From Cenarchaeum sp. (GTDB taxonomy: Archaea; Thermoproteota; Nitrososphaeria; Nitrososphaerales; Nitrosopumilaceae): DNA of 64,000 nt. Both the position numbers and the translations under genes were made by a program. Under the pieces are notes generated by a model, which was given only the letters and a program-made list of their open reading frames with translations, was not told where the DNA came from and made no database searches. Location of the stretch: the NCBI GenBank assembly GCA_965206845.1, contig OZ242221.1, forward strand, positions 1,472,001-1,536,000, in the 5' to 3' direction. Within the stretch, counting starts at the first letter, position 1; each line of letters starts with the position of its first letter. Of the stretch, positions 1-64,000 are shown piece by piece.

Positions 1-626
1 AATCCTCCGACCAGTAGATATGTGGCCTGGTAAAGATCAGGATGCCCGAGCAGTCCGTGCACCGCAAGGCCGACAAATGCTATGACCAGCAGGGCAGGCT
101 GGGAGCTGATCGCGACCTCCTTCATCTTCATTCCCATGGCGAGTATCATGAACGGCACGATGACGACGCCTCCCCCGATTCCAAAAAAGCTGGATACGAT
201 TCCAGCGGAAATGCTGGCCATCGTCATCATGACTGGCATGAGCCGTGTGGATCTGCTGGCTCCCCCCTTTCATCTTGCCCCTGAACAGCATGTACGCGCT
301 CACCGCAAGTATGCTGCCAAGCAGAATCTTGAAAAGGTCCGACTCGGCATGCTGCGCCAGAAGCGCTCCAAGCGCCGTGCCTGGAATCGACACGAGTCCT
401 AGCTTTAATCCCAGCGAGTACTTGATCCTCCGCTTCAGTGCGTGGGTGACCGTGGCTCCGCTGAGGTTGCCGAATGTGCCAAAGAGGCTGTTGCTTGCAA
501 CCAGTGAGGGGGAAGTCCCAGAAACGTCAGGACGGGGGCTATCATGACTCCTCCACCAAAGCCCACCATGGATCCTGCGGCGCCTGCGCCAAACCCCAGC
601 AGGATCAGCCACAGATCCTTAAACAC
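1..626 (-). CDS. TSUP/TauE-SafE (sulfite exporter family) membrane protein; two compensating 1-nt homopolymer frameshifts; runs off window edge
   Basis: GSMVGFGGG motif in ORF 435..626, middle part in ORF 37..612, and a second SSFFGIGGGVVIVP motif back in the first frame (ATG at 239). Shifts fall at the G5 run (~508-512) and C6 run (~262-267). Confidence 0.75.
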
Positions 627-717
627 GCGATTGGCTGTAACTGTCGCTATGTTTGCAGTTCGATCTTAGCCTTCCCTGTTGATTACGTTTTTTAATGGAT
701 GCCCGATCACCACATCT

Positions 718-2352
718 ATGCAGTCTGTCGTTCTGACCGAGCTGGGAGTCATAGTCCTGCAGGATCAAAAGTGCATCAAGAGCTTTCCCTTTGACAGTCC
801 GGCTGCTGACTATGTCAGGGCAAAGGACGGGGACGGCCCTGACGGGTTGGCCGGGTACATCGGGTCGTCTGGAGAGGACTTTAAGACTGACCGCGTTTCC
901 ATGTGCGACGCCCTGAAGAAGATATCCAATAACATACAGATGATGAGCGAGGCCGAGATCGAGGATATCCAGTCGTCAAAGCTTCAGATGCTGGTCGATG
1001 CCGGTTTTGCACAGAATCCCGGCGATGCCATGGACAGGCTGAGGGACTTTGCAGTGCAGCTGTCGTCCCTGAAGATCGCGCAGACATCAGAGAGCGCGGA
1101 TCTGCATATAATCCAGGCAATCGGGGCGCTAGACGAGATAGACCGGGACATCAACATCAAGGGCGCCAGAGTGAGGGAGTGGTACGGGCTACACTTTCCA
1201 GAGCTGGAGAACACGGTAGACAGCATCAGCGGATACGCGCGCATAGCTGCGGCCGGGGGCAGAGGGGATCTCACTGCAGAGATCATAGAGGATGCAGGAT
1301 TTCCCCCGGAGAAGGTCGAGATGCTCTCGGTGGTATCTGAGAACAGCAGGGGCGGCGACATATCAGATGAGAACCTGGCAATCGTGCAGGCGCTGGCATG
1401 CCAGGTCTTGGAGCTCTACAGGCTCCGAGCAAAGATCGAGGAGCGCGTCGAGTCTGCCATGGAGGAGATGGCTCCTAACGTTACCGCAGTGCTAGGCGCG
1501 GCAGTCGGGGCAAGAATACTTGCCAGGGCGGGCAGCCTGAAGAGGCTGGCCATGATGCCGTCAAGCACAATTCAGATACTGGGGGCAGAGAAGGCCCTCT
1601 TCAGATCAATGAAGTCAGGCTCGCAGCCGCCAAAGCACGGGTTACTGTTCCAGCATCACATGGTGCATGCGGCTCCACGGTGGCAGCGCGGAAAGATAGC
1701 CCGCACGGTTGCGGCAAAGGCCGCAATTGCGGCCAGAGTTGACCTGCACCAGGCAGGACTCAACGAGACCCTGCTGGAGAAGCTCAATGTAAGAATAAAG
1801 GAGATTGGTGAAAAGTTCGCAGAGCCTACGCCCAAGAAAAGTCCACCGCAGGACTCTGGCAGGCGCAGGGGGACTGACCGCGGAGACAAGGGAACATACC
1901 GTGGACGCAGGGATGCTGACCGCGGAGGCAGATATTCCGACCACGGGAGTAGGGGTACTAGCCGGGGAGGTAGGTACGCTGACCGCGGGAGCGGCGGTGC
2001 CGACCGCGGAAGCAGGTATGCCGACCGCAGCAGTAGGGGTGCCGACAGCGGAAGCAAGTACGCTGACCGCGGGAGCGGCGGTGCCGACCGCGGAAGCAGG
2101 TATGCCGACCGCGGCAGTAGGGGTGCCGACAGCGGAAGCAAGTACGCTGACCGCGGGAGCGGCGGTGCCGACCGCGGAAGCAGGTATGCCGACCGCGGCA
2201 GTAGGGGTGCCGACAGCGGAGGCAGGGATGCCGATCGCGGGCAGCGGTATGATTCCAGATCGCAGTACAGCCCCAGGCAGGACAGACCGGACGGCCCTGG
2301 CAAGAGGCGTGGGAACGGAAAGAAGCCCAGAAAGAGGTTTGACAAGCGGTAG
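718..2352 (+). CDS. nop5: Box C/D RNP scaffold protein Nop5 (Nop56/58) with long C-terminal RG-rich repeat tail
   Basis: REWYGLHFPEL, PSSTIQILGAEKALF, PPKHGLLFQ and RGKIAR motifs; directly upstream of fibrillarin. Confidence 0.95.
   Translation: MQSVVLTELGVIVLQDQKCIKSFPFDSPAADYVRAKDGDGPDGLAGYIGSSGEDFKTDRVSMCDALKKISNNIQMMSEAEIEDIQSSKLQMLVDAGFAQNPGDAMDRLRDFAVQLSSLKIAQTSESADLHIIQAIGALDEIDRDINIKGARVREWYGLHFPELENTVDSISGYARIAAAGGRGDLTAEIIEDAGFPPEKVEMLSVVSENSRGGDISDENLAIVQALACQVLELYRLRAKIEERVESAMEEMAPNVTAVLGAAVGARILARAGSLKRLAMMPSSTIQILGAEKALFRSMKSGSQPPKHGLLFQHHMVHAAPRWQRGKIARTVAAKAAIAARVDLHQAGLNETLLEKLNVRIKEIGEKFAEPTPKKSPPQDSGRRRGTDRGDKGTYRGRRDADRGGRYSDHGSRGTSRGGRYADRGSGGADRGSRYADRSSRGADSGSKYADRGSGGADRGSRYADRGSRGADSGSKYADRGSGGADRGSRYADRGSRGADSGGRDADRGQRYDSRSQYSPRQDRPDGPGKRRGNGKKPRKRFDKR
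1915..2250 (+). repeat. 16 x 21-bp coding tandem repeat (heptads ADRGSRY/ADRGSGG/ADSGSKY) with an 84-bp higher-order unit
   Basis: Read directly: gccgaccgcggaagcaggtat-type units in exact 21-bp register. Confidence 0.95.
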
Positions 2353-3007
2353 CGAGGTTCTCCGGATTAGGTTCCAGGGATCCATGAGACTTGTCACTGA
2401 GAACCTGGTGCCCGGAAACCGGGTGTACAACGAGAAGCTGATCCTCCAGAAGGGCATCGAGTACAGAACTTGGGAGCCACACAGGAGCAAGCTTGCAGCG
2501 TCGCTCATGAACGGGCTGGAGGAGTTTCCATTCGTGGACGGAACTAGGGTTCTGTATCTGGGCGCGTCCACGGGAACAACGGTAAGCCACATCTCTGATA
2601 TTGTCGGGCCTCGGGGCACGGTTTTTGCGGTGGAGCATGCCAGCAGGGTGGCCCGGGAACTGCTGGACAGGGTGGCCTCGCACCGGCGCAACGTGGTTCC
2701 CATAGTCCAAGACGCGCGGCATCCGCGGGAGTACTCGGGCATGTTCGGGGATGCCGATGTCGTGTACTCTGACATTGCGCAGCCGAACCAGACGGAGATC
2801 GCCCTGGCAAACTGTGACGCATACCTCAAGCGCGGCGGCATGCTCCTGCTGGTAATCAAGAGCAGAAGCATAGACTCGATCGCTTCGTCTGAGAGTGTTG
2901 TAAGGCGAGAGACGGCAAAGCTGCATGAGGGGTTTGAGGTGCTGCAGACCATCGATCTGGAGCCCTACGACAGACACCACGCCATGATCACAGCAAGGCG
3001 CCTCTAG
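2339..3007 (+). CDS. flpA: Fibrillarin-like rRNA/tRNA 2'-O-methyltransferase
   Basis: YRTWEPHRSKLAA, VLYLGASTGTTVSHISD and DIAQPNQ motifs; probable TTG start at 2339 overlapping the nop5 stop. Confidence 0.95.
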   Translation: MTSGSEVLRIRFQGSMRLVTENLVPGNRVYNEKLILQKGIEYRTWEPHRSKLAASLMNGLEEFPFVDGTRVLYLGASTGTTVSHISDIVGPRGTVFAVEHASRVARELLDRVASHRRNVVPIVQDARHPREYSGMFGDADVVYSDIAQPNQTEIALANCDAYLKRGGMLLLVIKSRSIDSIASSESVVRRETAKLHEGFEVLQTIDLEPYDRHHAMITARRL

Positions 3008-3621
3008 AAACCCATGAGGCGCTTGACCGGCTTCCAGCTTGCCCTGACAAACCCGGGAACCTCGTTGTTCTTGGCTATGTATTCCCGCACAAACCTGACG
3101 GTCTTTGCATCTGACGGGTAGCCGCTTCCCAGGTCGTGTCTCCTTCGCAGCCTGGCAATGGATCTGTCACGGGCAACCTTGGCTAGGATCGACGCGGCAG
3201 ACACCACGACAAAACGACTGTCGGCGCGGTGGTACGAGTGCACCATGCTGTTGCGCGACAGGCGCGACACCTCGTTGCCGAACCGCTCTGTGTTGACATC
3301 GCATGAGTCCACGTAGGACGGGTTGGGTCCCAGCCTTGCTATTACCATGGCCATGTATTTTGCCTCCAGGTGGTTCAGCTGGTGCTTTGAGACGCTCCGG
3401 TCTATGGTGCTGGGCCGGATCCTTGCAATGCAGTAGTCCTCGGCCGACTCGATGATCTTCGGGTACAGCTCCTCGCGTCTCTTGGGACTGAGCCTTTTGG
3501 AGTCCCTTACGCCAAGATCCGACAGTGTGTGCAGCATGGAGCGCCTGATCGAGACGCCGGCGATGACCAGCGGCCCCAGCATTGAGCCCCTGCCTGCATC
3601 ATCCACTCCTGAGACTATCAC
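3004..3621 (-). CDS. rnhB: Ribonuclease HII
   Basis: GVDDAGRGSMLGPLV, RDSKRLS, VSAASILAKVARD and GSGYPSD motifs. Confidence 0.95.
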   Translation of the reverse strand: MIVSGVDDAGRGSMLGPLVIAGVSIRRSMLHTLSDLGVRDSKRLSPKRREELYPKIIESAEDYCIARIRPSTIDRSVSKHQLNHLEAKYMAMVIARLGPNPSYVDSCDVNTERFGNEVSRLSRNSMVHSYHRADSRFVVVSAASILAKVARDRSIARLRRRHDLGSGYPSDAKTVRFVREYIAKNNEVPGFVRASWKPVKRLMGF

Positions 3622-3687
3622 ACAGCGACTCTGCGTGATACGATATTAAACAGTTTTTTCGCCGCATGCCTGGAACCGACGCGCCGT

Positions 3688-6174
3688 CTACTGTCCCATC
3701 CTGTCGAATAGTCCGCTCAGGCCGGCCTGTGCGTCTACGTTTTTGGGGTCGATCCTAAGCGCGCTCCTAAAGCACACAGCGGCGTCCGCGTACTTTTTCA
3801 TCCCGTCAAGGGACATGCCCTTGCCCGCATACGCATGCGCGTACCCGGGTTCAATCTCGATTGTGTACTCAAAGCACACCATGGCTGCCCTGTGCCTTCC
3901 CAGACCGAGAAGGGACATGCCCTTGCCGCAGCGCGCATCAGGGTCCATGCTGTTGGCAGCAAGTGCACGATCAAAGCACTTCATCGCATCCTTGTACCTT
4001 CCCTCGGCGTTGAGGGTTCTGCCATTGAGGACATGCTCACTCATGTTCCTGCCAGCAGTCGCCTGCTTCTGGCCATATCTCCACGCATCCTCGTTCCTGC
4101 CTATGTGTGAGGCAACGTGCTTTCTGCGCTCGAGCAGATCATCGTTTCCTGGATCCAGCTCAAGCGCCGCATCAAGGCTTGCCAGCGCATCCCCGTACCT
4201 GCCCATCTCGTGAAGCAACTCGCCCCTTACGCTGTGTGCATGGGTGTTTTCAGGATCCAGCTCAAGCGCCGCATCAAGGCTTGCCAGCGCATCCCCGTAC
4301 CTGCCCGTCTCGTGAAGCAACTCGCCCCTTACGCTGTGTGCATGGGTGTTTTCAGGATCCAGCTCAAGCGCCGCATCAAGGCTTGCCAGCGCATCCCCGT
4401 ATCTGCGCATATCCGCGAGGGACGTCCCCCGGTGCATGTGTGCTATCGGGTGCTTGGGATCCAGCGCAAGCGCCGCATCAAAGCTTGCCAGCGCATCCCC
4501 GTGTCTGCGTATGCTCTCGAGGCACAACCCCCGACATATGTGCATATCTGCATCATTCGAATTCGCCTCAAGCGCCGCATCAAAGCTTGCCAGCGCATCC
4601 CTGTACCTGCCCATCTCGTAGAGCACCATGCCCCTTTCCTTGCGCGCTCGGACGCTTTTGGGATCCAGCGCAAGCGCCGCATCAAGGCTTGCCAGCGCGT
4701 CCTCGTACATTTTCATGCCAAAGAGGCACTCACCGCGATTGCTGTGCATGACTTCATTATCGGGATCCAGCTCAAGCGCCGCATCAAAGCTTGCCAGCGC
4801 ATCCTCGTACATTTTCATGCCAAAGAGGCACTCACCGCGATTGCTGTGCATGACTTCATTATCGGGATCCAGCTCAAGCGCCGCATCAAAGCTTGCCAGC
4901 GCATCCTCGTACCTGCCCATCTCGCTGAGCACTACGCCCCTTTCGTTGTGTATGTGTGGGTGCTTGGGATCCAGCTCAAGCGCCGCATCAAGGCTTGCCA
5001 GCGCGTCCTCGTACATTTTCATGCCAAAGAGGCACTCACCGCGATTGCTGTGCATGACTTCATTATCGGGATCCAGCTCAAGCGCCGCATCAAAGCTTGC
5101 CAGCGCATCCTCGTACCTGCCCATCTTGCTGAGCGCTATGCCCCTTTCGTTGTGTATGTGTGGGTGCTTGGGATCCAGCTCAAGCGCCGCATCAAAGCTT
5201 GCCAGCGCATCCCCGTGCCTGCCCATCTCGCGGAGCGTTATGCCCCTTTCGCCGTGTATATAGGAATACTCGGGATCCAGCTCAAGCGCCGCATCAAAGC
5301 TTGCCAGCGCATCCCCATGCCTGCCCATCTCGTGCAGCACCTCGCCTTTTTCGCCGTGTATATAGGAATACTCGGGATCCAGCTCAAGCGCCGCATCAAA
5401 GCTTGCCAGCGCATCCCCGTACCTGCCCATCTCGTGCAGCACCTCGCCTTTTTCGCCGTGCACGTGGGCGTATTCGGGATCCAGCTCAAGCGCCGCATCA
5501 AAGCTTGCCAGCGCATCCCCATGCCTGCCCATCTCGTGCAGCACCTCTCCCTTTTCCTTGAGCACATGGGCATTTTCGGGCTCCAGCTCAAGCGCCGCAT
5601 CAAAGCTTGCCAGCGCATCCCCATGCCTGCCCATCTCGTGCAGCACCTCTCCCTTTTCCTTGAGCACATGGGCATTTTCGGGCTCCAGCTCAAGCGCCGC
5701 ATCAAAGCTTGCCAGCGCATCCCCATGCCTGCCCATCTCGTGCAGCACCTCTCCCTTTTCCTTGAGCACATGGGCATTTTCGGGCTCCAGCTCAAGCGCC
5801 GCATCAAAGCTTGCCAGCGCTCCCTTGTTTCTTCCCATCCGACTAAGAGCCACGGCTCTACAGTAGTGCGCGTCTACATGCTTCGGATCCAGCGCAAGCG
5901 CCGCATCAAAGCTTGCCAGCGCCTTACCGTGCCTTTCTAGGCCAAGGAATGACCGGCCAAGAAGGTTGTGGACGTCTGCCTGCCCTGGATCGATTGCAAT
6001 CATTTCGTTGAACATTTTTGCCGCATCCTTGTACCTTTCTAGGTTGAGAAAGGCCACGCCGGCTGCACGGCGTGCCCACAGGCCACTGGGATCTACCTCG
6101 TGACTCAATCCACACCAGTCCTGCCGTGTATCCTTTGATGCGCCATTGCATGCCTTCTGGCATGTGGGATCCAT
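3688..6174 (-). CDS. Tetratricopeptide-repeat protein (~22 TPRs)
   Basis: 34-aa repeats G..L..MGRY.DALASFDAALELDP throughout; no catalytic domain seen. Confidence 0.95.
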   Translation of the reverse strand: MDPTCQKACNGASKDTRQDWCGLSHEVDPSGLWARRAAGVAFLNLERYKDAAKMFNEMIAIDPGQADVHNLLGRSFLGLERHGKALASFDAALALDPKHVDAHYCRAVALSRMGRNKGALASFDAALELEPENAHVLKEKGEVLHEMGRHGDALASFDAALELEPENAHVLKEKGEVLHEMGRHGDALASFDAALELEPENAHVLKEKGEVLHEMGRHGDALASFDAALELDPEYAHVHGEKGEVLHEMGRYGDALASFDAALELDPEYSYIHGEKGEVLHEMGRHGDALASFDAALELDPEYSYIHGERGITLREMGRHGDALASFDAALELDPKHPHIHNERGIALSKMGRYEDALASFDAALELDPDNEVMHSNRGECLFGMKMYEDALASLDAALELDPKHPHIHNERGVVLSEMGRYEDALASFDAALELDPDNEVMHSNRGECLFGMKMYEDALASFDAALELDPDNEVMHSNRGECLFGMKMYEDALASLDAALALDPKSVRARKERGMVLYEMGRYRDALASFDAALEANSNDADMHICRGLCLESIRRHGDALASFDAALALDPKHPIAHMHRGTSLADMRRYGDALASLDAALELDPENTHAHSVRGELLHETGRYGDALASLDAALELDPENTHAHSVRGELLHEMGRYGDALASLDAALELDPGNDDLLERRKHVASHIGRNEDAWRYGQKQATAGRNMSEHVLNGRTLNAEGRYKDAMKCFDRALAANSMDPDARCGKGMSLLGLGRHRAAMVCFEYTIEIEPGYAHAYAGKGMSLDGMKKYADAAVCFRSALRIDPKNVDAQAGLSGLFDRMGQ
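4161..5922 (-). repeat. 18 copies of a near-invariant 28-bp cassette at exact 102-bp spacing inside the TPR gene
   Basis: caagcgccgcatcaa(a/g)gcttgccagcgc at 4161 ... 5895; the difference of 1734 equals 17 x 102. Confidence 0.95.
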
Positions 6175-6419
6175 TCGCGCAGGATTCCTGTGGGATGCAT
6201 AGTCCCTAGACGGTCTTGCATGTGCGCAAGAGTTGCATGTCGGCGGTTAAATTTTTAGCGGTGGTGCGCAGGTGCGTTTGCCTTCGGGAGCTGTGCCAGT
6301 AGCTCCTTCCACATAAACGTGACAGGGGGCAGGGATGCACCTCTCGCGTCTGGTGTCGTGGCCGGATCGGGCGCGATATCAGGATAGCAATATAGGTGCA
6401 GTTGAGCCCCGTGATGTGA

Positions 6420-7559
6420 TTGCGGCGGTTTGGTACTGATGTGGAGGTGCTCACGGAGGGCGCCACGAAGATTCTGGTTCCGTCGGCCTCCCTGAGCCAG
6501 GCGGTGCCCCCACGGCGGCCTGCATTCTTCAACCCCAGGGCGAGGCTGAACCGGGACTTTGCCGTCATCGCCTACTCTGCATTTCTGAGCGGCTTTGAGG
6601 GGTCAGGGGTGTTTCTTGACGGCCTTGCGGGTTTGGGAGCAAGGGGACTGCGGGTTGCAAAGGAGGTACCATCGATCAAAAGGGTGGTGGCAAACGACGC
6701 AAATCCGGATGCCCTGAAGCTGGCGCAAGAGTCTGCCGGAATGAACGGGCTGGACAACTTTGAGGTGTCCGAGGACGAGGCCTGCAGATTCCTCTCCGAC
6801 TTTTCAAGAAGGGGAGACAGGGGCGCCATCGTGGACATAGATCCATTTGGCTCCCCTGCTGGGTTCATCGACTGCGGCATCAGGGCCACTACGCACGGCG
6901 GCGTCCTCTCTGTTACCGCCACCGACCTGCAGGTTCTCGGCGGACTCTTCCAAGACACATGCAGAAGAAGGTACGGCGGCAGCACGATCAAGACAGTGTA
7001 CTCTGACGAGCTGGCATTGAGGCTGGTGCTGGGATGCATCAGGGCCATCGCGGGCAGGCTTGACATAGAGGTTCAGCCGCTCTTCGTGCACTCGGATCAG
7101 CACTACTACCGGGCCTATGTGAGGGTGCTGAGCCGCCGGGATGTGACCGGGAACCTCGGATGCATCTTTCACTGCTGCTGCGGCAACAGGGGGGTGTCGG
7201 GGCCAGATGCGCAGGCCTGCCCCCGTTGCGGCTCGACAGTCGCGCTGGCCGGACCGCTGTGGCTGGGGCGCCTCTTTGAGAGGGGGTTTGTAGAGGGGAT
7301 GCTCCTGGAGGCAGGCAGGCATGCGGTAGACAGAAGGTGCACGGGCATACTTGAGAAGTGCATTCTGGAGTCGGAGATGCCGCCCACATACTATACCCTG
7401 GACGAGGTCGCCTCAAGAATGGGCAGATCCCCACCGAAGCTTCAGAGGGCCATGGAGCGGCTGAGGGAGAACGGCTTCAGATCAAGCCCCACTGCATTTG
7501 AGCCCACGGGATTCAGAACCGATGCGGGGATAGGCGACATCGAAGAGTCGTTTGGCTAG
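6420..7559 (+). CDS. trm1: tRNA (guanine26-N2)-dimethyltransferase
   Basis: FFNPRARLNRD, G.RGLR, VDIDPFGSP, VTATD, CCCG..CPRCG zinc motif, GPLWLG and FRTDA motifs. Confidence 0.93.
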   Translation: MRRFGTDVEVLTEGATKILVPSASLSQAVPPRRPAFFNPRARLNRDFAVIAYSAFLSGFEGSGVFLDGLAGLGARGLRVAKEVPSIKRVVANDANPDALKLAQESAGMNGLDNFEVSEDEACRFLSDFSRRGDRGAIVDIDPFGSPAGFIDCGIRATTHGGVLSVTATDLQVLGGLFQDTCRRRYGGSTIKTVYSDELALRLVLGCIRAIAGRLDIEVQPLFVHSDQHYYRAYVRVLSRRDVTGNLGCIFHCCCGNRGVSGPDAQACPRCGSTVALAGPLWLGRLFERGFVEGMLLEAGRHAVDRRCTGILEKCILESEMPPTYYTLDEVASRMGRSPPKLQRAMERLRENGFRSSPTAFEPTGFRTDAGIGDIEESFG

Positions 7560-8149
7560 TGCCGGTACCCGAGGCAGACGTAGTACACCTCGCTGCTTGC
7601 CTTTCTGCTTGCAGGCGGTTTTGTGGTGTGGATTTTGATAAATCGCCTCTTGAGCCAATCCCGAAACTCGTTGGAGTACTCGCCGTCAAACACCTTAAAG
7701 ATGGCGTTGCCCTTGTAGGCCAGCACCTGCAGCATGATCTTGGCTGCGTCATGGTTTAGCGAGATCTGCCTGGCGTGATCCAGAGGCCAGTTCCCAATTA
7801 CCTGCGGCGAGAGATCGCATATCACGGCGTTTACCTTGCGCCCAAAATGTTCCATCACCTCCTCCGCGATGGATCCGTCGCAGATGTCGCCGCGGTGCAG
7901 GTGCGCGTTTTCTATATCGTCCACGTACGCTGTATCGATTCCCATGACCTTGCCCTTGTTTCCGGCCAGCTGCACTGCCACCTGCGTCCAGCCACCGGGA
8001 GCGCATCCCAGATCCAGCACGTAGAACCCCGGCCCGATGATCCTGTACGACTTGTGCAGCTCCTTCAGCTTGTATGCCGACCGGCTCCGGTATCCCTGCT
8101 GGCGCGCCATCTTCCGGTACTGGTCCCTTCTCGCATCTGCGGGTTTCAT
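7556..8149 (-). CDS. rlmE: 23S rRNA 2'-O-methyltransferase RlmE/FtsJ
   Basis: YRSRSAYKLKE, VLDLGCAPGGWTQ and KPPASRKASSEVY motifs. Confidence 0.93.
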   Translation of the reverse strand: MKPADARRDQYRKMARQQGYRSRSAYKLKELHKSYRIIGPGFYVLDLGCAPGGWTQVAVQLAGNKGKVMGIDTAYVDDIENAHLHRGDICDGSIAEEVMEHFGRKVNAVICDLSPQVIGNWPLDHARQISLNHDAAKIMLQVLAYKGNAIFKVFDGEYSNEFRDWLKRRFIKIHTTKPPASRKASSEVYYVCLGYRH

Positions 8150-9069
8150 TTTGTTCTTTTTGTCCTTCGCATGTCGATCATGACCCAGTCCTCGATCAGG
8201 CTGCAGGTTCTCGGACTCACCTCGCCGTCAATGGAGCACCTCTGCTCCACGGGGCAGTTGAGGCACGGCGCGTTCACTATCGACTCCGTACTGATTGGCG
8301 TCTTCTTTAGGATCAGCTTGTAGGTCCACCTGCCCTTCTCGATGATCTTCTCCCGTATGACTATGCCACGGCGCTCCATTCTGAGTGCGAGCCTCGAGCC
8401 GTCACGGCTGGAGATCTTTAACCTCTTCCAGAGCAGGTTTTGAAGCATTCCGTCGGTCTGGGAGCGGATGATTATGTCGCAGACCTTGTTTGTAAGCCTC
8501 TCCATGTCCACCTTTTCAATTTGAAAGTTCTCAATCTCATCCGACGAGAGCTCCTCCTCGAGCTGCTCCTCTAGTGTTCTTTCCTCCTTTTTTGCTGGTT
8601 TTTGTGTACTTGCTTTTTTAGCCGGCTTTTTTGCCGGCTTGGGTTTTGTGGACTTTGTACCTGCCTTTGGCTTTGCAGCTTTTTTAGCCGGCTTGGCCTT
8701 TGGCTTTGCAGCTTTTTTAGCCGGCTTGGCTTTGGGTTTCTCCGGTTCTGACTCTACCTTGGGGGCTGCTGGCTTGGCCTTTGGCCTTGCGGCTTTTTTG
8801 GCCGGCTTTTTTGCCGGTTTGGAAGCTGCTGGCTTTGGCGCGGGTGTCATGGGTTCTGGTTTAGGAGCTACAGGTTCGGGCGTATCGGCCTTTGGCTTGG
8901 GTGCTGTGGTTTTAGCTTGCCTCTTTTTTGTTTTTTTGGCAGGCGGCGGAGCTGCAGCGGCCTTGTGTATATCCTCAGATGGGGCATCCCCTTCCATGTT
9001 TGACTCATCTGCTTCGGCGCTTGCATTAGGTTCCTCTGCGGTTCCTGTTTTATCTGTCAAAGCAATCAC
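8146..9069 (-). CDS. TFE-beta / RPC34-like transcription factor (wHTH + Fe-S cluster domain) with Lys/Ala/Pro-rich N-terminal extension
   Basis: wHTH-like QNLLWKRLKISSRDGSRLALRMERRG and C-x2-C-x5-C-x10-C (PCLNCPVEQRCSIDGEVSPRTC); KPAKKAAKPKAK repeats at the N-terminus. Confidence 0.75.
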   Translation of the reverse strand: MIALTDKTGTAEEPNASAEADESNMEGDAPSEDIHKAAAAPPPAKKTKKRQAKTTAPKPKADTPEPVAPKPEPMTPAPKPAASKPAKKPAKKAARPKAKPAAPKVESEPEKPKAKPAKKAAKPKAKPAKKAAKPKAGTKSTKPKPAKKPAKKASTQKPAKKEERTLEEQLEEELSSDEIENFQIEKVDMERLTNKVCDIIIRSQTDGMLQNLLWKRLKISSRDGSRLALRMERRGIVIREKIIEKGRWTYKLILKKTPISTESIVNAPCLNCPVEQRCSIDGEVSPRTCSLIEDWVMIDMRRTKRTK

Positions 9070-9272
9070 ACCATAAAATCACATCTGAGTAATTAATATT
9101 GCCAATATATAGCATACTTTTCGCGCATTCCATTAAATTCGGGGTAATATACGTGCTGTATCCACTGCGGGAATCCCGCCTCCGTGGATCGCTCCTCCAT
9201 AGTCATCAGCAGGCTGGCACCTGTAAGAGACCAGTCGGCAGCTACCCTGCACCTCCTGGTTGTGGGCAGGCA

Positions 9273-9550
9273 TCACACATGCGCCTGCCGCCAGCCGGGC
9301 TCCACATCAGCTACCGGCACCAAGACATAGGCAGGCTGTGACGTGCCGTACCGGTCATCTAGATCAGCTACCCTAATCGGCGGTGTGTCCGCAGCTACCG
9401 CATCCTCCACACCGGAATGCTCAAGAAATGGCAGCATGTCAAGCTCCCGACCGGGCTCCTCTAGAACCTGTGCAATGACGATGAAGCCGAAGATAACCGA
9501 TGCGGCCGCCGGGATCAGGAACACCATGTATGCTGTGCCTTGAACCACGG
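9273..9550 (-). pseudogene. Probable degraded membrane-anchored thaumarchaeal protein gene
   Basis: TM segment VFLIPAAASVIFGFIVIAQV followed by a short region ending early. The ORF-track 5' extension is MITE sequence. Confidence 0.35.
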
Positions 9551-9636
9551 GCTTCTGCGCCTCCTGTTCCAATATATCTATTGTCAAGCGGCGCCGTGCA
9601 AGACTAGTCTCCTTTGGGCAGACAGCAAGAGAACAG

Positions 9637-9774
9637 AGATGTGATTCGTAATTAGCACGCAGGCACATTAGAGCACGATCTTTGGCATAATCATACGAAA
9701 GTTGCATGCTTTGGAGCACACATCTGTAAGATTATGGGCATCGAAGGCCCGATTCTTAATTGCGGATCATGTCT
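9637..9774. mobile_element. MITE family A (138 bp), 3-bp TSD CAG
   Basis: Imperfect TIRs AGATGTGATTCGTAATTA / TAATTGCGGATCATGTCT; near-identical copy at 59443..59580. Confidence 0.9.
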
Positions 9775-9910
9775 CAGGTTCCTGCGCTTGCACCCGTGAC
9801 GGTACTCTGCCGGTATGGTGTCTGTTGCAGTTAAAATTCATTGCAGGATGCCGCTTATGCTAAACCTGATCGAATAAGTTAAAATCTAGTTGACTATACA
9901 CAGTCATAGA

Positions 9911-12022
9911 ATGAGACTTCGAAGGTTTCGTGTCAGGGCATACCGCTGCATTCATGACTCGGGAATGATAACCGTGGGCGACTTGGCGGCGTTCGTAGGC
10001 AGAAACGAGAGCGGCAAGACCACGATCCTACAGGCGCTGACCCTTCTAAACAAGGACGAGAAGCTATCCGATCTTGACCTTTGTGATGAGATGTTCGACG
10101 AGCTCAAGCAAGAGATCAGAATTGTGGAGGGTGAGTTTGAGCTCAGTGACAACGAGACCGGCCTGATCAGGGAACACTTTCCAAACCTGCCCGAGCTGCA
10201 GAGGATAAAGATCTACCACACCAATACTAGTGATGCGACAGAGTATGACTTTGGCGACTACAGGATCGGTGACACGAAGAGGAGCAGCGTTAACGCGTGG
10301 GAGAACTTTAGGGCAAGCATCTTTGGCTTCCTTGACACCATACCCGGCCACATCGGGGTTCGGCTTGATACGAGGATCTTTGACGGCCCCATTCCGGCGC
10401 AGCAGGAGGTGTTTGACCGCCAGATGGCAGACTTTGACGCCCAGTTCCGTGCAATTGCGTCAGAGGAGCCACAGGTTGTGCATGAGTGGGAGAAGATCTA
10501 TGCCAGCCCGGAAGGCCGGTACGAAAACCTCATCCTGGGAACCTCAGACAGACAGGTTCTAGAGCGCTTTATCGGGACCAACCTCCATCCAAAGTTTGTA
10601 TACTTTTCTGAATACAAGAAGATCTACGGCAACATCAACCTCAACGAGTACCTCAAGGAGTCAAAGGGCGAGAGAAGGATGGGGATCGAGTACGTGGAGG
10701 AGTTTGACAAGGCCGAGACTGTGAGAAACCTGTTCTACCTTGCCGAGCTGGATGTGGAGGAGATGGAGACCATGCATGACAGCCCCTCGAGGCTGATCAA
10801 GTTTCTCAACACCGCGAGTAACAGGCTGACCCGCCGACTGAATCCCGTGTGGAAGGGCGACCCAATCCGCGTTGATCTCAGGTATCAGCCCGGGAACATA
10901 ATGAGCGTTGTAATATCGGATGTCCACGGGGACGGGACCATAACCAATACTGGACTGCTGAACAGAAGGGCAGAGGGCTTCAAGTGGACATTCTCGTTTA
11001 TTGTAAACTTTGCAGCAGAGACGCAGAGAGCCGAGCTCAAGGAGGCAATACTCCTCCTGGACGAGCCCGCAAGAAACCTGCACCCGACCCAGCAACGGGG
11101 AATCTCGGACCTGCTCAAGGCACTGGCCGGTTCCAACCAGGTGCTCTACGCTACACACTCGCCGTACATGATATTTGACTATACGCCGGGAAACCTGCTG
11201 GTGGTGGAGCTGGACAGAAGAAAGCACCTCAGCCGGATCTTTTACGACTACTGGAATGCCAAAGACAAGACCCTGGTGCCAATCCTCTACGGCCTGTCCA
11301 GGGGTCTGGTCCAGTCGATCATGGATAGCAGCATCGGATCCAACTCCCGGCCCGTAATCATAGTGGAGACCATGAGGGACAGCATGTACCTGAACGCCTT
11401 TGACAAACTCGTTCAGGATCCGAACATCTCCATGAATCCGCTGAACATAGTGCCGGCGTTTGACAAAAACTCGGTGCTTCCGTTGGCCATATTCTACCGG
11501 AATCACAGATACCGCACGTTCGTACTGCTGGACAACAGCGAGGAGTCAAAGCATATATCTACCAGGCTTGCCGCAAACAAATTCTTCCCGGAGCAGATCA
11601 TATTCTTTGAGAAGGACGGCCAGCCGGCCCAATCCATAGAGGACTACATGGCGACCGAGGACTACGTTTATGCGGTCAATCAAACCTACGGCGTCAAGCT
11701 CAGGTACGAGGGATACGTCGGCCTCACTGAAGAGGCGGTATTGGAGAAGACGCACCCCGGCATTGTCGAGAATCTTGGCGCCATATGGTCCGAGCACAGC
11801 GCGGCCGAGTGGGGCAGGTTCGACAGCGAGGAGATCGCAAGGTACATCTGCGACAAGATTCTTCTTGAAGAGACCGAGTTTCTCTCCGACAGCACCAAAG
11901 ACAACTTCAGGCACCTGTACCGGCTGATTATGGAGCGAATCAGGCAGTATCAGAATATGACCGCGGCAGAGAGATCAACGCGTTTGGACTACAGCTATGG
12001 CAACGTCAGGACGGGTATGTAG
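9911..12022 (+). CDS. OLD-family-like ABC ATPase with C-terminal TOPRIM-like domain
   Basis: AYRCIHD, Walker A GRNESGKT, Walker B LLLDEPARNLHP, H-loop YATHSP, then IIVE..D and LLDN motifs. Confidence 0.8.
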   Translation: MRLRRFRVRAYRCIHDSGMITVGDLAAFVGRNESGKTTILQALTLLNKDEKLSDLDLCDEMFDELKQEIRIVEGEFELSDNETGLIREHFPNLPELQRIKIYHTNTSDATEYDFGDYRIGDTKRSSVNAWENFRASIFGFLDTIPGHIGVRLDTRIFDGPIPAQQEVFDRQMADFDAQFRAIASEEPQVVHEWEKIYASPEGRYENLILGTSDRQVLERFIGTNLHPKFVYFSEYKKIYGNINLNEYLKESKGERRMGIEYVEEFDKAETVRNLFYLAELDVEEMETMHDSPSRLIKFLNTASNRLTRRLNPVWKGDPIRVDLRYQPGNIMSVVISDVHGDGTITNTGLLNRRAEGFKWTFSFIVNFAAETQRAELKEAILLLDEPARNLHPTQQRGISDLLKALAGSNQVLYATHSPYMIFDYTPGNLLVVELDRRKHLSRIFYDYWNAKDKTLVPILYGLSRGLVQSIMDSSIGSNSRPVIIVETMRDSMYLNAFDKLVQDPNISMNPLNIVPAFDKNSVLPLAIFYRNHRYRTFVLLDNSEESKHISTRLAANKFFPEQIIFFEKDGQPAQSIEDYMATEDYVYAVNQTYGVKLRYEGYVGLTEEAVLEKTHPGIVENLGAIWSEHSAAEWGRFDSEEIARYICDKILLEETEFLSDSTKDNFRHLYRLIMERIRQYQNMTAAERSTRLDYSYGNVRTGM

Positions 12023-12076
12023 GGGTATGCCCACGTGCGCCATGATGTGTAATTCTACTCTGGAGCGTGCAGGGGA

Positions 12077-14272
12077 GTGATGCACATGCGTTTCTCTGTG
12101 GTGACATCCGCCTTGGTTGTGCTACTGGCATCCGGACTGTTCCTTGCCGGCGCCGCCGCGCAGTCGTCGATCACGGTGCAGAGCACCGGCCTGGGCATGA
12201 ACAACCTCATCGAGTTTGATAACGCGGGGGCCGACGATATCTCAACGATCAGAATGTGGCTGTCCGGCGGAGCCAGCTTTACGTCCTTTAAGACGGAGGG
12301 CGGCTGGTCCGGTGAGAAGAACAGCGTGGGCGTGTTGGTGTTCACGGCAGACACCCCGCTCCAGGCGGGCGAGTCCGTAAGGTTTGCCGTCTATACCGAT
12401 GTCGAAGGTCCCTCGGTAAACTGGAAGGCAGTTGATGCGGACGGCAACGACATAGCGTCGGGACTGGAGAGAGTGCAGGGCCCGTCTGCCCCACCGACCA
12501 CGCAGACCCCACCGACCACGCAGACCCCACCGACCACGCAGACCCCACCGACCACGCAGACCCCACCGCCAAGTGCCATAACATCCACACTCAGATCGAC
12601 CCCGTCAGATCCCGGCATCGGATCCTCCGTCAGGATCATCGGCGAAGACTTTGTCGCCGGCCAGAGCCTTGAGGTATTCTTGGACGGCGTAAAGCTTGGC
12701 TCCTCATTTGAGAGCGGCGCCGACGGGGACTTTGTAATTACCAGAACGGTTCCCGCATCCGAGTCTGCAGGCAGCGCCACGCTCGTTATCAGGGGTGACC
12801 AAGTCGATCTGGCAGACTCCGCAATCACAATCACTGACACAAAGAGGCCCGAATCAAGACCGGTACAAAGCGTTGCAGTGGCGCGGCTGATGGTAAACCA
12901 GGTTCCGGCATCGGTGGAGCAGGGTGACGCAATCTCGGTCTCTGGAACCGGGGAGCCTGGGGCGTGGGTCAAATACGACCTCGCAGGTGACGACGGCAGC
13001 CTGCTGACCACGGGAGTGGAGAACATAGACTCGGCCGGATCCTGGAGGTTGGAGACGGTCATTCCGCACCAGGCATCGGCCGGTGGGTACTCCTTGGACG
13101 CGACCGACGGCAGGACAGACCTCACACGAAATCTGAAGATCGTCTCGGTCCTGATGATAGAGATTGAGCCGACCAAGGATCGGTTCTCGCCAGGCCAGAA
13201 CATCACGTTTACAGGCACCGTGGATGCCAACCGGTCGGTGGACGCAATCCTGGTGGATTCCCGAGGCACGGAGGTCATGCACAGAACCATCCAGGCAGAC
13301 AAAAACGGTGCCATATCATTCGGGTATACCACCAGGTCCAACAATCCGACGGGAACCTACACCCTGATCATCATGCAGGACTCCGCTGTGGCGACGACCA
13401 TTGTGGGCCTCGGGGAGAACCCGACAAGCAGGGCAATCGTGGTGCTTGATGCGGTAAGCTATAGATCCAGCGACACGCTCACGGCGCTCATCATCGGAGA
13501 ACCGGGCTCGATTGTGTCACTGGCGGTCTTTGATGATGTCAACGACCAGTCCAGAGATATCGGCCAGGGCAGAAACCAACCAGACCCGACCGTCAATATC
13601 GGCCCCGGCGGTACTGCAAAGTACACGCTGAGTCTGAACAGGTTCAACACCGGAGAGTATGAAGTCGTGGTGAGATGGGCTAACCAGGAGCACGGGGACA
13701 AGTTTGTGGTAGATCCGCGAACGCCCACAGAGCTTACCGTCAATGTTCGCAACAAGCCCTACACATTCGGCGAGGATATCCTGGTCAGGGTGAACACGAA
13801 TGTAGCGTATGCCGCAATTACTCTAAAGCTCACTGATCCCGACGGCAACGTGGTGACAGATCTGGAAACATTCACAGACAGAAACGATGGCAGCACCACG
13901 CTGCTACGCATCCCAACGGGCGCGCAGGAGGGCCAGTGGAAGCTGGTGGTAAAGGGCGGCTCGCAGACCGACACCAAGAGCATACAGGTGGTTGAGGAAG
14001 TGCGCGAGGGGCTCCATGTCGAGTTCGTTGAGTGCCAGAGCGGCATTCTATTCTTCCAAGGCTCCGGTGCGGGCCGCGGCGTGTCTGACGATATTACAGC
14101 AGTGGCAACGGACAGCGACGGCAATGAAATCGCCCGTTCCACCACCACTTATCTGAGCGACGGCACGTTCCAGATCCCCCTACCGGGTGAGAACTTTGAA
14201 TCCGGAGACTACACGTTAGAAGTCAACGATGGCCGAAATAAGGCATCGACCACGTTTAACTCGTCTTGTTAG
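12077..14272 (+). CDS. Large secreted/surface protein with Ig-like beta domains and a Pro/Thr linker
   Basis: N-terminal signal peptide, beta-rich composition, PPTTQT repeats. Confidence 0.75.
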   Translation: MMHMRFSVVTSALVVLLASGLFLAGAAAQSSITVQSTGLGMNNLIEFDNAGADDISTIRMWLSGGASFTSFKTEGGWSGEKNSVGVLVFTADTPLQAGESVRFAVYTDVEGPSVNWKAVDADGNDIASGLERVQGPSAPPTTQTPPTTQTPPTTQTPPTTQTPPPSAITSTLRSTPSDPGIGSSVRIIGEDFVAGQSLEVFLDGVKLGSSFESGADGDFVITRTVPASESAGSATLVIRGDQVDLADSAITITDTKRPESRPVQSVAVARLMVNQVPASVEQGDAISVSGTGEPGAWVKYDLAGDDGSLLTTGVENIDSAGSWRLETVIPHQASAGGYSLDATDGRTDLTRNLKIVSVLMIEIEPTKDRFSPGQNITFTGTVDANRSVDAILVDSRGTEVMHRTIQADKNGAISFGYTTRSNNPTGTYTLIIMQDSAVATTIVGLGENPTSRAIVVLDAVSYRSSDTLTALIIGEPGSIVSLAVFDDVNDQSRDIGQGRNQPDPTVNIGPGGTAKYTLSLNRFNTGEYEVVVRWANQEHGDKFVVDPRTPTELTVNVRNKPYTFGEDILVRVNTNVAYAAITLKLTDPDGNVVTDLETFTDRNDGSTTLLRIPTGAQEGQWKLVVKGGSQTDTKSIQVVEEVREGLHVEFVECQSGILFFQGSGAGRGVSDDITAVATDSDGNEIARSTTTYLSDGTFQIPLPGENFESGDYTLEVNDGRNKASTTFNSSC
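12491..12568 (+). repeat. ~4 x 18-bp tandem repeat encoding PPTTQT
   Basis: ccaccgaccacgcagacc repeated. Confidence 0.9.
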
Positions 14273-14587
14273 CTGCGACAAGGATGGCTTGCCTTGTTGC
14301 CTGACGGCCTAGGTGTTATGTGGGCCAAGTCTACCGCATGACATGAATGCCGTCAGAATCAATCATGCCGGTGGCCTGCGGCCGGCAGCCGAGCTCTGCG
14401 TGCATGCTGGCGCCGTGTAACGGCTCAACCTGGGGAACCCGTCCTGCCAGACGACAATGGATGCTTACAGGGCCGGCGTATGCCGGCTGGATGTGGCCAG
14501 CAGGAACCACAGCCAGGATCGGCACGCACGGAAAGGATCGTACGGATATGGAATAATTTTTATCCGCTTGCATTTGCGTTCCGTTTG

Positions 14588-15112
14588 TTGAACCTGAAGG
14601 GCCTGATAGACGAGTTTCCCGACTTTCCAAAGAAGGGGGTCCTGTTCAGGGATTTTGGCCCCGTTCTCCGGGATCCCGAGGCGCTGGAGTCGCTGGCAGA
14701 CGGGCTGTCGGCACACTTTTCTCCCGATGACGTGGATCTCTTTGCGGGCATCGAGTCGCGGGGATTCATACTTGCATGCGCCATGGCGCTCAAGCACAAA
14801 AAGGGCATGGTTCTTGTGCGCAAGACAGGAAAGCTGCCCGGGAAAACGGCCAAGGCATCATACACGGTTGAGTACGGCCAGGACACCATGGAGATTCAGA
14901 GACACGCAATAGCCAGGGGCCAGCGCGTGATGATCTGTGACGACCTCCTGGCAACGGGGGGAACCGCGGCCGCCGCTGCCAGCCTGGTGGAGGAGGTGGG
15001 CGGCAGTGTAGCGGGATTTCTGTTCATTATCGAGCTTGCCGGACTTGGGGGCGCAGAGAGGATCAAGGGATACTGCCACGAGTCGCTGGTGGAGTACCGG
15101 GCGGAGGAATGA
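14588..15112 (+). CDS. apt: Adenine phosphoribosyltransferase
   Basis: [27 protein letters not shown] and [11 protein letters not shown] motifs. Confidence 0.95.
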
Positions 15113-15128
15113 ACCGGAGGCGCGGGAC

Positions 15129-15938
15129 ATGACCGTCCCTGATGCAGACAGGGCCGAGGTGGCAGTCTTTGGCGGCACGGGAATGTACGACTCGGGGCTG
15201 CTGGAGGACGCAAGGGAGATCAACGTAAAGACGCCCTACGGGGAGACATCAGACTCGATAACCACGGGCGTGTTCCGGGGGCGCAGGGTAGCGTTCATGC
15301 CCAGGCATGGAAGACGCCACACCATACCGCCGCACCTGATCAACTTCCGGGCAAACATATGGGCGTTCCGGGAGATGGGTGTAAAGAGAATAATCTCGCC
15401 GTCCGCGGTGGGCAGCCTCAGGGAAGGCATAGCCCCCGGGGACTTTGTGATTCCCTCGCAGTTTCTGGACTTTACAAAGTCCAGGAAGGGCTCGTTCTCC
15501 GAGAACGGCAGGGTGATCCACATCTCAGTGGCGGATCCCTTCTGTCCCCAGCTGCAGGATGTGGTGCTCGGGGCAGCGCAGGGCAGCGGCGTCAGGGTTC
15601 ACCGGGACACCACGTACGTCTGCATCGAGGGGCCGCGGTTCTCCACCCGGGCGGAGTCTAGGTTCTTTCGCGGCACGGGGGCCGACGTAATCGGCATGAC
15701 CCTGGTTCCCGAGTGCCAGCTGGCAAGGGAGGCCCAGATGTGCTACGCATCCATCTCTGCCGTGACAGACTATGACGTCTGGGCCGACAGGCCGGTGACC
15801 GCCAGGGATGTCCAAGATACGCTGGCAGGCAACGTGGAGAGCATAAAGAGGATCCTCACAAGGGCGATAGGTGACATCCCCGCAGAGAGGTCGTGCCGCT
15901 GCGAGGCGGCCCTCTCCGAGGCCGAGTTCTCTGCGTAG
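15129..15938 (+). CDS. mtnP: S-methyl-5'-thioadenosine phosphorylase
   Basis: [32 protein letters not shown] and VTDYD motifs. Confidence 0.93.
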
Positions 15939-15953
15939 CGCGCGGCCGCCCAG

Positions 15954-16241
15954 TCAGGTCCCGTCGACAAACGAGTTTTTTGTGATGTTGTCGGGGATTG
16001 TGAGGTCGCCTTGCAGGAGGCTCCGCTGCAGCACCAGTATGATCTCCTCTGGGTCGTGGCCCAGGCCGGCCAGCTGCTTCTGCGTGGCCCTGGATATCTT
16101 TGCTCCCACGTTCTGGCCGCCGATGCGCCCAAACGCGATTGCCGTAAACCGGAACGTGTGCTCGCCTACGGTGAACCTCCCGGTTATCTTGGCTGCCATC
16201 TGGCTGCCGCGGACGCTGTTTATGTGCACCTTGAGGTTCAA
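15954..16241 (-). CDS. Hypothetical protein
   Basis: Compact ORF in an overlapping minus-strand run; FTAIAFGRIGGQN. Confidence 0.7.
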   Translation of the reverse strand: MNLKVHINSVRGSQMAAKITGRFTVGEHTFRFTAIAFGRIGGQNVGAKISRATQKQLAGLGHDPEEIILVLQRSLLQGDLTIPDNITKNSFVDGT

Positions 16242-16642
16242 CCGGATATCTCAACTGCCCGGTTTACGTTGTCATCGACAAGAAAGCTCCAGTGGTGGTC
16301 GTCCTTTACTGCATAGTCCTCCACGTCCAGGGAGATTACCCTCTCGCCCAGGCACTCGTGCCTTGCCGGCGCGTCACGCTTTAGCCGGGCCAGCCGCCAC
16401 CGATCCCTGTCCTTTTGCAGCCTGCAGACGGTTACGGCCCACTTCTCATCGGGCTCGATCTTGGGCATGCCGACTATGTCGGCGATGGCCTCTATTCCCA
16501 GCTGCTTCTCCTCGCAGAACTTCTTCCTACATGCCCCGCAGCGCCATACGTCTACTGACCCGATGGTCCTCTCGTCTATGTTGATGTTGATCACGCCAAA
16601 GTACACCGGCTGGTGCTTGCAGGACTCTGTATCTGCCATCAT
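16238..16642 (-). CDS. Hypothetical protein with CxxC zinc motif
   Basis: CKH...WRCGACRKKFC; 4-nt overlaps with its neighbours. Confidence 0.75.
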   Translation of the reverse strand: MMADTESCKHQPVYFGVININIDERTIGSVDVWRCGACRKKFCEEKQLGIEAIADIVGMPKIEPDEKWAVTVCRLQKDRDRWRLARLKRDAPARHECLGERVISLDVEDYAVKDDHHWSFLVDDNVNRAVEISG

Positions 16643-17028
16643 CTACTCCCCACCTGCCCGACCTTATTTATTCTTGCAGAGTCGTAGTGCCGCTCCAGGA
16701 CCACGCCGATGCCGTCCACTGCCTTGTTGCGCCCGAACTTCAGGCCCTTCTGCATGCACATCCTCCTGTACATGTTGACCGCGGTAAAGCGCGGGTGCAT
16801 GGCCTCAAACTCGGTGGCCGACATGGCGATAAAGGCGCCCAGCTGCACCATCCTCTCACACAGCCTGATGCACTCGGCCTCGGGCAGGCCCATCCGTTCC
16901 GAGATCTTCCCTGCCGGCATCGGACCCTCCACCGTAATCAGCAGGTACAGTCCGGCCTCTTGCGGGTCAAGCCCCACCTCTGAGATCAGCACCTGTCTGA
17001 TCTGCTGCAGGCCGGCAGGTCCGGTCAT
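16639..17028 (-). CDS. TrmB-like winged-HTH protein
   Basis: GLDPQEAGLYLLI..EGPM.A.KISE.MG pattern. Confidence 0.7.
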   Translation of the reverse strand: MTGPAGLQQIRQVLISEVGLDPQEAGLYLLITVEGPMPAGKISERMGLPEAECIRLCERMVQLGAFIAMSATEFEAMHPRFTAVNMYRRMCMQKGLKFGRNKAVDGIGVVLERHYDSARINKVGQVGSR

Positions 17029-17249
17029 GCCTTGGCGCCGCCGACAAAGAACTTTTTGATGATCTTCAGCGAGAGTACCATGCTCACAAAGTGCACGGCG
17101 GCGCCTATTATGGCCGCCTGTATCAGGTCTCCAAGCACCAGCCATCCGACGAAAAAGGCCGCAAGGGACGGCGCCGTGATTACCATCGCAATTACCGTTC
17201 CCCGGATGATGATCTTTCTCCTTGTAATGCCGGGGGTTTTGTCGGTCAA
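17025..17249 (-). CDS. Small two-TM membrane protein
   Basis: Two hydrophobic segments; TTG start at 17249; overlaps the next gene. Confidence 0.65.
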   Translation of the reverse strand: MTDKTPGITRRKIIIRGTVIAMVITAPSLAAFFVGWLVLGDLIQAAIIGAAVHFVSMVLSLKIIKKFFVGGAKA

Positions 17250-17399
17250 CGGTATACTTGCGTCACGTGCAGGTAATAAAAACCAAATATGCCAGATGCG
17301 GCCGCCGGGACAGGCACCGCACATTCTCTTTCATTGGGTTCTGCGGCCGGCCGGATCACAGGCTGCGCGCCTGGACTGCCAGGAGCAGGATGTGGCTGC

Positions 17400-18605
17400 C
17401 TACCGCAGGCCCAGACCCGCCCGGAACTCCTCGCTCCACTTGGTGTAGGCGCGAATCATCTCGGCCGAGACGCTGGGCTTCCTTCCAGTCATGATCTCCC
17501 TAAAGTCGTTCATGTTGAGGTCCCTTGGCTGGGGCGCCTCCCCGCAGTCGACATCGTTCTGGTAGTTGGGTGAGTTGAACAGCTCGTGCACCGTCTTTAG
17601 CTGCGCCGACTGGCACACGTCCTTGATGTCGCTGGCGCTGTACCCCTCAAAGAGCCTTGCCAGAATCTGGGCCTTCACCCTCAGGTCCTTTTTTAGCGGT
17701 GACGTGTACATCTCAAACAGGTTCTGCCTTGCCTCCAGCGTGGGCAGCTGGACGTAGATTCTCTGCTGGAACCTCCTGAGGAACGGCCAGTCGAGGCTCC
17801 AAGGCTTGTTCGTCGCGCCGATAACGTACATCTTCAGATCCTTGCCCTTGTCGTTGACGCCGTCCATCTCGGCTAGGACCTGGTTCTTTATCCTGGTCTC
17901 GCCCCCCACCTCGGAGCTGCGCGATCCCAGCAGCGAGTCGATCTCGTCTATGAATATGATTACGGGCTTGCCCTCCTTCTCGGTGTATGCACGCGCCATG
18001 CCAAACAGCTTTGCGACGTTCTTTTCTGCCTCGCCAAGCCACTTGCTCATCATCGAGGCCGCGTCCACATTGATAAAGTAGCCGTCAATCTCACTGGCAG
18101 TAGCCGCGGCAAGTATGGTCTTGCCGCATCCGGGCGGGCCGTACAGAAGCAGTCCGCGCGGCCACCCCAGCGGAAACAGATCCGGCCTCTTGGTGGGATA
18201 CACGATGGACACCCTCAGCGCATTCTTGACGTCGTCCAGGCCAACCACCTCATTCCAGCTGACGTTGGGCTTTTCCTTCATTACCAGCTCGTCAAAGTCG
18301 TTGGCGCCCCGCTGCTTGCTTATTGATCTCTTCTGCTCCTCTGGCGACGCATTGGGATCGGCCACCGGCTCGACGCCGTGGGCCTTTTGCAGCATCTTGA
18401 TTCTGTCCTGGTACGACACGGTGCGCCCCCTGTAGAGCGAGTTCAGCCTGCTGGACGGGTACAGCCGTATCAGCTTTACAAGGGCGTCTATTGCCTTTTG
18501 GTAGTTTGTGATTGCCATGCCCCGCGCCCCCTGGGAGTCAAACCGTATGGCGGTGGACGCGTGCTTGCTTGCCATATTTTCCAATTCCTGCGGTGCCTGA
18601 CTCAT
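17400..18605 (-). CDS. cdvC: Vps4-like AAA ATPase CdvC (MIT + AAA)
   Basis: N-terminal MIT-like helices, GPPGCGKT, SKWLGEAEK, FIDEID and ATNKPWSLD..FLRRF motifs. Confidence 0.92.
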   Translation of the reverse strand: MSQAPQELENMASKHASTAIRFDSQGARGMAITNYQKAIDALVKLIRLYPSSRLNSLYRGRTVSYQDRIKMLQKAHGVEPVADPNASPEEQKRSISKQRGANDFDELVMKEKPNVSWNEVVGLDDVKNALRVSIVYPTKRPDLFPLGWPRGLLLYGPPGCGKTILAAATASEIDGYFINVDAASMMSKWLGEAEKNVAKLFGMARAYTEKEGKPVIIFIDEIDSLLGSRSSEVGGETRIKNQVLAEMDGVNDKGKDLKMYVIGATNKPWSLDWPFLRRFQQRIYVQLPTLEARQNLFEMYTSPLKKDLRVKAQILARLFEGYSASDIKDVCQSAQLKTVHELFNSPNYQNDVDCGEAPQPRDLNMNDFREIMTGRKPSVSAEMIRAYTKWSEEFRAGLGLR

Positions 18606-18646
18606 TCTAACTAACCTTCAACCACTGCTGTAAAATTTTATTGGTA

Positions 18647-19075
18647 TTATGGAGTGTATACAGGTATAGAAGATTTTGTCAAATTATTTCCACCATCCTC
18701 TGCCCTGCTGCCTGCATCCACCGAGTAGTCGTTGATGACCCGGGACCGCAGATCCTTGATGTCATCCACGGCCCTCTTGACCGACAGCATCATCTCCATC
18801 ACCTCGTCGTCAATCTCGTCCATTGACGCGCCCGACTCCTCCAGTATGTCGATCAGCTCTGCGAGCAGCAGGCGGACCTGCCTCTTGTGCTCGTACTTGT
18901 AGTGGATGTGGCGGGCCATCTGCAGGATCTGGCTGACATCCTTCAGCTCCTCGCCGCTGAGCCTCTCTATGTGGGCGTCATGTCCAGGATCGAGCCGCGC
19001 CTCCACCAGGGAGGACAGGCGGCGTATCCTGTCTACGCGCGCGCCGTGGCTGGCATCCTCTTTGAACAGCTTCAA
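18647..19075 (-). CDS. Hypothetical helical/coiled-coil protein between cdvB-like and cdvC
   Basis: Acidic helical ORF overlapping the upstream gene. Confidence 0.7.
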   Translation of the reverse strand: MKLFKEDASHGARVDRIRRLSSLVEARLDPGHDAHIERLSGEELKDVSQILQMARHIHYKYEHKRQVRLLLAELIDILEESGASMDEIDDEVMEMMLSVKRAVDDIKDLRSRVINDYSVDAGSRAEDGGNNLTKSSIPVYTP

Positions 19076-19617
19076 ACGGTGTCTTTTGCACAGGTGTATA
19101 GATTAGGATGAAGCTTGTTTATTTTAGAGTCCGCTATCAACTTTGCTTCATTCAGTATCCGGGCGGACTCGCAGTTTGCAAGCTGCAGGTTGAACCTTGC
19201 GCCGATTATGGCTCCAGAGTCCATCACAACGCCACCCAGAGTGGAGGATGCAAGGTACAGGTCCATGCTCAGGTGCGGCATCGTGCGGAGCAGGCCGGAG
19301 CCTACGGCCCTGATCACCGGTATCAGCGGCGGCGCCCCTGCCGCAATGCTTGCCATGCTTGAAAGCGAGCCCAGTCTCTCCGTGACCTGCGTCAGCGATT
19401 CGATTGCGGCAGATACGGCCTTCTCGCGCTCGAGCTGCTCTGCCTGGCGCTCGTCGTACCTGTCAGAGCCTGCCAGCCGGTCGTTCTCCTGCTTGATGAG
19501 CTTCCTCTTGCAGCGCAGCTCCTTGAGTGCGGCGCCGGTCAGGGATACGACAAGCTCCAGCCTGGGCATTACGGAGAGCCTGCGGGCCGGTTCGGCGCCC
19601 ATCTGTTCTTGCATCAT
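19072..19617 (-). CDS. Divergent CdvB/ESCRT-III (Snf7)-like protein
   Basis: Helical hairpin plus LIPVIRAV..L...MP...L...SSTLG.VVMDSG and ESARILNEAK..A..KI...HPNL resembling thaumarchaeal CdvB; adjacent to cdvC. Confidence 0.65.
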   Translation of the reverse strand: MMQEQMGAEPARRLSVMPRLELVVSLTGAALKELRCKRKLIKQENDRLAGSDRYDERQAEQLEREKAVSAAIESLTQVTERLGSLSSMASIAAGAPPLIPVIRAVGSGLLRTMPHLSMDLYLASSTLGGVVMDSGAIIGARFNLQLANCESARILNEAKLIADSKINKLHPNLYTCAKDTV

Positions 19618-19915
19618 GTAGGGATTGGATCAAATTTTGATATTTGAGCGCCCTGTATTTCCGCTGGCGTTAACCGCAGTAACAGACCCCCGTAGATACA
19701 CCATCCGCTCCGGCTTGGAGTCTGCGGCCGCCGGCGCGCATGTGCCCTCTGCTGCGGGACGGTTCCGGACTTGGGACGGTTCCATACGGCAGAGTCCTGC
19801 CTTCCACATATCCTGGCGCGCTGTGAGCCCGTGCGCATTCCGGGCCTTTTGCCCCATACCTTCATCAGGCGGTTGCGCACAACTGCTATCTATGCCGGAG
19901 CCGCACGGTGTGAAC

Positions 19916-20596
19916 ATGGGACAGGGCAACCTGGCATCGAGACGTTGGGATGCCGAGTATGGGGGTGGCCGGTATGCAAACGAGGAGCCGGTCAATTTCG
20001 TCAAAACCATCATGTCGGCGCTTGAAGTGTCCGGACGATCCCTCCGCGGACTGTATGTGGGGTGCGGCAACGGCCGAAACTACGTGCCCCTGGCAGGCTC
20101 TGGCCTGAACATTCTGGGAATAGACATCTCCGCAGCGGCCATCGGTGATCTGTCAAGGAGGCATCCCTCACTCTCAGGCAAGCTGCTTTGCAAAAGCCTG
20201 GCAGACTTTGAGCCCCGCGGGTTGTTTGACTATGTAGTTGCCATACAGGTGTTCCAGCATGGCGCCGAGTCCGATGTATCGAGACATTTTGACAGTGTCT
20301 CGTGCCTGCTAAAAGCAGGCAGCCTGCTGTTTCTTAGGGTAAACTCCGCATCCACCGAAATCTGTCTCCGGCATACCGTGGTTGAGAAAAACATGCACGG
20401 CGGATTCACAGTCCGCTATGAAGAGGGACCAAAAAAGGGCCTCGACATACACTTTTTTTCGCAGGCGGAGCTGGAGGCGCATCTTTTGCGCAGAAACTTT
20501 GAGCTTGTGTCGGGGCCAAGCGAGGATTCGGTCTTGCGGGCTCCTCCAAAGACCGGCACCTGGTCACAGTGGGAAGCAGTGTCTAGGAAAAACTAG
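19916..20596 (+). CDS. Class I SAM-dependent methyltransferase
   Basis: LYVGCGNGRN, GIDIS and FDYVVAIQVFQH motifs. Confidence 0.85.
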   Translation: MGQGNLASRRWDAEYGGGRYANEEPVNFVKTIMSALEVSGRSLRGLYVGCGNGRNYVPLAGSGLNILGIDISAAAIGDLSRRHPSLSGKLLCKSLADFEPRGLFDYVVAIQVFQHGAESDVSRHFDSVSCLLKAGSLLFLRVNSASTEICLRHTVVEKNMHGGFTVRYEEGPKKGLDIHFFSQAELEAHLLRRNFELVSGPSEDSVLRAPPKTGTWSQWEAVSRKN

Positions 20597-21254
20597 GTAC
20601 GGCGTGTGCTCTATTTGGGCGCGGATTTGCACATCATGGCGGATCCCAGAGTCCAGCTCGGTGCAGCAGGCAGCCCCGCATCGAAGACCCGGGGAGGATG
20701 CCACGTGGAGATGTAGGGCCGCCTTCCGGACTCTGCCCTGCCGCCACGGCAGGTTCCCCCTGCGGGCGCAAGTGATGGATCAGGCCGTTCCAGCTACGCG
20801 CCTGCATATCCTGTCTCCTCACATATGGGAAGTCGGATCCCATTCGGACTGCCCGGTCCCGGGGAGGCTCCATCCCAGAATGCGGCCCATGCTGATCCGA
20901 AGCCCTACGTACCTAGCATGATTGCCGTTGGTGCAGGCGGCACTGGGAGTAAGGGATCCGCCATCGGCAGCGCCCCGGAGGTGCAGCCCACGGACGGCCC
21001 CGAAGATCCGCAAGGGTTCTAGGACAGACCGCGCAGGCCGTCCGGGATTTTGGACACTGCATGCGGTATCCGCCGTCTGGACACTGCAGTTGCGCCGCAG
21101 GCCCCTGCATGCCTTGTATGGGGCGGGGATCGCATGGCCGGAGGAGACCTGCGGGTTACGGCGCGCAAATGGCATGGGGTTGGAAATAATTTTGAGCAAC
21201 TGTATAAAGGAATTAAGCTCTTGATCTTACCTAACAATCGGGCAAGATCATCCG

Positions 21255-22406
21255 ATGATGTCCGAGAATAAGCTACATGTAAGTCTGGAGGAGTTTGGAC
21301 TGAGCAAGTACGAGTCAAGGGCATATGTGGCCCTGATGTCGATGGGCACCGTCTCGGCCAGCGAGCTTGCATACTATGCCGAGATTCCAAGGCCCAAGGT
21401 GTATCCGACCCTGCTAAAGCTGGCGAAGAAGAAGCTGGTGGTGACCTCAAAGAGCAAGCCCATAACCTGCACCGCCACCTCTCCGGAGGATGCCTTTGAC
21501 GGCATCATCAATGATCAGATAAACAAGGTAAACGCAATGAACTCCCTGGTGTCTGATCTGAAGAGGATCAGCGAGGAGAACAAAAAGTCCCGTGGATCAG
21601 AGGAGGGCAGGTACTCCTACCTGTCTGCGCGCGGCGTGCTGATCCGCTTGAGAGAGATGATCCAGAGGGCAAGATCCTCCATCTGGATAATGGTGGATCA
21701 GTCGGGCCTGGGGCTTTTGTCAGAGTGCAGGGAGGAGATCCTGTCCGCCCTGCGGAGGGACATGGATGTGAGGATGGTCATCCCCCCGGAGCTTGCGGGT
21801 TCGGACTCGCTTCGCGCCATACCGGGCGGCCTCGGCATTCGCATCTCGGAGATATCCCAGAACTGCATCATGTTTGACGAGGTGGAGACGTTTATGGTGA
21901 ATAGCGACACCGGAAAGGGGGCGATCTTCTCCACCGACGTCTTGGCATCTGGCCAGAAGCGAATGTTCTCCCACGTGTGGGAGAGGGCGGCAGATGTCAG
22001 CAGCATGTCTGACCTGAAGAAGTCCGAGATGCAGGAGATCTGTAGGATGATCAGGCTGGTCAGCGAGGATGCACTCTGCTACCTGCTGGGCTCCCGCATG
22101 GTTGCAGGGGATCACAGCAGGGGGCTGCTGGATATGATGGAGGCAAACGGCATAAGGCTGAGATCCAAGACCTTGGAGGAGGTCACCGGCACCGTGGACT
22201 CGATACTGCATATGGCCTGCCGCGGACACGCGGATCTTAACGATAAGAGCCGCGCCATAACGGTGGAATCGGGAGTAAGCGGCTGGCACTCGCTGCCGTG
22301 GGTTGCCATACTGGAGGAGTACCTGCACAGCTGCGGCCATAAAACCAGGATCGCGTACCGAGACAACCCGCAGAAGGGCGAGCGTGTCTACATCAAGATC
22401 TTCTGA
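21255..22406 (+). CDS. TrmB family transcriptional regulator
   Basis: FGLSKYESRAYVAL...ASELA...IPRPKVY plus a PLD-like effector domain. Confidence 0.9.
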   Translation: MMSENKLHVSLEEFGLSKYESRAYVALMSMGTVSASELAYYAEIPRPKVYPTLLKLAKKKLVVTSKSKPITCTATSPEDAFDGIINDQINKVNAMNSLVSDLKRISEENKKSRGSEEGRYSYLSARGVLIRLREMIQRARSSIWIMVDQSGLGLLSECREEILSALRRDMDVRMVIPPELAGSDSLRAIPGGLGIRISEISQNCIMFDEVETFMVNSDTGKGAIFSTDVLASGQKRMFSHVWERAADVSSMSDLKKSEMQEICRMIRLVSEDALCYLLGSRMVAGDHSRGLLDMMEANGIRLRSKTLEEVTGTVDSILHMACRGHADLNDKSRAITVESGVSGWHSLPWVAILEEYLHSCGHKTRIAYRDNPQKGERVYIKIF

Positions 22407-22512
22407 TGAACAGGATCGTGCGCCGCAGGCAGGTGCCGGCCAGGCTGCACCTGGGCGATGCCGTTGCAGGCTCGGATCCCGCAGGCGACCGTAAACTAAA
22501 AATCATCATCCA

Positions 22513-23007
22513 TTGCCCGAACCCTCCGTGGGGGCAATAGGTAGGCTGAAGGAGATGGGGATAGTCCTGCCGGAACCGCCAAAGCCCGCCGGGTACTATG
22601 TGCCGGTGAGAATCACACATCCGGACGGGGGCACGGCCTACGTCTCAGGGCAGATTCCGGTACGCGACGGCAGGGTCGTATTCGCAGGGAGTGTGTCTGA
22701 TGGGAACATCGACGAGGCAAGGGACTCGGCAAGGCTCTGCCTGCTCAACGTGCTGGCGCAGCTGAGGGGGGAGATGCGCCGCCGGAACCTGGATCTGGAC
22801 GATGTGGCGGGGTTTAGCATGCTGTCCGGGTTTGTAAGCTCTGATCCGGAGTTTCACAACCACCACAAGGTGATGGACGCGGCATCGGAGCTTCTCTCTG
22901 ACATATTCGGGGATCGCGGGTGCCACTCGCGGATCGCAGTGGGCGTCTCCTGCCTGCCGCTGAACTCGATGACGGAGATCAGCGCGGTGGCGGAGATCTC
23001 TTTGTAG
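22513..23007 (+). CDS. RidA/YjgF family protein
   Basis: PPKPAGYYVP, YVSGQIP and HSRIAVGVSCLPLN motifs. Confidence 0.9.
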   Translation: MPEPSVGAIGRLKEMGIVLPEPPKPAGYYVPVRITHPDGGTAYVSGQIPVRDGRVVFAGSVSDGNIDEARDSARLCLLNVLAQLRGEMRRRNLDLDDVAGFSMLSGFVSSDPEFHNHHKVMDAASELLSDIFGDRGCHSRIAVGVSCLPLNSMTEISAVAEISL

Positions 23008-23108
23008 CTATGTCTCTGGCAGAGTGCCACGCTTGGATCCGTGCATGGTTCCCCGTCCGGCAGTGCGTATGGTGCCGCATGTGACATACTTATAGTCGAG
23101 ATCTGCCA

Positions 23109-24143
23109 ATGCCGCATATGAATACCGCAGCCGTCTCAAAGCCCTCGGTAGTTGAGGTGGGCCAGCAGAAGAGCCCCGTGATGGGCCCAGAGGACATTCT
23201 CGTGGAGATGCAGGCCTGCGGCATCTGCGGCTCGGATGTTGAGAAGGTCTTTGGCCAATACGGGCAGCCCTCCCGGAGGCTGGGACACGAGCCGGCAGGG
23301 ATCATCAAGGCCGCAGGCGGGAAGGTGACGGGGTTTGCCGTGGGGGACAGGGTGTTTGCGCACCATCACGTCCCGTGCTACTCGTGCCACTACTGCAGCC
23401 ACGGCAACGAGACCATGTGCCCAAAGTACTACGAGTCGAACCTCCTTCCGTGCGGCCTGTCAGAGGAGTTCGTGGTGCAGGGATGGAATGTTGAGCGCGG
23501 AGGTGTGCTCAAGCTCCCTGACTCGGTGGGGTTTGAGGCGGCTACGATGATCGAGCCCCTGGCCTGTTGCATACGATCCTGGAAGAAGATCCCCCACCAG
23601 GCAGGCGACTCGGTGGCCGTGTACGGCGTGGGCCCCACGGGAATGATGCACATAATGCTGGCAGAGTCGTACGGCCTTGACAAGATATTCTGCCTTGACG
23701 TAAACCAGTTTCGGCTCGACTTTGCAAAAAAGTTCCACGTCACAGATGCCATACACTCTGCCGATCTGCACAAGAGAGAGAAGATCATGTCTGTTACGGG
23801 TCGGGGCGTTGATGTGGCCGTGGTGGCCACCGGAAACCTTGCCGCGCTGCAGGACGCCATCGGGTCAGTCAGAAAGGGCGGCACGATCATGATGTTCGGG
23901 GTTCCATCGGCAGGCGCCTCACTGAACCTGGATATGAGCTCCATATACTCCAGGGAGATCACGATGACCACCAGCTATGCCGCATCCGACGACGACACCC
24001 GCCTGGCTCTGGAGATGATCAGGGACTCGCAGGTGCCGGTGCAGGATCTCGTGACCCACAGGTACCGGCTGCAGGACTCGCAGAAGGCATTTGATCACGC
24101 GCGCACCGGCGCAGGCGCGATGAAGATCATAATCACGAGGTAA
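23109..24143 (+). CDS. Zn-dependent (medium-chain) alcohol dehydrogenase
   Basis: CGICGSD, GHE, CYSCHYC..C and GVGPTG motifs. Confidence 0.92.
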   Translation: MPHMNTAAVSKPSVVEVGQQKSPVMGPEDILVEMQACGICGSDVEKVFGQYGQPSRRLGHEPAGIIKAAGGKVTGFAVGDRVFAHHHVPCYSCHYCSHGNETMCPKYYESNLLPCGLSEEFVVQGWNVERGGVLKLPDSVGFEAATMIEPLACCIRSWKKIPHQAGDSVAVYGVGPTGMMHIMLAESYGLDKIFCLDVNQFRLDFAKKFHVTDAIHSADLHKREKIMSVTGRGVDVAVVATGNLAALQDAIGSVRKGGTIMMFGVPSAGASLNLDMSSIYSREITMTTSYAASDDDTRLALEMIRDSQVPVQDLVTHRYRLQDSQKAFDHARTGAGAMKIIITR

Positions 24144-24225
24144 TCCCAGTCTGCGGGCCGTCGCGGCTGCCCTGTGGTGCCGCAGCCGTTTTGCCCTGCC
24201 GGAGATAGGAATCCTTAAGAGAGGC

Positions 24226-25038
24226 ATGCGGGACGTAAACGCAGGACTGGACTGGGGACTGAAGAATCGCCTGGCCCGGATCATCAGGCCCGAGGATGGC
24301 CGAGCGCTAATGCTGGCAGTGGATCACGGATACTTTCTTGGCCCCACAGAGAAGCTGGAGAATCCCGAGGCTGCAATACGGCCGCTGGTCAAATACTGCG
24401 ACTCGCTGATGCTGACCCGCGGGGTGCAGCGGGCATCGGTTGATGCCAGCTACCCTATACCAATAGTGCTTCGCATGTCCGGCGGAACAAGCATCATCGG
24501 CGACGACCTCTCAAAGGAGGATATCACCGTGAGCACAAAGGACGCGCTGCGCCTCAACGCGTCTGCGCTGGCAATGTCGATATTTGTGGGCTCAAAGTAC
24601 GAGTACCAGACCGTGGTCAACTTGGGCAAGTTGGTAAACGAGGCCGAGGAGTACGGGCTTCCCGTTCTGGCAGTCACCGCCGTGGGCAAGGAGCTGGGAA
24701 AGGATGCCCGGTATCTCTCGCTGGCGTGCAGGATTGCAGCCGAGCAGGGGGCGCACATCGTAAAGACGTACTACTGTGAGAACTTTGAGAGGGTGGTCGA
24801 CTCGTGTCCTGTGCCGGTCATCATCGCCGGCGGGAAAAAGATCCCAGAGCGCGACGCGCTGCAGCTTACATACGACGCGATAAACGCCGGGGCCGTAGGA
24901 GTTGACATGGGCAGAAACATCTGGCAGTCCGAGAACCCCGTACCCATGATAAGGGCGGTCCGCACCATCGTGCATGAGGGATCAAGCCCCGATGCCGCAT
25001 ACGATCTCTACCTGCGCCTCTGCCGGGACGGGCAGTGA
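24226..25038 (+). CDS. lsrF: LsrF-like class I aldolase/thiolase
   Basis: DWGLKNRL, LAVDHGYFLGPT, VKTYY, IAGGKK and GVDMGRNIWQS motifs. Confidence 0.8.
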   Translation: MRDVNAGLDWGLKNRLARIIRPEDGRALMLAVDHGYFLGPTEKLENPEAAIRPLVKYCDSLMLTRGVQRASVDASYPIPIVLRMSGGTSIIGDDLSKEDITVSTKDALRLNASALAMSIFVGSKYEYQTVVNLGKLVNEAEEYGLPVLAVTAVGKELGKDARYLSLACRIAAEQGAHIVKTYYCENFERVVDSCPVPVIIAGGKKIPERDALQLTYDAINAGAVGVDMGRNIWQSENPVPMIRAVRTIVHEGSSPDAAYDLYLRLCRDGQ

Positions 25039-25052
25039 GCCAGATACCAGTT

Positions 25053-25469
25053 TTACCTGGAAGTCCTTGAGAAGTGTATGTGCACTATTCTCCAGTCCGG
25101 CCTTTTTACCAGCACGAACGTGGCCCGACTCTCCATCACCATGTGCTCCCCCGTAAACGCCTTGTTGTCCACGAGCATGCCACTCTGCCGCAACCCAAAG
25201 GCCGCCACCGCCGTGTTTCCAAACACGCTTACGCTGGGATTCTTTATCTCGTAGTCGTAGTCCGATATGCTGACAAATCTCAGCTCTTGCAGGGCCACGC
25301 TCATTGCAAAGTCCTTCAGGTCATAGGGCGGCATGTCTGAAAAGCTGGAGAACTCCGGACAGTCAAGCTGGATCTTCCTTAGGTGCGCCAGATCCTTGGT
25401 CTTTCCTGCTTGGAAGAACGAATCAATCACCCCTACCACATCTCCCACGTCTGACAAAATCTCTGCCAT
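25053..25469 (-). CDS. NTF2/SnoaL-like protein
   Basis: RATFVLVK..DWRIVHIHFS C-terminal motif. Confidence 0.8.
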   Translation of the reverse strand: MAEILSDVGDVVGVIDSFFQAGKTKDLAHLRKIQLDCPEFSSFSDMPPYDLKDFAMSVALQELRFVSISDYDYEIKNPSVSVFGNTAVAAFGLRQSGMLVDNKAFTGEHMVMESRATFVLVKRPDWRIVHIHFSRTSR

Positions 25470-25509
25470 ACCTGTTCCGCTTATCGGTTTAAAGTCTTGT
25501 GAACACGAA

Positions 25510-25589
25510 GGCTGTGTCCTACGGACATATGTGAACTGGAATTGGTTCTGTCGATCTGGCGCGTTTGGCTATGTTTGTAGGACACGGCT
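25510..25589. mobile_element. MITE family B (80 bp), 9-bp TSD GAACACGAA
   Basis: TIRs GGCTGTGTCCTAC / GTAGGACACGGCT; perfect flanking direct repeat. Confidence 0.93.
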
Positions 25590-25908
25590 GAACACGAACC
25601 TGCGCAGCTGAAGGGGGCACTGTCGCGTGCAGATCTGGCGCCGTGTGCGGGACGCCATGGCGCAGGGTGGATCATGGGAGAAGCTCCGAGCGTGGTGCGC
25701 GGCAGCGGGCCAAAACCGCCGCCCCGATGCCGGTGGCCGGGGCGCATGTCTGCTCTGGCCGGCCTTTGGCAGACGATGCCACTGTTGAGATCATGTTTAA
25801 TAGTTGAATACCGTACCGTTACTACATGCAGAAACCGGTTCCAATTTTGATACTGGTAGTGTTGCGCTGATTATCTCTCACGTTAAAATAATGGCGAGAT
25901 GTTGTTTG

Positions 25909-27603
25909 ATGAGTATGGATGAGATGATTGGTGCAAGGGCCTTGATGGTCGCCATGGAGAAGGAAGGCGTCAAGGAGGTATTTGGCCTACCGGGGGGTGC
26001 GAACCTTCCGATATATGACGAGTTTGCCCGGTGCGACATACGGCACATTCTTGTGCGCCACGAGCAGTCCGCATCGCACATGGCAGACGGATTCGGCCGG
26101 GTCAGCAGAAAGCCTGGTGTGTGTTTTGCCACATCGGGACCCGGCGCCACAAACATTCTGACGGGAATGGCCACAGCGCAGGCAGACTCGGCGCCCATGG
26201 TGGCAGTAACGGGCCAGGTGCCTGTACCGATGATCGGGCGGGACGCATTCCAGGAGAGCGACATCATCGGAATGTCAAACCCCGTGGTCAAGTACGCGTT
26301 TCAGCCTAGGCTGCCCGAGGATGTTCCCATGGCCGTCCGGCAGGGATTCTTCATCGCCGAGTCGGGTAGGCCGGGGCCGGTTCTAATCGACATCCCAAAG
26401 GATGTGCAGCAGAACAAGGCCTCCATGACGTTTCCCGAGGAGTTCAAGATCCGGGGGTACCATCCATGGACGGATCCCGACATCGTCAATATATCCCGGG
26501 CCATAGAGATGCTGCTCTCGGCGGACAGGCCGGTGATCCTTGCGGGCGGAGGGGCGATAATCTCCTCTGCCTTTGCCGAGCTTCAGGCCATAGCCGAGAT
26601 GCTCATGATTCCGGTGGTTACCACGTTCAAGGGCAAGGGTGCCTTTCCGGAGAACCACCCCCTGTCTCTTGGGCCCATAGGAATGCACGGCCACGCCGAG
26701 GCAAACAAGATAATGATCGAGGCCGACTGTGTCATTGCCATAGGTACCAGGTTCTCAGACCGCTCCGTGGGAACCTTTGAAGAGTTTGAGAGGCGCCTGA
26801 AGATAATCCACATGGATGTGGATCCCGCAGAGATAGGCAAGAACCAGACCACGCAGGTGGCCGTAGTGGGCGATGTCCGCGCATCCCTTAGAATCATGCT
26901 CAAGATGCTTGCGACGAAGGCGCTCAGCCGATCCGAGGACAACGTGTGGCTCAAGCACGTAAAAGAGACAAAGACGTATTGGAAGGAGAACCTGAAGATC
27001 CACCCAGGCGAGATGGGCGCAGCAAAAATCCTCCGCAAGCTCCGGGAGGTGCTTCCGCCGGAGGCGGTGGTCACCACCGAGGTAGGGCAGCACCAGATGT
27101 GGGCATCGCTCTTCTTTGACGTGATACAGCCTGGAACCTTCTTCAGCTCCACGGGCCTCGGAACCATGGGATGGGGGTTCCCGGCGGCCATCGGCGCCAA
27201 GGTGGCCAAGCCGGGTGTGCCGGTGGTGGACATTGCCGGCGACGGAAGCTTCAGCATGACTGAGAACTCCCTTGCCACCTCCGTCCTAGAGGACATACCG
27301 GTAATCGTATTTCTCGTAAACAACTTCAGCCTCGGCATGGTCGCCCAGTGGCAGAGAACCTTTTACGACAGGAGGATGATCGGCGTGGATCAGTGCAAGT
27401 GCCCCGACTATGTCCGGCTGGCCGAGTCCTACGGCGCCCAGGGAATCCGCGCCCAGTCCATCGACGAGCTCGGAGACGCCATCAGGGTGGGGCTCAAGAG
27501 CGACGTCGCAACAGTCATCGATATTCCAATTGACCCCGAGGAGGACGTGCTGCCATTTGTGGCCCCGGGAACACCGCTCAAGGACATGATCCTTCCGTCG
27601 TGA
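25909..27603 (+). CDS. ilvB: Acetolactate synthase large subunit
   Basis: FGLPGGA, RHEQ, TSGPGATN and GDGSF (ThDP) motifs. Confidence 0.96.
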   Translation: MSMDEMIGARALMVAMEKEGVKEVFGLPGGANLPIYDEFARCDIRHILVRHEQSASHMADGFGRVSRKPGVCFATSGPGATNILTGMATAQADSAPMVAVTGQVPVPMIGRDAFQESDIIGMSNPVVKYAFQPRLPEDVPMAVRQGFFIAESGRPGPVLIDIPKDVQQNKASMTFPEEFKIRGYHPWTDPDIVNISRAIEMLLSADRPVILAGGGAIISSAFAELQAIAEMLMIPVVTTFKGKGAFPENHPLSLGPIGMHGHAEANKIMIEADCVIAIGTRFSDRSVGTFEEFERRLKIIHMDVDPAEIGKNQTTQVAVVGDVRASLRIMLKMLATKALSRSEDNVWLKHVKETKTYWKENLKIHPGEMGAAKILRKLREVLPPEAVVTTEVGQHQMWASLFFDVIQPGTFFSSTGLGTMGWGFPAAIGAKVAKPGVPVVDIAGDGSFSMTENSLATSVLEDIPVIVFLVNNFSLGMVAQWQRTFYDRRMIGVDQCKCPDYVRLAESYGAQGIRAQSIDELGDAIRVGLKSDVATVIDIPIDPEEDVLPFVAPGTPLKDMILPS

Positions 27604-27608
27604 CTGCA

Positions 27609-28091
27609 ATGTGGGCCATACTATCAATACTTGTTGAAAACAAGCCGGGAATTCTCTGGAAGGTCACCAACCTGTTTCGTTCCAGAAACTTCAACATAGA
27701 CAGCATATCGGTGGGGGTGACAGACAACCCCGAGTTCTCCAGGATGACCATAACCACCATAGGCGACGAAAAGCAGATCGCCCAGATAGTCAAGCAGCTT
27801 GACAAGCTCATAGATACCGTCGAGGTGAGGCAGCTGGACGAATCCAAGTCCGTATACCGGGAGATGTGCATCTTTAAAATCAAAGTCGGCAGCGCCAAGG
27901 ACAGCATGGAGATCAACACGATGGCTGCCGCCTACCATGGCAAAGTTCACGATGCGAAGAGCGACTCGATCATGGTGGAGCTGACCGCAACTCCGGACCA
28001 GATCAACGCCTTTGAGGAGCTGGTAAGGCACTTTGGGATAATCGAGGTGGCGCGCACCGGCGTCGCGGCGCTACAGAGGAGCGGCATATGA
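27609..28091 (+). CDS. ilvN: Acetolactate synthase small subunit
   Basis: LVENKPGIL..V..LF..RNFNIDS, KQLDKLID and EVARTG motifs. Confidence 0.95.
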   Translation: MWAILSILVENKPGILWKVTNLFRSRNFNIDSISVGVTDNPEFSRMTITTIGDEKQIAQIVKQLDKLIDTVEVRQLDESKSVYREMCIFKIKVGSAKDSMEINTMAAAYHGKVHDAKSDSIMVELTATPDQINAFEELVRHFGIIEVARTGVAALQRSGI

Positions 28092-29605
28092 GGGTAAGGA
28101 TATTTGATACCACGCTGCGGGACGGGGAACAGACCCCGGGCATATCCCTCTCCCCGGACCAGAAGCTGGCGATAGCAAAGAAGCTGGACGACTTGGGGGT
28201 CGACGCCATCGAGGCGGGGTTTCCGGTGATATCTGAGGGCGAACTCCGGGCGGTCAGCATGATCGCGGCCGAAGGCCTCTCGTGCGAGATCTGCGGCTTG
28301 GCGAGAACCAACAGAAAGGACATAGACGCAGCAGTCGACGCTGGCCTGGATTACGTCCACACGTTCATCGCCACATCGGACATACACCTAAAGTACAAGC
28401 TGAAGATGACCCGCCAGCAGGCAGTGGAGAGCGCAGTGGATGCCGTCAGCTATGCCAGATCCCGCGGACTCCAGGTGGAGTTCTCCGCCGAGGATGCCAC
28501 TAGGACGGATCGGGACTTTCTCGTGCATGTGTTCGGCCAGGTGGCACAGGCAGGCGCAAACAGGATAGACATACCAGATACCGTGGGCTACTCGACGCCC
28601 CAGTACATGGCAGACGTCACCCGGGACGCAATCGGGGCCACAAACCTTCCGGTCAGCGTCCACTGCCACAATGACTTTGGCCTGGCAGTGGCAAACGCGC
28701 TGTCGGGAATCATGGCAGGCGCCAAGTGCGCCCATGTGACCATAAACGGGATAGGCGAGAGGGCCGGCAACGCGTCCCTAGAGGAGCTGGTCATGGCGCT
28801 AAAGTGCCTCCAGAACGGGGAGACGTTTGAGACCGGGATCAAGACGCAGCTCCTCTACGAGACATCGGGGTTCGTCTCCAAGATAGCTGGCATCCGGGTC
28901 CAGCCCAACAAGGCTATCGTGGGCGAGAATGCCTTTGGCCACGAGTCTGGCATACACACCCACGGCGTTCTGAACAACCCGCTGACCTACGAGCCCATAA
29001 GCCCCGAGCTGGTGGGAAGAAAGCGGTGGCTACAGGTGGGCAAGCATGCGGGAATCCATGGCATGAACGCCATGCTGGAGGAGTACGGGATCAAGCCGGA
29101 CAGGGCGCAGGCAAAGGAGATACTGGACAGGGTAAAAGTGATAGGCGATCAGGGCAAGCAGGTCACCGATGTGGACCTGCTCTCAATTGCTAGCGGCGTG
29201 CTGGGCAGCCAAGGCGTCAGGAAGCTGGTCCGCCTGGTGGGGTTCTCGGTCTCCACGGGAATCGGGACGATGCCGTATGCCTTTGTCAAGCTGAACGTAG
29301 ACGGGCAGGAGTTATCTGCCACCGATTACGGCACGGGTCCCGTCAACGCATCGCTAAAGGCAATACAGAAGATTACCGACAGGGTGTCTGAGATACGCAT
29401 TGCGGACTACCGCCTGGCATCCATCTCCGGGGGCTCTGATGCGCTCTGCGAGGTGACCATACGCGTGGAGGACGGCGCGGGAGACAGCGTGTCTGCCAGA
29501 TCCGTGGGTTCGGACATTGTGACTACCAGCATGCAAGCAGTAATCACCGGGATGAACAGGCTCATGCTCAAGGGGTCGCTAAAAGGCGGACGGCAGGTTC
29601 GGTAG
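28088..29605 (+). CDS. leuA: 2-isopropylmalate/citramalate synthase
   Basis: DTTLRDGEQ, HCHNDFG, GIGERAGN and HESGIH motifs; leuA versus cimA cannot be resolved. Confidence 0.85.
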   Translation: MRVRIFDTTLRDGEQTPGISLSPDQKLAIAKKLDDLGVDAIEAGFPVISEGELRAVSMIAAEGLSCEICGLARTNRKDIDAAVDAGLDYVHTFIATSDIHLKYKLKMTRQQAVESAVDAVSYARSRGLQVEFSAEDATRTDRDFLVHVFGQVAQAGANRIDIPDTVGYSTPQYMADVTRDAIGATNLPVSVHCHNDFGLAVANALSGIMAGAKCAHVTINGIGERAGNASLEELVMALKCLQNGETFETGIKTQLLYETSGFVSKIAGIRVQPNKAIVGENAFGHESGIHTHGVLNNPLTYEPISPELVGRKRWLQVGKHAGIHGMNAMLEEYGIKPDRAQAKEILDRVKVIGDQGKQVTDVDLLSIASGVLGSQGVRKLVRLVGFSVSTGIGTMPYAFVKLNVDGQELSATDYGTGPVNASLKAIQKITDRVSEIRIADYRLASISGGSDALCEVTIRVEDGAGDSVSARSVGSDIVTTSMQAVITGMNRLMLKGSLKGGRQVR

Positions 29606-29613
29606 ATCCTGCC

Positions 29614-30639
29614 ATGTACAGAATATCGCTTGTTACCGGCGACGGGATAGGCCCGGAGCTCTCCGAGGCTGCCTGCATGGTGCTGGATGCAATAAACGAC
29701 AGGCTGGGCCTGGGGCTGGAGGTGACGCGGCTGCAGGCAGGCGATGCGGCGCTGGCCGACACCGGCAGGGCGCTACCCGAGGACACCCTGAACGCAATCA
29801 GGAGCTCCGACGCATGCCTCAAGGCTCCCGTGGGCGAGTCCGCGGCGGACGTGATTGTGGCGCTGCGCCAGATGCTGGATCTCTACGCCAACGTGCGGCC
29901 GGCAAAATCGTATCCCGGCCTGCCCGCCCTGCGGGACGACATCGACCTGGTCATAGTCCGGGAGAACACCGAGGATCTCTACACCGGACGAGAGTTTGAG
30001 ATTGACGGGGCTGCAGTGGCCCTCCGCATCATATCCGTTGCCGCCTCAAGGAGGATAGCCGAATACGCATTTCAGACCGCAATGCACAGGGACGGTGCCA
30101 GAACCGTCACCTGCGTGCACAAGTCAAACGTAATGCGGGTTACCGACGGCATCTTCTCTGACGCATGCGTGCAGGTGGCCAGGGACTATCCGGACGTGCG
30201 CTTGGAGCAGATGTACGTGGATGCATGCGCCATGAATCTGATCCGCCAGCCGGAGAAGTTTGACGTCATAGTGACCACCAACCTCTTTGGTGACATCCTC
30301 TCAGACGAGTCCTCGCAGGTGGCAGGGGGGCTTGGCATGGCTCCGGCCGCAAACATCGGAGACGACTTTGCCCTCTTTGAGCCCGTGCACGGAGCCGCCT
30401 TTGACATCGCCGGAAAGGGCATTGCAAACCCGTCGTCGTTCATCCTGTCGGCCAGGATGATGCTGGACTGGCTGGCCAGACGGCACGGCGACCGTGGGTG
30501 CTCTGATGCTGCGGCGAGCTTGGAGCGCGCCGTGCTTGGCGTCATAGGCCGCGGCATCCGGACCAAGGATGTGGGGGGGGACAGGACCACAATGGAGTTT
30601 GCTCGGGAGGTGGCGTCCCGGATCGAGGGCACCGCCTGA
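29614..30639 (+). CDS. leuB: 3-isopropylmalate dehydrogenase
   Basis: GDGIGPE, RENTED, NLFGDILSD and EPVHG motifs; ilv/leu context. Confidence 0.88.
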   Translation: MYRISLVTGDGIGPELSEAACMVLDAINDRLGLGLEVTRLQAGDAALADTGRALPEDTLNAIRSSDACLKAPVGESAADVIVALRQMLDLYANVRPAKSYPGLPALRDDIDLVIVRENTEDLYTGREFEIDGAAVALRIISVAASRRIAEYAFQTAMHRDGARTVTCVHKSNVMRVTDGIFSDACVQVARDYPDVRLEQMYVDACAMNLIRQPEKFDVIVTTNLFGDILSDESSQVAGGLGMAPAANIGDDFALFEPVHGAAFDIAGKGIANPSSFILSARMMLDWLARRHGDRGCSDAAASLERAVLGVIGRGIRTKDVGGDRTTMEFAREVASRIEGTA

Positions 30640-30755
30640 GATCCAGATGGTGCTTGCTGCTGCAGTACATGCTACCTGCCGCATCGTGCCGGGAGCAAAG
30701 GCCCTGCTGAGGAATGTGTACTTCCGTACCGCAATGTTATGGATCCACACTGCGC

Positions 30756-32048
30756 CTACGGCGACAGCCTGTCCGGATCCCGGGGGTACAGCACTACCTC
30801 TCTTACGTTGTCGATTCCCGTGAGGACTGCCATGAGCCTGTCAAGCCCGAGCCCCCATCCAGAGTGCGGCGGCATCCCCCAGTCAAAGGCTCGGAGGTGA
30901 TCCACAAACTGGGCAGGATCCAACCCCTGCTTCTGCAGCCGTGATCTCAGCGTGTCGGGATCGTGCAGCCTGGTTCCGCCCGATGAGAGCTCCAGGTATC
31001 CGTACTGCAGGTCAAAGGATCTGGATATCTCGGGGTTGTCGTCCCTCTCCCTGATGTAGAACGGCTTCAGCTCCTGCGGCCAGTCGGTCAGAAAGTAGAA
31101 TCCCGGGTGCCGCTCTCCGACCAGTCTCAGGTGCGAGTCGGTCAGATCGTCGCCAAACTCTATGTCCTGGCCCGTCTCTGCCAGTTCGTCCACCATCTGC
31201 GAGTAGGTTATCCGCGGGAACCTAGATGCTGGGGCCTGCACCTGGCAGCCGATCTCCTCCTGCTCCCTCTTGCAGCCTGCAGCCAGATCTTGGCACACCG
31301 CAACGACCATCTCCTCCAGTACGTCCATGACGTCGGTGTAGTCCATGAATGCGGCCTCGATGTCCACCGAGGTGAACTCGGTCAGGTGCCTTCCCGTGTG
31401 TGACTTTTCTGCCCGGTAAAAGTTTGCTATCTCAAAGACGCGCTCGAGGCCCAGGGTCATCTGCTCCTTGTACAGCTGCGGACTCTGTGCCAGGTATGCC
31501 GTCCTGCCAAAGTACTCCAGCGAGAAGAGGTTGGCGCCGCCTTCGCTGGCACTGCCGATTATCTTGGGGGTGGTGATCTCAGTGAACCTCCCTGATGTCA
31601 GCGTCCTCCTCAATGATGCCAGGGTGTGGTGCCTGAGCCTGAAGATGGCGGCGGTCCGCCGGTTCCTCATATCGAGGGCGCGGGAGTTCAGCCGGTTGTC
31701 TATGCTGCTCTGTAGCCGGCCTATCGGGTCTATGGGCAGCGGATAGGCTGCCCTTGCCAGCACTCGGATGCTGTCTGCCCTGACCTCAAGGTCGTAGTCG
31801 CGCGCCCTGGTCTCCTGTACTGTGCCCTGAACCACAACGACGCTCTGCCTGTTTATCTTTCGTACCGCGTCGTTCAGATCCCCCTTTACCACAACCTGGG
31901 CGCTTCCCGTAGAGTCCCTCAGGATCAGGAACGTCATCTTGCCCATCTCGCGCAGGTCCTCCACCCAACCCCCAAGGCCCACCTGCTGGCCTGCCATCCC
32001 GGGCGTCAGATCCTGCAGATCATGCGTCTTGCCAAATGCCATCCCCAT
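30756..32048 (-). CDS. aspS: Aspartate--tRNA(Asp/Asn) ligase
   Basis: OB fold, LAQSPQLYK, RAEKS.T.RHL.EF and GMPPHSGWGLGLDR motifs. Confidence 0.95.
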   Translation of the reverse strand: MGMAFGKTHDLQDLTPGMAGQQVGLGGWVEDLREMGKMTFLILRDSTGSAQVVVKGDLNDAVRKINRQSVVVVQGTVQETRARDYDLEVRADSIRVLARAAYPLPIDPIGRLQSSIDNRLNSRALDMRNRRTAAIFRLRHHTLASLRRTLTSGRFTEITTPKIIGSASEGGANLFSLEYFGRTAYLAQSPQLYKEQMTLGLERVFEIANFYRAEKSHTGRHLTEFTSVDIEAAFMDYTDVMDVLEEMVVAVCQDLAAGCKREQEEIGCQVQAPASRFPRITYSQMVDELAETGQDIEFGDDLTDSHLRLVGERHPGFYFLTDWPQELKPFYIRERDDNPEISRSFDLQYGYLELSSGGTRLHDPDTLRSRLQKQGLDPAQFVDHLRAFDWGMPPHSGWGLGLDRLMAVLTGIDNVREVVLYPRDPDRLSP

Positions 32049-32150
32049 GTGTGTGGATTGCGTTCGGTTATCAAGATTTCGCAGCTACTTCTGGCACAAA
32101 GTCCCGCCCGGGCAGAAACAGAAATCTACTTGTATGCTTGGAGATCCCCC

Positions 32151-33083
32151 ATGGGTATGCTGGATGTACGGGGCCTCACTGCACGGTACTCGGTGTCCCG
32201 TGGACAGGTCCATGCAGTGGAGGACGTCAGCTTCTCCCTGAACCGCGGCGAGTCCATGGGGATCGCAGGCGAGAGCGCCTGCGGCAAGAGCACGCTGGGC
32301 CTGGCAGTCATCCGGATGCTGCAGGGAGGCAAGGTGGTCTCTGGAACGGTGCATCTGGACTCGGTGGACATAACGTCAATGTCTGATGTGGACTTTGACA
32401 GGAGCGTCCGCTGGAAGGAGGTGTCCATGATATTCCAGGGGGCGATGAACTCGCTGGATCCGGTCTTTACGATCAAGGAGCAGTTCGTCGAGGTTCTGGA
32501 GCAGCACGGCTTTGAGGGGGATGTAGACAAGGTCATATTCGATGCCATCGGGGCTGTGGGCTTGGGCCGCGAGGTTCTAAAAAAGTACCCCCACGAGCTG
32601 AGCGGTGGAATGAAGCAGCGGGTGGTCATCTCGATGAGTCTCGTGCTAAAGCCAAAGCTGGTCATTGCCGACGAGCCCACCACAGCGCTGGACGTGCTGA
32701 TACAGGCGCAGGTGATCAACCTCTTCAAGAAGCTCAAGCGGGACGGCATGTCCATAGTCATGATCACCCATGATCTGGCGGTCCTCTCGGAGATCGCCGA
32801 CAGGATAGGGATCATGTACGGCGGGCAGATGGTCGAGATTGGCAGCTCCCGCGACGTGTACGGGGATCCCAAGCACCCCTACACGCAAGGACTCTTGGAG
32901 TCGATTCCCACCCTGCGCGGCCGGCGCCCAAAGTATATCAGCGGCAACCCGCCGGATCTGGTCGATCCGGAGAAGAAGTGCCTGTTTTACGATCGGTGTC
33001 CCAAGGCGATGGAGAAGTGCAAGACCGAGCCTCCAAACTTCAAGACGAAGTCAGGCTACGTAAAGTGCTGGCTATACGAGTGA
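32151..33083 (+). CDS. Oligopeptide/dipeptide ABC transporter ATP-binding subunit
   Basis: GESACGKS, YPHELSGGMKQR, ADEPTTALD, HPYT and a Cys-rich C-terminus. Confidence 0.92.
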   Translation: MGMLDVRGLTARYSVSRGQVHAVEDVSFSLNRGESMGIAGESACGKSTLGLAVIRMLQGGKVVSGTVHLDSVDITSMSDVDFDRSVRWKEVSMIFQGAMNSLDPVFTIKEQFVEVLEQHGFEGDVDKVIFDAIGAVGLGREVLKKYPHELSGGMKQRVVISMSLVLKPKLVIADEPTTALDVLIQAQVINLFKKLKRDGMSIVMITHDLAVLSEIADRIGIMYGGQMVEIGSSRDVYGDPKHPYTQGLLESIPTLRGRRPKYISGNPPDLVDPEKKCLFYDRCPKAMEKCKTEPPNFKTKSGYVKCWLYE

Positions 33084-33109
33084 CGGCCATGTCCGCCTTG
33101 GACATGCGT

Positions 33110-33487
33110 CTAGGAGTATCTCTTGGTTACGGGCAGGCACATGTCTATGATCCGCAGCACCTCTGAGCGTACCACCATCTTGTCTATGGATACCCATACG
33201 CGTATATGGTCTATTGCAAACGAGATGATCTGGGCCTTCTTTCTCTCCTCCCAGACAAACTCCACCTCGCCCAGGCTCTGGTCAAAGAACTCCTCCATGC
33301 CTGTCTTGACTGCAATGTGGGAGAACTGGTGTTGGGTATTCTTGACATCAAGCAACGGTTCTAGGTTGTCCCTGCGGCGGTACGCCCGCAGGTTCCCGGT
33401 TCTTCCGATTATGCCCGCAAACCTGATGTAGGGGCTGATGCGGATTACCGCATCGCATATCTCGTAGCACTCCTCCTTTTTTATCAT
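33110..33487 (-). CDS. Small thaumarchaeal roadblock/GAF-like hypothetical protein
   Basis: C..VI.ISP.IRFAGII...G.L pattern; TATA-like TTAAAA ~28 nt upstream. Confidence 0.7.
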   Translation of the reverse strand: MIKKEECYEICDAVIRISPYIRFAGIIGRTGNLRAYRRRDNLEPLLDVKNTQHQFSHIAVKTGMEEFFDQSLGEVEFVWEERKKAQIISFAIDHIRVWVSIDKMVVRSEVLRIIDMCLPVTKRYS

Positions 33488-33533
33488 ATGCCGTGGGTCT
33501 GGAAACACTGTATTTTAATGATCTGCCAACGGA

Positions 33534-33613
33534 GGCTGTGTCCTACGGGCATATGTGAACTGGAATTGGCTCTGTCGATTTGGCGCGTTTGGCTATGTCT
33601 GTAGGACGCAGCT
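33534..33613. mobile_element. MITE family B (80 bp), 9-bp TSD GCCAACGGA
   Basis: Near-identical to 25510..25589; perfect flanking direct repeat. Confidence 0.93.
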
Positions 33614-33960
33614 GCCAACGGAGTCACCGCATAATTCTGATCCACAGCATGGCGCCCGTGACAGGGATCCGGCAACCCGCCGGACGGTCTCCTGGCCGAG
33701 CCTGCCTTTCTGGAAGATCCCCCGGCATGTGCGTTCCCTGCTGCCCCTCCAGACGCGCGGACAATGGCCCATCCGGGCAGGCGTGGCCATCGTGCCAGTT
33801 AGGGAGACAGCCTCGCCAGGATGTCCCAAGTGGCAGCACTGCCAGTGGCGCAGACATCCGACGTGCCTGCCCACTGCGGTATGTGTGCGACCGCGATCAA
33901 AGAACGTATCGGGCAGACGCCGGCGCGCTCAAAGGGAAGTATTGCGGCAGTCTCCAGATG

Positions 33961-34003
33961 TAAACTAAACTTTTATAAAATTGTTAATAATAATAATTAT
34001 CAA
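33961..34003 (+). promoter_or_regulatory. znuACB promoter: TATA box plus a Fur/Zur-box-like operator
   Basis: TTTTATAAAA at 33971-33980; GTTAATAATAATAATTATC at 33983-34001 matches the classical Fur box at 16/19. Confidence 0.6.
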
Positions 34004-35191
34004 ATGGTAAGTAATATAGTAGCTAGCGGAGCCGCAGCCGCCACTATTGTGGCAGTCATAGTGGCCGCTGGAGTGGTGGCAGGGGGACAGGATCCGCCAC
34101 AGGAGACGGCTGTACAGACCGAGAGGATCAGGGTCTTTGCTACGTTCTTTCCGTATTACGAGTTTACAAAGAATGTGGCAGGCGACAGGGCCACAGTGGA
34201 GCAGTTCGTTCCGGCAGGTGTGCCTGCGCACGACTGGGATCCCCGGCCCAGCAAGATCCGGTCGCTGCAGGATGTGGATGTCTTTGTGTATAACGGGCTA
34301 GGCGTCGAGCCGTACATGGAGAACATAATCGACTCGGACGAGTTTGACCACATCCTCTTTGTGAAGGCGTCTGAGAATGTCGGCCTCCTCGAGTCCGGCG
34401 AGCATACAGAAGAGTTCCGGGAGGAGATAATCGGAATAATGGAGGAGCTTGAGCGCAAGAGCATAACCCTGGCGGAGGCATTCGATCTCATTGATAGCAC
34501 GCTTGGCGAGCATGGGGACGACGGCCACGGACACGGGGAGGGAACGATCGAGCAGATCGGTGACATCCTGCACGGAGTGGAGGACGGCAGCACCGATGCG
34601 GAGGCGGGCCTGGGGGAGATTCGCCACATGATCCTGAGCGGGGAAGAGGACGGACACGGACATGTCGATGATCCACATATCTGGCTTGACCCGGTGCTCG
34701 TAAAGCAGCAGGTCGACAACATAAGGGACGGCTTGGCATCGGCTGATCCCGCAAACGCAGAGCACTACGAACGTAACGCCGCCGCATACAATGCAAGGCT
34801 GGACGGGCTTGACGAGTCGATAAGATCCAATCTGTCCGGCTGCCAGACAGACACCTTCGTTCCGTTCCACAACGCATTTGCGTACTTTGCCCAGCGGTAC
34901 GGGCTGACGGCATCCGCGCTAGGCGGCCTGTCGCCCGACGCCGAGGCATCGGCCTTGGAGATCGCCGAGTTTGTGGGCTTTGTAGAGGAGAACGGCATCC
35001 GGGTGGTCTTTGCAGAGGATCTCATAGACCCGCGGCTTGCTGAAGTCATCGCCGACGAGGCGGGGGCGCAGGTGATGGTGCTCAGTACCGTTGAGGCGCT
35101 GACGCTCCAGGAGGCATCAGACGGAGTGACGTTCTTGGACAAGATGGAGCAGAACCTGGAATCTCTCAAAGTGGCCCTGGGGTGCCCATGA
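34004..35191 (+). CDS. znuA: Zn/Mn ABC transporter substrate-binding protein
   Basis: AHDWDP, YNGLGVE, His-rich loop, DPHIWLDP and FHNAFAYF motifs. Confidence 0.9.
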   Translation: MVSNIVASGAAAATIVAVIVAAGVVAGGQDPPQETAVQTERIRVFATFFPYYEFTKNVAGDRATVEQFVPAGVPAHDWDPRPSKIRSLQDVDVFVYNGLGVEPYMENIIDSDEFDHILFVKASENVGLLESGEHTEEFREEIIGIMEELERKSITLAEAFDLIDSTLGEHGDDGHGHGEGTIEQIGDILHGVEDGSTDAEAGLGEIRHMILSGEEDGHGHVDDPHIWLDPVLVKQQVDNIRDGLASADPANAEHYERNAAAYNARLDGLDESIRSNLSGCQTDTFVPFHNAFAYFAQRYGLTASALGGLSPDAEASALEIAEFVGFVEENGIRVVFAEDLIDPRLAEVIADEAGAQVMVLSTVEALTLQEASDGVTFLDKMEQNLESLKVALGCP

Positions 35192-35988
35192 CACAGATTC
35201 TCCAGACGCGGAACGTCACGATGAGGTACGGCAGTCATGTGGCGGTGGACGACATCAGCTTTGATGTTGCGGAGGGCGACCTTCTGGGGATTGTGGGGCC
35301 CAACGGTGCCGGCAAGTCGACGCTGTTCCGAGCAATACTGGGACTTCAGCCATATGACGGGACGATAGAGCTGTTCGGCTACGGCCCCGACAGGTACGGA
35401 TCGCTGATTCCACTTGTGGGATATGTGCCGCAGAGGATCCAGTTCGAGCCCAACTTTCCCGCAACCGTCTACGACGTGGTGTCCATGGGGATCATCTCCA
35501 ACAAAAGGATCGCAAGGGGGGAGAGGCTGATCAGGCAGCGCGGCTACCACTGGAACCGCGTATATGGGAAGATCGGTAAGACCGAGGACAAGATCGCCGA
35601 GGCGCTCAAGGTGGCAGGCCTTGAGAGCCTGAGGGATCGCAGAATCGGAGAGCTGTCCGGAGGGGAGCAGCAGCGGGTCTTTATCGCAAAGTCACTGGTA
35701 AAGGATCCCCTGCTGCTGATCCTAGACGAGCCTGTCACCGGCGTGGACATGGAGTCACAGACGCGGTTCTACAGCGTCATAAAAAGGATCAATGAGGAGA
35801 ACGGGATCACCATGGTCTGGTCTTCCCACGATCTTGACGCTATAAACAAGTACGCAAGCAGGGTTGCCTGCATGAACCGGAAGCTCTTCTTCCACGGGGA
35901 CAAGGATCAGTTCTTTGCAGACGAGGATCTCCTGAAGACGTACACGGAATCCACAATGCAGGTGCACATGCACGACCACCGGGTGTAG
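35188..35988 (+). CDS. znuC: Metal ABC transporter ATPase
   Basis: GPNGAGKS, GYVPQ, LSGGEQQR and LDEP motifs. Confidence 0.9.
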   Translation: MTQILQTRNVTMRYGSHVAVDDISFDVAEGDLLGIVGPNGAGKSTLFRAILGLQPYDGTIELFGYGPDRYGSLIPLVGYVPQRIQFEPNFPATVYDVVSMGIISNKRIARGERLIRQRGYHWNRVYGKIGKTEDKIAEALKVAGLESLRDRRIGELSGGEQQRVFIAKSLVKDPLLLILDEPVTGVDMESQTRFYSVIKRINEENGITMVWSSHDLDAINKYASRVACMNRKLFFHGDKDQFFADEDLLKTYTESTMQVHMHDHRV

Positions 35989-35990
35989 GC

Positions 35991-36836
35991 ATGGTCATTG
36001 AAGTTCTAGCCCACGGTTTTATGCAAAAGGCACTCATCGCTGGGATTGCGGTGGCGGTGGTGTGCTCGTTTATGGGGATCTTCCTCGTCCTCAGGCGGTA
36101 CGCCCTCTTCGGCGACGGGATGGCCCATGTGGCCTTTGGCGGCATATCGATCGGACTGGTCCTGGGCGTGTTTCCGCTGTGGACTGCTTTTGCCGCATCC
36201 ATACTGGGTGGGCTGGGACTCCAGAAGCTGCGGAACAGCACGAAGATATCCGGAGACGCGGCGGTTGCCGTGGTCCTGGTCTCTGGCCTCGCTGTAGGGG
36301 TGCTGCTGGTCAGCGCGTCGGGAGGGTTCTCGGTGGACCTGTTCAGCTTCCTGTTCGGCAGTATACTTTTGATAAGCACAGAGGACGTGATGCTGATCGT
36401 CGCAATCAGCGCGGGAATAGTCGGAACACTCCTGGCGCTTCACAGGCAGTTTCTGCACCTTACGTTCAACGAGGAGCAGGCAAGGGTCGCGGGGCTGAAC
36501 GTAACCCTGCTCAACTATGCGTTCGTGGTGCTGGCAGCGGTCACGGTAGTGACATCAATGAGGCTCGTCGGAATACTGCTCATATCGGCGCTGATCGTAA
36601 TACCGAACATCTCGGCGATAATGCTTGGAAAGGGGTTCAAGAAGACGGTGGGGATCTCGATACTGTTCTCTGTACTCTCGGTGGTTGCCGGGATACTCCT
36701 CTCGTACTACTTCGACCTGGCCCCATCCGGAACCATAGTCCTGGTTGCAGTGGCGATACTCCTAGCGGTGCTGGCGGCAAAGTCAGCCGGGCTCGTGCAT
36801 GGGAGACGGGCCCAGGTCGCGCGCAGTACGCCCTGA
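35991..36836 (+). CDS. znuB: Metal ABC transporter permease
   Basis: GDGMAHVAFGG, FLFGSIL and VGILLISAL motifs. Confidence 0.9.
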   Translation: MVIEVLAHGFMQKALIAGIAVAVVCSFMGIFLVLRRYALFGDGMAHVAFGGISIGLVLGVFPLWTAFAASILGGLGLQKLRNSTKISGDAAVAVVLVSGLAVGVLLVSASGGFSVDLFSFLFGSILLISTEDVMLIVAISAGIVGTLLALHRQFLHLTFNEEQARVAGLNVTLLNYAFVVLAAVTVVTSMRLVGILLISALIVIPNISAIMLGKGFKKTVGISILFSVLSVVAGILLSYYFDLAPSGTIVLVAVAILLAVLAAKSAGLVHGRRAQVARSTP

Positions 36837-36950
36837 TGCCGCGCATGCCACCGCGCCCGTGGACTGTGCCACCAGTGGGGAGTTGTGCGCCGCTACGACC
36901 GCCCGTTTATGCCTCTTAAAGTTAAATAAAATGGTCAAAGAGAGTGTCTA

Positions 36951-37583
36951 TTGGACTTTTCTGACCTGTTTCCGTTTGCACCAGAGATAGGCTACCTCGG
37001 TCTGGGACTGGTAAGCTTCTTTGGCTCGCTGATCCCGTTTGTACCCGTCCCCTCGTTTTTGTTGCTTGCCACCATGTCGATAGATCCACAGTTTGACCTG
37101 CACATCCTGGCCATAATGTCTGCGCTGCTGTCTGCGGGGGCAAAGCAGATCATATTCTATGTAAGCTACAGCAGCAGCAGGATCATCCGGCAAAAGACCA
37201 GGGAGAGGATGCGGCCGTTTCAGAGACTGGTAAAGCGGTACGGTGCGGTAGCTGCCTTCGTGGCTGCCGCCACACCGGTACCGGACGACCTGGTGTACGT
37301 TCCGCTGGGGCTGGCAAAGTACAACCCCCTGCGGTTCTTTTTGGCAACCCTCTCCGGAAAGCTGATCCTGCATTACGTGATCGTTTGGGCGTCCTACTCT
37401 CTGGGACTTTCCCTGATCGAGCCGTACCTGAAGGATGTGGAGAATCCAGCCACCGCATACATAGGAATAATCGTCCTGGGCGTCATAATGGCTGTGATGA
37501 TCGTGCTTTTGCTTCGGCTGGACTGGGCAAGGATTCTGGGCAGGCTGGCTCCTTGGACGCTTGAGGACGATGACAAGACCTAG
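36951..37583 (+). CDS. DedA/VTT-domain membrane protein
   Basis: IPFVPVP and AAATPVPDD...PLGL..YNPLRFF motifs. Confidence 0.85.
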   Translation: MDFSDLFPFAPEIGYLGLGLVSFFGSLIPFVPVPSFLLLATMSIDPQFDLHILAIMSALLSAGAKQIIFYVSYSSSRIIRQKTRERMRPFQRLVKRYGAVAAFVAAATPVPDDLVYVPLGLAKYNPLRFFLATLSGKLILHYVIVWASYSLGLSLIEPYLKDVENPATAYIGIIVLGVIMAVMIVLLLRLDWARILGRLAPWTLEDDDKT

Positions 37584-37601
37584 GCATGGTCGATCCGGGA
37601 C

Positions 37602-38171
37602 TCACACTCCAGAGTGACTTGTGCTGAGGGCAAAGTTCCACTTTAGATCCGTGCCCTTTTTTATTCCAACCCGTGGAGATGTCATGACGTCTCTGTGTGC
37701 GTCGTTGTCGCATATGGACAGCCCGTCTGGTGTGGTAAGGTCCGCTCCGTACTGCTCCCTTGTGATGCCCAGAGCCTGGGCCAGCATGGCGGGTCCGCCG
37801 GTGAGGCTTCTTGCGGACTTGCCGCGGCACTCTGACATCTCCCTTAGCCCCGATACCGGCTCCAGCGCCCTTATGAGCACGGCTCCCGCCCGGCGGCCCG
37901 GGTCGCGGGCGACTGCGTTTACGCAGTGGTGCATGCCGTAGGTGAAGTAGACGTAGGCGCGGCCCACCTCTCCAAACATGGCGCGGTTCCTGTCTGTCAT
38001 GCCGTTAAAGGCGTGGCTTGCGGGATCGTCCTCACCGCCGTATGCTTCGGTCTCTGTGATGATGCCGGATCTGACGGACTGTCCGGTTCTGTGAACCAGG
38101 ATCCTACCCAGCAGATCCCGGGCAACCTCTACTGTATCCCTCCGGTAAAAGCGGCGCGGCAGCGTCCTCAT
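37602..38171 (-). CDS. mpg: 3-methyladenine DNA glycosylase (MPG/AAG)
   Basis: VARDLLG, ETEAY, YVYFTYGMH and AVLIRALEP motifs. Confidence 0.93.
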   Translation of the reverse strand: MRTLPRRFYRRDTVEVARDLLGRILVHRTGQSVRSGIITETEAYGGEDDPASHAFNGMTDRNRAMFGEVGRAYVYFTYGMHHCVNAVARDPGRRAGAVLIRALEPVSGLREMSECRGKSARSLTGGPAMLAQALGITREQYGADLTTPDGLSICDNDAHRDVMTSPRVGIKKGTDLKWNFALSTSHSGV

Positions 38172-38725
38172 CTGGCATCCCCGACGACGGATGCCAGCTT
38201 TGCCATGTCCTCCTTGAGCGCATCTAGAAGGCTGGGGCGGTATATTGCGGCGGCCGGGTGTATGGTCAGAAAGTACCTGCGTCCGTCCCTCTGGATTATC
38301 TTGCCGCGATCCTTGGTTATGCTGCCGCCTCCGAGGAGGGAGCCGTATGCGGTGTTTCCCATTATGCAGACTATCTTGGGACGGATGAGCCTTATCTCAA
38401 AGTCAAGGTATTGCCGGCATGCGCCGATCTCCTCTGGCGTCGGCATCCTGTTCCCCGGCGGCCGGCACTTTACCACGTTGGTTATGTAGACTGATCCCCT
38501 GGAGATGTTTGCATGCTGCAGTGCAATGGACAGCTTCTTTCCGGCCTCGCCCACAAACGGCTCCCCCAGTCGGTCCTCATTGCGGCCCGGTGCCTCGCCT
38601 ACAAGAATTATGTCTGCCCCCGGGCTGCCTTTTCCGGCAACGGGGTTCGTTCTGTGTACGCACAGCTGGCAGTCGGTGCACGAGGATACGGCATTCCGAA
38701 TCTGTCTGATGGACGTAAATGTCAT
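38168..38725 (-). CDS. Uracil-DNA glycosylase family 4
   Basis: CxxC, GEAPG..ED..GEPFVG, NVVKCRPP.NR and HPAA motifs. Confidence 0.93.
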   Translation of the reverse strand: MTFTSIRQIRNAVSSCTDCQLCVHRTNPVAGKGSPGADIILVGEAPGRNEDRLGEPFVGEAGKKLSIALQHANISRGSVYITNVVKCRPPGNRMPTPEEIGACRQYLDFEIRLIRPKIVCIMGNTAYGSLLGGGSITKDRGKIIQRDGRRYFLTIHPAAAIYRPSLLDALKEDMAKLASVVGDAR

Positions 38726-38986
38726 GGTGCATCTCCTGATGTGTCCGGGAGCCCGCCGCGGTGGGGGACTGCTGGTGCCGATCCGGTCAACACCATGCGC
38801 GGCCATTCCGCTACATTATTTGTTTTCTATTTTGAATATCTGTGTCCTACAGTGGTGCGTTCGCCCAGGTGCCGGCCTTCGGGTCGGCATTTGGGATACT
38901 TGCCTGTGGGGTGCGCCCACTGTGCCTGCCGATCCCGGTGCATCCGGCTGGAAAGGTTTTTGACACCTGCAGGATCAGAATGACTC

Positions 38987-39499
38987 ATGCCAAGAAGGCC
39001 ACACATCCTGGTCATAGGGTACAACGATGACGGCTGCACGCCAGAACACGAGAAGGTGGCATATGATGCCGGGCAGCATATAGCGCGATCCGGCGCAGTG
39101 CTTATCACCGGCGGGCTCGGCGGAGTGATGCGGGCAGCCTGCCGCGGCTCCCACGACGCCGGCGGCCTGGCGGTGGGCATAATTCCGCAGAGCAATCACA
39201 GCCCTGCAAACGAGTTCTGTGATGTGGTGATTCCCACCGGCCTGGGCCTGACCAGGGACTTTGTAAACGCGCTGACAGCCGACGGCGTCATAATAATAGG
39301 CGGCGGGGCTGGAACGCTGTCCGAGGTATGCGCCGCTTACATGCACCGGCGTCCCATGGTTGCGATAGGCGGCACCGGCGGCACCGCAGAGCGGGTTGCC
39401 GGACAGTATATGGATCATCGCAAGAAGATCATGGTGCAGAAGGCAGGCTCCGCCCAGGAGGCGGTGGATGTGCTCATCGGGCAGCTACATGGACTCTAG
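38987..39499 (+). CDS. LOG/TIGR00725 family protein
   Basis: TGGLGGVM.AAC, GIIP and GGGAGTLSE motifs. Confidence 0.88.
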   Translation: MPRRPHILVIGYNDDGCTPEHEKVAYDAGQHIARSGAVLITGGLGGVMRAACRGSHDAGGLAVGIIPQSNHSPANEFCDVVIPTGLGLTRDFVNALTADGVIIIGGGAGTLSEVCAAYMHRRPMVAIGGTGGTAERVAGQYMDHRKKIMVQKAGSAQEAVDVLIGQLHGL

Positions 39500-40621
39500 G
39501 AGTGGATCCGGGGAGTAAAACCCGCCGTATCTCTGGGACATCTGGTTCAGTTCCTCTACTATTCTCTTCATGCCAATCCTTTTTGCGGTGTCAAAGAGCG
39601 GTTTTTTGAGCCCAAGCCCCAGACGGGCAGCCCGCTCGATCTCCTCAATGTCACTGACCTTGTTTGTGACCAGCCATGCAGCACTGTTGAGTATGCTTGC
39701 AGCGATCTGCGCCGGGTCTACCAGTGCCGCAAGATCCTCTGACAGCGGCACGCGCTCGTACTTGTCGTCCGAGTACGCATAGAATCCCTCTCCGGTCTTC
39801 TGTCCCAGCTTCTGCTCGTTGAAGAGCTGCTCCACCCTGGGATGGGGGTTTATCACACCCTTGTCTCGGGCATGCATCTCGACTGTGGCCTTGTGGATTA
39901 CGTCCATGCCTGTAAAGTCTGCCAGCTCAAAGATGCCCATGGGGAAGCCCAGGGAGAACTTGACGGCCGAGTCGATCTCCACTGGCCGGCGCCCTGTCCT
40001 GTCTGCTATGTGGCAGGCCTCGTGCACCAGCGGGATAAACAACCTGTTTACGATAAATCCGGGAACGTCCCTTCTGCACAGCACGGGCTCCTTCTTGAGC
40101 GATCTGACATAGTCCATCGTGATCCCCGTTACGTCCGGGTCTGTCTCCTGTCCCGGAATGACCTCCACCAGCTTCATCAGCTGGGGCGGATTGAAGAAGT
40201 GTATCCCGATAAACCTGCCGGGGCGCGCAGTCGTTCCGGCAACCTCGGTTATGGGAAGCGTGCTCGTGTTTGAGGCAAATATGGCATCTTCGGGCGCCAC
40301 CGCGTCCAGCTCGGCATAGACCTTTCTCTTCAGGCTCATGATCTCGGGAACCGCTTCGATGACCAGATCCGCCTCCCGGACAGCCTCGCCCAGATCCAGC
40401 ACCGGCCTGATCCTTGCGAGGATGCCTGCCGCCTGATCTGCCGTGATCCTCTCCTTTGAGACCATCTTGTCCAGGCTCCACCTGATCTTGCCCATTGCCC
40501 TGTCCAGAAAGTCCTGTTGTATGTCGCGCAGAACAACATTGTATCCGGACATTGCAGACACCTGTGCGATGCCGTGGCCCATTATGCCCGAGCCCAGCAC
40601 GGTGATGTCTCCTAGCACCAT
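39485..40621 (-). CDS. 3-hydroxyacyl/3-hydroxybutyryl-CoA dehydrogenase (likely 3HP/4HB cycle)
   Basis: GSGIMGHGIA, EAVPE, ASNTS, HFFNP, PGFIVNR and PMGIFEL.D motifs. Confidence 0.92.
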   Translation of the reverse strand: MVLGDITVLGSGIMGHGIAQVSAMSGYNVVLRDIQQDFLDRAMGKIRWSLDKMVSKERITADQAAGILARIRPVLDLGEAVREADLVIEAVPEIMSLKRKVYAELDAVAPEDAIFASNTSTLPITEVAGTTARPGRFIGIHFFNPPQLMKLVEVIPGQETDPDVTGITMDYVRSLKKEPVLCRRDVPGFIVNRLFIPLVHEACHIADRTGRRPVEIDSAVKFSLGFPMGIFELADFTGMDVIHKATVEMHARDKGVINPHPRVEQLFNEQKLGQKTGEGFYAYSDDKYERVPLSEDLAALVDPAQIAASILNSAAWLVTNKVSDIEEIERAARLGLGLKKPLFDTAKRIGMKRIVEELNQMSQRYGGFYSPDPLLESM

Positions 40622-41031
40622 GATCCATCCCCGTATGATATCCCTTATAACGTAAGCGGGATGGGTTCTGGCGTGGAGGTTCCATACTGCATGTGCACCC
40701 ACACCCGGATGGTGGGCCCTGCCCTGACGGCTTGCGCCGTCTCGGCAAGCGGCTTTGTGCGCGGGAATGGTGTCTGGGACCTGACTCACAATCGGCACCC
40801 GGACACAAAATGGATGTGATCTCCAAACCGATCACGCACGGCCTTGCCTATCGCGAACTGCGTCTCTGTTTAGGCCCGGGCGCAGGCTGCGGGCACAGGA
40901 TGCATGGCGGGGTCATCCTGCATTGTGCAGGAGGGATCGGCCCTGATGCACAGGCCCGCACACATGGGGGGATCTGATCGTGCGCCGCATTGCCGAATAT
41001 TTTATAATGTATCTAGGTACTGCATTTACTG

Positions 41032-41196
41032 TTGGGACTGTTCAAGAAAAAATCTGATCCAAACACCACCAAGTGTGACAAGTGCGGCCTCGAGCTCCAC
41101 GACCCTGACCGATTGAAGCGCCATCTGAAGAAGGCCCATGGAAACGTGCCTGCCAAGAAGATGGATCCAAGCAGCGGCGACGGGGGTCTGTGGTAG
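41032..41196 (+). CDS. 54-aa C2H2 zinc-finger microprotein (not in the ORF track)
   Basis: TTG start; MGLFKKKSDPNTTKCDKCGLELHDPDRLKRHLKKAHG... = C-x2-C-x12-H-x4-H; TTTTATAA ~30 nt upstream. Confidence 0.8.
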   Translation: MGLFKKKSDPNTTKCDKCGLELHDPDRLKRHLKKAHGNVPAKKMDPSSGDGGLW

Positions 41197-41198
41197 CC

Positions 41199-41474
41199 AT
41201 GGAGATGTCCGACGGCAAAAAACACAGCCTGATATTTGGCGGTGCCCTGATCGGCGCGGGCATTGTGCTCTCCACCATCGTGTTTCCATTCTGGAATCTT
41301 ATACGGGAGGATGTCTTTGAGGAGGTGGAGATTCTGAGCAATGAGAACGGTGTCTGCTACGTGGAGGCTGTGGATATGGTTCCAAAGACAATCCAGAACT
41401 GCAAAAGCATGCCCGGCGACGTGGTTACCATCAAGTTCGGCCGCGATCTGCCATGGGCCGAGATCGTAGGCTAG
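41199..41474 (+). CDS. Small membrane-anchored hypothetical protein
   Basis: N-terminal TM, two Cys, OB-like beta C-terminus. Confidence 0.75.
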   Translation: MEMSDGKKHSLIFGGALIGAGIVLSTIVFPFWNLIREDVFEEVEILSNENGVCYVEAVDMVPKTIQNCKSMPGDVVTIKFGRDLPWAEIVG

Positions 41475-41525
41475 CGTGGTTTTGGCCCCGTGCGCATCCT
41501 GGCCTTGGAACTTTAATATCCGAAA

Positions 41526-41831
41526 GTGGCGCTACACATGGATCTTTCTGAGATCAAGGACAGGATAGTGGAGAGAAGAGGTTATGAGGATGCAGCCAAA
41601 AAAGGCACGCAAAAGGGAGTGGAGTTCGAGGATGCGTGTGAGCCATACATACGTTCCACAGCAGAAGCATACTCCTACATGGTGGAATCCATCGGAAGCG
41701 CCGCGGGTGACTTGGGAAGCAGGATCCTGTATGGGAACAGATCCGATGCCGGTGCCCAGCGAACCAAGATCCTCATGAGCATCTACGCCACGTGCGAGCA
41801 GCGCGGCGTGAACTTTTACCAGTTCGTACAG
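41526..41831 (+). pseudogene. Chimeric remnant: unknown gene fragment plus an IS66-like transposase C-terminal fragment
   Basis: GNRSDAGAQRTKILMSIYATCEQRGVNFYQF resembles IS66 TnpC C-termini; cut by the IS at 41832. Confidence 0.5.
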
Positions 41832-41922
41832 AGAACTGATTCGTAATTAGCCCATTCGCCGTAGGCGGCGGCTTGGGGAAGGCAGCAAGATCAAAATATC
41901 GTCCGATCCAGCCTGTCACATG

Positions 41923-42059
41923 GGACTTGATCCGTAATTAAAGATCGAGCCTTTTTCGTCCAACACTTACAGAGATGTGTTTCGAAATAAACAAATTTTG
42001 CGTGATTATGCCGAAGATTGCGCTATTTTATGCCCGGGCGCTAATTACGAATCAAGTCT
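41923..42059. mobile_element. MITE family A, diverged inverted copy (137 bp), TSD ATG
   Basis: Reverse complement aligns along its length with 9637..9774; ATG at 41920-41922 and 42060-42062. Confidence 0.85.
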
Positions 42060-43022
42060 ATGCTATCGTATACCAAGCTGTCAGGAAACGCCAGGCGTTT
42101 CAAGACCCTCATGGGCATGTCCCTCCAAGAATTTGATTTGTTGTTCGCAAAGGTGGAGAAGGCGCATCCTGAGGCGGAGAGGGAGAGGCTCTCCAAGAGG
42201 CCCCGTAGGCGCGCAATCGGGGCCGGGCGCAGGTTCGCGCTCGACCTGCGCAACCGCGTGCTGCTCCTCCTGTTCTACTACAGGACGTATGCCACCCAAG
42301 ACGTGGCGGCCGAGGTCTTCGGGGTGGGCCAGGCCACGGTATCGCGCTCCATCGACCAGATCGCGCCGGTCGTCAGGCAATGCATCCCGATACCAGCCAA
42401 GATCCACGACAGGGCAAAGAGGGCCTCGACCCTTGAGGAGCTTGAGGAGATCCTTCCAGGGCTCCGGTGCCTCATTGACGCCTCGGAGCAGCAGGTGCAG
42501 AGGCCCAAGCGGAAAGACATGGAAAAGACCCACTATTCGGGCAAGGCCGGGAGGCACACGGCCAAGGTACAGTACACCGTGAACACGAACGGCCTGATCA
42601 TCCACAACACGAGGCACTCCCCAGGGCGCGTCCACGACGTCAGGGTGTACAGGATGAAGCACCCGACGTTTCCCTCCGGCCTGCCGTCCCGGGACGGGTC
42701 TGACGGCAAGAAGGGGAGGACAAAGGTGCGGGTCTATACGGACAGGGGCTACCCGGGGGCGCAGAAGATGTACGAAGAGGTGGAAGTGATGGAGCCGATC
42801 AGGCGGAAGCCAGGAAAAAAGCTCTCGGCGCTCGAAAAAGAGTTCAACAGGCTGCACTCAAAGATTCGCGTCTACGTGGAACATGCCATCCGGAGAGTCA
42901 AGACTTGGCGGATAATGGGCGGGGTGTACCGGAACCCGCTGAAGAAGTACGACCGGATCAACGACGTCGTGTGCGGATTGGTAAATCAAAGACTGTTGTG
43001 GCTGGCAGAACAGGCAGCCTGA
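42060..43022 (+). CDS. IS5-family transposase
   Basis: HTH (FGVGQATVSR), IDASEQ, YSGK..HT.K, YTDRGY and FNRLHSKIRVYVEHAI motifs. Confidence 0.92.
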   Translation: MLSYTKLSGNARRFKTLMGMSLQEFDLLFAKVEKAHPEAERERLSKRPRRRAIGAGRRFALDLRNRVLLLLFYYRTYATQDVAAEVFGVGQATVSRSIDQIAPVVRQCIPIPAKIHDRAKRASTLEELEEILPGLRCLIDASEQQVQRPKRKDMEKTHYSGKAGRHTAKVQYTVNTNGLIIHNTRHSPGRVHDVRVYRMKHPTFPSGLPSRDGSDGKKGRTKVRVYTDRGYPGAQKMYEEVEVMEPIRRKPGKKLSALEKEFNRLHSKIRVYVEHAIRRVKTWRIMGGVYRNPLKKYDRINDVVCGLVNQRLLWLAEQAA

Positions 43023-43094
43023 CGGAAACGGGCCTGAAAAGTAGGGTGGGCAGGCTTGAAAAATAATAACGGATCACTTCTCTGACGACAGTCC

Positions 43095-43322
43095 CAGTAA
43101 TCCCAGATGTGCCAGTAAGAGGTTAAGTCGCCACCATTTGACTGAGTGGAGGGTTGGTCCCACTCAGATATTTTTGGCCATTTCATGTAGATTTAGGCAC
43201 AAATGATGACGCGTGCGGCAGAATACGGGGGTTTGACCCATGCCAAATTGAGCTCTTCATGGGCATGATGGGGGTGACCTAAACTCTCACAGGTGTTAGA
43301 TCTGGCACATCTGGGATTACTG
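43095..43322. mobile_element. MITE family C (228 bp), perfect 21-bp TIR, 5-bp TSD AGTCC
   Basis: CAGTAATCCCAGATGTGCCAG ... CTGGCACATCTGGGATTACTG with AGTCC on both sides. Confidence 0.92.
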
Positions 43323-43530
43323 AGTCCTGCCACCACTGCCAGCCACGAAAGGTACCAGAACCACGAGCCCGTCTTGCGCTCGTCCTGCTTGCTGTAGTGC
43401 CAGCGCAGCACTATTCCCGCAAACGACCCGAACAATATCGCCAGGAACGCGTGCAGCAGGCTGGGAAAGCGCAGTTTGTCCATCATGGTGTAATGGCCAG
43501 ACGCGGCATATGGGTGGGATCGTTCCATGA
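43323..43530 (-). pseudogene. Truncated membrane protein gene interrupted by MITE C and the IS5 element
   Basis: Two hydrophobic segments (LLHAFLAILFGSFAGIVL; WFWYLSWLAVVAGL) ending at the MITE. Confidence 0.45.
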
Positions 43531-43784
43531 TATACAGTGAGAGCAGTTTGCAATCACGTCGTCTGCCATTTACACAGAAAGCCTGTTGATTCTGAACCCA
43601 AAATTTGGACAGCGCTGGCAAGGGTGCAATACCAATAAGGTATGTGTTCACGCAGTGCCTAGAAAAATAAGAAATGGTTTCAAAACATGTTAAATCCGTG
43701 CCTAAATCAGAAAATTTTCTCAAACAACGTGAACAGATACTAAAACTTAATTGTGCTAAACTACCAAGATCACACCGGAACGGA

Positions 43785-45008
43785 ATGGTGGTATTGGGTT
43801 CAAGGTCGAAGATAGTGCCGGCAATTGCAGGCGTGAGTGTGCTGGTTGCGTTCTTGGGAGGATACGTACTGTATTTTGGTATCGGGGCCATGCCTGCCGG
43901 CCCGCATGATACAATTCCGCCGGAGATCACGACTGCAAGCAACGGTTTTGCCATAGACTTTTATCGACAGATCTCCGACGACGACGGCAACGTATTCTTC
44001 TCACCCCTCAGCGTGTATGTGGCATTATCCATAGTAGGCGAGGGTGCAAGGGGAGAGACGGCCAGCCAGATACAGGGCGCATTCGATTTTGAGCCTGACG
44101 CTGAGCTGCGCCACCGCCAGACCGCCGGACTGATGTCGTCGCTGAACTGGCCGGATCCGCATGCTACGCTAACGATGGCAAACTCACTGTGGCTGGCCGA
44201 GTGGTTTGAACCGTACGACTCGTACGTAGGCATCATCCAAGACACCTATCAGGCCGACATTGGCCGCGTCGACTTTTTGGGCGACGGGGTTGGCCTGATA
44301 AACGAGTGGGCGGCCGAAAAAACCCAAGGCAAGATACAGGATGTGCTCAAGAGGGGTGCGGTGGACGAACTGACGGCGGCCGTGGTACTGAATGCCATAT
44401 ACTTCAAGGGCACGTGGGCGGAGCAGTTCCCGATAGGAGACACTCACGAGTCGGACTTTTGGACCGGCACGGCTGAGGTCAAGGCGGATTTTATGAGCGT
44501 AAGAAAACGGTTTGACTATACGCAGTCCGACGAGGTGCAGATACTCAAGATGCCCTACAGGGGCGACAGATTGTCCATGCTGGTGATGCTGCCACAGGAC
44601 AAGGATGGGATAAGCCTCCTAGAGAAGACTGTCACGCCAGAGCAGATAGGACAATGGAGGCAGAGTCTGCATGATACCGATCTTTTCGTTGTAATGCCAA
44701 AGTTCGAGGTAAGAACCCACTACGAACTGACACCGCATCTTGAGAGCCTCGGAGTGACGCACCTCTTTGACAGGCATGCGGCGGATCTATCGGGGATGGC
44801 CGACCTTGAGAGAAACCTGTACGTGGACCAGGTCACGCAGGACGCATACATCAAGGTAAACGAGGAAGGAACAGAGGCTGCGGCCGTAACGACAGCGAGG
44901 CTTCAATCGCGGCCGCAGTTCGTGGCGGATCATCCCTTCATGTTTCTGATCCAGGATGATAAGAGCGGCGCCATACTGTTCATGGGGCGCGTGTCGGATC
45001 CCTCTTGA
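43785..45008 (+). CDS. Serpin (serine protease inhibitor family), N-terminal membrane anchor/signal
   Basis: NVFFSPLS, INEWAAEKTQGKI, NAIYFKGTW, PKFE, NEEGTEAAA and FVADHPFMFLI..ILFMGRV motifs. Confidence 0.96.
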   Translation: MVVLGSRSKIVPAIAGVSVLVAFLGGYVLYFGIGAMPAGPHDTIPPEITTASNGFAIDFYRQISDDDGNVFFSPLSVYVALSIVGEGARGETASQIQGAFDFEPDAELRHRQTAGLMSSLNWPDPHATLTMANSLWLAEWFEPYDSYVGIIQDTYQADIGRVDFLGDGVGLINEWAAEKTQGKIQDVLKRGAVDELTAAVVLNAIYFKGTWAEQFPIGDTHESDFWTGTAEVKADFMSVRKRFDYTQSDEVQILKMPYRGDRLSMLVMLPQDKDGISLLEKTVTPEQIGQWRQSLHDTDLFVVMPKFEVRTHYELTPHLESLGVTHLFDRHAADLSGMADLERNLYVDQVTQDAYIKVNEEGTEAAAVTTARLQSRPQFVADHPFMFLIQDDKSGAILFMGRVSDPS

Positions 45009-45138
45009 GTGAATATGGTGAAGCTTATCCGCGTGTTAATTTGTCCGTATCCTACCCAACAACAGGGTTGTACAGACTAAATCCGTAGGCAGTATGGGTC
45101 TAGAGAGATTCATATTCTGATGCGGCGTCTCTCCATAC

Positions 45139-45546
45139 ATGGACTGCGTGTTCTGCAGAATCGTGGACGGCCAGATACCGTGCAAGAAGATCGCCGAGAC
45201 GCCTGACACCCTGTCCATTTTGGATGCGTTTCCGCTGACCCTGGGACATGTACTGGTCGTTCCCAAGAGGCACTATGAGAAGATCCAGGATATTCCGATG
45301 GAGGAGAACGCGGATCTCTTCGAGTCTGTAAGGCAGGCATCTGCCCGTGTAGACCAGCTGACTGGCGCGACGCTTCTTGCAGTGCACAACGGCAAGGGGA
45401 GCGGCCAAGAGGTACCGCATGTGCATGTGCATCTGGTGCCGCGCAGCGCCGCGGACGGAGCGGGTGCCATACACAGCATGTTTGCCCCAATGGAAAAACC
45501 CTCTGACGCGCAGATGGGTGCGGTCTGCCGGAGGCTACGGCACTAG
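45139..45546 (+). CDS. HIT family hydrolase
   Basis: CVFCRI, GHVLVVPK and GQEVPHVHVHLVPR motifs. Confidence 0.95.
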   Translation: MDCVFCRIVDGQIPCKKIAETPDTLSILDAFPLTLGHVLVVPKRHYEKIQDIPMEENADLFESVRQASARVDQLTGATLLAVHNGKGSGQEVPHVHVHLVPRSAADGAGAIHSMFAPMEKPSDAQMGAVCRRLRH

Positions 45547-46190
45547 AACGGGTATATCCTCTCGTTCGTGTCCCGGTTCTCCACGATTATGGCCTTTGTC
45601 GGGCATGTCTCTGCGGCACTCACTATCCTGTTGTATTTTGCCCCCTTTTCGTTGATTACCTTGGATTTGGGGTTCATCTTGGACATCTTGTCCACCTCAA
45701 AGACCTCGGGCGCAATGGTCTCGCAGCTGCAGCACCCTATGCACAGGGTGGGATCAACCTCGACTGACAGATCCGGCTGGTGCTTCGGTTCACGTGTCTT
45801 CTCAAAGTCATCCCGCCGGGAGCCTCCCTTCATGGCGGTGTCATACTCCTCCCAGAACTTCTTCTCGTACTCTGCCCAGAATCCGGGGTTCCCCTCCTCA
45901 AACTCTCTGGTAAACCTGCCCCAGTCCTCCTCTGGACTCTTTGGCCCCGGGGGGGCACCCCACTTGGTTCTTGGGCCTGCCTCTCTCTTTGTGTCTGCGC
46001 TCTTCCTGCCGTCTTTCTGCTTCTTCAGAAGGTGATACGCCTCAGTGGCCCTCTTGAACTTGAGATCGTCTCCGACCCCGCTCTTGTCCGGGTGGGATTC
46101 CAGGGCCATCTTCCTGTATGCGCTCTTGATCTCGTTCTGGGTAGCCGACGCGTCCAGCTCAAGGGCCTCATAGGCCTGGTGTGCATTCAA
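45543..46190 (-). CDS. DnaJ-domain + ferredoxin fusion (DnaJ-Fer)
   Basis: J-domain HPD motif; CIGCCSCETIAP...AETCP. Confidence 0.93.
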   Translation of the reverse strand: MNAHQAYEALELDASATQNEIKSAYRKMALESHPDKSGVGDDLKFKRATEAYHLLKKQKDGRKSADTKREAGPRTKWGAPPGPKSPEEDWGRFTREFEEGNPGFWAEYEKKFWEEYDTAMKGGSRRDDFEKTREPKHQPDLSVEVDPTLCIGCCSCETIAPEVFEVDKMSKMNPKSKVINEKGAKYNRIVSAAETCPTKAIIVENRDTNERIYPF

Positions 46191-46380
46191 TCAAGCATTG
46201 TACTATGTCGTACGTTAAAAACGATTCTTTGCGCGGCGGCGCACAACGCCACGCCGGTTCGGGATGGGGTCTTCTCAGGTATGTGCCGGTGTCCAAACGA
46301 ATGGGGGGGGGGTGCAACCGCGCGTCGGGTGTGCGCAATACTCGGATCTTGATCTCTACGCACAAGCGTGCGTGGAATCG

Positions 46381-46863
46381 TCAGTCCAGTCTGAACTTTG
46401 GGGGATGTTCTGTCTTGTGGGCCTTGACCACGACGACTCCGCCCCACTTGGCAAAGATTCTCTGGCGGTTCCCCTTGGCAAAGACCATGCCGAGGATCAC
46501 GTCTATTACAAGTAGAAACGACTTGCCTGCATTGCTGAGCAGCAGGCCGTATATGGTGGGCTTTTCGCCGTCGATGCCCATTACGCGCAGGCTTAGAACC
46601 CGCCTGCCCACCGTGGTTCCAGTGATGTACTCCATGCCGGTCAGATACGCCATGGATACCAAGCCGGGCAGAAATACCGTCAGGAAGATGTCGTCTTCGA
46701 GCTGGGGGATCTCATCCCCGATCATGTTGATCCCGCCATTTGACAGCGCTGCCGCGCCGATGACCGTTCCGATTACAGAGATGATTATCACATCGATCAG
46801 AAACGCCACAAAGCGCTCGCTCCAGCGTGCAACTGAGGGAGTCTCAATGTCTGCCATACTCAT
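46381..46863 (-). CDS. RDD family membrane protein
   Basis: RFVAFLID and GTTVGRRVLSLRV motifs. Confidence 0.88.
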   Translation of the reverse strand: MSMADIETPSVARWSERFVAFLIDVIIISVIGTVIGAAALSNGGINMIGDEIPQLEDDIFLTVFLPGLVSMAYLTGMEYITGTTVGRRVLSLRVMGIDGEKPTIYGLLLSNAGKSFLLVIDVILGMVFAKGNRQRIFAKWGGVVVVKAHKTEHPPKFRLD

Positions 46864-47128
46864 ATCTTCTCTGATCTGATATTTAATCGTGTCATTCGCC
46901 TGGTTGTACGATTCTGCCCTTCTGTCCGAACCGCACCGAACCATGCGTGTGGCAGATCCAAGAATGACTCGCGCCCCCCTGCAAGTGTGGTTGCATGCGC
47001 CGTGGCTCCATTGGAGCGCAGGCCATCCGGAGGTCAGCCTGGCTCTTGGACACTGCGCCTGTCGTTCGGCCGACGACATCAGAAGGGCCTGCGTCTGCAA
47101 CCAATGTGGCCAGACGTCGGATGCATCT

Positions 47129-47575
47129 TCAGATCTTCTGTGACACCCGGGACTTGAAGTCCGACTCGTACCAGTCGGTGGTGTAGCTGTCGCCGGACAG
47201 GTTGTTTATGGCAATGTGCGTAAACTCCTCGCCGTCGTCGGTGGAGCCGTGGGTGTGCAGCGTGTCGGCAGGAATAAACACCACATCGCCAGGCACGAGG
47301 CTGACTGTCTTGGCCTTTGCGATCCCAAAGTCTGCGGCCCCCTCACCCAGGCGCCGGAACAGCGCCAGGCTTCCCTTCCCGGATGTGGCAATCAAGACCT
47401 GGGAGCCGTTGTGCTGGTGGATCTTTGTCCTGGCTCCGCCTTTAAAGTGGACGTGGTATATGTGATCCGTAGAGCCGATCTTGGCAGAGACATCCTTCAT
47501 CCATACCTTGCCTGTAAACCAGTCGGGATTTACCTCCCTCCGGTCTTCGCGCCCGTGTATGTTTGACTTTGCCAT
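47129..47575 (-). CDS. Cupin-domain protein
   Basis: F.GGARTKIHQH..QVL and PGDVVFIP...HTHG motifs. Confidence 0.88.
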   Translation of the reverse strand: MAKSNIHGREDRREVNPDWFTGKVWMKDVSAKIGSTDHIYHVHFKGGARTKIHQHNGSQVLIATSGKGSLALFRRLGEGAADFGIAKAKTVSLVPGDVVFIPADTLHTHGSTDDGEEFTHIAINNLSGDSYTTDWYESDFKSRVSQKI

Positions 47576-47576
47576 C

Positions 47577-47909
47577 TCAGATCCTAGACAGAATCTTCCT
47601 CTTCTGCTCAAGGAACTCCTGTTCGGTGAGCACCCCAGAGTCCTTCAGCCGGGCCAGCTGCTCTAGCATCTTCAGATCCTGCTCTGCCGAGTTCGTCGCC
47701 CCCTTGGCAATGGCAATCCCCCTATCCACCGTCTTCTGGCCCTGCTCCTGCAGCCTCCGGGCCTCCTTGCTTACACGCTCGGTAATATCCTTGCTGGTGC
47801 TCTCGGCCTCGCCGGCTGCTATCTTGCCAACCGCTACCGCATCACCGATGGCCTGATCTGCCTTTCTTGCCATCTTTTCAACCACTCCGATCTTCCTTGA
47901 TTTACCCAA
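47577..47909 (-). CDS. SHOCT-domain protein
   Basis: LEQLARLKDSGVLTEQEFLEQKRKIL; TTG start at 47909. Confidence 0.85.
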   Translation of the reverse strand: MGKSRKIGVVEKMARKADQAIGDAVAVGKIAAGEAESTSKDITERVSKEARRLQEQGQKTVDRGIAIAKGATNSAEQDLKMLEQLARLKDSGVLTEQEFLEQKRKILSRI

Positions 47910-47955
47910 TGCACCTATACCTGCTTGTTTGGTATATTTCTCTTGTGCCTGGGCA

Positions 47956-48084
47956 ACTTTGTTTCCCAATTTCGATAAACGCACCTGAGTTGCCACAAAG
48001 AACACGGTTCTCGTGTGACTTGACACTGTTTACGGATTGAAATTAATCGTAAAAGTGCGAAATGTTTGGATTGGGAAACAAAGT
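47956..48084. mobile_element. MITE family D (129 bp), ~10-bp TSD TGC(C/T)TGGGCA
   Basis: TIRs ACTTTGTTTCCCAAT / ATTGGGAAACAAAGT; second copy at 63497..63624. Confidence 0.85.
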
Positions 48085-48137
48085 TGCTTGGGCATATTAC
48101 ATGAACGTGGCGTGGCTCCACGGCAAGCTCCGCGGGA

Positions 48138-48959
48138 TCACATCTTTACCAGCTTTCTGAACCACCGCTCGCTGTGAAACACCTGGAACACCTTCTCCTC
48201 CCGCGCCCAGACGCGAATCACCTTGGGGCTGCCAGATACCGCCTTGGTTAGAAGCTCCATGGCCTGGCTATACTGGCCAAGGGCCGCCTTGCTTCGCGCC
48301 TTGGCGTATATCACGTTTATGTTGTCCTTGTTCTTTGCAAGTATGGTGTCAAAGACATCCAGCGCCTTCTGGTGCCTGTCAAGCTCGGTGAGCTCCATCC
48401 CCTTGTGGAATAGTGCATCCTGGCGGCGGGGATACTTTCTGCAGATGTCCACGAATACGTTGAGCGCCTCCTCGTGCCTCTTCAGCTTCGAGAGCACTAT
48501 GCCCCTGTAGAAGCGGGCACTCGGCTTTCCGGGATCCAGGGCGATGGACCTCTCTAGCAGCCCCAGCGCGTTCTGGTCGTCGTGCATCCTGGCAAGCAGC
48601 ACACCCTTGTTGAACCAGGCGGCAGCATACTTGGGATCCGCCTCTATTGCCCGGTCATAGCACTCGTATGCGTCCTGGATGTTTCCCATCTCTGCAAGTG
48701 CGATGGCCTTGTTGTTGTACGACGGCGCGTCGCCGGGGTCATCCTCTAGAATTCTATCAAAGCAGGTCACGGCATCGGTATACTTGCGAAGCTGGTTCAG
48801 CGACAGGCCCTTGTTGTACAGCGCCTCCCTGTGGTACGGCTCATCCTTTAGAATCCTGTTTAGCAGGGCAACTGTCCCCTTGTGCTGGTCGATTCTTGTA
48901 AGATCCAGTGCGCGTCTCATCAGATCCCCGTGATCCTGTTTTGAGCCAAACAGTCCCAT
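48138..48959 (-). CDS. TPR protein (ordinary, diverged repeats)
   Basis: ALYNKG, SYNNKA and AWFNKG TPR motifs. Confidence 0.9.
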   Translation of the reverse strand: MGLFGSKQDHGDLMRRALDLTRIDQHKGTVALLNRILKDEPYHREALYNKGLSLNQLRKYTDAVTCFDRILEDDPGDAPSYNNKAIALAEMGNIQDAYECYDRAIEADPKYAAAWFNKGVLLARMHDDQNALGLLERSIALDPGKPSARFYRGIVLSKLKRHEEALNVFVDICRKYPRRQDALFHKGMELTELDRHQKALDVFDTILAKNKDNINVIYAKARSKAALGQYSQAMELLTKAVSGSPKVIRVWAREEKVFQVFHSERWFRKLVKM

Positions 48960-49155
48960 GACATGCGATACGCACAGCCATTCTATTGAACTTTTATTTC
49001 AGCGACTTGAACTTCTTTGCCGCTTCTAGGGCAAACTTCTCAAGCTCCCTCTGGGAGACCTGCGTGGGATCGTCACTTGCCGTGGCCCTGGCGTGCTCGT
49101 CTGGCGAGCTCCGTGGCATCTTCTTCTCTGGCACAACACCGGTTGGACTCTGGCG

Positions 49156-50481
49156 CTAAAAAGCGTTGCCCGTACGATGCTGCGGCATCTCCTGCGCAAA
49201 CTTTTGCGACGCTTGCACGAGCGCGTCGGCATCTGCTGCTGTATGCGCCGTGGAGAGCGCGCCCATCTTTCCTGGGAGGAGGAATATGCCGTCTACTGCG
49301 ATCATCTTAAAATGGTACCTACGGAGAAGCGCCATGTCGGACTTTGACGCATCGGCTGCCTCTGCAATGCGGTGGCCGTCCCTGCCAAAGTGCACCATGA
49401 ACAGGGAGCCGGCTCCGGTGACTGCCGCCCTTCCATCAAATGCGCGGTGCAGGCCTCTTCTGACCATCTCGCCAAGACTCCCCATCTTCGAGTACGCGGC
49501 GCCGGACCTCAGATCCCGGAGCGTTTCGTACCCTGCCGTCATCGATACCGGGCTTGCCGAGAAGGTACCGCCTCCAACATATGCCCTCTGCGATCCCTTC
49601 TCGGGCATGCCTGCAAGCCTCATTATGTGATCTTTTCCGCAAAAGGCGCCGACCGCAAGCCCTCCGCCGATTATCTTTCCCAGCGTTATGATGTCGGGAT
49701 CAAGGCCCATGGTCTCGTACAGGCACCCAAACCGCAGCCGGAACCCCGTAACTATCTCATCAAGCATGAACAGCGCGCCGGCACTATGGGCAAACTCCTG
49801 AATCCCCCGCAGGTAGTCCGTGTCTGCGGGCGTGCATCTGTTTCCCAGCAGTGGCTCGATGATCACACCGGCTAGATCATCCCTGTGGCGTGCCAGTATC
49901 TCAAGCGAGCCGGCCAGGTCATTATATGGTATCGACACTACCGCGTCCTCCCCTACAAGCCCACCGCTCTCGGCTGCATCAAACGGCCAGTTTACCGCCT
50001 TGAGCAGATCCGATCCGTACCCGTGCCACCCACCGTCGATCTTTGCAATCACCTTCCTTTTTGTGTACGCCCGCGCAAGGCGGACTGCATACGCAGTTGC
50101 CTCAGTACCCGATGCGGTGTATCGGATCTTCTCAGCAGCGGGAACTGCTCCGGATATCGTGTCAGAGAGCTTTAACGTCTGCTCGTTTACCGTGCCATGC
50201 ATCCAACCGTCGCGCACCTGGCTCTCCAGTGCGCGACTGACGCTTGCGGGGGCATGCCCAAGGATCAGGCTCCAGTGCCCCATCCAATAGTCCGCGTATC
50301 TGTTGCCGTCCACATCCTCCAGACTTTTCCCATAGGCCCTCCTGCTCACAAAGGGGTATGGCTCGAAGAAGCGGATGTTGTGGCTTATGCCGCCCGCGTG
50401 CAGCTCCGCGGATCTTGCAAAGAGCCTGGCAGACTCGGGTGTCTTGCTTTTGTACTGCGCGGTGTAATCCATCAACTCCAT
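49156..50481 (-). CDS. hemL: Glutamate-1-semialdehyde aminomutase-like class III aminotransferase
   Basis: [31 protein letters not shown] and GGTFS motifs. Confidence 0.8.
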
Positions 50482-50737
50482 GTAGCGGCTCGTGCCACAA
50501 TTTTAATTAAAACGCGCCTCTGGAAATATGGGTCCTGCTGCGAGCCGAATGTGAAAGTTCCTCTGTAGCGTGCGTGTCCAAAATTAGGGAAGTGCTGATC
50601 CCCTACTTTGGTTACGGCGCTCTCCGATCAGACGCGCGTGCTCGTATGCTGCGTGCGGCGCACTGCCGCCACGCATCAGATCGCCATATCTGCGATCAGG
50701 AGGGCCGCATGCCCGGTGCTATAAATTTCACGTATGG

Positions 50738-50744
50738 TTTATAT
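50738..50744 (+). promoter_or_regulatory. Candidate TATA box of the rRNA operon
   Basis: TTTATAT ~200 bp upstream of 16S. Confidence 0.45.
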
Positions 50745-50888
50745 GGATTCCTCCGTGCCTAAACTATTACATACGTAACGCAAAGCGGCGCCTGTGATGA
50801 AGTGTGGTAATGAGCCATTTTATGATTCGCGGGCCTCCAGTTACGCATACAGGATGAGGATCTGATCGCAAGTTCAGATCTGATATGT

Positions 50889-50914
50889 GAGAATTGTGCA
50901 ATCCGTCCAATTCC
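50889..50914 (+). other. 5' arm of the 16S processing stem (pairs with 52424..52450)
   Basis: GAGAATTGTGCAATCCG is the perfect reverse complement of CGGATTGCACAATTCTC. Confidence 0.85.
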
Positions 50915-50947
50915 AAAAGTACACGCGTACTTTTATAATCCATGCAG

Positions 50948-52417
<1,470 letters not shown>

Positions 52418-52523
52418 TAGAAAGGAACTTGTGCGGATTGCACAATTCTCCAAACCATCGATGCAATGCGTCATGAAAGTGACGCATGAAGGATGTAGCG
52501 GGCCACACCCAGTGGCTTGCGAT

Positions 52524-52557
52524 GATCGTCGTGCATAGTCGTGTAATATGTGGCTGA
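52524..52557 (+). other. 5' arm of the 23S processing stem (pairs with ~55537..55571)
   Basis: GATCGTCGTGCATAGTC is complementary to GACTATGCACGACGATC; GTGGCTGAA pairs with TTCAGCCAC. Confidence 0.85.
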
Positions 52558-52561
52558 AAAT

Positions 52562-55536
<2,975 letters not shown>

Positions 55537-55570
55537 TTCAGCCACTTACATAGAGACTATGCACGACGAT

Positions 55571-55671
55571 CTCATTTTTTTAATGCCCCTAGTGGACACT
55601 ATGTCCTTGGGGGCGTTCTCATTTTTTAATGCCCCCGGTGGGCACTGTCCCCGGGGTGTCATTATATTTTT
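55571..55671 (+). terminator. Two tandem T-tract + GC hairpin units downstream of 23S
   Basis: CTCAT6-7AATGCCCC...GGGGGCGTT duplicated (~47 bp), followed by a third T-tract. Confidence 0.55.
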
Positions 55672-55788
55672 CCAGGACTGGCAGACGCGCCAGCTCCGGA
55701 CGCGCAGGCAAGCGGCGCGCAGAGTTCCTGCCGGGTCCTGATCCTGCGGATCCTCCATGCTTGTCCGGTTTGGGATCCGGCCCGCTCA

Positions 55789-57252
55789 CTAGGCTGGATT
55801 GCCCGACTGGTTGCCGCGCCTTGCCTTCTGTAGCGTAGCATGGCGTCCGGTAGCCCACTTGCGAAGCCGGCCGCTTGGCAAGCCGCCGCGCCTCGTCCGC
55901 TGTTGGGCGTGCTCTTTTTGCGCCGTCAGGCCTATTGTGGTGATTATGACCGACGTCAGAATGACGAAGAAGACGATCTGCGGATATGCCTCGCCGTTTT
56001 GCAGTCCCAGAGTAATGGGCAGCGCGGCCAGCACAGCCGCTGCTAGGCCACGGGGAATCATCACCTTGGTTACATTGCGGTCCAGAATCGAGAGCCGGCC
56101 GTGGAGGACTGCCCTTGTGATGAGTACTCTTCCTGCGTATATCCCGACGGTGGCGATGATGCCGAAGATCACAAACTCGAGATCGCCAAAACTGGCAAGC
56201 AGTCCGATGAAGACAAAGAAGAAGACGCGGACCAGAAATGTAAGGTGGTTGTGCACCGAGTCGCCCATCTCCACATTCCGTATCTTGATCCTGAGTATGC
56301 GTGACAGTCTCCTCCTGTTCCCAATCATCAGTCCAAAGATCAGCGCCGTAAGCGCACCAGACTCGCCCAGGTGGTTTGCCAGGAAGTACAGCACGAACAG
56401 CATACCAAGTGTCAGCATGTATGCATGCTGCGTTTTGGCGATCTTTGACGTTATGATCATCCACGGGATTCCGACGCCCAGTCCCAGCACCAGACCTACG
56501 GCCATCGAACTGCCGATGGTCTGGACCACCTGACCGACGCTGAACATCCCGGAGATGATGGCCTCAAACATGACAAAGGCGATAATGGTGGCAAGGACAT
56601 CCGTGATCGCCGACTCGAAGGCAAGCATGTTCTTTGCATTCTCGGATATCGTAAGGTTCCTTACCAGGCCAAACACGATGATGGAGCTCGAGCCGCCCAC
56701 GATGCTGCCCAGTAGGATGCTGTCCAGCCACTCCCAACCTATTACATAATGCGCGAGCACTGCCACTATTATCACCGAGACGGCAAAGCCTGCAACGGCA
56801 AGGATTGCGGCGATGTGTCCTGTCTTTTTCAGGTGCCTGAGATCCAGGTTCATCCCGCCGTCGAACATGATCATTATCAGCGCTATGGCGGCAAAGTATG
56901 GAACGATCTCTACCACCGTCTCCTGTTCTACTATTCCCATGACGGGTCCAATGACCATGCCCAGCACCAGCAGAAACACCACATCGGGAATTCCGGTTCT
57001 TTTAAAGAAGGCCTCGCCGGCAACTCCAAGGAAGATTATGATCCCCGCCGTCAGAAGCAGAACCGTGGCTAAATTTGCACTCCCCTCGCCAAGCGCGAAC
57101 ACGCCGGCATTGCCGAGCAGTCCGTGCATCTGACTCAACCAGTCATTCCTGTACATCTCAACAAGATCACCTAATTGATACATGCCCGTAGTCCAATTCG
57201 ACACGATCTCCTCACCAAGGGATTCGCTAAGGTACGATTTCACTACATCCAT
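55789..57252 (-). CDS. Cation:proton antiporter (NhaP-like); first 12 codons displaced by IS insertion
   Basis: IPDV..L..LG...GP, MFDGG, FESAITD and PRGLAAA motifs; many TMs. An in-frame upstream piece starts at ATG 58533. Confidence 0.9.
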   Translation of the reverse strand: MDVVKSYLSESLGEEIVSNWTTGMYQLGDLVEMYRNDWLSQMHGLLGNAGVFALGEGSANLATVLLLTAGIIIFLGVAGEAFFKRTGIPDVVFLLVLGMVIGPVMGIVEQETVVEIVPYFAAIALIMIMFDGGMNLDLRHLKKTGHIAAILAVAGFAVSVIIVAVLAHYVIGWEWLDSILLGSIVGGSSSIIVFGLVRNLTISENAKNMLAFESAITDVLATIIAFVMFEAIISGMFSVGQVVQTIGSSMAVGLVLGLGVGIPWMIITSKIAKTQHAYMLTLGMLFVLYFLANHLGESGALTALIFGLMIGNRRRLSRILRIKIRNVEMGDSVHNHLTFLVRVFFFVFIGLLASFGDLEFVIFGIIATVGIYAGRVLITRAVLHGRLSILDRNVTKVMIPRGLAAAVLAALPITLGLQNGEAYPQIVFFVILTSVIITTIGLTAQKEHAQQRTRRGGLPSGRLRKWATGRHATLQKARRGNQSGNPA

Positions 57253-57264
57253 CAGGCTTGCCAG

Positions 57265-58497
57265 GGCTGTGTCCTAGAGATATAACCCCACAATCATCCG
57301 CCGTCGTCGCGTCGGTACAGGTATTCTTCGAATTCTTGGGATTGTGGCATTTTTCACATACCGCCGGCTTCAAATGTTGTCCGAAACTGTAAAATCCCAT
57401 CCGATCCAAGGGATGGTGCGCAGGCTCCCCCACGGACGGCGCGGAGGTCACCGCGCCAGTCAGGCAGCCATTGCAGTGAGCGACTCGTGCGTGAGCCTGC
57501 CGCTTTTTACGTGCGATCGCGCGACCACCTCGATGTTGTAGCAGATGACCCGGATTGCTATCTCCCGGCTCTGCCGGGCGCGCCTGCGGCTCCTGAGGTG
57601 GTTCCCATACATTCTCTTGATTGCCCCAAAGACGGCCTCGATGATGCTGCGCTGGTGGTACTCGTCCATGAACCGGGCCAGCTCGTCCCTGTGCGTCCTG
57701 GTCATATCACCCCAGGCCTGGCTGCCCCAGTTCTTGCAGACGGTGTTGGATTTGGGCCGGATGCGCGGTGTCATGCCCTTGGCAGCTATCGTGTCGCAAA
57801 TCTTCCTTGCCAGGTAGGCCGAATCCAGGCAGAAGAAACCAGTGCCCTCTTCGATCCTCCCCAGCATCGGCCACAATCCTGTGATGTCGGAGGCGTACCC
57901 GTCGGTGACTAGGTAGTCTAGGACGGTCCTGGTGGAGACATCGACGATGCTGTGCAGCTTGACCCAGCCGCGCTTGAGCCTGACCTGGTCGTGGCGGATG
58001 CTGAACCACCGGACGAACCTGTTGCTGGAGTAGCCGGTGCTGCCCCCGGCCAACGAGCCGGTCACCATGACGTCGCCGATGATCCTCGTGCGGACCTCCC
58101 GCAGGTACGGCTCGGGGATCATGCCGTAGGCGCGCCATATGGTGCTCTTTGAGGGTATCTTGAGCAGCCCTATCTTCATGGCGAGGCCCCGGTTCATCCT
58201 GAGGTGGCCCACCATCTTTCGGTAGGTGCGCGCCTCTGCTTCCATGAGAATGCAGACGACGGCCATGGCCTTTGGCGGGTAGGCGGTCATGCCGCCCAGT
58301 CCGGGCCTGGCCCGGTATGGGTCGCCCAGATCCTCAACTATCCCCAGTATCGTGCTCAGTATGAGGCCCGGCAGATGCTGCTGGACCAGCTCGTATGGTC
58401 GCTGATCGCGTTTTCCTTTTTTCATTAGGTCGGGCCGCGATCATCGGATCATTATGCCTTGCGATTTTGGGGGAGTATATGTCCGTGGGACACAGCC
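57265..58497 (-). mobile_element. IS5-family (IS903-like) insertion sequence, 1233 bp, 9-bp TSD GCTTGCCAG
   Basis: TIRs GGCTGTGTCC / GGACACAGCC; exact direct repeat at 57256-57264 and 58498-58506. Confidence 0.93.
57460..58425 (-). CDS. DDE transposase (first catalytic Asp apparently mutated to Gly)
   Basis: IPSKSTI, WVKLH, CLDSAY and YHQRSIIEAVF motifs; AGGSTG where the paralogue has AGDSTG. Confidence 0.9.
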   Translation of the reverse strand: MKKGKRDQRPYELVQQHLPGLILSTILGIVEDLGDPYRARPGLGGMTAYPPKAMAVVCILMEAEARTYRKMVGHLRMNRGLAMKIGLLKIPSKSTIWRAYGMIPEPYLREVRTRIIGDVMVTGSLAGGSTGYSSNRFVRWFSIRHDQVRLKRGWVKLHSIVDVSTRTVLDYLVTDGYASDITGLWPMLGRIEEGTGFFCLDSAYLARKICDTIAAKGMTPRIRPKSNTVCKNWGSQAWGDMTRTHRDELARFMDEYHQRSIIEAVFGAIKRMYGNHLRSRRRARQSREIAIRVICYNIEVVARSHVKSGRLTHESLTAMAA

Positions 58498-59442
58498 GCT
58501 TGCCAGTACTATCAGATCCGGGTGTATCGTCATCTACCGGTGGCGCCTCGTGCTTTCAACTCGAAGTAATGGAAAAAGAAGCAGTTTATGACAGTTCTGA
58601 TCGCTTGTAATGCCATTATCACACGGGTTCAGTGCTCTGCGGGCCGTCATGTGAGACCAGATCCGTGCCTGGAACCTGAGATGCATGCCAGATGCCATGT
58701 GTGTCGGGTCGGGCAGAGACGTCCAGCGTCCGTGACGCTGCCATGGTGCGGGCATTCCGGCGTGAATGCGGCATTTTGTACACTGTTTAACGGGTCTGTC
58801 GGAATCCACATACCATATGCGGCTTATTGTGGACCCTTCCACCCGCTCCAACCTACACTGTTCAGTTTTTAGGCTATTTTCCATCAATATATGCAACCTG
58901 CAAGGTTTCCTTATCCGAGCAGGTTGGCGTTCGGTGTGGAATTTGCCGTTGCCTCACAACCGGCGGGACGAAAAGGATCATTACGATCCAGCGCAGGCAT
59001 GCGTGCGCCCTGCCGTCTTGCACGGCGCAGAACGTCTTGATTGTCTTGTTCAGTTTTTTCAGGCGCCACAGCGGCATGAACCTGAACCCCGCAGGAATGC
59101 GCTCACGTTTGCGTCGCTGCACCGTGCCTGTCCAATGGGAACTTGCAGTCTGACCTTTTGGGCTTTTTTCTGCGGCAGGCTTCATGACAGATCCTACAAC
59201 CAAGCTGGATCAAAGTATTTTTTGTCAGGCAGTTCAGAACCAGACAGGATGTTGGGGGCAGTATTGATCAGACTACGATTGCCGGAACTATGCTTGAGAA
59301 CAGGCATTTGCAGATGATCTGTTCTGCACTGATCGCCACTGCAGCAGTCAGACTGTTCTGGGAGTAGCTGGAATAGATGTGTCGCAGAGTCCAATCTTTG
59401 TCCTGCATGCGTTGCCATCTGGCACCGCCGTATTCGGACCTG

Positions 59443-59580
59443 AGATGTGATTCGTAATTAGCACGCAGGCATATTAGAGCACGATCTTTGGCATAATCAT
59501 ACGAAAGTTGCATGCTTTGGAGCACACATCTGTAAGATTATGGGCATCGAAGGCCCGATTCTTAATTGCGGATCATGTCT
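59443..59580. mobile_element. MITE family A (138 bp), 3-bp TSD CTG
   Basis: Near-identical to 9637..9774. Confidence 0.9.
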
Positions 59581-59743
59581 CTGCCCTGTACCCTGACGGC
59601 GGGAGCATGACAGCCAAGGCCGTTTGGGGGTGTCCGGCAGTGTGCGGTTCGGGCGTGCAGAAAGACGGCATGCATCGTGCTTGCCAATTTTTATCACCCA
59701 CGCTATGAGCGTACGACTCCAGCCCGCCTTGGCCTAGTCTGGA

Positions 59744-61180
59744 TCATTGAGGAAGTATGGTAAATGTAGAACGGTAGTATCCGGAACCAAAGATGTACCC
59801 ATCGTGCACCAGCAGGTAGGAGTGTTTTTCCTCTTCAAATTCCGTTCCAGGAATCTTATACACATACTCTACCCAGACGCCCTTGCCGTCTTGCAGTTCA
59901 GTGAGAATCTCCTCTGGCGTCTTGTTCGTAAAACCGGTCTGGCTCAGTATTGCTGACGGGGTGTTGATCCTTTCTTCTGGATATGCGCCGTGCGCCGCAA
60001 TAGTCAGGCTAGCAGGATCTATGACAAACGGATAGTGGGGGGTGAGATTCTCGGATTGTGCGTTGATGTTGGCAAACGCGTTCTCCTTGTCTGCATCATA
60101 CATGCGGATGGTCTCTTCAACCACGCCTACGACCTTGTCGGCTGCCGGATAAAAGTAGCCTGTGCCAAAGATGTATCCGTCATGGAGCCTGTAAAAGTTT
60201 CGTTTTTGATCTGGTTCGCCAGTTATGGGATTAACAATCAGTATGTACTTTTGGGCACCCTTCCCCGTCTCGGCCATGGTATCAGCAATTACGTTAAATG
60301 GTACGTCTACAGTGCTGGTAGAGGAGCCGGACGAGATGGCACCGACAAGGTCTGGGCGTAATGGAATCGCCATTACTTCGCCGGTATAAGGTTCAACGGC
60401 AAACGGATAATTCACAGTAGGCTTTGTAATCATGGCGTTGATGGCATCAAATCCGCCCTCTTCATACAGCGCAATAGCATCGTCAAGTATGCGGTTCATC
60501 TTGTCCTCGATTGAGTAATAGTATCCGGCTCCAAAGACATGTCCGTCATGCATCACAATCCAGGATCGCTTGAGCCCGTCCTCGTTGGTCTCAGGATCTA
60601 GAAATATGTAGTCAACCCAGACGCCCCCGGTGTTTTGCAGATCTTCGATTAGTATGTCATGCGGCGTGTCAGAATACTGGCTTATTATGGACGCAGCAGT
60701 GCCGACCCTTTCCGGAAGCAGGCCGTGCGCCAGAACCTCATCAAGATCACCATTCAAGACAAATGGGTAGTGCGCGACTGGATTGCCTGCAAGTGAGGTG
60801 ATTTTGGCAAACGCGTTCTCCTTGTCTGCATCATACATGCGGATGGCCTCTTCAACCACGCGCTGAATCTCCGGCACCCCGGCATCGGTAATCATGTATA
60901 TGGTACGGGCAAATGACTCATGGAGAACCAGCTCCACGCCACGCTCCAGAAGAGAACCATACGTGGATGCAGATATGCAAACTGGGGTCTGGGAGTCCCT
61001 TATGTACAGATCCCTTGGCGCATTGCACTGTATGGCATCAATAGAAACCCCGTCTCTTTGCTGCTGGAGTGGGGTCGGATATTCGGCAGTGGCCGCATAT
61101 GCCGCATCGATAGTGATTGTACCAGCTAAGGCTGTGACTGCAATCAAGAATATGATTTTGATATCTCTGAGCTGATCCAT
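59744..61180 (-). CDS. Secreted protein with three tandem single-Cache-like domains
   Basis: Signal peptide; PLQQ..G..I.C...PVC..T...L.ERG module; three units YPF....AH...G.WV.Y.....K......HDG..FG.GYY; no second TM or output domain. Confidence 0.8.
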   Translation of the reverse strand: MDQLRDIKIIFLIAVTALAGTITIDAAYAATAEYPTPLQQQRDGVSIDAIQCNAPRDLYIRDSQTPVCISASTYGSLLERGVELVLHESFARTIYMITDAGVPEIQRVVEEAIRMYDADKENAFAKITSLAGNPVAHYPFVLNGDLDEVLAHGLLPERVGTAASIISQYSDTPHDILIEDLQNTGGVWVDYIFLDPETNEDGLKRSWIVMHDGHVFGAGYYYSIEDKMNRILDDAIALYEEGGFDAINAMITKPTVNYPFAVEPYTGEVMAIPLRPDLVGAISSGSSTSTVDVPFNVIADTMAETGKGAQKYILIVNPITGEPDQKRNFYRLHDGYIFGTGYFYPAADKVVGVVEETIRMYDADKENAFANINAQSENLTPHYPFVIDPASLTIAAHGAYPEERINTPSAILSQTGFTNKTPEEILTELQDGKGVWVEYVYKIPGTEFEEEKHSYLLVHDGYIFGSGYYRSTFTILPQ

Positions 61181-61226
61181 TTAATATTGCAAATGAGTCA
61201 TAATTAATAAATATTTTATCATCAGA

Positions 61227-62094
61227 GGCTGTGTCCTATGAATAAAAACCACCACTCTCTGCATGGTGACTGAGACACCGGGCGTCTCATAATTTGCAGA
61301 CACCGCGGCAGCTCCGCTTCACTGATCATCCGGAAACCATAAAATCGTCCCGTTCCAAGGCACAGTGCGCAGGCTCCGCTGGGCAGGCGCGGTGGAGGCC
61401 GCGCCGGTCATGCAGTCATGGTAGCGATCATCTTCGGTGTGAGCCTGCCGTCCCTTGCCTTCGATCTGGCCACGAGTTCTATGTTGTAACAGATTATCCG
61501 AATTGCAATCTCCCTGCACTGGTTCTCCGGCTTGTGGCAACGCGTGTGGTTTCCGTACGTCTTCTTGATGGCGCCAAACACCGCCTCTATGATGCTGCGC
61601 TGGTGGTACTCCGACTTGAGCGTGTCCGGATCCTGCACGGACAGGTCTACCATCTCGCACCACGCCTGGCTTCCAAAGGCGTTGTGAACCGTGTTGGATT
61701 TTGGCTTGATGCGCGGCACCATGCCCATCTTCGATATCGCGCTGCACACATCCCTTGCAAGGTAGACCGAATCCAGGCAGAAGTGGCCCGCGCCCCCCTA
61801 GAATCTGGCCAGCATGCTTCGCAGTCCAATGATGTCGGCCACGTTGCTGGCCGTCACGAGGTAGTCGAGCACCACCCCCGTGCGTATGTCGATGATGCTG
61901 TGGAGCCTGACCCAACCCCTCTTGGTTTTCACGCTGTCGGTCCGCACGTCATACCACCTGACGAAGCCGCTGTCAGAGTATCCCGTGCTGTCCCCTGCCA
62001 CCGATCCTGCAGATATTTCGCAGATGACCCTGCGGTGTACTTCCGCCAGGTACCGATCCGGAATGAGGCCGTAGGCGCGGGCAATGGTGCTCGT
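61227..62094 (-). mobile_element. Truncated IS903-like element related to 57265..58497
   Basis: Same TIR GGCTGTGTCCTA at 61227; the other end is lost at the next IS. Confidence 0.85.
61408..62094 (-). pseudogene. Transposase pseudogene (in-frame TAG at 61798-61800, 5' truncated)
   Basis: ORFs 61798..62001 and 61408..61749 are in the same frame and collinear with the 57460..58425 protein. Confidence 0.9.
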
Positions 62095-62095
62095 G

Positions 62096-63298
62096 GTTGG
62101 TGCGTAATTCTCCGAACCGCCTAGACCCGTCCGATACGTTCAATGATCCGCGATCTCCCGCACGCGGCAATGAGCGAACACAACAGACGGGAAGGATACT
62201 GGCAGTATTATGAACTGGCAAAGGAAGTCGAGGCGCCTAGTCTGAAGAGGACGCTGATCGAGATAATCCGGGAGAACCCTTGCCCGCGCCGAGAAAACGA
62301 CAACAGGGGCCGTCCCCCGGTTCACTCCAAGAAGAAACTGGATTTTGCCTGTCTGCTGATGATGGCAGACAACAACACCTATCGCGGGGTCGAATCGGAT
62401 CTGCGTGACATGCGGACGCCATGGGACAACGAGCCAGTCCCGGACCATACCACACTGGTCAGGCACCTCCAGACGATACCGGCAGACTGACTCGATCTGA
62501 TCGTGGCCGAGACGGCCCGCCGCTGCATCAAGGAGGCGGACGAGGCGACGGGCCCGCTGGGCGCCGACAGCAGCGCGGCGGAGACCACTAGGTACGAATA
62601 CGTCGAGAGGCCGAACAGGGAGGAGCGCAACTTTGTCGAGACACGCCAAAAGACCTACTGGAAATACCACATAACGGCCATCTTGGGCCTGCAGATTGTG
62701 CTGGTGGCGTTCACCGCGCCCAGCAACATCAACGACACGACCATGCTTCCAGTCATGCTGGCTGAGATCAGGCGTCGCGGGTTTGACTTTGCGGGGAACT
62801 TCTTTGACGGGGACAAGGGGTACGACTCTGACTACAACTGCGAGCTGCTGCTCTGGATGGGCATGATCCCCAACATCAGGCAACGGAAGGATGCCGTCAA
62901 CCGTGGCAAATCACACAGGAGGAAGGCGGCTGGCATGTTCAGCGATGGCGAGTACAGAAAGAGGGCCCTGATAGAGGGCATCTTCGGGGCCGAGGAGACC
63001 CGGCGACACCAGCTGCACTGCCGGTTTGTCTTGGAGGACAACCGGCGCCGGTTCGCCAAGGGAAGGGCGATCGCCTGGAACATCCGGGTTCTCAACCGGT
63101 TCGAGTGCGCCAACCGGCTAAACATACCGATACCCTCCTACGGCGGCATGGCGCACGTGGAGTGCGCCTGATGATCCGACCCGTCAGTAACTGATCACGG
63201 CGTGCGGGCAACAAAAGCCCGACACGCACCAAAGCACCGCCGGTGAAGACGCGGCGGGAGACACACATGGGCAGGACAGGGCAGAATTACGCACCAAC
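62096..63298 (+). mobile_element. IS element (IS5/IS4-type DDE)
   Basis: TIRs GTTGGTGCGTAATTCT / AGAATTACGCACCAAC; no TSD visible. Confidence 0.85.
62143..63171 (+). pseudogene. Transposase with in-frame TGA at 62488-62490
   Basis: RGRPP and VPDHTTL, then GADSS, DGDKGYD and YRKRALIEGIF in the same frame. Confidence 0.88.
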
Positions 63299-63496
63299 TC
63301 CGTATTATATGGGTCAGGTGCATTCGGAGAGGAGGTGTTTGTGGTCATGTTTCGTAGCCTGACTACCGGCACACCTCTCTGATCAATATGGCTTCTTGTT
63401 GAAAATGCCTGATACGAAGCTCAAATTCAGTTGGCATTGCCTAATCTGACCTGGTTTTGGAACCGTTAGGCGTGACTGTAAATAATTAGGAAACAG

Positions 63497-63624
63497 AGTT
63501 TGTTTCCCAATTTCGATAAACGCCTCTGAGTTGCCACAAAGAACACGATCCTCGTGTGACTTGGCGCTGTTTACGGACTAAATTAATCGTAAAAGTGCGA
63601 AATGTCTGAATTGGGCAATAAAGT
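63497..63624. mobile_element. MITE family D, second (more degraded) copy
   Basis: Aligns with 47956..48084 over its length; no TSD recognisable. Confidence 0.8.
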
Positions 63625-63673
63625 TTATTTTACCTATAGAGTTATTAAAGGATGCATAATTTGCTTCGACAAC

Positions 63674-64000
63674 TTGGATAAGAGTTTGTATGCCTTGCTT
63701 ATGCTTTCAGCAGTTTGTGCAGGTGCGTGTTACGACAATGGGACAGAAGGTGGAGCGTACGCAGAGGTTGATGCCGCTCCCATGGTGGCCAACACGGCTT
63801 CGTACTACGTGCAGCACGCTCTGGATGCGGACGCGGCGGCGGACATGCCGGTTCTTGGTGAAAACGGCGCGACGGCGCCCTCCGAGGGCATGGAGGCGCG
63901 ATCCGGCGCGCAGGACGAGGCCGCCTTTGTGACCACTTGGCAGACTGCCCGGGCAGACGAGGGAATAACGATCCCGGTGGGCGGGGCGACAGGAACATAC
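63674..64000 (+). CDS. 5' part of a secreted DUF285/BspA-type surface protein (truncated by window)
   Basis: TTG start after TTATTAAA; signal-like MDKSLYALLMLSAVCAG; AFVTTWQT...ITIPVGGATGTY motif typical of the module preceding DUF285 repeats. Confidence 0.7.
   Translation, partial: MDKSLYALLMLSAVCAGACYDNGTEGGAYAEVDAAPMVANTASYYVQHALDADAAADMPVLGENGATAPSEGMEARSGAQDEAAFVTTWQTARADEGITIPVGGATGTY

What the first reader, a model, noticed from the sequence alone, without database searches (positions are those of the whole stretch)
1840..2400. Nop5 carries a 16-heptad RG/Tyr low-complexity tail directly abutting a GAR-less fibrillarin
Seen: after the Nop domain come 16 exact heptads (ADRGSRY, ADRGSGG, ADSGSKY...) with Tyr in almost every second heptad and a recently triplicated 84-bp unit, then a basic KRRGNGKKPRKR end. 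The fibrillarin start (TTG 2339) overlaps this end in the +1 frame at AGG TTT GAC. Known: eukaryotic fibrillarin has an N-terminal Gly/Arg-rich (GAR) disordered domain that drives nucleolar condensation, and archaeal fibrillarins generally lack it. Arg/Tyr stickers with Gly/Ser spacers are typical of condensate-forming proteins. Inference: here Nop5 may supply the GAR function in trans, giving a length-tunable condensate module for rRNA modification. A single +1 shift or gene-boundary change would place the tail N-terminal to fibrillarin, which is the eukaryotic arrangement.
Basis: partly seen in the sequence, partly recalled or inferred. Interest (0 to 1): 0.7.

Follow-up and report, generated by a model that had tools for sequence, protein, structure and literature searches.

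The report
Arginine-rich repeat tail on archaeal Nop5
The scaffold protein of this archaeon's RNA-guided rRNA-methylation particle ends in a real, floppy, arginine-rich repeat tail whose length changes between strains; such tails are common in its relatives although textbooks say archaeal particles lack them, and what they do is untested.

Summary
Nop5 (window 718-2352) has a Nop domain followed by a 172-residue tail. The tail holds 18 in-register heptads (consensus A-D-R-G-S-R-G/Y, Tyr in 9 of 18). It includes three near-identical 84-nt units and a basic end. Fibrillarin, which has no GAR domain, starts at TTG 2339, in the +1 frame, 14 nt inside nop5.

The tail is not unique. All 120 best homologues (Nitrosopumilaceae-type) carry R/D/G-rich tails of 23-406 aa, and 108 of them have a conserved KKRKKFGRR-like end. 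Fifteen listed members of the 90% identity cluster differ by multiples of 7 aa. The overlapping TTG recurs in 20 of 24 family loci, so it looks like ordinary translational coupling.

By published criteria this tail is not a GAR domain: G/R is 0.97, 56% of residues are neither G nor R, and there are only 2 RGG. It is a well-mixed, net-positive polyampholyte at the position of the eukaryotic Nop56/58 KKE/D tail. Nop5 tails in Methanomethylicia and Bathyarchaeia relatives are much more GAR-like.

Two papers state that archaeal sRNPs lack such disordered domains, and I found no description of these tails. RNA tethering or condensation remains inference. A +1 shift would fuse all of Nop5 to fibrillarin, which is not the eukaryotic arrangement.

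The parts
688..695 (+). TATA-like box (TTTTTTAA) about 23-30 nt upstream of ATG 718; suggests a leaderless nop5 mRNA
   Evidence: Read directly from the sequence. The function is inferred from what I recall of archaeal promoters. The sigma-70 scan found nothing, as expected.
718..2352 (+). nop5 coding sequence (544 aa plus stop)
   Evidence: ORF list. Pfam Nop domain, E 2.5e-66. 6569 homologues at E<=1e-10. The N-terminus MQSVVLTELG aligns with the homologue consensus MYSVILTELG.
1129..1800 (+). Nop domain (aa 138-361)
   Evidence: PF01798, profile positions 2-227 of 228.
1834..2349 (+). Disordered C-terminal tail (aa 373-544, 172 aa): R 22%, G 21.5%, D/E 14%, S 13%, Y/F 6.4%, no aliphatic residues; net charge +24, pI 11.1
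   Evidence: Composition. Charge, pI and kappa. AlphaFold2 pLDDT 28-42 with no secondary structure for 372-544.
1873..2250 (+). Array of 18 heptads (21-nt units), consensus A-D-R-G-S-R-[G/Y]
   Evidence: TRF, direct-repeat family, in-frame parsing.
1978..2229 (+). Three tandem 84-nt (4-heptad) units: 1978-2061, 2062-2145, 2146-2229; 94-98.8% identical
   Evidence: Pairwise differences of 1, 4 and 5 nt.
2251..2349 (+). Non-repetitive basic end DSRSQYSPRQDRPDGPGKRRGNGKKPRKRFDKR; the family-conserved ...KR(K)F(G/D)(K/R)R terminus
   Evidence: 108 of 120 homologue tails end in a [KR][KR].F[GDAES][KR]-type motif; 67 of them end in exactly KKRKKFGRR.
2339..2352 (+). 14-nt overlap of the nop5 end with the fibrillarin start; the TTG is formed by Nop5's Phe codon plus the next base
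   Evidence: A TTG lies at -14, -17, -20 or -11 from the nop5 end in 20 of 24 same-family loci. In 7 of these loci it is the only in-frame start candidate.
2339..3007 (+). Fibrillarin coding sequence (222 aa), no GAR extension
   Evidence: PF01269, E 1.1e-83, protein residues 11-220 on profile positions 14-224. No RG in the first 40 residues. ATG 2384 would remove the conserved N-terminal strand that aligns with FFWIK... in relatives.

Best explanation
Window 718-2352 encodes Nop5, the scaffold of the box C/D sRNP. After its folded core comes a translated, intrinsically disordered C-terminal tail.

The tail is a well-mixed polyampholyte with net charge +24. It is built of A-D-R-G-S-R-G/Y heptads and ends in a family-conserved basic peptide.

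The array grows and shrinks by slippage or unequal recombination of 21-nt and 84-nt units. Length is only weakly constrained. Composition, reading frame and the basic terminus are kept.

Inferred function: Nop5 dimerises, so each particle carries two tails. They act as non-specific electrostatic and RG/Tyr RNA-contact arms that raise the particle's avidity for nascent rRNA and possibly for each other. This would be the archaeal counterpart of the disordered KKE/D tails of eukaryotic Nop56/58, with some RG-motif character.

The overlapping TTG start couples fibrillarin translation to termination of nop5, which would help 1:1 production of the two partners.

Shown: anatomy, frame conservation, family-wide occurrence, strain polymorphism, predicted disorder and composition.

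Inferred: RNA binding, the avidity role, translational coupling and any condensation.
For: - Identity of the two genes: Pfam.
- The repeat array is far from chance: TRF score 505.
- The frame is kept through arrays of very different length. 15 listed members (of 31) of the 90% identity cluster have tails of 138-201 aa. All differ by multiples of 7 aa, and their flanks are almost unchanged (a few point substitutions).
- All 120 best homologues have tails of 23-406 aa. Median R is 24%, D/E 17%, fraction of charged residues 0.59, net charge per residue +0.23. 108 of 120 keep the basic F-containing terminus.
- Of 56 tails of 80 aa or more, 32 are clearly periodic, and 25 of those 32 have period 7, 14 or 28.
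- Nitrosopumilus-type repeats such as RRDDRGG and GDRRREG are different units of similar composition. This argues for selection on protein composition.
- pN/pS among the 12 distinct 21-nt units is 0.49 (rough).
- AlphaFold2 gives pLDDT 28-42 and no secondary structure for residues 372-544.
- Tail pI is 11.1 and net charge +24; the core has pI 5.3 and net charge -10.
- A 452-nt contig from a run labelled RNA spans the end of the Nop domain and runs into the repeats.
- Junction: the TTG overlap occurs in 20 of 24 family loci, and the fibrillarin frame is +1 in 28 of 30 loci.
Against: - There is no experimental or proteomic evidence here that the tail binds RNA or affects methylation.
- The same-genus genome sampled has only a 23-aa tail. 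Across 24 genera of the family tails range from 23 to 355 aa. A long array is therefore not required for Nop5 function.
- Multiples-of-7 differences are what slippage of a 21-nt repeat gives anyway. Some of the differences could also come from collapse of repeats in short-read assemblies.
- The similar composition of independent expansions could partly reflect descent from one ancestral R/D/G-rich segment rather than selection.
- The tail is Arg-based with well-mixed charges: kappa about 0.11, against 0.17 +/- 0.03 for shuffles. The KKE/D tails are Lys-based, so the analogy is physical and positional, not sequence homology.
- The RNA-library contig may derive from contaminating DNA. It also comes from a variant strain: 12 other letters and a 63-nt insertion.
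Confidence: 0.6

Rival explanations
1. The tail is a GAR domain supplied in trans to a fibrillarin that lacks one. It drives phase separation of the rRNA-modification machinery into a proto-nucleolar condensate, tuned by repeat number.
For: - The tail has 19 RG dipeptides, Tyr in 9 of 18 heptads, no aliphatic residues, and stretches matching the permissive GAR-motif-finder spacing pattern.
- It is predicted disordered.
- There are two tails per Nop5 dimer, so each particle is multivalent.
- Methanomethylicia and Bathyarchaeia Nop5 tails are truly G/R/F-Y rich: G up to 45%, up to 7 RGG, motifs such as GGGGFRDRRGGGGYGG; 59 of 119 tails are 80 aa or longer.
- A hypothesis paper proposes a phase-separated primitive nucleolus in archaeal ancestors (PMC10732040, passages read).
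Against: - Published GAR features are not met (against PMC9957100, section 3 part 1 read). G/R is 0.97 against about 2.1-4.7. Non-GR residues are 56% against generally under 20%. Only 50% of R are followed by G, against all. There are 2 RGG against mostly RGG.
- 14% acidic residues with well-mixed charges give a polyampholyte, not a polycation.
- Many family members use RRDDRGG or GDRRREG repeats with no aromatic residue in the unit.
- A congener has a 23-aa tail.
- No condensate assay, localisation data or Arg-methylation data exist.
Confidence: 0.2
2. The array is largely neutral. It is slippage-prone low-complexity DNA that is tolerated as a linker. Selection acts only to keep the reading frame open, so that the conserved basic terminus is made and ribosomes terminate just after the fibrillarin TTG.
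For: - Length varies greatly: 23-406 aa.
- Close strains are polymorphic.
- Both length variants occur in one run.
- A congener has a short tail.
- The 84-nt units are near-identical, which points to very recent expansion.
- The best conserved elements are the terminus and the TTG.
Against: - Tail composition is held across the whole family, with quite different repeat units and codons, and no tail drifts to a hydrophobic composition. Median LIVMC is 1.9%. The few high values belong to frameshifted predictions such as P0020.
- pN/pS among units is 0.49.
- R-rich tails also occur on Nop5 in other Thermoproteota lineages.
- All 24 family genera sampled keep at least 23 residues of basic tail.
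Confidence: 0.18
3. Artefact: the array is an assembly error, or it is not translated in the Nop5 frame. For example, the fibrillarin frame, which is open from 1805, would be the real one.
For: - No contig of the 4 runs laid spans the whole array.
- All three forward frames and the reverse frames are open across the repeats.
- Gene callers have produced 'long fibrillarins' of 390-590 aa by reading the +1 frame.
Against: - The flanks and interior units are recovered from runs of three different studies.
- 31 cluster members from many contigs share the architecture.
- The Nop5-frame terminus is conserved after arrays of any length.
- The +1-frame products have unrelated compositions in different lineages: A/T/G/V here, VEEKVVEEK or MTEEDSA elsewhere.
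- In 7 family loci a stop lies just upstream, so the overlapping TTG is the only possible fibrillarin start.
Confidence: 0.02

Closest known systems
KKE/D C-terminal domains of eukaryotic Nop56 and Nop58 (PMC11528048; Gautier et al. 1997, seen only as a cited reference)
   Same: - Same protein family and same position, directly after the Nop domain at the C-terminus.
- Long, disordered, strong polyampholyte with positive net charge (fraction of charged residues 0.42, net charge per residue +0.14).
- Two copies per particle.
- Individually dispensable in yeast; here a congener has a short tail.
   Different: - Arg-based (R 22%, K 6%) instead of Lys-based.
- Contains G/S spacers, RG dipeptides and Tyr.
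- Charges are finely interleaved (kappa about 0.11).
- Built of near-exact tandem heptads whose number is polymorphic between strains.
- No sequence homology was shown.
GAR/RGG domain of eukaryotic fibrillarin, GAR1 and nucleolin (features from PMC9957100)
   Same: - Disordered and Arg/Gly-containing.
- Part of the same box C/D particle.
- 19 RG dipeptides with aromatic residues interspersed.
- Stretches match the permissive motif-finder spacing.
   Different: - G/R 0.97, 56% non-GR residues, only 2 RGG, half of the R not followed by G, 14% Asp, and Tyr rather than Phe.
- It sits on the C-terminus of Nop5, not the N-terminus of fibrillarin.
Nop5 tails of other Nitrosopumilaceae-type archaea (public proteins annotated only as NOP5/NOP56 family protein)
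   Same: - Same gene, same junction with fibrillarin, same basic terminus.
- R/D/G-rich tandem repeats, mostly of period 7 or 14.
- Lengths of 23-406 aa.
   Different: - The unit sequence differs: RRDDRGG, GDRRREG, GSARGDR, and GSRDGYR/GSRESDR in the closest long-tailed group.
- This genome's unit is A-D-R-G-S-R-G/Y.
   Same: Interleaved Arg and Asp/Glu in a disordered, RNA-associated protein region.
   Different: Eukaryotic nuclear-speckle context. Here Gly, Ser and Tyr make up a large share. No test was made.

Membership tests
Nop5/Nop56/Nop58 family (box C/D sRNP scaffold) | Nop (snoRNA-binding) domain | tested here: met
   PF01798, E 2.5e-66, aa 138-361, profile positions 2-227 of 228.
Nop5/Nop56/Nop58 family (box C/D sRNP scaffold) | N-terminal fibrillarin-binding domain and coiled coil before the Nop domain | tested here: inconclusive
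   No separate Pfam hit at E<=0.01. The N-terminus aligns along its length with homologues. AlphaFold2 gives a beta/alpha N-domain (pLDDT 74-86 for residues 1-60) followed by long helices. No structural comparison was run.
Nop5/Nop56/Nop58 family (box C/D sRNP scaffold) | Operon partner fibrillarin immediately downstream | tested here: met
   PF01269, E 1.1e-83, at 2339-3007. The same arrangement is found in all 30 loci examined.
GAR domain (features in PMC9957100) | At least 10 RG/RGG elements, mostly RGG | tested here: not met
   19 RG but only 2 RGG.
GAR domain (features in PMC9957100) | G/R ratio about 2.1-4.7 and non-GR residues generally below about 20% | tested here: not met
   G/R 0.97 and non-GR 56% for the whole tail; 1.15 and 54% for the heptad array.
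GAR domain (features in PMC9957100) | Every Arg followed by Gly; Phe as the main intervening residue | tested here: not met
   50% of R are followed by G. The intervening residues are mainly D, S, A and Y.
GAR domain (features in PMC9957100) | Matches the motif-finder pattern G(0,3)-X(0,1)-R-G(1,2)-G(0,3)-X(0,5)-G(0,3)-X(0,1)-R-G(1,2) | tested here: met
   My regex version finds three stretches: aa 383-431 (49 aa), 450-469 and 478-497. The pattern is permissive.
GAR domain (features in PMC9957100) | Arginine methylation of the RG motifs | not testable with these tools
   This needs mass spectrometry. No search for PRMT homologues was run.
KKE/D lysine-rich disordered domain of snoRNP proteins (PMC11528048) | C-terminal (or N-terminal) disordered extension of a snoRNP core protein | tested here: met
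   The tail follows the Nop domain. pLDDT 28-42.
KKE/D lysine-rich disordered domain of snoRNP proteins (PMC11528048) | Strong polyampholyte (high fraction of charged residues) with positive net charge | tested here: met
   Fraction of charged residues 0.42, net charge per residue +0.14. Family medians are 0.59 and +0.23.
KKE/D lysine-rich disordered domain of snoRNP proteins (PMC11528048) | Lysine-rich, with K and E/D arranged in alternating blocks | tested here: not met
   K 5.8% against R 22%. Charges are more evenly mixed than in shuffles: kappa 0.108 against 0.174 +/- 0.032.

The most novel reading that the evidence does not exclude
Box C/D particles of Thermoproteota (TACK) archaea carry their RG-rich disordered domain on Nop5. 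It ranges from R/D heptads in Nitrosopumilaceae to truly GAR-like G/R/F-Y tails in Methanomethylicia and Bathyarchaeia.

These tails would drive RNA-dependent clustering of the rRNA-modification machinery, a proto-nucleolar condensate whose strength is set by a fast-evolving repeat number.

The repeat DNA lies directly 5' of an overlapping fibrillarin start, and the fibrillarin frame is open across it. A boundary rearrangement in the archaeal ancestor of eukaryotes could then have moved such a domain onto fibrillarin, while Nop56/58 kept a charged tail.
Probability: 0.1. Interest if true: 0.85.

Novelty: new variant of a known kind. Interest (0 to 1): 0.55.

Why it matters
Two recent papers state that archaeal box C/D and H/ACA particles lack the disordered domains that organise the eukaryotic nucleolus.
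- PMC7608942 found no RG-rich region in 148 archaeal proteomes using HMMs.

The data here show that this generalisation does not hold. Long, charged, RG-containing disordered tails sit on Nop5 in a whole family of abundant marine ammonia oxidisers. More GAR-like tails occur in other Thermoproteota lineages.

Cultured Nitrosopumilus species carry such tails; a 556-aa Nop5 is listed under a Nitrosopumilus adriaticus name. It therefore becomes experimentally testable whether disordered tails already helped rRNA modification, or clustered the machinery, before eukaryotes.

There is also a practical point. Gene callers mis-predict 'long fibrillarins' and Nop5-fibrillarin 'fusions' at this locus, because every frame is open across the repeats.

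Tried and rejected
1. **A long N-terminal extension of fibrillarin read from the +1 frame (ORF 1805-3007).** Rejected. Its composition is not conserved between lineages, and stops lie just upstream of the TTG in 7 loci.

2. **Natural tail-fibrillarin fusions.** Among 53 'longer' fibrillarin hits, 9 carry both Pfam domains. Of the 7 I read, 6 switch frame inside the repeats (P0121, P0124, P0129, P0151, P0159, P0163). One (P0170) is a tail-less direct fusion from a distant lineage. P0128 and P0152 were not read. None places an in-frame R-rich tail in front of fibrillarin alone.

3. **Mammalian FBLL1 N-termini (P0168, P0171) as GAR comparators.** My regex found no motif of 30 aa or more in them, so I dropped them and used the published figures instead.

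4. **Proteome-wide scan for R/G-rich windows in all six frames.** It was dominated by off-frame ORFs of this 57% G+C genome. A stricter scan gave only Nop5, one unknown repeat protein and a few weak cases.

5. **Other sRNP core proteins of the genome.** The Gar1-like protein (83 aa) and Cbf5 (332 aa) have no disordered tail.

6. **Read laying.**
   - The contigs break inside the array, so they neither confirm nor refute the three 84-nt copies.
   - Parts without cover are not evidence.
   - The RNA-run contig shows presence in an RNA library only.

7. **Sigma-70 promoter and terminator scan.** Nothing relevant.

8. **Earlier notes of this scan.** None for this place or sequence.

9. **Literature.** Six searches of the held library found no description of thaumarchaeal or other archaeal Nop5 repeat tails. 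Subscription-only papers are not covered. The supplementary tables of PMC7608942 were not opened.
Full report
**1. What is in the sequence**

The + strand of window 679/718-2352 is one open frame. Its product has a Nop domain (PF01798, E 2.5e-66, aa 138-361 counted from ATG 718). The N-terminus MQSVVLTELG matches the homologue consensus. A TTTTTTAA box lies at 688-695, about 23-30 nt before ATG 718. From what I recall of archaeal promoters, this suggests a leaderless mRNA.

After the domain comes a 172-residue tail (aa 373-544, nt 1834-2349). Tandem Repeats Finder reports period 21 x 16.3 copies, period 42 x 7.9 and period 84 x 4.0 (90% matches, score 505). Read in frame, there are 18 consecutive heptads at 1873-2250. 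The consensus is A-D-R-G-S-R-[G/Y], and Tyr occurs in 9 of 18.

The 84-nt triplication is real. The units lie at 1978-2061, 2062-2145 (1 difference) and 2146-2229 (4-5 differences). The protein ends in a non-repetitive basic peptide...GKRRGNGKKPRKRFDKR.

Fibrillarin (PF01269, E 1.1e-83) follows in the +1 frame. Read from TTG 2339 it overlaps nop5 by 14 nt. It has 10 residues before the Pfam match begins and no RG in its first 40 residues.

**2. Neighbours**

- Upstream on the minus strand lie pieces of a TauE/SafE permease in more than one frame.
- Downstream, RNase HII (3004-3621, minus strand) converges on fibrillarin, and the two stop codons overlap.
- A large TPR-repeat protein follows.
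- None of these bears on the finding.

**3. Is the tail real and translated?**

The genome is a single 1.65-Mb contig of 57% G+C. Its Nop5 belongs to a 90% identity cluster of 31 sequences from many contigs. The 15 members listed have tails of 138, 145, 166, 173, 180 or 201 aa (counted from EKFAEP). All differ by whole heptads, and the flanking sequence and basic terminus differ only by occasional point substitutions. This genome lacks three heptads (ADRGGRR ADRGGGG AGRGRRD) that the other 14 have. It has three copies of the 4-heptad unit, as does P0180.

I laid contigs of four public runs on the region. Three are of unstated kind from different studies, and one is labelled metatranscriptomic RNA. 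The tool labels several holders 'sponge metagenome'.
- The contigs recover both flanks and the interior units but break inside the array.
- All four runs contain a form with a 63-nt insertion at 1931.
- In run X1 the inserted and uninserted forms are both present.
- The RNA-run contig (452 nt) runs from the Nop domain into the repeats. This is compatible with transcription but does not prove it.

The strongest argument for translation in the Nop5 frame is conservation. After arrays of any length the same basic, Phe-containing terminus follows in 108 of 120 homologues.

Caveats: slippage of a 21-nt unit gives multiples of 7 aa automatically. Short-read assemblies can also collapse repeats.

**4. 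How general is it?**

The 120 best of 6569 homologues carry source names, where given, such as Nitrosopumilus, Nitrosopumilaceae and Nitrosopumilales (one is named Nitrososphaera sp.). All of them have tails.
- Lengths run from 23 to 406 aa, median 69. 56 are 80 aa or longer and 28 are 150 aa or longer.
- Median composition is R 24%, D/E 17%, G 14%, aromatic 6%, aliphatic 1.9%.
- The fraction of charged residues is 0.59 and net charge per residue is +0.23.
- Repeat units differ between lineages: RRDDRGG, GDRRREG, GSARGDR, GSRDGYR/GSRESDR, RDFRSK and others.
- Among the 32 clearly periodic long tails, 25 have period 7, 14 or 28.

In one genome per genus of the family (24 loci), tails span 23-355 aa. 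The same-genus genome has only 23 aa. In six other families of the same order, tails are 7-61 aa.

In a sample of 201 genomes of the phylum, long Nop5 open frames (450 aa or more) occur in 15 of 29 genomes of the family. They occur sporadically elsewhere.

I fetched six of the long-frame loci from outside the family, and four of them had long R-rich tails. A protein search seeded from one (a relative whose hits are named Methanomethylicus, Methanomethylicaceae and Bathyarchaeota) gave 119 tails, of which 59 are 80 aa or longer and the longest is 272 aa. Many of these are far more GAR-like:
- G 30-45%, R about 20%, F/Y 8-13%, up to 7 RGG, with motifs such as GGGGFRDRRGGGGYGG.
- By my strict cut-offs (G/R of 2 or more, non-GR of 35% or less, 4 or more RGG) only 2 pass.

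Unchecked notes of this scan report Arg/Gly-rich arms at the N-terminus of Micrarchaeota Nop5.

**5. What kind of sequence is this tail?**

| Property | Value |
|---|---|
| R | 22% |
| G | 21.5% |
| S | 13% |
| D/E | 14% |
| A | 8% |
| Y/F | 6.4% |
| Aliphatic residues | none |
| Net charge, tail vs core | +24 vs -10 |
| pI, tail vs core | 11.1 vs 5.3 |
| Charge patterning (kappa), tail vs shuffles | about 0.11 vs 0.17 +/- 0.03 |
| AlphaFold2 (30-sequence alignment), residues 372-544 | pLDDT 28-42, no secondary structure |

The published description of fibrillarin, nucleolin and GAR1 GAR domains (PMC9957100, section 3 part 1 read) gives these features: G/R about 2.1-4.7, non-GR generally under 20%, every R followed by G, mostly RGG, and Phe as the main spacer. 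This tail fails all of them. Its G/R is 0.97, non-GR is 56%, 50% of R are followed by G, and it has 2 RGG against 19 RG, with Tyr, Asp and Ser as spacers. It matches only the permissive motif-finder spacing in three stretches.

The yeast KKE/D tails of Nop56/58 (PMC11528048, passages read) share the position, the disorder, the high charge fraction and the positive net charge. They do not share the lysine basis.

I therefore describe this tail as an Arg-based polyampholyte with RG and Tyr content. It sits at the position of the Nop56/58 tail.

**6. The junction with fibrillarin**

- In 28 of 30 loci fibrillarin is in the +1 frame of nop5.
- In 20 of 24 same-family loci a TTG lies 14 nt (13 loci), 20 nt (5), 17 nt (1) or 11 nt (1) before the end of nop5.
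- The TTG is made by the conserved Phe codon and the next base of Nop5's ...KKFGRR terminus.
- In 7 loci it is the only in-frame start candidate.
- The residues after it align with this genome's LTSGSEVLRIRFQG.

The overlap is a conserved dual-coding junction. I infer that its role is translational coupling of two proteins that form a heterodimer.

Every frame is open across the repeats, so gene callers have produced 390-590-aa 'fibrillarins' that are +1-frame readings of the nop5 repeats. They have also produced Nop+fibrillarin 'fusions' that change frame inside the array. None of these puts an in-frame R-rich tail directly in front of fibrillarin. A +1 slip at the junction would attach the whole of Nop5.

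**7. Mechanism**

Shown:
- a translated-frame, disordered, strongly basic tail;
- rapid copy-number change;
- retention of composition and terminus across the family;
- weak purifying selection among units (pN/pS 0.49, rough).

Inferred: the two tails of a Nop5 dimer add non-specific, multivalent contacts with rRNA. This would raise the local concentration of the particle on nascent transcripts, as was shown genetically for the KKE/D tails in yeast. Self-association or condensation is possible but not indicated by anything I could compute.

The main rival is that the array is mostly neutral slippage. Selection would then act only on frame, terminus and the fibrillarin start. The 23-aa tail of a congener favours that view. 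The family-wide composition argues against pure neutrality.

In this genome the other sRNP core proteins have no such tail: Cbf5 is 332 aa and the Gar1-like protein is 83 aa. A DEAD-box helicase does have an RG-rich C-terminus.

**8. Novelty**

Two papers state that archaeal particles lack lysine-rich and GAR disordered domains (PMC11528048). The second reports that RG-rich regions were not found in 148 archaeal proteomes (PMC7608942). Both were read as passages. Two papers on archaeal or prokaryotic nucleolus-like structures do not mention Nop5 tails in the passages shown (PMC9932318, PMC11896706).

Six searches of the held library found no description. The proteins themselves are public and are annotated simply as NOP5/NOP56 family proteins.

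I rate this as a new variant of a known kind (a charged disordered tail on Nop56/58-family proteins). Its proposed function is unproven.

Noticed in passing
L036 (G128:C4, ORF 595-1890 minus strand) and proteins P0188-P0307: Nop5 of Methanomethylicia/Bathyarchaeia-type archaea carries C-terminal tails of up to 272 aa that are G/R/F-Y rich (for example GGGGFRDRRGGGGYGG). They are much closer to eukaryotic GAR domains than the tail in this window. 59 of 119 tails are 80 aa or longer.
   Followed up: partly
window 3-626, minus strand: Two ORFs (435-626 and 3-239) match different parts of the TauE/SafE sulfite-exporter profile (positions 1-48 and 129-202). A third overlapping ORF lies in another frame. 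The permease upstream of nop5 looks frameshifted, either as a pseudogene or through a sequence error.
   Followed up: no
window 3004-3007: Fibrillarin (+) and RNase HII (-, 3004-3621) converge, and their stop codons overlap within CTAG.
   Followed up: no
window 3688-6174, minus strand: An 828-aa protein made almost entirely of TPR repeats. Many 34-aa units are near-identical, so this is a second highly repetitive gene next to the locus.
   Followed up: no
G000:C1:300248-301606, minus strand (L032:449-1789), outside the window: A DEAD-box helicase (PF00270 plus PF00271) with an RG-rich C-terminal tail of about 60 aa (...GRGQPGRYGRGGGDGRGRGDARDGRS...). It is a second RNA enzyme of this genome with an Arg/Gly tail.
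   Followed up: partly
G000:C1 about 542000-543260, minus strand (L031:498-1760), outside the window: A 420-aa ORF with no Pfam match. It carries about ten near-exact tandem copies of a roughly 22-aa R/D/S/P/Y-rich unit (…DRPARPSYRNSSRDRPERPSSG…). This is another recently expanded, charged, Tyr-containing repeat.
   Followed up: partly
P0170 (563 aa): A direct, tail-less Nop5-fibrillarin fusion protein (both Pfam domains) from a distant lineage whose sequence is rich in K, I and N. It looks in frame rather than frameshifted.
   Followed up: no
P0122-P0157, read in P0122, P0130, P0148, P0149, P0155: Public 'fibrillarins' of 390-590 aa are gene-caller artefacts. Their N-terminal halves are the +1-frame reading of the nop5 tail repeats, for example VEEKVVEEK from GGRREGG-coding DNA.
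   Followed up: yes
P0032 (592 aa): One Nop5 tail contains an embedded CxxC...CxxC zinc-ribbon-like segment (precomputed Pfam PF23477) between R/D/G repeats.
   Followed up: no
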